64,000 nt of DNA from Paragordius varius (Eukaryota; Animalia; Nematomorpha): positions 1,736,001 through 1,800,000 of the forward strand of contig OZ176054.1 in NCBI GenBank assembly GCA_964247055.1, written 5' to 3'. The position numbers were made by a program, and so were the translations under genes. Under the pieces are notes generated by a model that was not told the origin of the DNA, made no database searches, and was given only the letters and a program-made list of their open reading frames with translations. Positions 1-64,000 of this stretch are shown in pieces. Each line of letters starts with the position of its first letter. Position 1 is the stretch's first letter.

Positions 1-67
1 TTTTTTATGATTTCAACATAATTCCAAGCAGTAAAAACTTTAACTTACAACATTGACCATTCTTTAG

Positions 68-1309
68 ATACGATATGATGGTAGATTTCGAAACGCTAAA
101 TTTTCTTGATCCTGATTATTGGATTATTGCACCGACCAAGTTTAATGCTTATTACTGTGACGGTGTGTGTGACCCCTCTTCTTTTGGCTTACATCAGAAT
201 CCTACAAACCATGCAACTTTGCAAGGGATGGTTTACATTGATATCAAGAACGTTGCTTCAAGTAATTTATAAAATTCTTCATTTAGTTTAACTCAACAAC
301 AATTTTATAATCGTTAAGAGCATAATTATATGATTAAATAGTAACCGTTACTATTTGAAAATATATATGTTACATAAATATTTAAAATATACAATAGTTT
401 CTGAGCTGAAAGTAGTTCGAATTCCAATTCTCCCGTCATTTTTAACTAATTTTAATAAACAATGTTGCTAACGTCATATCAGAAAACCCAAAATATTATT
501 TGAAAAAAAGATTAATAGTATAAAATTATCATATAAAACGAGAATTTAATCTGGAAAACGGATTTTTCTTCAAAATGCAAAAGACAGAGATTTACAAATT
601 TATATCATTCATTTTTGAAATTAGCATGTGTTTCCTAATAAACCATAATGAAATAATTTTGAAACCAGCTGAATTATAAGGAAATTTTTTTAGCCAATAT
701 CATAGTAAAAATTTATTTCGTTGACAAAGTAAATGGTTTTACAAAAAAATTAGGATTGTTTATCCTTTTACACAAACAATATCTTTTAAATTAAACAAAT
801 AATAGTCTATTTTTATTCAGTGAAAAAATATTATTTAAATTTCAAAACATTTCAGTGCGGTATTTAAAAATTTTTTTTGTTGATTGCAATGGAATAAAAT
901 ATCTTATTTCACTATTTACTGATTAAAAACAATTGTTAAATAAAGAAATATATACTGAAGGCCAAAATATTCAATCTCTAAGATTTTAATCATTAATTTT
1001 ATTTATTACATAGATCAAATACCTAAAACTATGGACAATACAACAAACACATCTTCTTATGCGTCGTCCGTAAATTATGCAATTCCTTCAAATAAAAGTC
1101 ACCCAATTAATAATCCGGCGGATAAAATAAACGATTTGAAGTCCCAAAAATTGAAACCTGAAAATCTTTCAATACCATTAAAACCGCCCCTTCCATGTTG
1201 TGTTCCCAGCAAATTAGAACCTTTAACGGTTCTCTATTACGATCGGCAAAGAAATGTGGTCCTTAAAACTTTCCACGATATGATAGCTTCAAACTGTGGA
1301 TGTCAATAA
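68..1309 (+). CDS. TGF-beta superfamily ligand, BMP class (BMP3/ADMP-like); last two exons, 5' part lies upstream of the window
   Basis: Exons 68-261 and 1014-1309 join in frame (acceptor ctttag at 67, donor A|GTAATT at 262, acceptor tacatag at 1013). Translation has YDMMVDF..WIIAPTKFNAYYCDGVC..NPTNHATLQGMV..PCCVPSKLEPLTVLYYD..VVLKTFHDMIASNCGCQ*, the CxGxC, CC and CxC cystine-knot pattern. Subfamily call is by remembered resemblance only. Confidence 0.93.
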
Positions 1310-1384
1310 ATTTTCATTTAAATATTGTTTATATTTATATTAACATTTCACTTCATTACGTTTTCGCTTTTTTGAACGCGTTAA

Positions 1385-1884
1385 CATCGTGAGAGGTAGT
1401 TTTTTAGTCCAGAGCTTAAAGTAGTAAAAAAACTACTGGTTCAAAAGTTGTTTTGGTCAAAATTTAATCATCAAACCCTCTTTCCTTGTATTAGATATTT
1501 ATATTTTTATAGTTTTTAACTTCTATAGCCCCGAATTCGGATAGCTTTAAAAAGAGTAAACAAACAGTTGGTGTTAAAATCAATGACTATCAAATGTTTT
1601 CTGGTAAATCCAATTCAAAACCTATATAAAGTTAAATATTTTTAACCAAAATACCCATTTGTCTATAGTATAGTAATAGCAAATCAAAAATATTTATGAA
1701 AAAAATGATGGGGAAAAAGTATGAGATGAGTTTCTACAATTTTATATTTTTTTAGAAAATTTTTGCATCTTACTAAAGGCTAAAAATGGCATACTTTTAT
1801 AATGACCTAATGCTATAAATATATTTTAAAATATTTTATTTTAAAAGGCCCTGGGTTATAAACTACCCAAAAAGTAGCGAAGCG
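1385..1884. mobile_element. piggyBac-like TTAA-flanked MITE (family B) between the convergent 3' ends of BMP and AP3B
   Basis: TTAA at 1381-1384 and 1885-1888; ends match the copy at 33839-34352 (GGTAGTTTT..CCAG motifs). Confidence 0.6.
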
Positions 1885-2071
1885 TTAAATTCCGCTTCTT
1901 TGAAATATTTCAATTTTTTACACATAGATATATTTTCTATCAATCATCGCGATTTGGGAAATAAAATTTATTTAAATATTAAATAATTTGCCCCAATCAC
2001 CGTACACAAAAAAATAATTTAATATTAAATATATTATCGAACACAAAGTTATTCTCGTATATGAAGAAGTC

Positions 2072-5000
2072 TCAAAGCACAATTTTTTCATCCAAACATT
2101 GGGAAATGGCCGTTGATAACTCTTTTAGGATTATGTCACTTAACATGACTTGAGAACAGTAAGTTTTTAGCGTACAAGTAGATTGTGTTACACTTAGGTT
2201 AAACAACACCAAGGATTCAGATTTTATAGTTTTTGCGCTAAATGACATATTAAAAGTGTTATTGTTGTTGTTAGAAATTTTTTCCTTTGATGTTGTTTCA
2301 ACAGCGGCGTTCGTATCGTAGTAAGAAGAGGGATCGATTTGTACAAGCAGAGATTCCGGGCAAAAATAGGCATTAAAATGTTTTAGTATGGTCCAATAAA
2401 GTTGTTTAACGCTTGGTGTGTTGGCAAATACGGTTTTAGCATCAAATTCCATGCCATGTTTCGGCGGCCTCAATAAATATGAATGAGATATATCACGTAA
2501 TTGTCCAATATCGGTAAACAAATCGTTAGACACTGAGAGAGGTATTGGTAATGTTTGGGTTGATTGATGCATCATACCAGTTAATTTTTCTAACATAAAT
2601 TATAAAATTAAAGATTACAAATCTCTCGATATATTTCTCAAAATTCTTAAGGCATTGACAGATAAATTAATATAATTTGATACGTTTATGACGTGGAATG
2701 TAAATTCTAATAAAAAATTAAATATAAAAAATTTTGATGAGTTTTCCATTATAAATATAAATATGGAAAATCGGATTTTAAATGCGATAAAAATTTATTA
2801 ATTATTTTTCGTTTTCAGCATAGTAAAAAATAAAATTATATAGGCAAAATCTAAAAACTGAAAAACAAATGTTTTTTTTAATAAGGACATAATATTTTAA
2901 AATACTTATTAATCTCAATGATTACACAATGGTAAAAGTTTATACATCCAAATCCTATAACTTTCAAACCAAAAACAATAAGTTATATTTAAAAATTGGG
3001 GGCTAAAAAAGATAAATAATTTTGTCTTTGTAAGAATTAAATTTTGTGCAATTGACATTTATAGCGATAAATTAAGTAATTACTCGATTCGGCATAAAAG
3101 TCTGATTGATTCATAATGATGGGTAGAATTTGTTCTCCTAGGGGTGCCTGTATCCTACATTCAGCTTTAACATTTTCATATATGGTATCTTGGCTGTTTT
3201 CACCCAGATTTTTTTTTCCAACTACGTCAGATTTTTTAGTCCTAAATTTTAGGTTAAAAGCGAATGGACAGACACTCTCCTTAAAATCTATTCCCATATT
3301 CGTATGAACACATTGACCCGGTAAGATTGATGCTATTATATAAATAATGTTTGTACATTTCAATAAATAAGAATTATTATAATAATTTATTGATTCTGGA
3401 TTAAAAATCTATAAATATAGACATACTTATTTGGTAAAATGGGTAACATGACATACCAATCGTTTCGGCCTAAAAAACAAAAATAAATGTAATGATATTG
3501 ACAACTTTATAAAAAAGATTTTTTAGAGATAAACACTGGAAAAAAATTAAATTTAAAGAAAAAAGGTAAAAATTAAAGAAATATTTATCCATGATAGTTT
3601 CCATGTAACCTAAATAATTACAATTGTCAAATTCTTTATTTTACAACTCAAAACAAATATGGGTCAAACATAAAAGCACTAGGTTTTTAAAAATGTGTGG
3701 TTGATTTTTACATTAGTGTTAAAAAACAAATATTTATTTACCTTATCAAATACTAATCCTTCAATGATAGAGTTTGAACCATCATCACCTTGTTTGAGAT
3801 TATTGGTGAATTTTAATTCCACATTCAACATATGAGAGTTTGCCATATGAACTTTTCGACTAAACTTGAATGCGATTGACAAGGGTGAAGTTTTTGTGGA
3901 AAAACTCAGTTCTTGCCCTCCGCCAGTAGATGAATTATTTAGAGATTTAAAAAATTGGATTGTATCCAAAGGAGTATAGTCAGTTTTGATGTAAAATGGT
4001 CGTAAACATTTCTGTATATGTATAAAAAGATTTATTTTTAGTTGTTCCGTTATAATTTGTATGGTTATATGGCATATTATGTAAATATATTAGTAATCGA
4101 AAATTTTACTATACATATTTTTGCATATTAAAAAAATACCATGAAACTGTATATACTATTATTTAGAGAACTATATGTTTAGGTTAATTAAAATGCAGAT
4201 AATCAAACCAATATTTTAGCTAGTCAAACGTAAAAATACGTTATTAAAAAAATACGTCCTATAACAGAACACATATTTGTAAATAATTTACCAAAATACA
4301 TTGTTTCAAGCAGAAAAACTATTATCATATATTTAAAATTTTCTAATTTAAAAGATTCGAAATGAAATAACTTGGTAGCTGTTTTGGCTAGTTTTTCTAT
4401 CACTTTGTTTATCTATATTTTCAGTTTTTAATGGGGTTAGTAGGGGAGATGTTGAAGATATATTAAAAGCATTACTACTTTGGTTTGATAATGAATTCTC
4501 AAGATTTGTGGTGTAATCGTTAATGATATTACCAGTTCCAAACCCATTCGAAATGTCCAAATCAAGTAAAAGGGCATCAATATTTGACATTGTAGGCTAC
4601 ATTACACAAAAAAAACCCCAAAAAATTATATAGGTTCGAAAGTTTAAATTTAAGTGATATAGGATTATGCTAAATATATATATATATATATATATATATG
4701 ATTTTTTAAGAAAAGTTATTAATATATATTTAAATAACTAAGTGATTAAAACAATTCCAAATGTTTGAATTACTTTGGTGGTGGATGAGTCATTTCCTTT
4801 TTCTTGCTTATTTTCAAGTTTCTCACTAGGTTCTATGATATATTTATAAATATATATATATAATACCTCACATTTAAAAATATAGATGTAGGCAAAGTTA
4901 TAATATAAGTAACATTTTACACCCAAAATAATCAATTAATCACATTCATATTTCATAATAAAGTCTTTTTTATAGCACACAACAAATTTTGTTAAAAAAT

Positions 5001-8000
5001 ATGTATATAATAATAATAATAATATGTTAAAAAAAATTAAATTTTATTAAATATTCAAAAAAATATACTTTTTGTGAATGATGCCATTTCATCAAACATA
5101 GATTCCGAAGAAGTACTATTTCCATGTTTAATTGAATCGCCCTCTTCCTCACCATCCGAACTAAAAAATTCTACATTTTTTTTGCAAGGGAAAAAATTAT
5201 TTTGTTAACTAGGGAAAATAATCAAAAAATAGCAAATATAATATATTAATAAAACGCAATCATTACAGTAAAAATAAAAAAACAGAGATAATTGGTTAAA
5301 TAATACAAAGAAAGAGTTAATACAAAAAATCAATTATTAAAAAAATTAAATAGTGATCATGGACGTATATAATAACCAAAAAATATGAAAAAAATTTATA
5401 TAAATAAAATCACGCGTTCCCAACTTTGATTTGATTTTTAGTAATAAATTTTTTTATATAACATTTTAACATCTTTTGTTAAACTGTATTTTATACCCTC
5501 AACAGACTTTTGTATGTTATTCGCTTTAGATTTTACAATAATTTTCCCCCCTTCTTTCGAATCGTATTCAGATTGACTTTCATCCGAGCTAAGAGATTCA
5601 AAAAACTTTTCATATTCTAAAAATAAATTAAGTAAATAAAATTTTGGCTACTTAACATTTTATATTATCGCTTTTTTATAAAAAGATTATATTCACTAAG
5701 GTAATATAATTAATTAGAATAATGAAATTATATCCAGGAGGACAAAACGTAAGATAAAGACAATTTTTTTTCAAAAAACAATCAAACTTTTTAAAACCTT
5801 AATCTGTCCCATAAAAATCGTTTAATTACAATCGAAAAATATATAATTCCTTGCGTAACCAATTTACATCTCTATTTTTTACTTTGGAGTATAAAACATT
5901 ATTGACTTATATTTAAAAAATCAACATTTTGAAAGTATGGTTGCCCTTTAAAAAATAATATTTGTCTTCATATTTATACGTTTTGTACGTACGAATTTCA
6001 ATTTTTACTGTAATTAACATAATAATATAAAAAAGCAATGTAATCTGTATAAAATTTGGTCACATTAATCTATAAATACTAAAAATTACCACAATTAAGC
6101 GGAAATGAAAGATAAATATTTTGGATACTTTTTCCCATATTAACAAATCGAAAATACAATGATAAATAGGTTTACTTAAACAAAATTACAATATATGAAA
6201 TTTGAGCTAAGATGCGACAAATTTATTTAAAATCAAATAAAATCAATATTTTTATATTTAGTTCAGATGTTTAACACAAATATCTTCACGGCTGCTTTGA
6301 TAATTTTTGTTTTTTTTATTTATTTTGAGCCCAAATTCGGATGATCTATCTTCAAAACAATCATAAATTTTTAATTGAAATTTTATATTTTTAAAACATA
6401 TTTTTTAGAGCACTTTTGCGCCTTTTATTAAAGCTTATGTGTTACTTCGCAAAATAGTTTTTTAGGGATGATTTGAAACCATGCTAGAATAAGTTAAAAA
6501 ATTTTATTACATAAGTGTAAGTAAATGTAATTTTAAACCTTCTTTGGTGCTAAGAATATTTACATCTTTTCCACTATTGTTTCGTTTAGATTTTCCTTTG
6601 GATTGATTGCTTTTTGTTAATACTGTCCCTGATTTATTGGTATCTTCATCGTTTTCATGGAAATATTCTGGGTTTGCTTCCTCACCCCTTTCATATCTAA
6701 TATATATACATATAGCAAAAATTTAATTTGCACAGTCAAAATGAAAAAAACTACACATTTTAAAGTAAAGACAACCATATTTTTAGACCTAATTATTTTT
6801 AATTTTAAAACTCATCGTTTTATGTATATAGGAAAATAAGGGAATAGAGATGTAAATTGGTAACATAACACTTAAATGTATATTTCGAAATTATGATATT
6901 TGGTTTTGTCTTTTATTGTCCGTTAATTTCCACTTTACTGCTAAAAAAAAGTTTTTTAAAATGCCAAGTTTTTTACGAAACTCATTAGTTTGTGGGTATG
7001 GAGGAGCCATCATAATATGCCAAAGTAATAAAAAGTCAAATTTATTCATGTTTACACATAATATATAAGTCTTATTGACAAAAAACCGCATATTAATTGG
7101 AATTTATCATATAATTGTGTATTAAACCATCCAATCTCTATTTTCATATCATAAATTAAATTGTATATAATATAATATACCATTTACAATCAATTTCACC
7201 CTTAAACAATTCAAATTCACCCTTAAACAATTCAAATTTACCCTTGAACAATTCAAATTCACCCTCGAACAATTCAAATTCACCCTCAAATAAAATATAT
7301 GTTTTTTAAGATTAAAAATTACCTATATTTTATATATTTTTCAAAAATAAAAGTTTTGTCTTAAATTAAAATAATACTGAAAAAATAATAAACTATACCA
7401 TAAACATATATTTCATATTAATAATGAATTATACTAGTTCGAAAACACATAATTTATTTTTAGGGTGAATTTGAATTGTTCAAGGGTGAGTTTGAATTGT
7501 TCGAGGGTGAATTTGATTTGTTCAAGGTTGAATTTGAACTGTAAATGGTATATTAAATCAACAAAAACCTTGATGATGTTTCATTATATGGGCCGCCATT
7601 TTCTATGGCGTATGATGTGGGGGTAGGTGCAGGCGAGGGTGGACTCAAAGCCCACCAATCTTCCACGGTATAACTGCTTAGGATATCATCTTTATTTTCT
7701 CCATCTATCAATATATTGTCATTGTTTAATAGCGTTTTTCCTGCATTTTCATTTACATTTTCATTCTGTTCAATATTTTCCGTACAAAATTTTGAATCTG
7801 GCTGCTCGAGAAGGTTGTTTTGCTGGTTACTTGATGACACATTTTGATAATCTATAGCGACACATAAATCCCGATACCCTTCAACTCTAATGGCAATGGT
7901 AGGCAAATAGAAAATTAAAACTATGATTTACGGCACTATTAAGCAAAGCAGTGGTTTAAAAGAGTGTTCTTTAATTTAACATTCATGTAAATATCTCCTC

Positions 8001-11000
8001 CTCAGTAAAGGACTAAATTACATGATTTTTATGCTGCTTTTAATGGTTAGAATTGGTTAAATCATTTTACAACAATTTCTTTTTATAATATGTTTAAAAG
8101 AATATCATAATCTGTAAACAATTGCGGTTCGCTAGATTTAAATTTTCCTACATTTGTAGAAGTAAAAAAAGGCTAGGTAGAGAGTGTATAATACCTACCT
8201 AGTTTGTAAGTAATGCGATAAACTTCCAAGTTGATAAGGTGATATATAATTGTTGTAATCAGTATCTTGGCCAATGCGTTTGCCAGAATTTTCTACATTT
8301 AGATGATCTATACCATTCTCTTTGTTAACAACATTTCTGTTTTCAAACGGTATAAGATTGCCTTTGTTGCTATTATTGAATAAACTAAATGTGTGTAGTA
8401 ACCAATTTGTATCATCAATACCATCCCCCGTAAAACAAATGTAACGCAAGGATCTAGCTTTGTCCCTCAAATCATAAGAGAGATCATATTTTGCCAAATC
8501 GAAAATGTATCTACATACATGCAAGTATAAATAATGGTATAAAAAATATATTTATCATTTTAAAATTCATTAATAAATATAAATAATAAAAATTTTTTGT
8601 AATAATGTGTAGAACCTGGGTTGAGTTTAACTGGGGTTTCAAACAATAATAACTGCTGGTCCAACGGCTTAAAAATTTATATGCAGTTTATAACAATAAA
8701 AATATAAAAATAGCCATTTAATCATCAGTTTTATCAATTTTAATGTTATTATTGATTATTAAACATTATTCATTTTTAAATAGATTTGAAATTTAGATCA
8801 TATTTTTAATCCAATATTTTCTCTTTAACAAGTAAGTATTCAGTATTTTTCACGAGACACCTTGTGTGTATAATTTATAGATTATATCTCTAATTGAAAC
8901 CTTTCAAATACATTGCTCAGAAGATATAAACTCAGATATTTTGGACACACATCAAATAAAATTTTATTCCCACACATCCTCTAGGTAAAAAACTTAGGTG
9001 TAGACCAACTTTTAACTGCAAATAACTATAAATAAATAATCACTAAAAAGTGTTGCTCTATATAGATGATAACGCCTGAGAGGATGGCAAATATTACAGA
9101 CAGCTTCTATACGGATCTATCCATTACGCAAAAGATAATACCATTTTAGCCTCTGATTATTCAATACAATGATTGTTTCACTTGATAAATTTAAAATGTG
9201 CGTGTATCAAATTGAATTCTGGCAAATTTTATTTTAGCTATTTTCTGTAAGCTTATTTTAAGTTATTTAGTGTGGCTGGCAATAAAAAATTCGTGGGCTG
9301 TATTTTTGCAGTTTTTTAGAATAGTGAACTATGTGGAATATCAGGGATACAAATCGCCTATTATATTTGTTCATATAATCAGAAACTTATATCTGATAAA
9401 TATGACTTGATTTACATTACAAGTTTACACTCTCTAACCTCTATCCATTATGTTGATGATATGGTTTTTTCCAGACAATACAAGCTCTTACATCATAATT
9501 ATTTAAATTTTAAACATTTCGTAGTTGTATACATTACAAATTAACTTGATGATTGTTACTAATTCAGTAAAGTAATCAACGTTCATCTAATTGAAGAAAA
9601 TAATAAGCAGAATCGCATAAGCTAAATAGTGCTCAAAGGAAATCAATCCTTTAAAAAAAGGCAAATTCAGATATATATGATTAAAATACAATCTAAGCTA
9701 TAATATTTTGAGGCAAACTAATTTAACCTGGCATGAATCGATGAAAAAAAAAACCGTATTTATGAAAAAATTTATCTTATCAGTATAGCAAAAGCTCGTG
9801 GATTACAAAGCAACATACCGATTCTATGAGGGAATAACATATCATAATTCACAATTAAAGTCTATTTAAACCGGGGTCACACCCAAAATATACTCATTTC
9901 GGTTAAGGATAAAAAGATTTAAATTAATTTTCCCTTAAATAAAATATATATATATATATATCTTACTTTGTAATCAATTCTATTGTCGCGAATTGCGTAG
10001 CATTAGTATGTTTAATTTTATCTTTCCAATAGAGATACAATTGGGTTGCTAATGTCAAAGTTTGATACTTGACTAAAATATCCTAATTATAAAATGAACG
10101 AAAAAAACAGTTAATTAAAACATAAAGGCAAAACATAAAAATAAAAGACAAACTTGTTATTTAAATAACGTTAATGCATACATTTTAAACTCGATTACTT
10201 ATTTTGCAAAAAACTAAAAAATAAATAGAATAAAAAAGTATGGCTTTTAGATAATATAACCATTTTAATATTTTTTAATATTTCCTTCTTATAACTTGAT
10301 AATTTCCACTTTTCATTTATATCTCATATTTTATTAAAAATTAAATATTTGAATTTGAAATTTAAATTTTGCTAAAAATAAAAGATATAAACTTGAGCTA
10401 TAAAACACTTTGCACATAGGCGTAAAATATCGGGTAATTGCATTTCATAAGTTTTGACATCTCCATGTGACACCAAAAGCCACATAATGCACGAAACTGC
10501 TTCAGGATTTAATTTGCAATGGGCTATTATTTTATTGTATAAAATAAAATTTTGTAATATTTGCAAAAAAATTTTGAATCCAAAACAAAAAAACAAAATA
10601 TACAATTGAATGCTGTGATTGGCAAAAAAACGAAAAATAATTCAAAACAAAGGGCTTAGTATTATACAATAATAGGGCCAGTTATATATTGTATCATAAT
10701 TTTCAAATTTAAATCTATAACCCTTTTTCTCTACCACTGAGTTTTTTTCAGATTTATATAATAATCACCAACATATTAAAAAGGAAAATAATTCAAAACA
10801 AAGGGCTTAGTATACAATAATAGGGTCAGTTATAAATTTTATCATGATTTTGAGATTTAGATTATTAACCCTTAATTCTCTACCTCTGAGTTTTTTTCGA
10901 TTTGTATAATAATCACCAACATATTTTACTTTTATAGAAAAACTTACTATTAAAAAAAACTAGAAAAACTTACGATTATTTGATTCCTTCGTTGTATTAG

Positions 11001-14000
11001 TTTTGTCATTTTCTCCTTCCTGGCGACTGCGTTTCAAAGTATTATCAGCACACTCAGTTTGCAAAGTAGATTTGCAAAGTGGAATCAAATAATCTTTGAT
11101 TAGGAGTTTGGACATGCCATCAAGGATGGTTTGTTTGGAAGTTGATTTACTCTTTTTAGAACTGTTGTTGCGTCCTCCTACATTATCATAGGGGACATCA
11201 TTGGTCAATTCTGATGGCTATTATAAAAAATCAAAAACGCCCCAATAATTATTGTTTATATGCCTTTAAGTTTTAATTTTAAACTATAAAATAGTTAAAA
11301 AAATCTGCTAAGTACAAAGTCAAATTATAAATATACGCTTCCTAAATTTCGAAAAATAAATTTTAGTTCAAAAATGTCACTACATGTCAAATTATTAACA
11401 CACGCTTAAACAATTCAAATTCACTCGTGTTTTGGGGGCTAATATAACGAACGCATTATTAATAGGATATATTTCTTTATGGCATAGTTTACCATCATAT
11501 TTGTGGATTATGTTTATTGTAAACAACATAATTTTTTATTTTGTAATAATATAGTTAATTTTTAATTGATTGATATTGAAAATCAAACAAATTTTTTAGG
11601 GTCATTTGAGGTGTACATGGTATTATATGTATACATTGAAAAAATATAAAATATATGTTCACAGTAATGTAAAAAAATTATTCGTATAAGGATATTTAAA
11701 TTTGTTTTTTTTGGTAAAATAAGTAAATTATATAATTGATAAGAATTACTGATTAAGTATTTATGTATCTTATGCAATGATTATTTTTTCAAAAACTAAA
11801 ATTTTTTTTTTAATAAATATAGTGAAAAGACCAAAAATTTAATAGGTATTTAGGCTGGAATAGCAAAGTAAAGTTTTTCAATTAAAAACTGTAAACATAC
11901 TTCATCCGAAGTTCGCAACAGATTCTTGATGACAATAACGCTTTCGGACACGACACTTTCTAACAAAAATAATAATTTAAAATGAAAAATTAGTATTTAT
12001 TTACTAACAACTGTAACAATACGATAAAAATTTAAAATTACACAAAAAAAACCCCAAAAACATATATAACGTATAAAAATAAAAATATTTTAGGATAAAA
12101 AAACAAACTTTGTAAAAAACTAAGATATAAATATATGTAAATTTGTAATGCACTCAATTATTAAAATCGAATTAGTTAATATGTAGCAAATATGATAATC
12201 TATTACAAATTTTATAAATTTAATTTTTATTATGCCAAACATTTTAATGTGCATAAAGCAAAATATTCAAAAAAAAACTAAACCATTTTGTGAATGCATC
12301 AATGCCAAGAGCCCATTAATACATGTTGCTTGAATACTTGGGATAGATTGAGCACATTTTCCAATACACTTTATGGTTGTCGAAGCAAAAATTTTATCGG
12401 GATCTGTTACGTAGGACTAAAAAAACGTATTAAAAAAATAAAAAAAAATAAAAAATAACTAACAATATTGATGCCTATATTTTATAGTATCCACCATTTG
12501 GACTTTAAGAGTGTTGTTTTTTAACATGTGAAGTTGGTCCTTAAATTTTTAGTTGGTCCTTCAACTTTTTTATTTTTTTTTCAAATTATCAATCAAACCC
12601 TTTATTATTCATTTATTTATTACCATTTTTAACTTAAGGCTCTTGATTTAGTCAAAAAATTCAACCTTGTAATCAATCAGAAACCTTTGTTAAAAACATT
12701 CATAAGTTAATAATATTGTTGAATCAAAAAAATTGGTTCAAAACACAAAGGTTGTTAATGAAACATATTAGTTTTAGATAAATAAATATATAAAATAAAT
12801 AAATTATGATAACATCCATAAATAAGTTTAAGGACCAACTTGAAGCATTCAAGGACACTCTTGATATGAAATGGTATATACAAAAAAATCGTTAAATATA
12901 CCTGAAATTCACGTAGGACTAGAGGTATATTTGTTTCATTGGCTAACAAGGTAATAATTTCAAGCTATGATCCACAAAAAAATAAATTGAGAGAATTCAA
13001 TACAATTAAATTCATCAATCAATAATTGTCAAAAAAAGAGTTATGGAATCACCAAATTTAAAAATTTTATGAAGAAATAAATAATTATTAATTACCTTTT
13101 GGACTTTAATGATGGTGGCATCGCTGTGATTAATGTAAAAAGATTTTATATGGGGTTCAAACAGTTCCTACAATAATATAAACACAATGAAATATAATTT
13201 TTTACCATATACCATTCATCAAATTAACCCTATAAATAAATTATGTATTTTCGGGCTAATATAACTAATCTCATTACTATGAAATATATTTTTATGGCAT
13301 AGTTTATTATTTTTTAGGTATTACATTAATTTTTAACAGGATTTCATATTTAAAAAATATTTAAAATAAAGGTAATTTTTAATCTTAAAAAATGTTTAAT
13401 TTATTCTAGGGTGAATTTGAATTGTTTAAGGGTGAATTTTAACTGTAAATGGTATATATATATTCTAAAATAAAAAAACATACCCGATATCGCGGATTAA
13501 GGCAAAAAGTATGAATTATTTTGAGAACGATACATTCCACTTCCCTAAAATATTGTAATTTATTATCCAAAAAAATAATACAAAATACCATTTTTTTTTC
13601 AATTTAAATCTAAAAAAAGCTACCTATAAGCACGTAAAAGTCTAATAAGCGGTTTTATTAAACATGTCATTTCCTCGGGTTGAGCACAATGATAATATAA
13701 TTGAACAACGGATACTACGACCTACATTACCATACATTCAAAAATACATAAAAATATGTGATTAAATAGTAAGTTTAAAAACATATAAAAAAAAGCTTTA
13801 CAAATGTTGGTTTTAGGTATAAAATTGTTGAATATTACGGGGCTTTTTAAGTTTAAGCAATTTATGTCTACATATATACGTTTACTTATGAAAAAATAAG
13901 TAGTCTGTATGGATTTTTTTATTATTAACAAAAATATTTTGCCAATTAAAATTATATGTATTCTCTTTCTTAATTAAAAAAAATTTACAAAAGTAAATTT

Positions 14001-17000
14001 TTTCGCATGATCAGATATGTTTGTGATCCAATCGAAAAATGAATTTTATAAAAAAAAAATTTTTTGTAAAATACCGCCGAATTCCGGCTTTGAAGTAGGG
14101 GTTTAGTGTGTTTAAGTAATTGCTTCAAATCAGGATGTATAATGGGACTTTTGTTATCCGCATCCATTTGAGTTTTATTAATTTTTTCCCCAATCTTGGC
14201 AAATATCACTGGTTTAACCTTAATAAATGAATAAAAAAAATATTTTTAATTTGCCAATAAAAAAAACTTGCAAACTATTTAATACAGATGAAATTAATAT
14301 TTAAATAACCGCTAGGGTGAAAAATAATTAATATGATTATTATCTCAAATATAACGGTTAAATGGATTGATTTAATATAAAATTAACAATCATTCATCGT
14401 GTTATAGCATAATATAAAGAGAGGTATTATTATATTTGAAAAGTTTTTTAGTTTTTAAAAAAGTGCAAAAACTAATGTACTTTTCAAAGCAAAAGAATTA
14501 AATAAATCAATCAAGTAGCTGCTAATTAATCAGTAAAATTTAAATAAAAATAAAATTAACCTGATCCGGTCTCAGTATAAGCCTTCGACAAGCGAATCTC
14601 GTCAACGTATAAATAACATTACAAATGGACCATTCATCGGCACTTTGTGAGGCAGATATCATAGAGGAGGTATTGGCCAAAGCATTCGTAAAGAAAACGC
14701 GCGTTATTTTAGCAAACACTCTGGGGGGGAATAAAGATAGATATACCATTTACAGTTCAGAATCACCCTTAAACAATTCAAATTCACCCTCGAACAATTC
14801 AAATTCACCCTAAAATAAATTGTGTTTTCGAACTATATAACTCATTATTAATGAGAAATATATCTTTATGGCATAGTTTATTATATTTTCAGTATTATTT
14901 AAATTTAAAACAAAATTTTTATTATTAAAAATATATAAAAATATTGGGTAATTTTTAATCTTAAAACATATATTTCGTTTGAGAGTGAATTTGAATTGTT
15001 CAAGGGTGTTGAATTGTTCAAGGGTGAATTTGAATTGTAAATGGTATAGTTTAATTTTTTCAACACATAAAATTTAACGCTTTTATATGTGAATTTTATA
15101 GATTAAATATATGCATACATGCATTATTAAAATACGGACAAATTTTTGTGTTTAACCGTCATGCGGCCACCATGAAAAAATGTCTGAAGGCCGCGAGTAA
15201 TTTCATATACAAAATTTACGAAATATAAAAAAAAAATTTTTTTTGATAAATCCTTCCAAACTTTGGCGATAAACTAGAAAATAATGCCCATATATTTTCA
15301 AATGCGGCCCGCGAAGCCATTTTAAATATCCGTAAACACTTTAATTTAAATCATAGCACTAAATAAACTATAATGTAATCATGTGTTTTAACAACTTAAA
15401 ATTAATGTAAACATTAAATAATATATTATGAAAAGTCATTGCAAAGATTAGTAAATTCACGTTTAATATAAGTAGCCATATAAACATATTTTCCCAACAA
15501 TATCTATATAGTGTAAAAATATTTTTATTACAAGAATTTGATTGAATAAAGGTATTTCTAGATAATAAAAAGTTTATTATATAACAAAAAAATGAACTTA
15601 TTGTTGATTTTCAAGTTTTACTGTATAATTATGTTGAACTGTGATATTTAAAAAAATATATTAAAAAATCAAAAAACATACGTACCTTTTCAATATATCA
15701 TCGCGTTCAGGGCAGATATTATCAAATGCTACTATAGCGCTCCCAATAACCAGCTAAACAAAAATCAAACCATTATTATTTAATATAATTAATTAATTAA
15801 TTAATTTTTTTTAACATAAAATATTTCATACTGTCGATATATCAGTCAATAATTTTTCAATGACTTCAATCAAAGTGTCACGCATTTCTGGATCCAATCT
15901 AACAAGAGAATAAGATACAATGCATATATAAATATGTAAGTGAATTTTATATAATTATATCAAATCAATAAATAAAATGATGACCAGATATGCTTTTTTA
16001 ATTTTTATAACAAAAAAAGGTAAATAAAGATATCTTTGGAGAATTAAATATATATCGAAAAACACAAAAACAAAATAGGCACATATAAACTAACTTTAAC
16101 AATGGCAGTTTTATAACTAGCAGCTCATTTAAAAATCGAAAAAGTGCAAAATAATCACCATAGTTTTAAACTTCTTAAAGCTATTTTGTCTTCTATAATA
16201 ACTAAAAAAATTAAGCAAAAATGCAAAAAAAAGAGTTACTTATAAAGTTTTGGCAAAGCAAGGGCAGTAGTTTTCCTGACATAAGGTGACATATCCATCA
16301 TACCCTCTTTAATAGCTAACAACATAATGGGAGCTATCATGGGAACACGAATGCTGGACAAAACTCGAAGTGCCGATGCTCTTATCAGTTGATTTGGGTC
16401 CTTATAAAATTATTTTTTGTAATAAAAATTTTTAATTTGGGTGTCCTTCTTAATTGTAAATATACAGTGAAAATTGAAATTGTACGGACAAAACGTAAAA
16501 ATATAGAGGCTTTCTAAAAGACAACCATAGTTTTTCCATATGAATTTTTTTCAATATAACATATTGTTCAAAATAGAGATATATATTATGTATATTACAA
16601 TTATATTTGAATGTTTTTTAGAGGATATATTAAGGATTTACAAAAGTATGGTTTTCTTTTGTAAAAATTCTTTATATTTACGTGTTGTTCCGTATAATTT
16701 TAATATATACTGTAAAATTATTTTTTTGTTTATATTAACAATTATTCCTGAATATTGCCAGATTGATAGCATTAAGAGCAGAGAATCTTGTAAAAAAAAA
16801 TGGCAAAATAAAAAAATCAATTGTTTAAAACGAAAATTGATAAATATCACTACATAATTTTTATCGTGAGACCAATCGCCAAAAAAATTTTCTTGAATAT
16901 TTAAAAATATGTAAAGACTCTTGAAATTTTATGTACAATTTATTTTTTTAGTAGTATTAATCCAAAAATAGTAAAATATTTTCCTTATATTATAAAATAT

Positions 17001-18324
17001 TATGAGTTTAAAACTTTTTATGCGACTTTTTTCTATTTCTTAATAAAGTTTAATAAAACGAAAATTTTTGTTTAAAAGAAATATTAATATTCAATTATTG
17101 GTCAATTCAAAGATTTTATTTAAATTTGATCTATTTTCATGTGCTATAGTAGTTTTAAAACCAATGTGCCTATTTGAGTTTTGTGACACGTGCGAAAAAC
17201 ATTATTAAGTCGGGTCCATTATAAAAATTGTCATTTGAATATATCAATAAAACTATAAAAGTATAACCCTTAATATTTCTCTAGCGTATGGAGTAAAACA
17301 ATATTAGTCCATAGAAGAATAAAAAATGTTTTTTTAAAAAAACATTATTAACAAATAGGATTGTTTTTTTAAAAAAACATTTTTTTATTGTTCTATGGAC
17401 TAATATTGTTTTACTCCATACACTATTGTATATATAATAATACGATTCTAACTTGGTCGAAACAAAGTTAATTTCATACAAACTCAGCATATGATAATTG
17501 GAAATATCATTTACCACATCTAGTACACTTTTTGATATGTTATTTATTTTCGGAGAAATAATAATTATCGTTATAATAAACTAAATATTATATTACAACT
17601 TATATTTAAAATAAAGTCTAGAAAGGTGGTTGGCTCGGCAAATTTATAAAAACTACCCAACAGTTTAATTGATTCGTTCCATTTCCAGATCATTCAAAGA
17701 CAATTAAGTTATTTATTAATATTTTATTATTATGCCCATAAAAATTTAATTTACAGCTGGCTTTTTAAATTATAATAATTTTAATATAAAATAAAACAAC
17801 TAGTAAAAGACAAATCAATATTATTATTATAATGAATGTTTGATACCTTAAGTCCTTTTTGAAAGGTACTTATCGACAAAAGTGCCAAGTCTTGTTGTTC
17901 TTCTGCATAACGCACCAAATAAACATAAACCAACTTTTTAACCTTAATAAAATAATATAATACATATAATTTTAAACAAAAATATTACATATTTAATGAT
18001 TCTTAAAAAGTTTACTTCAATATTTTTTGAGGCAACGTTTTTAACCACGGCTGGGAATAAATGTGCTGCATTTTTTCCTTTTGCTACCATCTACATAAAT
18101 AACATTATACACAATATAATTTACCCCAATAATTCGTTTCATCGCCTCCAATTTTAATGAATCTTTATTGTTATCCAACATTTCTTTTAAATCTTCATGC
18201 CTATAGCGACAAATAAAATTGGTGTATATCACCTTTTATTGGCACTTCCAAATATTTTATCGGTTTTTTCGGAGCCAAATTCCATCTTATCAGGATAAAA
18301 ACTTTCCGTAATTTCTCGTATCAT
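2072..18324 (-). CDS. AP3B1: AP-3 complex subunit beta, 29 exons, ~1429 aa
   Basis: Exons: 18324-18233, 18200-18125, 18090-18016, 17942-17847, 16400-16240, 15898-15832, 15753-15686, 14720-14561, 14218-14075, 13721-13624, 13544-13484, 13167-13096, 12964-12902, 12416-12284, 11959-11901, 11217-10974, 10523-10393, 10082-9967, 8510-8199, 7886-7569, 6696-6539, 5616-5497, 5170-5069, 4832-4774, 4596-4372, 4011-3742, 3469-3427, 3332-3084, 2589-2072. All GT-AG, phases match, total 4290 nt. Motifs: [84 protein letters not shown], clathrin-box-like LLLDLD in the hinge, MGIDF, EKLTGM-like ear motif. Hinge exons are less certain. The B1/B2 split is vertebrate-specific. Confidence 0.95.
5715..6010. mobile_element. 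Degraded Tc1/mariner-like MITE (family E)
   Basis: GGACAAAACGTAA near the left end and TTTTGTACGTACGAATTTCAATTTTTACTG-TA at the right, as in copies at 16465 and 63275. Confidence 0.55.
7176..7552. mobile_element. MITE family A1 (TATACCATTT termini, 21-bp subterminal tandem repeats), full length
   Basis: Begins TATACCATTTACAA, ends CTGTAAATGGTATA; each arm has 3-4 copies of AACAATTCAAATTCACCCTTG or its reverse complement; close match to 52995-53310. Confidence 0.9.
9150..9480 (+). pseudogene. Decayed non-LTR (LINE) reverse-transcriptase fragment in AP3B intron 18
   Basis: [16 protein letters not shown] from 9342 resembles QGSxLSPxLFxIYINDL; IHYVDDMVF from 9443 resembles the YADD motif. Frameshifted, with stops. 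Confidence 0.5.
10632..10926. repeat. Two-copy tandem duplication, unit ~151 bp, in an AP3B intron
   Basis: GAAAATAATTCAAAACAAAGGGCTTAG...TAATCACCAACATATT starts at 10632 and again at 10784. Confidence 0.85.
11380..11495. mobile_element. Truncated MITE family A1 copy
   Basis: TTAAACAATTCAAATTCAC followed by the family core GGGCTAATATAAC...ATGGCATAGTTTA; termini missing. Confidence 0.6.
12490..12878. mobile_element. MITE family A2 (same terminus, 21-bp repeat variant AACACTTCAAGTTGGTCCTTG)
   Basis: Left ACCATTTG..GAAGTTGGTCCTT; right AAGGACCAACTTGAAG..AAATGGTATA; makes up 389 of a 485-nt intron. Confidence 0.7.
13208..13456. mobile_element. MITE family A1
   Basis: TATACCATT...GTAAATGGTATA with family core; makes up 249 of a 316-nt intron. 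Confidence 0.85.
14742..15048. mobile_element. MITE family A1
   Basis: TATACCATTTACAG, 21-bp repeats in both arms, ends TTGTAAATGGTATA. Confidence 0.9.
16465..16712. mobile_element. Tc1/mariner-like MITE (family E), TA TSD
   Basis: TA|CAGTGAAAATTGAAATTGTACGGACAAAAC ... GTTGTTCCGTATAATTTTAATATATACTG|TA. Confidence 0.75.
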
Positions 18325-18420
18325 ATGTGCGTGTTAAAAGGTGGTGTTGGGTGGTATAAATGAATGCCAAAAATTCATGTGCTTTTTTCAAATTCAAATC
18401 ATTTAGAATAAATTTTTATT
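18325..18420. promoter_or_regulatory. Putative bidirectional promoter and 5' UTRs shared by AP3B (-) and USP39 (+)
   Basis: Only 96 bp separate the two divergent first in-frame ATGs; contains a GT-rich patch GGTGGTGTTGGGTGG followed by TATAAA. Confidence 0.7.
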
Positions 18421-21411
18421 ATGGTAATTGAAAAGAACGACAAAAATATTGAGATGGACACGGTTGAATCCGATTTGAAAAGAAAACATGACGATATCGC
18501 TTCAACTTTTGATGAAGAAAAAGTTTATCGAAAACAATTGGTCGTACCTGGAACGAAATGCCCTTTTATCGACACCATAAATAGGTAGATTACTAAATAT
18601 GATAATTTAGATCAGTGTTAGATTTTGACTTTGAAAAATTGTGTTCCGTATCATTATCACATTTGAATGTTTATGCTTGTTTGGTTTGTGGAAAATATTT
18701 TCAAGGTATATTGAATTTCTTTTTGTTATATTATCCTTAATTATAATCCTATTGTTTTTTATGCAATAGGCCGAGGTCAAAAGAGCCATGCTTATACCCA
18801 TAGTGTTCAAATGGGCCATCACATGTTTATAAATTTACACACCTTAAAATTTTATTGCCTTCCTGATAATTACGAGGTTGTGGACAGTTCTCTCGATGAT
18901 ATAAAGGTTTACTAAATGTTTTTATGAGATAATTTATTCAACTAAAAAATTATATATTTAGAAAGTGAACATAATAATTGCTAAATGTTATGCATTAGCT
19001 TTCTTTTTTCAACCTCAAAATTTATATCTTTTAAAACCTTTTAATAGCTTTAAAATATATTTAGTATGTTTTGGATCCTACATTTACCCCAGAACAAGTC
19101 ACAAATTTGGATAAAAATGACAAACTCTCTCGGGCCTACGATGGCACTCTCTACCTTCCAGGTATCGTGGGACTGAATAATATCAAAGCAAACGATTACT
19201 GCAATGTAGTTTTACAGGTAAATATACATAAGATATTTGATTTTAAGTTTAACTATCCTAAAATTTTAGAACATTTAATTTTCCTCAACTCATTTTGCTT
19301 AAAAAAATATTTATTAATTATAATTATTATTATTGATTCAAATAAAAAACCAGAAAATTTTAGAGTTCCTAGTTTTATTCAAAAAAAACAAGCCTTAATG
19401 ACTATTAAAATTAACATTTTCAAGTAAAAAATGGTTTTTAAACAAAAAATATGGATGTATTAACCTAATGTTTCCGGAAAAATTAACTCTATATATATAT
19501 ATAACAAAATATAGTTTTTTATGCTCTCATTTTTTCAATTACACTGGACAACAAATTTTTCTGCCACTCGAGTTTTTTGCATTTTCTGATATTTAGTATC
19601 ATTCTAACAGTAAATCCAAAATAAAAATTATTACCCGATGGAAGAGTTTTGTATAATTTGATTTTTTTGATTATGCGCCCTCTTTATCAAAATTTTACTA
19701 AAAAATGTTTTTCTTTGAAAATATACAAGTAATGCCCATTTGTAATATATCATTCGAAAGAGTAATAAAAACTCTTTAAAATGCATACTAATATGTATTA
19801 CATCGACAGTTAATATTGGACACAAAGAGCGACAAACGCGCGAAGCGAGAGCATTTTTTTTAATTATTATATTTTTAAAACTAATGGATGAAAATAGCTC
19901 AAACTTTGTTTATGTGATGAATGTCCAAAAAATATAACACAAGAAAGTTTTTTTGATTAAAACATTTTTTTATTGCTTTTATGTCACTCAAAACAGCCAT
20001 TTTTAAGTTTTTTGTTTTTTAAAAATTACCATCTCATCAATATTTATTTATTTTCTTTACGGGGCTGATAATTTCGAAATTTTAAAGATAAAAACAAAGT
20101 TTAAGGTATTTTTGATCTTTTATAGCCATTATGTAATAAATTTATAGTTATAACTATGCATTTTATTATCCACTAGGTAAAATATTTATGATAATAATAA
20201 TTTGTATTAAAAAAGCAAACCAGAAGCTTTTTCAAACATTTTTTTTAAATTAAATACTAATATAACCCTAATAATTATATTAAAATAATTTATATGATTT
20301 TCAAATTAACTTGTCTGTGAAAATTCTTGACTTATTTAAGGATTGAAAATTTCGACCATTTAAATCCAAATAACTTTTACATCCGATTGATTTAAATGAC
20401 TTACTACCATTTAAAAGATGCAGTTTTTTGAGCTCTTTCGAATGATATAAAATACATGGCTTAATATTTAAAACTTTTTATTTTCGAAATTTCGAGTTTA
20501 ATGTTAAATCGGGACCAAAAATTATCGATTAACTCTAATATAAAAAAATTCTTTCATGCTAGACCAATTTTCTTTTCAGATATACTAATTATGTACTTTA
20601 ATGAAATAAATTTTAAATTTACAAGAATGGCAGTTAAAAAAAGTTAAAATTTGTTGTCTAGTGTTATATATATATCGTTATTAATAAGTCGCTATCTCAC
20701 GTTTCTCCACTCCGTGATTACTTTTTACGGCCAACGAATTATGAGGGGACAGTTAGACCAGCCGGTGATATAAGCTTTCTGGTAGTTTCTCGATTCGGTC
20801 AATTACTTCGAAAGCTTTGGAATCCGAAAAATTTTAAGGCTCATGTTAGTCCACACGAAATGCTTCAGGCCGTTGTGCTTTGCAGTAAAAAACGTTTCCA
20901 ATTCACGGTTCAAGGTATTGATTGATTATTGATTTGATTGCCTTTAAAAATGAAATAAAAAAAAGATATCTTTCGTAATACATATATATGTACTATTTTT
21001 CAGTTAAAAGCAGCATTTTAGTTGTCTTTGATTGCAAAAAATGTGTTTCGTTTGTTGGAAAAAAAATTGTTTTGGCTTGAAAAAATGTTCCGTTTGGGTG
21101 ACAAAATGTTGCTTTTGATAAATGAAAAATGGTATATATATATATCCATAATTTTGTTTTTTCATGATATTCTGCCCAAATAAACAATTCTAAATTTTAG
21201 TTAAAACCTCCTTTAACAGCTGACTCATCTAAAAAATGCCTTATGTAATGTAATTTAAATTAGAGCGCATTCATAACAAGTTATTAAAGAAGATCGATAA
21301 AATTTTTAGTGTTTAAATAACTGTATTTCGTTGATGTATTTTATTGGTATTTCCATCATGTTTTTTTACAGTTTTGAATAACTTTTATTTTAACCGGTGT
21401 TTATATATGAA

Positions 21412-21442
<31 letters not shown>

Positions 21443-24400
21443 AATACCTAAAAAATTTTAACTACATTTATTAATTAACAACCTTTATATATTTCAATTT
21501 TGAGATTTTGATGATGCTTAATAAATAACCCCCCCAAAAAACAGGTGATCCGGTCGAATTTATATCATGGCTCCTGAATGCATTTCATTTGGCCTTAAAT
21601 GGGACAAAAAAACGTGATAGCTCAATCATTTATAAAACATTTCAAGGTGGTATGAGAGTTTATAGTCGAAAAGTTCCACCCTTACATATGGTATTCAGCT
21701 TTATTCATTAAATAATTATTTCAAAATTTCTGTAAAATTGAAATATTTATCATTTTTTTACAAATTTAATTCTGTATAACAGAGTGAGGAAGAAAAGATA
21801 GAACTTTTGCTGACTGAAGAATACAAGGGTAATGCTATGAAATTTTTGTGTATTAAGATAGGCATATATGTATATATATCATTTACACCTTAAATACACT
21901 TAAACAATTTTATTTCATTCTCGAACAATTTAAATTTACCCTAATATCAATAATGTGTTATAAAAATTACCTATATTTTTTTTATTTTAAAAAAAATAAA
22001 ATTTTGCTTAAAATTAAAATGATAAACTATGCCGTAAAGAAATGTTTATATAAATAATGATTCATATTAGCCCGAAAACACATAATTTATTATTAGGTGA
22101 ATTGTTCAACGGTAAATTTGAATGGTTTAACGATGAATTTGAATTGTTCAAGGGTGAAATGGAATTGTTCAAGAGTAAATTTGAGTTGTAAATGGTTACT
22201 TTTACTTTGTAGGTTTTAAAATATTTGCTTAAGATACTCAATTTTAACACCAATTTTATAAGTATAATCAAAACTAGTTTGTTTTTATCAAGGATGTCAA
22301 ACACGCTTTGTTCCATACACAAAAGTCCTCTTAAAATGTTGGTAAAAATGAAAAATTGGATTTTTATCAAAAATTTACGATTATTTATAGAAGATATGTC
22401 ATCCAACTCGGACTTAAAATATATAAAAAACCATTACATAGCAGATCACAGAGTTGTGTTAGACACCCATGTTATATATATATTACATCTCAAATACACC
22501 CTTGAACAATTTTATTCTCGAACAATTCAAATTCACCCCAAAAATATATTATTTGTTTTCGGGCTAATATAACTAACTCATCATTAATATGAGTTATTTC
22601 TTCATAGCATAGTTTATTATTTTTTCAGTAGTATTATGTTAATAATTTCAAACGAAATTATATATATATATAATTTTTAATGTGAATTCAAAGTGTAAAT
22701 GGTATAGGTATAAATTTAAATCATACTTTATTGTCTTTACTTTTTACGCGCGACAGAACGGAGAGAAGATATTCCATTCCTGTATTTAGCAGTTGATTTA
22801 CCGCCCCCGCCTTTGTTTAAGGACGAACTCGAGGGTAATATAATACCCCAAGTCCCTATACACCAATGCTTGGCCAAGTTTAATGGTATGACTGAAAAAG
22901 AGTATAAAACGTACAAGGATAGTACGATAAAACGGTTTGAATTAACAAGGTTACCACCATACCTTATACTTTGTTTCAAGGTATATAGTTTAGTTTAGTT
23001 TACTCTCTTTTAAAAGGAATTTGGTTGCATAATTATATCTCTATTCATTCTCATCATTTAGAGCTTTTTTCTCGATTTTCAAACAAAATTTTGTTTCAAG
23101 TTAGTGTTTGTTTGAGTTTTAGTTTTTTTTACCAAAATTATTTTGTTTGATAAGTATAAATCTATACTAAACTCACCCTCAAACAATTAAAATTCACCCT
23201 GCTAAAAATAAATTATGTGTTTTTGGGGTAATATAACTTATATTATATTTTTTGTATTATTATGTTTTCTGTAATATTATGTTAATTTTTAACGAAATAA
23301 GTAATTTTTTATATGTATTTTAAAATATAAATGATTTTAGGGTGACATTCAATATATACAAAGGTTACTTCGAAGTGTAAATGCTATATATCTATATATA
23401 ATAGACCCCATTTGTAATAAATTGTGTATAAAATGTACAGCACAATAAGGCTACGACCACACTTTATTGTTTCAAGGTTTAGTTTTAGGCTTTTTATATG
23501 ATACACTACAAATTTTTGCTTCACATGTTAAATGTAACTGTTTATGATTCAGTATAACACGTATTAACTAACGTGTTTTCTCCTCTACAGTATTAATATT
23601 GATTCGATAAAATATAAATTTTTTTGATTTTTTTATTTTGGCTAATAACAGAAAATTACATAAGTTTATTTCTTGTAGTTTATTAAATTTAGCATATCGG
23701 GATTCGTCATATCATTGTTCAAGCTATGCCTTTACATGCCTTTTTAAATAGAATTCTCAAAAGTCATTTTTGGTCCACATTTAATTAAATATTAAATTTA
23801 TTTCCAATAACCAATTTGGGATTTATCAAAAAGATATATATTGCATTTAATAATAATGTAATGTTTAAAAATCGATTTACTCTCTGTTGGTTTGGCCAGG
23901 TTAAACCAATTTTAAAAGGTCACTAAATTACCTTTAATATATTTATTTATTTATATTTTTAGAGATTTACCAAAAACAATTTTTACCTCGAAAAGAATCC
24001 CACCATAGTCAATTTCCCCATACAGTATGATTTTTTTCCAATACAATATAATTTTTTTTAAAAAAAATCCAAAACTATTATTTTGAAGGATATAACAATA
24101 AATGATAATTGAATTTAAGTTACCATACCTAATATAAAGCTTTAAATGTTGTTTTTAAAATGTTTGGCATTGGATGAAACATTATACTTATTAAAGTTGA
24201 TAATAAATATACCATATTCTGTCAAAAGCAGCATTTTTAATTCCTTGGATGGAAAATATTCCGTTTATTGAAAAAGTGTTGCTTTTGTCTGAAAAATGGT
24301 ATACCATTATTATGTGGAAATAAATGATCTTTAATAATTAAATAAAAAGATGATATTTTTAACATTTATTTTTTATCTTTCTTTACCTGATAGGGATATT

Positions 24401-25110
24401 GAAATGGCCGAATATATCTGTTCAGATCCTGCGATTCAAGATGCCAATCCTCACACGAGTTATGATTTGATCGCTAACATAGTTCATGACAGTTTACCTG
24501 GTCAAACTAAAGGAACCTATCGAGTCCATATTCTACATAATGTAAAAATTTCCATATAATTTATATGGATTTACTTTTTTTCCATTCCAAAAAGAAGATT
24601 GGTATTTTTATTGTAGCGCGCCATACATTAATTTTTTGTTGACTTTTGTTTGTCACATATTTTTGATAATAAACTCATTCTTTGAAATATGCTATCCTTT
24701 TTATATAACTTTATAGATATTATGTAAAATGGCCACAATCAATTTATCAAAGAGATGATATTTTTATATTCATATAAACTAATAGTAGGGTTAAAACGTA
24801 GTATATCCAATAACTAACACAAAAAATTATAATTTTAGAGCGAAATTCATTAATTTTATTTAAATTTTGGGTTATGTTTTAAATTTAATGTTATCGTAAT
24901 GTAATTTATGTATATTTACTAATATACTCTAGTATAATCAAAGGTATATTCATGTATTTTTTAATTAAATTATTCATTATTTTTTATATACCATAGGGCA
25001 CGGGGAAATGGTATGAATTACAAGATTTACATGTAACTGAAATACTTCCACAAATGATTACATTAACTGAAGCATACATACAAATTTATAAATTAAATAC
25101 TGATAAATAA
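18421..25110 (+). CDS. USP39: U4/U6.U5 tri-snRNP-associated protein 2 (Sad1/USP39 pseudo-deubiquitinase), 11 exons, 504 aa
   Basis: Exons: 18421-18584, 18611-18705, 18770-18906, 19065-19217, 20689-20914, 21545-21690, 21783-21828, 22757-22980, 23963-24024, 24394-24541, 24997-25110 (1515 nt). ZnF-UBP CPFIDTINRSVLDFDFEKLCSVSLSHLNVYACLVCGKYFQGRG; LPGIVGLNNIKANDYCNVVLQ; KLWNPKNFKAHVSPHEMLQAV; RFTKNNFYLEKNPTIVNFP; KWYELQDLHVTEILPQMITLTEAYIQIY. Confidence 0.97.
20989..21136. mobile_element. MITE family A3 (short, TATACCATTT-type termini, CAAAAGCAGCATTTT subterminal motif)
   Basis: TACTATTTTTCAGTTAAAAGCAGCATTTT ... AAAATGTTGCTTTTG..GAAAAATGGTATA; matches 24208-24303. Confidence 0.7.
21875..22197. 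mobile_element. MITE family A1, diverged
   Basis: Degenerate 21-bp arms and family core; ends GTTGTAAATGGT. Confidence 0.75.
22477..22706. mobile_element. MITE family A1, internally deleted
   Basis: CCCTTGAACAAT..CGAACAATTCAAATTCACCC, core TTTCGGGCTAATATAAC, ends GTGTAAATGGTATA. Confidence 0.75.
23163..23388. mobile_element. MITE family A1, diverged
   Basis: ACTCACCCTCAAACAATTAAAATTCACCCT ... TAGGGTGA..GTGTAAATGCTATA. Confidence 0.65.
24208..24303. mobile_element. MITE family A3
   Basis: TATACCATATTCTGTCAAAAGCAGCATTTT ... GTTGCTTTTGTCTGAAAAATGGTATA. Confidence 0.75.
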
Positions 25111-26708
25111 ATTTTCTATATATTTCTATACAATTAATGGTTAGTCTATGGAAGAAATTTATATATATTAATACTTACATATGAAAAATTTTTTAGAAAT
25201 ATAAAATATATATGCCATTTTGTTTAACTATAACCGAGCAATTTATTTTGAATCCACTAAGTTCAATAATGCCGAAAAAATACGTTAAAGTAAAAAAAAT
25301 TTATCTTATAAATTATGGTCAAATTTGATTATATAAAATTACAAATTATACATGTTTTAATTGGCTATGAATATAATTTAAAAAAGCTTTTCCTAATTAT
25401 ACTCAATTATAAACGCGTGACAGGACCAAATTATTAAACAATATTAATGTATTTAAATAATAAAAAATGCCGTTTGATTTATTAAATTTTATTTGGCGAG
25501 ATCATCCATGTATAGAGCAGTTATAAATTTAAAAACAAACACTCTACGAGTTCCCAATTAATAATTGAATGAAAATATCGTAACATGTTTATTAAAAAAG
25601 TTATTTTTCTTTTATAATTTCAGGTGACACTCTGAAAACGAAAGATACTGTAAAATAGTCCAAATTAAGTTAGTTTAAATAAAAATTATATTTATACGTA
25701 CGAAAGGTAAAAAATATAAAGATATATTTTTTAAAAGACCGCTGAACTTTTGTAATTCCTAACTTTTCCTATATAAAATTTTTGATTACAATTTTAAAAT
25801 ATATCATTGATTGGGTTGCCAATACACAACACTATTACATAATTTACACATTTAAACTGAATCTATATTATAAAAAACAAGTTTTAAAAAGTACATTGAG
25901 GTTAATAAATCTTTTTACAATAACTTAGCCAAATATCATATATTTTTCCAATCATTACAAACTTGGAAGTATATTTTTAACTTTTATTATTTAACGTGTT
26001 CTCTACAGTCCTAATTTTGATTTTGTACCACTCTATGAGTAAAACCGACATACAAAAAGGAATAATCTATTATTATCCGTGTATAAATTATTTTTTGGCA
26101 CAATTATAACATTACGATCTCGACATTAGAAAGAAAGTGTGAAGACAGTGATTTTTTAATTATTAATTATTTATTAACTAGTTTGAATTTATGTATAAAA
26201 TCGACAACTATACGAATAATTGCATCGATTTCATGCCGTGGCGTAATCTTAAGGGTGTAAATTATCAGGATAATTGACAAAAACCACTCGACATCTAAAC
26301 AACACATTTATAAATGAAATTTTGGGGCTTAATTTTTAATAGTAATTATGTTTCAAAGAAAACACACTATACATTTTTACATATAAAAAGATATGGCAAA
26401 AGTTTGAAGAAAAATTAAATTTTTGAAAAGTTCCATTGCATTTAATTAATCGGTTTTACTGTAAATAATGCATTTGTATTATATGATATTGAATTTGCTT
26501 AAATGGTATCGTTAGTATTTTAGAAGAATTTTAAGGGACATGTTGGTCGAGATTTTTTTCAAATTTTTAGGGCATTGTTACGTTAAACAATACCTCATGC
26601 ATGAACCTTTAGGAATCAAGAACATATGGCATTTTTTCGACAATGAAATGTAAAGCATAATGTTTAAACAATTTTTTTGATTTAAATGTTATGTATAATT
26701 GAAATTAA

Positions 26709-27688
26709 CATCCCGTTATTTTTTGGGGTAGTTTTATATCCCAGAGCGATTAAAATAAGAGTATCTTAAAATTTATTTATATTGATCCGAATTTAAGGAT
26801 ATAAAAAAATTTAAAATGTAAAATTGTAAAACGAATCATCTCAAACTTTTTTGCCGCCATTTTTTTCTATAATTTTTAAAGTTGATGTATTAGGCAAATA
26901 AATGTATAATATTATAGTTAAAAATTTAAATAATTAACTGGAAGCTTTTAGGCTACTTTAACCCGAAAAAACTTGATATATTTTGAATTTAGTATCATCT
27001 GTTCGTTTCAACCGTGTTTTGGTGCTGTCCCAATTTTAGACTCTAGGAGTCACACAACTGTAAAAATTTAAGTTTTTTATCTAATGCATGAGAACTAGGG
27101 TTGTGCTGACCAAGTCATGACCCGGTCAATTGACCGGGTCATGACTTGGTCAGTGACTATTTATTTTTTGACCATGGTCATTTCAGCTGTTTTTTGAAAA
27201 ATTGCTGGTAATTTTTTTTGGAAGAAAAATAGTAAGTTATTTTTTAATATATTAAAAAATATTTGCTTATTTAAAAATTTAAAATGTTAAACAATTTAAG
27301 CATATCCAGTTATTTCGAAAAAGAAAACAATCCAACTTTTTATAAAATATTCAATTATTCCATATATGTGAACTAATAAAATGAAAAAAACATTTTATAA
27401 TTGGATATTTCAATGATCAAAGAAAGTGTAAAAAAGCGAGGTATTCTAAAATTCAGAATTAATTTCATAATCCAATATCGCATGGTATTTACTTAGGAAA
27501 AGTGGTTATGACTGTGGTTATGACCATGATAGTCTGACCGGGTCTGACCGGACTTTTTTGAAAAAGCAGTCAAATGCACAACCCTAATGAGAACGTTAAT
27601 TGATAACTAATTTTTTAAAATAACTTTCAAAACTGAAGTTTATTTACAAAATTGTATAAAACTGCCTAAGTGAAAAGGTAAGGAAGTT
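26709..27688. mobile_element. piggyBac-like MITE (family B) interrupted by a hAT MITE
   Basis: TTAA at 26705-26708 and 27689-27692; colinear with 33839-34352 once 27096-27586 is removed. Confidence 0.7.
27096..27586. mobile_element. hAT-superfamily MITE, 491 bp, perfect TIRs and 8-bp TSD
   Basis: TIRs TAGGGTTGTGC and GCACAACCCTA; TSD ATGAGAAC at 27088-27095 and 27587-27594; subterminal TGACC repeats. Confidence 0.93.
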
Positions 27689-28488
27689 TTAATAACGTAA
27701 AATTAAATTACTAATAAAAATATATTGTTTCCCAAAAATGGTCATCGACATTCTTAATATATGAAAATTATTTAACACGGGTCAATTTTAAAACACACAT
27801 AATTATCATAAAATATTTTGGCTTTGAAAAAATTTTTGGTGAATTTTGGATTTTAGAATATGACACTAAGTAGATAATAATTTAACATAGTTTGCAGAGC
27901 CGAACTCAGATGGCATAAAGTTGTAAAATTGGTTTAAAAATCGATTCGTGGAAAATTTACAGAACATAAAAAATAATGACATCATGTATGATGTGATTAA
28001 TATGTCAAAACCTTTTTCTTAATTAGCACAACCATACTTTAAATATTAATCAAATTAAGTTAACATATTTTTAATCCGATATGGGTGTATCGCATCATAC
28101 CATCCTCAAAACAAAATTAAATTATAACGCCATTTAAAATTGTTGTCTCAATAATCCTTATGCAATATTGTCCGTTAGATTGTAAATAATGTTAACTTTT
28201 TTATCCAGCTTTTAAATATATGGAAACATTTTTAATTTATTTATAGATATGAAAGTACATTTATCAAGTATATAAATTCTTGTAAATTATTTTGATGATT
28301 TAAGTATATTTGTCTGAAATAATATATATAAATTATATGGATATAACATATAATTGGGCATAAAATATTAGTTACAATAGAGTACAATGATAGTATAATG
28401 AGAGACGACATCACACGACAACAAACATAAAAAATATAGGGAAATAAAATGACTAATTGAGTATTTTATCACATATATAAATAAATTA

Positions 28489-28669
28489 CAGTATGCACGT
28501 TAATGTTGGACGATTATCAATACAGTAGTGTATGGGTTAAAACAACAAAATGATCAAATTAAACAACTTTTCCCCTTTCTTGCAGCAACATTTTTGTGGA
28601 TGCAATTTGTTTTAAAACACACGCTACTGTAGTATTACCAAACTGGTCAACATTAATGTGAAAATACTG
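28489..28669. mobile_element. Tc1/mariner-like foldback MITE, TA TSD, in the likely 3' UTR of the prohormone gene
   Basis: TA|CAGTATGCACGTTAATGTTGG..TACAGTAGTGT versus ACGCTACTGTA..CAACATTAATGTGAAAATACTG|TA; ~60-bp imperfect TIRs. Confidence 0.75.
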
Positions 28670-28714
28670 TAATGATATAATATACAAGAAGCAATTAAAA
28701 AGGTAAAATTATGA

Positions 28715-29526
28715 TTAAAAAATAGGATATAGTAAACGGCGTTTGTTGAAGCGTGCCGTTCCACCTATCCTATCGATTCCAAGCCCTGGTTGTTCGATAG
28801 GATCTAATCGACCTGGTCTCTCCAACAAAACATCATCCAGCCCAATCAGGTAACGCAAATTTTCAGGACGTAATCCTAATTGATTTTCATACATATTTCT
28901 CCCATTGTTTCTAATCTCTTCTTTCTCAGCTGTTTTTGCAATCAATTATAATTTTTTTAACATTTATACTGACTGCATTTAACGTGTATTATTTATATTT
29001 AACAAACTTTAGAAGCTTAAAAGCCATTAATGTTATAGCTTTGGGGCTAGTTTTTACAAAGGTTATTGTAAAAAATATTTTTACTAAATTTACGTAAACT
29101 AAAAATTACCATAACAATTATGTTGTCTACACATGACTCGTTTGGCAACTAAGGATTCCCCTAAGCTTTCAACTTGTCTTTTTGGCCTAATAGCACTTTT
29201 CTGAAGAATTTCTAAGATCAGAAATAAATTATTATTATAATATTATTTCACTTCACTTCCTTATATGATGCTAAAAAAGTGTAAAGAAAAAGATATAAAT
29301 TAGCTGGTAACAACCTTAAACCAAATTATAAATGATGTTCAATTTTTTACCTTTTTTTATTAGAAATAAAAACCAACATACCTCTGTAAGAGTGTTTCGG
29401 AGGAATAGCTGATATAGTGGGTATGAAATAGGAAAATCCCAATAAACATAATAATAAGATGGTGTAACAATTTTCATAACATTGATATATCAAACGGGAA
29501 TTCATTCCAACCTTCAGTGGGTGCAT
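28715..29526 (-). CDS. Secreted neuropeptide/prohormone-like precursor, 3 coding exons, 153 aa (146 from second ATG at 29505)
   Basis: Exons 29526-29382, 29211-29110, 28929-28715, joined by two phase-1 GT-AG introns. Protein: MHPLKVGMNSRLIYQCYENCYTILLLCLLGFSYFIPTISA-IPPKHSYREILQKSAIRP-KR-QVESLGESLVA-KR-VMCRQHNCYAEKEEIRNNGRNMYENQLGLRPENLRYLIGLDDVLLERPGRLDPIEQPGLGIDRIGGTARFN-KRR-LLYPIF*. Hydrophobic signal-like stretch, three dibasic sites, GC raised above flanks. Confidence 0.8.
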
Positions 29527-30149
29527 TGATTTATAAAGCTCAGGCTAAATATTGGAGACACAGAAATTGAAAAATAAATTTTTAGTAACTGTAAAATGTT
29601 ATTAATAAAGCTGTTTAAGGGTTTTTTTTATTGAAAAATTTTACAATTTTCCCATAATAAATTAAATAAACACTACTACGGTACAATACAATATACAATT
29701 TTAAACCACATCTGTAAAAATTATAAAGCGCATAAATTAATAAATTATAATAAGAATTTTAAAGTCTAGGTCAAAAAAGTAGTATAGATAGCGCGTCATT
29801 GTTTATAAAAATAATAATTTATATTTAATTAAAAATTATTTATTTAGAATATAAGGGAAATAATAAATAAATCATTTAGCTGAAAAATAAAATTGCATTT
29901 TTTGGAATGATTCTTAAATTTCGAGGAAAAGAATGACTTCATAAATAAGGTGTGTGTGTGTGTGTATGTAAATTTAGTTATAAAAGACATTATTATTTCT
30001 AGATAATAATTTCTAAATTAAATATAAAATTTAGAAAATTATTTAAATTGGTTTAGTGGTAAATAAAACCAAAAAGTCAAAGAAATCCATCAGTATTTTT
30101 CCATATTTATTTAAATAAACAATGAATGAGATTTCATGGAAATCCGTGC

Positions 30150-30404
30150 AACACAAATGCTTCGTGGGCCGCATTTTTAAATCAAACAATCCGGTGGGCC
30201 ACATTCGAAACAGATAGGGGCCTTAACAACAAAATTTTTATTAGTTTTTAAGCATACATTGTAAAAGATATTTTAACAATTTTTTCTAATTCATTACCGA
30301 AATTTGGAAATAATTATTCAAAAATTTGTGCAAGAATTAACTTTACATATCCGTAAAGTTTTGCAATTAAAATATCGAGCGGGCTATTTTGGAGCACCCC
30401 TGTT
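30150..30404. mobile_element. Degraded hAT (Charlie-like) MITE fragment
   Basis: GGGCCGCATT and GGGCCACATT motifs and a CACCCCTG end; related fragments at ~15160-15320 and ~52218-52250. Confidence 0.5.
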
Positions 30405-30449
30405 AGGGTTTCGCATACTTATAGCTAGTCTTCCTCTAGAATTTAATAT

Positions 30450-30779
30450 TTCGATTACAATTCAAATTATTCCTCAAACAATACTCAAATTCTCCTTAAA
30501 CATTTCAAATTTACCCAAAAAATAAATTATCTGTTTTCGGACTAATGTAACTCATCATTATTATGAAATACATTATGGCATAGTTTATTATTTTTTCAGC
30601 ATTATATCAATTTTAAACGGATTTGCATTTTTTTAAAATATAAAAAAATAGGGATATTTTTAACCATAACAAACACATCATTTATTTTAGAGTGAATTTG
30701 AATTGTTCGAGGGTGAATTTGGATTATTCAAGGGTGATCTTGAATTGTTCAAGGGTGAATTTGAACTGTAAATGGTATA
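30450..30779. mobile_element. MITE family A1
   Basis: Degenerate left arm, family core, intact right arm ending GAACTGTAAATGGTATA. Confidence 0.8.
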
Positions 30780-32651
30780 TATCAATAAACTAATATTTAA
30801 ACAAAAATCACAGATTTTAAAAAATAAAACAGGGAATTTAAAAATGATAGTCTATTTTTTAGTTATCAATAGCGGAAATAGAATAGCTCGACTTATACAG
30901 ATCTAATTTATGCAAATACAACTTACTTTTGAATATGAATAAAAAATTTTGACAGTGAATCAAATTATGAGAAATATGGTAGGTATATCGCCAAAAATTA
31001 ATAAGGAAAAAAAAGTGATGAGTTAAGCTAAGTGTTATACTAAAAAACTTAATTATCTATCATATAAATTTTTCAATTATTCTGGATAAAACAGAAGATG
31101 GAAGAGAGGTGCTAAAATGATATTATATGAAGTTAATTAATTTAATTTAGTGACAGAACAGATAAATGTAACACCCTAGTCTAGGGTGTCGCGTAATATA
31201 TAATTTATATATATATATTATATCTTTTGTTTTATTGGATTAATTAGATGAGAGTAACAGAAAAGTTATTGGAAAATTAATTATTCCATATAATAATATT
31301 GACATAAAGTTAGTTACCTGTGTAGATAGATAAATATATAAAAACCTAAAAAATGAAAATGTTAAAGAACAAAGCACGACACACCTCTAAAATTGGCCCA
31401 AAATAATTTTTAAAAGTCTTATGAACCCAAATGAAAAAGCTATCAAGAATTAACAATGGAAAAAATTATAATGAAAAATTGCATATTTAAATTTATTGTT
31501 AATATTTTTTTGAAAAAATCATTTATCATAAATTATATATCTTAAATTATATCTATTTTTTTGAGTTTTGAAAGTTTTAAAGTTGCAATTTTGGATTCAA
31601 GGTAAGTAGTAAATACCAAAGGTGTGACCTTGGGGATTTGTTAAATTAAAAGTATATTTAAGCTGTTTTTTTCAAGATTAACCTTTAAAAAGTGGTAAAA
31701 TGCGTTACTACAGATAAATATAAAAATTATATTATACTTATATACAAAATATCTTAAATGAAATCTTATTTCTCTAAAAAAATTGCAAAATTTTAGCACC
31801 AAACATCTAATTAATATTTTGTGTGATTGGGAGAAAGCAATTAATTTGTTAATCTTAAGAATACAAATATAATTATAAAATCCCCCCACAAACTAATATT
31901 TTATCAAGAGTGATGTATTAATTATTATAGTTGAAAAATGATTTAAAAATGCAAATTTTTATAAATTATTTATAACATGTAAATATTACCTTATATTTCT
32001 GAATAAGGGGTGGAATTTTATATATTCTTCATTTACAAAAAATAATCTAAGGTGAAGCAAGCGAAATATTATTGATTAATTTATGTTTATACCACAAAAA
32101 ACAATTTTTTTGTAAAATAAAATATTCAAATATTATGCGACAATTTTACACTAATATATTCCGGAAACATAAAATAATTAATTTTGTAAATCAGAAAATA
32201 TATGTTTAAATAGATTTTAATTGCTAAAACAAGTTTAATCTAAATTTGGTCACATCCAGATATTTAAAAAATAATAAATACCATAAAACTTTTAGTTGAA
32301 AATAAGGTTATGTCAAAAACAAAACATGACAATTGTCATTTTTTCCACAAAATTAATTGTATAATTTTTGTAAAAAATTATAAAATTCGTGATTTTCAGA
32401 AACTCAACTAAACTGGAAATAACTGGTTATAAAAATGTCAATTTTTGGACCGTTAATGTATTTATAAATATATATAATTAATGACTGATTTTCAAACCAT
32501 CTTAAATATTTTTTATATTATAACTAACAAGGTTTTATAAAAAAACATATCATGGATACTAAGTTTCCATAGATATATATAAATATAAAAATGTGATTAA
32601 ATTTTATTAATGATATTATAAAAATATTAAATATTTAAGTAACATTTTGAC

Positions 32652-32840
32652 CATGGGTGTCCAACACAAATATTTTCGATGCTTTAATGATTTTTGCTTT
32701 TTTGAATGTATTTTAAGCCCAATTTCGGATGATGTAACTTTTAAATAATCGAAAATTTATGATTGAAATCTAATTTTTCTATTTTTTAGCCTTTTTTTGA
32801 GACTTTTGCGTTAACCGAAAAAAGCGTGTTGGACACTCTA
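32652..32840. mobile_element. hAT-like MITE (GGGTGTCCAACAC ends)
   Basis: GGGTGTCCAACAC ... GTGTTGGACACTC; diverged paralogue at ~6263-6450; no clean TSD seen. Confidence 0.6.
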
Positions 32841-33838
32841 TTTTATTATTTAGTCTTTTTCTTAAAGTTACTATCTCCATCCAGAGTATATATTTAAAAA
32901 AATCAAGGGAATGATAAACTTAAAAATTTGTTTAAAGCCCTTGAAACACCATTTAAAATTTCCAAATAAAAGTTTAAAGAAAGGGTCATTTTTTTCTATG
33001 AACACTAATTATTGTGCATGAAACATTTTTAAAGTTTTGTTACATCATTGAACAATTGGAGATGGTATCTCATTCAGACATAACCTTGATGTCCACTTCA
33101 TTTTGCATTAGAGATGTACTTTTTTTAAACAATGAAGCTTAAAATTTGGAATAGTACTCTTGAAAATTTAAAATTATATGTACGAAGCAAAAACTTTCTG
33201 GTGTTTTATATTATGCTTGGCAAATCAACTATCTAATCAGAGTTTCTTAAAATGTCAAGTGGTTAAAAAAATGATTCAAAGTTTTAAGTAATTATATAAA
33301 ATGTAATATATGTAATTTAGTTAAAAAGAATAATATAATTTAATTAAAGGCATTCCGCCTATTTAAAAATCGTAAGATTGGCTCGGGATCACACAAAATA
33401 ATTAAATTAATGATATTTTTACAATAAAATTATATCCCATACCTGCTTTCAAAAATTAATTAATTAATTATAATTATGAGCCTCTAGAGAGACATCTTGT
33501 CATTATTAAAAAAGTTTAAGACGCAAATCTTATGCATTGATTGTGGTGATACAGGAAGCGTTTCTAAGCTTGATAAATTCATATAATTAATTATGTGTAC
33601 ACAAAAAAATGTATTTCCAAGTAAGCCTCTATTAAGATCGTTAAAATGTTTTTAGTTTTAAACTTGCAGATGAGTTAAAATTTCGTGTGGGGAAAAATGG
33701 TTTTTGAAGATTTTTGGTAAAAGTTAAAGATTTCCAAAATATCATTTAATAATAGTGCATAAATCTGGGGGTATAACATTTATCCGAAATTAATTTAGAA
33801 AGTAAAAAAATATTAATTAATTTAGACGTAGGCTTTAA

Positions 33839-34352
33839 CACTTCATGACCTTTTGGGTAGTTTTCCAGGGAGATTTAAAGTTTGAATAACTAAAAAATGT
33901 ATTAAGCCGAATTTAATATGTTTTTTTAGCCTTTTAGGTGCATTATACAAAAAAATTTTTAGTAAGATGTTTAATTGTGAAAAAATCCTCATCTCAAACT
34001 TTTTCGGCGCCATTTGTTCCACATTTTTTTAAATCGCTAATGCAAAATAAACGTATTATTATGGTTAAAAAATGTAAATAATTAGCTTTAAAAAGCTTTC
34101 AGGCTCCATTTTACCACCAAAAACTTGTTATGGTTTTATTTTAATATTAGATGTACATTTCAATCGTGTTTTGCAGGTGTCTAATTTTATTCTAGAAGTC
34201 ATAAATATGTAAAAAAGCTTTTTTTATACATGAGAACAATATAATAAAATTTAAACTAAAAAAACTTTAACAGTAGTTTCTTTACAAAGCTCTGGGATAT
34301 AAAGATACCCCAATATTCCAACTAGGACAAAAAGTGAAAAGGTCATGAAGTG
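33839..34352. mobile_element. piggyBac-like MITE (family B), uninterrupted copy
   Basis: TTAA|CACTTCATGACCTTTT ... AAAAGGTCATGAAGTG|TCAA; single ATGAGAAC at 34230-34237. Confidence 0.8.
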
Positions 34353-34821
34353 TCAAAATCAAACATTTCTGAACCCAATTGAAACGGAGATTTCTAAAAA
34401 TAAACGGAAAAATACCGAGATTGCATAAACATTTTTCAATATTGATAGATTTTGACATTACAAAATTTTTTTAAAAGCATATTCTTCCTCATAGTTTTGT
34501 TCAAGTTTATACCTTATGATATAAAAATGATGCAAACGGTATAAAAAGGTTTCATTTTAAAAACATATTATCTATAAAATACAATGACACCTTAATAAGG
34601 TTTTCTTACTTTCAAATTTGAGGAACGAAATTTTGTAAAAATACCGCCATATTTTATTTTGAAAGGATCATTTTATAACTGAGAAAATGGAATGTTCAGC
34701 ATCATCGATTACATGAAAGTTTTCATGTTCGCTTCATGTTTCACGATAGCATAGGTACTTCAAAATTTGCCAACATTTTATTTTTAAAAAAAATTTTCTT
34801 TTTTACTCAAAATCTAACATA

Positions 34822-36066
34822 TATACCATCTGCAGTTGAACAGTGTTCTTTAATACCCCAAATTCATCCTTAAACATTTTAAGAGTGCCATTGAACACTC
34901 CAAGTTGGTCCATGAACACTTCAAGTTGGCCCTGAACATATTCATATTGTTTCTAGCATTTATTAATAAACCATGTACTCAATTCTATCATTTCCAACCT
35001 ATTATATATGTATACTAGCAGGAAGTCCTTCGGACTTCTGGGGGGCATATTTGATTTTATAAGCAATTTTATTATGCGACACGAAGTTTTAAAATGATTC
35101 ACATATATCATAAGTTTTCTGAAATTTAGCCCCAAAAGTACGCTATTCGATATGACGGGTCAGTTTTTCGCGGGTAGCTCCTCACCTAGCAGCTATCATC
35201 AAAGAAACGCTTGATTAAAATTTTTGCCTTTTAACAGGGAATACGTGGAATCCTTATTGAATTTTTACGGTCTCATACCTTGGGCGAAAAATAGATTCAA
35301 AAAATTATTTTTGTGGACTTTGTTTTTTGAAAAAATGGCATTTTACGGGGGAGCGGGTAAAAAGAGGCCTAAATTAAAAAAGCGAGACGACTATGTTCGG
35401 CGCAATCGAAAATAACTAAACAAAAATCATATTTGAAATTGAATGGTCCAACACGTTTTCCGGAAAATTGTCTCAAAGACACATTTTTGTGGACTTGTGT
35501 TTTCAAAAAAAATCCGTTTTTTACACGGGGTGGGCCCGAACTGGGGGCTTAATTTAAAAATAAGGGCGAAGCTATTGTCGGGGCATTGATTAATGATTAT
35601 TTTTTTTGGTATTTGGATTTGAATGGGTCTATCGGTTTTCCGGAAACAGATCACAAAGCCAGCATTTTCCATTTTTATAAATATATAGATTATAAATTTT
35701 TAGATCATAATCAACTTTTTTATATGATAACACTATATTTGTTTTTTCATTATCAGTTCACATGTAATTAACATATATTTAATTTTTCTGGGTTATAAAT
35801 TTTTTGTTTATAACATTAATAAATAATATAGTTGAATTGGAAAAAACGAACCAAATGTTGAACTTAAATTGAAATTGTTATTTTTAAATGAAAAATACTT
35901 ATAAAAAAGATATTTGGTTAAAATATAAAAAAATATATGATCACATTCAAAATTAGGATAAACACAAACTCTAAAAATAAAAATTATTGAAGTGTTTAAG
36001 GACCGACTTGAAGTGATCAAGGAGCTATTTGATGTGTTTAGGACACTTTGAAGTGCAAATGGTATA
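34822..36066. mobile_element. Long MITE family A2 copy (1.24 kb) with a GC-richer interior containing a diverged ~170-bp direct repeat
   Basis: TATACCATCTGCAG ... TGCAAATGGTATA; 21-bp repeats TGAACACTTCAAGTTGGTCC (left) and GGACCGACTTGAAGTG (right). Confidence 0.7.
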
Positions 36067-36070
36067 TTAA

Positions 36071-38060
36071 CACTTCGATTTAAAGTGAAGCATTTAGTGA
36101 CCCCAAACTATAATAAAATTAATATTTTAAAAACAACTACAAACGATATATGTTTCTATCCTAATAAAAATTATAAATAAATTAAACTACCTAGATACAA
36201 TTTAGTTTGAAAAAATGGTCCATATCCAACTACTTCGACGCCATTTTTATTTTAAAATATATTTATTCTAACGCTAAAGTTAATGCTATTTGTTTATTTG
36301 ATTACCTTTAGTGTTGATATAAACAGGTTTATTTTGCTTTCTAACCCATAAAATAAGTAATACCAGTTTTTTAAAACAAGTCTTATTTTATATTTTAATG
36401 AATCCGTGTTATTTTCGCAATGGTTTTATGACAATTTTAGAGGGATTTATTAAGAAGCGAATTCGAATCGGAGGATTGAGATAAGCGTAGGAGTTAATTC
36501 ATGCATGAAAAATCGTTTTTGCGTAATTTCGGCATGCGTTTATTAGCACTTCATGACCTTTTAGAAAAGTTTTACTCCAGGGCCATTTATTTAACACTGT
36601 GAAACACATTCATTTGAGTCATTTGACTCATATCGGGGTCGTTGGTTCGAGGCCTGTATCAAATACTTCATAAAATATGGAAGGAACTGAAACAATTGCA
36701 TAAGTGTATAATTAATGAACAGAAATATAAAAAAAATTCATTAAAAAACATTAATATTACTTATTTTAAGCTGAAATCCAAAGGTGAAAATCTAGTCACA
36801 TGACATGTCTGCATCAACTAAATTTTAAAAATACAAAATAAACCACTTTGGCTAATTATATCAATGTTAGATGTGATTTGGATAAAAAGTTAGTTTTTAT
36901 TAAGCTTCAAAAGTAATACATATACATTCCTTTCAGTTCAATTCAAATTGGGTTCGTTGGAAACCCCAGCCCTATATAAAATTAAATATTTAAAATATGG
37001 AAGGAATCAAAACCATGGCAAAATCACTTATATAACATTGATAAACCGAAATAAAAATTCATTAAATTCTTGATTTTACTTGTTTTGAGTTAAAAACCAA
37101 AGGTATAAATTTAGTCAACCTGACATGTGTGCACCGGCCAAATTGAAAAATAATTCAAAATAAACCACCTACTCTATTATCAATATTAGATGTGATTTAA
37201 ATAAAAAATTAGCTTTAAATTTACATTTAAATTTAAATGAACACGATATTTTGGAAAAGTTTTGTAAGATAAAAATGGCGTCGAAGTAGATTGACATAGA
37301 ACTTTTTATCAAAACGAAATTTTATTTTGATATTTTAACCTACTTATATAATTTATTTTAGGATAGAAGAATAAATTTAAATTCGTACTGTTTCCTTGAG
37401 TAGTTTTTTTTTAAAATACTGACTTAATTTCAGTCTGGGGTATTTAGATACCCCAATTTGAATCGATGTAAAAATGTTGTGAAATGCAGTTTGATATGAA
37501 ACTTTTTTCAAACGAAATTTTATTTAGATATTTAGGCTCATATCTAGAAAAAAGTATAAAAGCATAAAGGGAACGTTTCTTTTAGCAGTTTTTAAATATA
37601 TCAACTTAAATATAGTCACAAATTTAGCCACCCCAATTGAAATCGAAATGATAATAAAATAAAAAATATTTTTGACATTAGTTCTCTAATATAAAAATAT
37701 GCTTTCTTTAGCTTATGCGCAGGAGACAAATATTAAAAAATATAAAATTGTTAATCCTAATTTTATAGCCGTCATTTTTTCTTATTGTTTAAATAGTATA
37801 TACAACAGAAAATCATGTATATTATGGTTAAAAATTAAAACTCTTTTAGAGAGTTATTATTTACCACGAAATCTTTTTAATTTACAATTATAAAATAGGT
37901 GTTTGGTGTTTTTGGATATATAAATTTTAGATTCTGGAACTCAAAAAGGAAAATTTTAGATAATAACAACCTTCAAAACAGTAGTTTTTGTTAATAGTTT
38001 TAGAGTAGGAAAGTACCCCAAAATGTCATCGAGAACAAACAACGAGAAGGTAATTAAGTG
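36071..38060. mobile_element. Cluster of interdigitated TTAA-type MITE ends (families B and C) with a ~320-bp tandem duplication
   Basis: TTAA|CACTTCGATT at 36071, CACTTCATGACC at 36547, family-C right ends near 37465 and 37645, AAGGTAATTAAGTG|TTAA at 38060; direct repeat 36636-37215. Confidence 0.6.
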
Positions 38061-38511
38061 TTAAAAGGCTAATTTTAAATACGGTTCAAATATTGGCACA
38101 GATCTTTATACATTTATTAATAATATCTACGTTAAATATATATGTATTTAATTCTCGATATTTGAGAATTCAAATATTGTACGCTAATAGATTTTTTGAT
38201 ATGAGCATACGACACAAATGCGCTAATAATTTTTTAAATTCGATTCTTTAAAACCAAGATGATCAGGATATTTCCATCATGAATACTATATTTTTAGATA
38301 TCTAGATTTTGTGTAAACCATTGTTTTTATTTATATACATTAATAAAAATATAATAAGCCTATTAAATAATTTGATATTTTGTTGAAATAATTACATTTG
38401 AACATATTTATTATAATCAGATGTCTGCATTATTTATCATTAAATTACAACTGTTATTTTTGATAGAGGATCGGGCTTGTTTTTGGATTGGTTCAAGATG
38501 ATTATTTCCTT

Positions 38512-55101
<16,590 letters not shown>

Positions 55102-55749
55102 TATGGTTCAGGCGCAAATTATTCAGATATTTAATATTCTTCGCTTCTTTATTATCATATTTGATTAAATATTTCTGTACCCACTTTTTTGTCTTTGGTA
55201 CATGGCTTTACTGATTTACCTTTTTGATTATTATTATTATTATCTATGTTTTTTATGACTTAATAACTTTCTTATATTGTGCAACAAATAATTTGATATA
55301 GTCAATTGTATATATTATAAATAGAGGAAATCAATAAATAAATTAATTTAAGAAACATTATACAGTATGAGTAAGTTTAGTATATGTTGCTAGTTTTTCG
55401 TTAATTATTGCCAGATAGCATAATCAGCAAAGGGGCAACATAATTGACTATGGTTATTTTTTTACTTTTTATTATTGGCCAATAATAATGCTCTTTGCTT
55501 ATCTTACAATTTTCAATGTATACATACTAATCATACTATTTATCAAAATTTTATATGTCTACACTCGCTCAAATTGATGTTTAGATTTTGATAATGTGAT
55601 AGATGGAGCTTCGGAATTACATTATCATCCGTAATTAAAACAACAGCTAGATTTTAGTTATTTAAAAAGTAACCACAAGAGTGGACTATCTTCTCTCAAA
55701 TCACTGGTAAGGCCCAAAACCGCAGCATGAGAATTCTGATACACTTTTT

Positions 55750-55796
<47 letters not shown>

Positions 55797-56289
55797 CATC
55801 GGGATGTTTACCCACCGATTTTGTGTGTAGTTTATATCAATGATATTTTTTGGAATGAAGCACATAGCTTTCACCAAAATTAATTTATTTGCTGTGACAT
55901 GGTGAAATTTGTATATTCTGTGGTCGATATCAGGAAATATTATATTTGCGCATATATTGTATAAAACATTTTTGGTGTAAATGCTTGCTGATTAAAAATA
56001 TCACAATATTCATTAGAAATTATATATAAAAAGCATAACAGTACTTTATAAATTTTTATATGTGGGCTGATAAATTCCTAAAAAAATTTCCTGAAAAAAT
56101 AGATATTGTATTTCCAGTTTCAAGATATTTTGATGGTGGAAGATATATTAACACTTTAATATTATTAAAAAACCCTTTTTTACATGTCAATGATTCTAAA
56201 GGTTTCTATATCCTTATATCTTTATATATAAGCTGTTAACAAATAATTATCTAAAATTTAAAGTCAAATACTTTTTAAATACAAATCTG

Positions 56290-57300
56290 AGATGATAGAA
56301 AGATTCAATCGAGGTATGTGGAAAAAATCTTCATAATAGTTTTAGCTATATTATACCGTTTCACCGTGCTTCAAAATACCATAAAACTCGCTTTATCAAA
56401 AGCTATAAAATAAGTTATTAATAAAATATCCGATTTTTGGAGAAAACTTCATTGATCTCAAAATTTAGCATTTGTCACGTAATATTGGCCTTTTTGCGTT
56501 TAGTTTAGGAAAATTATAGCACTGCGTAAATCAGGGGTGGGTGTTATAATAAAATATTCTGATGAAATATATATATGCTGATGGAAATTTGTAGGATTAT
56601 CGTGGTGCTGGTTTTGGCCCTTACAAGTGATTTAAGAAAGTTATTTACACTTTTGTGGTAAGTTCTTCTTTTCCACATTTTTGAAAAAAAAATTTGGTCA
56701 CAACTAAGGGCTTCATTCCAAAAAATATGACTAAATCATGACTCCATATAAAAGTCAAAACAATATTTTTAACAAAATTATATTTTTTAGACGTGGGCTC
56801 CCAAAATCCAAATTTTTTCGCCCCTATAATAGGGCTGGTTCTCTTAAAATAAACGAAAAAATGTCGAGATTGCGGTTATATCGTTAATGTGCTAAATTTT
56901 AATATCAACTAAAAATATTTTTTTAAAAATGCACAATTTTTTCAAAGATTAAAATTTTAGAAAAACTTTGTTGAAGCTTATTCATACTATGAAGCATGGT
57001 GGAAACTGTATAAAGCCCATATATATTATAAAAACACGTTTTCTTTAGAATTTGATTAAGCTGAACATTTTAGAATTTTAATTTAAAGGTTCGTTAGCTT
57101 TATAATTTTGGTGAACTTTTATAAAACCTAATTTATGTTTAACATTAATTTGAAAACGAACGAATATTTTAATCGAAATTCTAAGATGATAGAAATATGC
57201 GGCATAAAAATTTTCTAAAAAAGTTTTTAGTTTTTATACCGTTTCTATCATGTCTCAAAATAATATGAAGTAATCTTCAGCAAAGTTTTCTAAAAAAATT
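56290..57300. repeat. Diverged repeat family present in direct and inverted orientation
   Basis: 56290-56500 resembles the reverse complement of ~56840-57010 and recurs directly at ~57180-57300; related sequence at ~34375-34560. Confidence 0.5.
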
Positions 57301-57948
57301 TTTGAAAATGGCATTTTTTATAAATATTTTCATTTTATATCAATATTTAGCTTATATTTAAAAGTTTTATCGCGTATCGGTATTTTTTCATTTATTTATG
57401 CTTCTAACCTAATAAAAATTATATAAATAAGCTAAAATATCTAAATAAAATTTAGCCATGGAAAAATTTGTATCAAACTACTTCGACAATTTTTATTTTA
57501 CAACATTTTTGCTAAATATCGTGTTTATTTGATTATAAGGTTAATTAAGTTTTCTATTTAATTAATATCACATTTAAATGAACAGAAAATAGGGTATATT
57601 CATTTTATACTTATGCACATGTGAGCTAAATTATTACCAATAGGTTTTACATCTGAATAAGTATTGAGTATTTTTAAGTAAATATTTTTTTATATTTTGG
57701 TTCATTAATGTTATTTAAATACAAACTTTTGCCATATGTCAATTTAATATTTTGAAATATTTAATTTTAAACTAGATTCTGGTATCTATCTACCCCAATT
57801 GTGAATCGAATGACTGAAATGACTGTGTTGTATTCAAGTGTTAAAAACTTGTGGTATATGTGCAAAAAAGTGTTTTATCACTAACATATGTTTTGACATA
57901 TGTGTAATTTTTATCGTTGGTTTTTATACAGCGGTTATTTTAAATTTG

Positions 57949-60900
57949 ATGGACAATAGTTTTAAATCTTTTAAGAAATCTAGTTGTTCAACCACTAAGA
58001 TAAAAGGGTTAAGACAAAAAGTCTCTAATTGCATGTGCAATGATATACAAATTGAAATTAAAGGACCTACAGATTTATGTAAAATTATACAAAATGTTTT
58101 GACTTTTTTATTCCCGCATGGTATCCAACTGAATATTACATCCACGATTCCGATACATAATGGATTAACTCAAATAAAAAACGAAGTATATACTACTCCT
58201 GTGCCTGAAAAATTTAATGAAATTCGGCCAATCTGCCCACTTAAATTATCAAATTATTTTAATTCGAATCTTAATTATCATGCATTATCTTATTTAAACA
58301 TTAAAACTGCAATAAAATCCGATCCAGGCAAATATTTAAGCCATGTATCTTCACTAACCTCTACAATATGTAATCCGTTTGAACCCAAGAGCCCTAATAT
58401 ATATTTAGAGGATACTATAAGTCCCAGTTTTGTGCATTCACTGCGGGCTAACCATAACGCAACAGAGAGTCCCATAAAATTTTCTCAACATAATAATGGT
58501 ATCATGAATAGTACTGAGGCCAATTTCATGGAAAATGTTGAACAACAAACTTCTTGTTGCGATGATAACACGCTCTTTACGATCGATGACCGTGCCCTCT
58601 TGTTTCCCGTCGACATTGAAAATTCACCATCATACTTTAAACAATTTTTTCATAATCATCAATCAAATAATCGGATAGTTTCTGCAGGTCACCATGATTC
58701 AGAACACGAGCGTTTAATTCAAACGACAATAGATCAATATTTTACCTCAAAGATTTATCTCCCTTCACCTTATCCTTCTAATCAAAGCAAAACTAGTAAT
58801 TCGTTGCCTAAAAAATCAAAAGGTTACCATATATTATTTTCCTTCTTTAAAAAATGCACATTAACTTATAGATATGAAAACCGAATTTTTCGAAAATACT
58901 CCATAATTTTTTCCCACGTTTGATTTTAGATTTGTTTTTGGTAAAAACACGTAACAAAGGTTGCCAAACCATCGTTTCTATCCCACCAGTCCAAGATATG
59001 ACTGGAGTGTTTGATACGCGTTTTCAAAACGGTTTCATGCATAACTGTAGTCTGTGTGCCGATCAGTTAGACCCATTAGCCTTATCACCTCCAGAATATC
59101 TGCAACGCTCTTTGTATAATAATAATACAACTTCTAAACGAAATAGATATTTACTATTTGGTGGACAACAATCTGCCTCATCTGAGAAAAGATTGCTTCA
59201 TTTATCTGCAAAAAAGATTGTGCCGACCTATGGGTAAACTATGAATTTTAGATAAGAAAAGTCTTTTTCATTATTTAAAGATCAATGTCATTAATATAAT
59301 GTGCTAATCTGAATTTTTTAATTAATTAAAATGCCAATCTTATGTGGTTTAATATGCATATATGGAAATAGCGTTTGCGTTTCATAGTAATGAAAGAAGC
59401 TTATAATAAATATTTATAGTAACGCTAATGCGGATAGCAGCGAAATCAGCCATGTTCAGGCATCTACCTCTCAGGCGTGTCAAACCCCTTCGTCGCCTAG
59501 CTCACTTTCATCGGCTCGGTTGTTGGAAATTATGCTTGAAGAACATCATATACCAGATTCATATTTTGCTTCCTTGCGGAAAAGAGATAAGGCATTACTC
59601 GGTCTGAACTTGATTATAATACTTAAATATATATATAAGCTATATAACGCTTTTAAAAATATATTTTGGCCCATAAAAATTTTCTTCATTATCCCAAAAA
59701 GATGTATCTTATTAACTACTAATTTTCAGTCTGACCTGTTATAAATATGGGAATGTTATCCATTATTAAAAAAAATTCATACATATAATATTATGTGATT
59801 TAAATTATTATAAAAATGGTGTAAAAATTAAATATTCTTTTTTAAACAAGGCGTTAACGTCATTCAATTTTGTTTAAAAACATATAATTCATATTTGTAG
59901 TTATGCTGATTGTTTGACCATAAAGGACTGCATTCATAGGTGGATAAATCGATTATGATTATTTAAACGAACGCATTAAACAAGCACACGAATAGATTTG
60001 TAAATACTGTTGACGAAAAACGTTCACATATCGTCTGCCTTATATATTAAATTAATCATTCATTCTGTTAATTTAAAAGGTTGTGACAATAACTAAACTG
60101 CCCTACAAAATGAATTTCAATGCACTATAGTTGGTCACTTGGCAACAAGTGTACGGAAAAAACAACAAAATGTTGATAATTAATACTTAAGATAGAAAAT
60201 ATTTAATATTTTGTTGTTTTTTCGTAAACTGCTGTGTTGCCAGTTGACCAACTATAATGTGAATAAGCCATCATTAAAATGCATACTGTATTTGATATTT
60301 TTCTTTCCTTCCATCCTCATAATCAATAGTTAAATTTTCACTAATTTATATCATTTTGGAAGGAGTTGAGTATATTATGCATAACGATTAGGTTCTTCAT
60401 CACCATTTCAATGTCCGCATTGTCACACTGTTTGTGACAATAATTCAAATTTTGCGTCTTCATCGCGCGTCAAAATGGTGGCCACGACCCCACGAAATAA
60501 AGTTTGTCAATTTTGTCGGCATTTGACGATACAAAGTCGTTCAAAACAGAGTGTGCGAAATAACAGTGATACACCGTTTTCTTTAACACCACTCTCCACA
60601 CAAAAAATAACATCTAGCCCCTTCCAACTACAGGAAGGAGAGGAAAAATCTATGATGAAATTATCTGGTCAAAAATTATTGTTGTTATCTACTTCACTTA
60701 GAAAAAAACAGCAACACCTGACAAATCTGGATTCATTAATACCAAGGACATCTGAATCAACCAATAATACAAATAATAATTTAAATAATAAAGCTCATAA
60801 TTTTTTGTTCCTTAACAACGAGGACGAATATTTCCCGAATTCTAGGGTAAGATTTGCTCGCCAAAGAACCATGTCGCCTCCACCAGAATTTAAACTTTCA

Positions 60901-63833
60901 GAACTTAAATCTCCCATTTTATCTCCGATTAAACGGGATGTGGAAGAAAATGAAGAATTTAAACCTATTATGAGTAAAATAAGTATTTGCGCAAATAGCA
61001 CTAATAATCATGTAAATATCAATAATAGTTTTGATTCGGGTTTATGTAATTCCCTACCATCATCTAACACGGGTGAAATTAGCGGCAATCATCCTTTTGA
61101 GGGTGTAAATTTGCTCATAAGAAATGGCATACGTGAAACATATAACAGTGATTATATGATTTCAAATGAAAAGGAAAAAGTTTTTAAGGATTTACGACAA
61201 TATCTAACGGAGGAAAAATCCATACCAGATTCTATGCGTCAAATGTTCTCAGCATCGGTCCATGAAGCTAATGATATACTACTAGCATCTCATAAGGTTC
61301 CAAGTCCAGCAGGTACTTTCACAAAAAATTGTCCATATATTTTTCAGCTGTAGAAAAAATATCTAATAATTAATTCTGGTGGTAAAATTTGTCCCATATT
61401 GTTTTTTTTTCATTAAAATGCATTTATTTTCAAAAAAGGATCAAATAAACACTGTTTGTTATATTTAAGTTGTTTAATTGTAGTGTTAATATAATGTTTT
61501 TGAAATAGTTAAAGAAGGATATAAATTACATGTTAATTGGATGAAAGATAATAAAAAGTTTTAAAGATCCAATTAACAATATACTTTTTTCGTATATTTT
61601 CATATTTTTTTCCATAAAAAATTCGTAAAATCATTACAATAAATATGCATATAGCGGAGGAAGAAGTTCAAGATTCAGCTTTATGTGATTCAAATTTAAC
61701 TGGTTCATTTCAACAAATTTTACCAGCCACTACAGCTGTTGTAGTATTTTCCCAACCTACGTCAAATTTTATCAGTTCACACAATATCATGATGCCGAAT
61801 GTTGTAAATTTAGTTGTTGAAACTCAAAACTTTATTCCAACATCCACAATGTTAAAGGGAGAGTGTCATAATAGTAATAAAAGCTTAGCCCCTATCCCTG
61901 AAAACATGAATGAACAACAGGATTGTGATGGCAATGATAGCAGCTTAAACACAAGTTATATTAGTGAAGCTGACTTGTCGCAACAAATGTCCTCACTTTC
62001 CGTTTCATGTGACGAGGATCAAAATATGATGTCCCACCCTTCTTACTATCCAGATAAAATGAACAATATGGAAAACGATGATAAGTATACATATATACAC
62101 ATTATATATAAACGGCGCATATATGTAGGTAACTATTTGATTTTAATACAATTTAGTTTGAAAAAAAAACTATAAAGCTAAAAACTGTTGGGTGCATAAC
62201 ACAACTATACATTTGCGGTTATATAATTATGCCAGAGAATATTTATAAATAAGATTTAGCCATAGTTTTTATGTGTATGCCTAATTTTGTAATTGGTTTA
62301 TATTATCCTAACATAGTATGGACATATTAACACTTCGATTCAAGTTGGGATATCTTAAGACCCTAGACCATTTAAATTTATGGTCCTATGCTAAGAAAAT
62401 TATAAATAAGCCAAAATAATTAAATAAAAAAATCACCATATCAAGCGGCTTCGGCGCCATTTTATTTCACATTATTTTTGCAGGATACAGTGCTTTTTTA
62501 TCGCTAAAATAAAGTTAATTTTTTATTAAAAATATATCTAACATTAATATAAACAGAAAAAATGGTTTATTTTGCATTATTTGATATCTCTAATACACAT
62601 ATGTCATGGTGGCTATATTTTTACCATTGGGTTTATCCCTAAACTAAGTATATCAAATTTTAATAAATCGTTTTTGTATTTCGGTGCATTAATGTTATAT
62701 AAGTGCAAACTTTTGCAATGGTTTCAAGTTTCATATTTTTTGAAATATTTGATTATAAACAGGCCTGGGGTCGTCAAAGATCCCAATTTTAATCGGAGGT
62801 CCAGAATGAATGTGTTGTATGCAAGTATTAATATACATGATTATATCACAAAATTTTTTGTAAGTTATTATATTATTTTCCGCCAAAAATTAATGTTTAA
62901 ATTTTGTAATATACCGATTTCATTTATTAATGAGGTTGGGATTGATACCTTTTCAATCACTCTTTTTTCTGAATACTTGACATTTTTATACGGTAATTCA
63001 TATTTTACATAATTTCCACAAAATGTGAGAGTTTTCGATTTTAAATATCGTTTTAGAAACACAGATTTTTCAATCACCAACAGCATGATGTCCGTTGTTA
63101 TGAGCCCACTTGCATCAAATTACGGTAAATAAACATTGTGTTTTAAATTTACATTTATAGGACATTGTAATTTCATATAAATTATTCATACTTTTACGAT
63201 ATAAACCTATTCATAGTAGTCTACAAAAGTTTTTTATTAATTACAGTTTTGTAATTTTTGGTTTCGGTAATATACAGTAAAAACTGAAATTTTACGGACA
63301 AAACGTAAAAATATATAGAAAAATAATTTATCTAAAAAACAACCAACCATACTTTTTAAATCTTGATTTTCTAAATATAACTTATTGTTTAAAATGGCAA
63401 AGTGTGAAATAGAGCTATATACTACGAACACATTCAATCCACATTTTACATAACTAAATAGCTATTTAGAAAAGTATGGTTTAAAAGAGCATGGTTGTCT
63501 TTTAGAAGAAGATAATTGTCTTATGTTTTGTCCGTATAATTTCAATTTTTACTGTACGCTTTTTTATTCTATATTTTCATTACCATGATTTTTCTAATGA
63601 TAATTTTCCATATAAATTATGATAAAGATCGCAACCATCAAATAATACGAGAGGAGCAACAACAACCGTTTCAATGCATTTCAAATTTTGCAAATAAAAT
63701 CAAACGCAGGCATTTCACTAATAATCCGCATTCCGATGATAAGTTTGAAACAATCTCTGGCCATTTGAATATCATTCCATGCACTACGCTAAATCCTAAA
63801 TTACCGTATAATAATTTATTGTTAAATATCTAA
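57949..63833 (+). CDS. BORA: Protein aurora borealis (Aurora-A/Plk1 cofactor) orthologue, 7 exons, ~994 aa
   Basis: Exons: 57949-58822, 58930-59233, 59420-59601, 60392-61312, 61655-62084, 63057-63124, 63628-63833, phase-consistent. Bora N-terminal signatures NPFE, ISPSFV, FTIDDRALLFPVDI, IQTTIDQYFTSKIYLPSPY, GCQTIVSIP; many S/T-P sites; FDSGLCNS resembles the beta-TrCP degron of human Bora. Start and last exon are tentative; an acceptor at 57930-57931 implies an upstream exon. Confidence 0.8.
60123..60259. mobile_element. 137-bp foldback MITE with CACTA-type (CMC: EnSpm/Transib-like) end
   Basis: CACTATAGTTGGTCACTTGGCAACA..GGAAAAAACAACAAAA versus TTTTGTTGTTTTTTCG..TGTTGCCAGTTGACCAACTATAATG; TG on both sides (possible 2-bp TSD). 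Confidence 0.65.
62331..62800. mobile_element. TTAA-type MITE (family C, CACTTCGATTCAA end)
   Basis: TTAA|CACTTCGATTCAAGTTGGGA; internal CTTCGGCGCCATTT shared with ~36230; degenerate right end GATCCCAATTTTAATCGG; another copy at ~57330-57810. Confidence 0.6.
63275..63554. mobile_element. Tc1/mariner-like MITE (family E), TA TSD
   Basis: TA|CAGTAAAAACTGAAATTTACGGACAAAAC ... GTTTTGTCCGTATAATTTCAATTTTTACTG|TA. Confidence 0.85.
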
Positions 63834-64000
63834 TTCGATAATAATTAATTTATGGACATGTATTCATTTATATAAAAAAAAAATTCAATATAATTTATTT
63901 TATTTAAATTCCAATATGTGGCAATTTTCACAGTTTTTTGATTCTGTGGTTTTTATTATTGCGTCTACATAAAAATTTTGGTATTTTTATTAAATATGTG

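Follow-up and report, generated by a model that had tools for sequence, protein, structure and literature searches.

Three open pieces on the minus strand of a hairworm contig join into a reading frame of 153 codons (462 nt including the stop codon), which has no internal stop in an in-script frame check. We propose that this frame belongs to a genuine, unannotated neuropeptide-type precursor gene, and that its identifiable product is a divergent, low-copy peptide of the orcokinin/NLP-14/15 type. Judged from the DNA sequence, we give this combined reading a probability of about 0.5. That the three-exon model is a real gene, whatever its product, seems to us likely. The frame, its processing sites, its coding signal and the match of one of its segments to a motif of published peptides are properties of the sequence itself. 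All positions given here refer to the window, that is, the whole stretch of 64,000 nucleotides that was analysed.

In the scheme that we favour, the gene would be expressed and its protein secreted, with removal of the signal peptide near ISA/IP (a slash marks a cut or a splice point). PC2-type convertases and a carboxypeptidase would then act at three dibasic sites, KR (residues 59-60), KR (72-73) and KRR (145-147). The recognisable product would be a 21-mer without amidation, LDPIEQPGLGIDRIGGTARFN, or an extended form in which it is still joined to the Cys-loop segment upstream. This 21-mer would belong, or would work as if it belonged, to the pedal-peptide/orcokinin family, together with the arthropod orcokinins and nematode NLP-14 and NLP-15, and may have a signalling role. 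The 11-mer QVESLGESLVA of the same precursor may be a degenerate second copy, and the Cys-loop segment may be a further peptide that is released alongside, or a spacer.

The preliminary description of this locus had proposed three exons joined in a 153-aa frame through phase-1 GT-AG introns. Reading of the strand and exon-by-exon translation reproduced this structure exactly, including both junctions and all of the peptide strings of the earlier model. The parts of the gene are as follows.

29382-29526, minus strand: exon 1; in-frame ATG codons at 29526 and 29505; codes for 48 residues and ends with the first base of a split codon; single copy
29212-29381, minus strand: intron 1; 170 nt, phase 1, GTATGT...TCTTAG, 21% GC
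29110-29211, minus strand: exon 2; 102 nt, with KR, QVESLGESLVA, KR and the VMCRQHNCY Cys loop; single copy
28930-29109, minus strand: intron 2; 180 nt, phase 1, GTAATT...AAACAG, 22% GC
28715-28929, minus strand: exon 3; stop codon (TAA) at 28715-28717

As was also noted previously, the default listing of open reading frames shows exon 3 alone, as a 76-aa frame; exon 1 lies within a 59-aa frame, and a start codon is missing from exon 2. Short, AT-rich peptide genes with three exons slip past annotation that is based on open reading frames. The splice junctions are 29382/29211 and 29110/28929, with the donors AG/GTATGT and TG/GTAATT and the acceptors TCTTAG/A and AAACAG/C, the second of which is not preceded by a pyrimidine tract. 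In the neighbouring CNNM gene, the introns of which were placed by mapping of a homologue, the donors are GTAAGT or GTAT... and the acceptors TTTAG or ATAG. Thus, the proposed donors and acceptors match the local splice habits. A TATAAA is located 9 nt 5' of the first ATG, which hints that the second in-frame ATG may be the true start; translation may begin at 29505 and not at 29526.

The whole 64-kb window is very AT-rich, with 22-34% GC per 2-kb block, and in such DNA the locus could be a chance chain of open frames, or it could be a decaying or unexpressed relic. We consider it quite unlikely that there is no functional gene, because several measurements follow the proposed structure. The GC content is 0.345, 0.363 and 0.400 in the three exons, compared with 0.212 and 0.222 in the introns and 0.21-0.27 in the flanks, and the steps in GC fall at the splice sites of the model. 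A codon log-likelihood was trained on the Pfam-supported exons within the same window (CNNM, BORA, TGF-beta and AP3B1-like). In each exon the proposed frame was the best of the six, at +2.8, +4.0 and +16.4 bits, and no other frame was positive, whereas the introns and flanks scored from -20 to -84. The scores of exons 1 and 2 are modest and would be compatible with a chance chain. However, exon 3 ranks by its score among the highest 3% of all open frames of at least 33 codons in the window, a null set that itself includes real exons.

Shuffled sequences bear on the same question from both sides. We kept exon 3 fixed and enumerated all ATG...GT/AG...GT completions in the upstream 800 nt, in the real sequence and in 400 dinucleotide shuffles of it. 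The real sequence has 94 three-exon completions, compared with a mean of 4.1 per shuffle (n = 400). Looser models are easily obtained by chance, since some three-exon completion was found in 43% of the shuffles and one with a hydrophobic N-terminus in 26%, but the complete pattern, in which the N-terminus is hydrophobic and two or more dibasic sites are present, appeared in only 9 of the 400 (about 2%). None of the sequencing runs recorded as RNA contains the locus, which is present only in DNA runs, and three small runs with the same species label, only presumed to be RNA, have no contig on it. This result, together with the failure to detect a homologue in the searches described below, is what a non-functional locus would give. 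The same applies to the lack of a nearby canonical poly(A) signal: no AATAAA was found within 470 nt after the stop codon, and the first one sits 474 nt beyond it. The DNA contigs of run X1 span the locus without differences, the read depth over the exons is even and at the single-copy level, and all three exons are single-copy in the assembly (110.6 Mb in 44 contigs). Taken at the level of sequence, the earlier proposal of a hidden three-exon prohormone gene therefore holds, on the strength of the GC steps, the codon scores and the 9 of 400 shuffles.

The predicted parts of the precursor, from the N-terminus onward, are listed below.

29407-29526, minus strand: predicted signal peptide, residues 1-40; hydrophobic core at about residues 22-40; predicted cut ISA/IP
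29144-29176, minus strand: predicted 11-mer QVESLGESLVA, flanked by two KR sites and containing VESLG
28808-28929, minus strand: part, in exon 3, of the long Cys-loop peptide; this peptide starts at 29137 in exon 2, ends ...LLERP-Gly-Arg and could be assigned to no family
28745-28807, minus strand: predicted 21-mer of the orcokinin/NLP-14/15 type, ending FN before KRR
28718-28744, minus strand: KRR site and C-terminal hexapeptide LLYPIF

All of the precursor features named in the preliminary description, namely a hydrophobic N-terminal segment ending ISA-IP, the KR, KR and KRR sites and a C-x4-C spacing, are present in the sequence. The mean Kyte-Doolittle hydropathy over 11 residues peaks at 2.3-2.4 at residues 21-35, and Ile and Ala occupy positions -3 and -1 of the putative signal peptide cut, for the prediction of which hydropathy and the -3/-1 rule were the sole criteria. 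All three dibasic sites are of a standard kind, and dibasic processing is the standard neuroendocrine route. In addition to these sites, the precursor has Cys at residues 76 and 81 (the whole 153-residue protein has five Cys) and Gly-Arg at 92-93 and 122-123. At the NNGR/N site the upstream Arg is at P5 and not at P4, P6 or P8. The RPGR/L site, which forms the N-terminal edge of the 21-mer, has an Arg at P4 and an aliphatic residue at P1'. The usual monobasic rules fit these two cuts poorly, and an aliphatic P1' is disfavoured. Cleavage at both Gly-Arg sites is doubtful, and thus the amidated products and the N-terminal boundary of the 21-mer are also doubtful. Accordingly, the Gly-Arg motifs on which amidation had been proposed do exist, but the amidated products themselves are questionable. 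If neither Gly-Arg site were cut, the orcokinin-like sequence would make up the last third of a peptide of 71 residues, with the CRQHNC loop at its start. AlphaFold gave no fold for exon 3 alone (mean pLDDT 50), and this low-confidence model would fit a flexible propeptide, although it is weak support.

The assignment of the 21-mer depends on a motif, [FL][DN]x[LI][DEAS]xxG[FL], that was written to cover published peptides only. Its sources were the crayfish orcokinin NFDEIDRSGFGFN (PMC5656890) and the NLP-14/15 peptides SLDSLEGDGFGFD, ALNALDGTGFGFD, AFDSLSGSGLTPFN and AFDSLAGSGFTGFD of Haemonchus contortus, which were detected by mass spectrometry (PMC8153747). This motif, chosen after the 21-mer had been seen, has a single match among the 127,996 residues of the six-frame translation of the window, and the match (LDPIEQPGL at 28807) is the start of the 21-mer. 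When the propeptide was shuffled with its composition kept, the motif appeared in 0.07% of the shuffles and a tighter form, with the following Gly, in 0.003%. In the whole genome, a DNA version of this tighter form, with position 4 widened, has seven matches, which is equal to the control count; only the 21-mer lies in a prohormone-like context. The other six were rejected, as one is in a C1QBP-like protein, one has an internal stop and four are in short non-coding frames. One of these four, a sequence strikingly like arthropod orcokinin, FNGIERTGFG (FNGIERTGFGIGF; L002:1970-2029, minus strand, corresponding to about 14,632,650 of G000:C2), was taken as a chance occurrence, because its frame has 20 codons, is opened by a stop codon and has neither processing sites nor recognisable neighbouring exons.

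The C-terminal side of the 21-mer also resembles the family. It ends ...ARFN-KRR and lacks a Gly ahead of the basic residues, which gives a non-amidated end of an aromatic residue plus Asn before a dibasic site. Furthermore, a pattern of hydrophobic-[DE]-x-hydrophobic-G, which was chosen post hoc, is found twice in the precursor, as VESLG in the 11-mer and as IDRIG in the 21-mer (P = 0.0015 in shuffles). The precursor therefore has one full family motif and two partial motifs, and tandem copies are absent. A search of the rest of the genome for a canonical multi-copy orcokinin gene, with the patterns FDEID, GFGF[DN]KR and GxGFGF, gave scattered matches at or below the control level and no cluster; by this criterion of pattern, the present locus may be the only pedal-peptide/orcokinin-type gene of the genome. 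The GC islands that surround the gene were also examined for alternative 3' exons like those of orcokinin A/B, and none turned up. The preliminary description had called the likeness to orcokinins loose. The likeness is present, but it appears to be more specific than that, given the uniqueness of the motif in the window and the FN end, and it rests on a motif of about 10 residues.

Among known peptides, those of nematode NLP-14/15 are the nearest in motif. Both have the core hydrophobic-D/N-x-L/I-acidic-x-x-G-F/L-G, both have a non-amidated end of an aromatic residue plus N or D before a dibasic site (...TPFN in Hc-NLP-15 and ...ARFN here), and both are carried by a precursor with KR-type sites, which in the hairworm is predicted to be secretory. 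In the comparison of LDPIEQPGLGID from the hairworm with SLDSLEGDGFGFD from Haemonchus, L, D, E, G, G and D are identical, and I/L, L/F and I/F are conservative replacements. However, the NLP-14/15 precursors have five to seven tandem copies and the hairworm precursor has a single clear copy. The hairworm peptide has Leu or Ile where NLP-14/15 has Phe, it is 21 residues long rather than 13-15, and it follows a Cys-loop segment. No sequence search connects the nematode precursors with that of the hairworm.

With arthropod orcokinin A (NFDEIDRSGFGFN), LDPIEQPGLGI aligns to FDEIDRSGFGF, with D, I, G and G identical and L/F, E/D, L/F and I/F similar; orcokinin A (...GFGFN) and the hairworm 21-mer both end in FN. 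The IDRIGG of the 21-mer matches four of the six positions of the orcokinin B hexapeptide DS(L/I)GGG (PMC9410093). In arthropods the A and B motifs are in alternatively spliced exons, whereas in the hairworm both types of motif are in one contiguous peptide. The molluscan pedal peptides and the echinoderm SMP-type peptides (PMC5656890) are non-amidated peptides cut from secretory precursors and belong to the same broad family, but their precursors carry far more copies, and in sequence they are further from the hairworm 21-mer than the nematode peptides are.

The C-x4-C segment upstream invites comparison with ring peptides, since vasopressin/oxytocin and calcitonin/CGRP peptides have the same six-residue ring spacing, and an Asn precedes the second Cys (CRQHNC) as in the vasopressin type. 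Membership in the vasopressin/oxytocin/nematocin group was rejected: the ring is followed by YAEKEE..., and there is neither a P-x-G-amide tail nor a Cys-rich neurophysin. A calcitonin/CGRP-like reading, in which the main product would be a 48-residue Cys-loop peptide with a disulfide ring at its N-terminus, then a helix, and a Pro-amide at its C-terminus, has in its favour the ring at residues 76-81, the ...RP-Gly-Arg end with an Arg at P4, and a helix that AlphaFold places, at low confidence, right after the ring. This reading is nevertheless highly improbable, and assignment to calcitonin/CGRP/DH31 was rejected, because a Pfam scan of exons 2 and 3 that includes the calcitonin/CGRP model gave no match for the Cys-loop peptide at E <= 10, no Thr precedes the second Cys, and amidation would need the doubtful RPGR/L cut.

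A broader alternative is that the gene encodes an orphan prohormone, in which the likeness of the motif to orcokinins arose by chance, and the products, such as the Cys-loop peptide, possibly Pro-amidated, are specific to the lineage or belong to an undescribed system. No homologue was detectable in any of the databases searched, the layout is non-repetitive, the Cys loop is missing from the known precursors of the orcokinin family, and the motif test was partly post hoc. However, the motif derived from the literature occurs only once in the window and seldom in shuffles, it lies inside a peptide that is bounded by processing sites and has the family-typical FN end, and the same precursor has a second and a third related motif; for these reasons we regard coincidence as possible but somewhat unlikely. 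The preliminary description had likewise pointed out that the non-repetitive layout and the Cys ring are unlike orcokinin precursors, and in this it was correct, but its suggestion of an unrecognised family and an undescribed signalling system is weakened by the match to the motif of published peptides. The layout is unusual, but it does not amount to a demonstrated new signalling system. A bolder form of the proposal makes the Cys-loop peptide of about 48 residues, possibly Pro-amidated, the main hormone in place of the orcokinin-like 21-mer; it would then found an undescribed ecdysozoan family of peptide hormones that has its own receptor. In an extreme version, the hairworm would secrete orcokinin-like peptides to act on its insect host. 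In our estimation, both versions are unlikely. The precursor might also be secreted and used outside the nervous system, in a gland or in the body wall, and at the extreme its product might be an orcokinin-like mimic released into an insect host. The source organism looks like a hairworm-type arthropod parasite, and IDRIGG and LDPIEQPGLG resemble the arthropod orcokinin B and A motifs, respectively. However, the nearest motif match is to nematode and not to insect peptides, and the dibasic sites point to neuroendocrine processing; such a use is very unlikely. Our preferred reading thus remains a neuropeptide-type precursor with a divergent orcokinin/NLP-14/15-type peptide.

The database searches, in which the exons were used separately, gave no relative of the precursor. 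A phmmer search with exon 3 against 1.84 billion protein representatives found no member of the PP/OK family. Its sole match was a bacterial TPR-repeat protein of 1254 aa (P0001), with an E value of 7.5e-4 that is summed over three matched stretches. The 34-residue repeats of this protein resemble residues 8-37 of exon 3 (28816-28906, minus strand) at about 40% identity over about 30 residues. Kinship with TPR proteins was rejected in view of the repeat-summed score, the single stretch of about 30 residues, the lack of a Pfam TPR match and the low confidence of the AlphaFold model, and we read the likeness as a probable chance resemblance between amphipathic helix-turn-helix structures. A word-index protein search with the exon-3 frame gave no candidate among proteins of 42-133 aa, a range that does not include full-length relatives of 153 aa. 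Pfam gave no match for any of the exons, each searched separately at E <= 10, the best scores in the ESM Atlas were 0.75-0.77, which is below the useful level, and no relative was found among JGI metagenome loci. As the product of the gene itself was missing from the results, it is absent from the predicted proteins of those collections. A query of about 70 residues needs roughly 50% identity to pass the threshold in a library of 1.84 billion; distant orthologues could therefore escape detection.

Horsehair worms are the sister group of the nematodes and are known for altering the behaviour of their hosts. Our literature search found no catalogue of neuropeptide precursors from Nematomorpha. 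If the present assignment is true, an orcokinin-type gene from a hairworm would help to connect the multi-copy NLP-14/15 genes of nematodes with the arthropod orcokinins. The 21-mer would also be a concrete peptide for receptor hunting, as the receptor of the PP/OK family was still unknown in 2017 (PMC5656890), and our literature search turned up no paper in which a receptor for orcokinin or pedal peptide is named.

Other coding features noted in the window are as follows.

1031-1309, plus strand: terminal exon of a TGF-beta-family ligand; Pfam TGF_beta, E 1.5e-12; ends ...CGCQ
2072-2596, minus strand: exon of an AP-3 beta C-terminal domain, a weak match; E 3e-5, under the Pfam cut-off
38488-47692, plus strand: CNNM (cyclin M/'unextended') metal-transporter gene; multi-exon, with introns of 200-2100 nt
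57838-58923, plus strand: exon of the BORA (aurora borealis) N-terminal domain; E 1.5e-9

The best database match of the CNNM exon was from Gordionus sp. (Nematomorpha), at 57% identity, with molluscs, tardigrades and chelicerates close behind. This would fit a hairworm-like ecdysozoan other than Gordionus, although as evidence of kinship it is weak. The first large exon of this gene (a 596-aa open reading frame) has a long, poorly conserved N-terminal part. On the 3' side of the precursor gene there is a dispersed repeat, about 150 nt long, at 28490-28650, that is, 65-225 nt past the stop codon and probably within the 3' UTR. At least 128 candidate copies of it were counted genome-wide; 40 of these were scored and are 70-97% identical, and the read depth of the DNA run spikes about 100-fold over it. 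This repeat may be a MITE- or SINE-like element.
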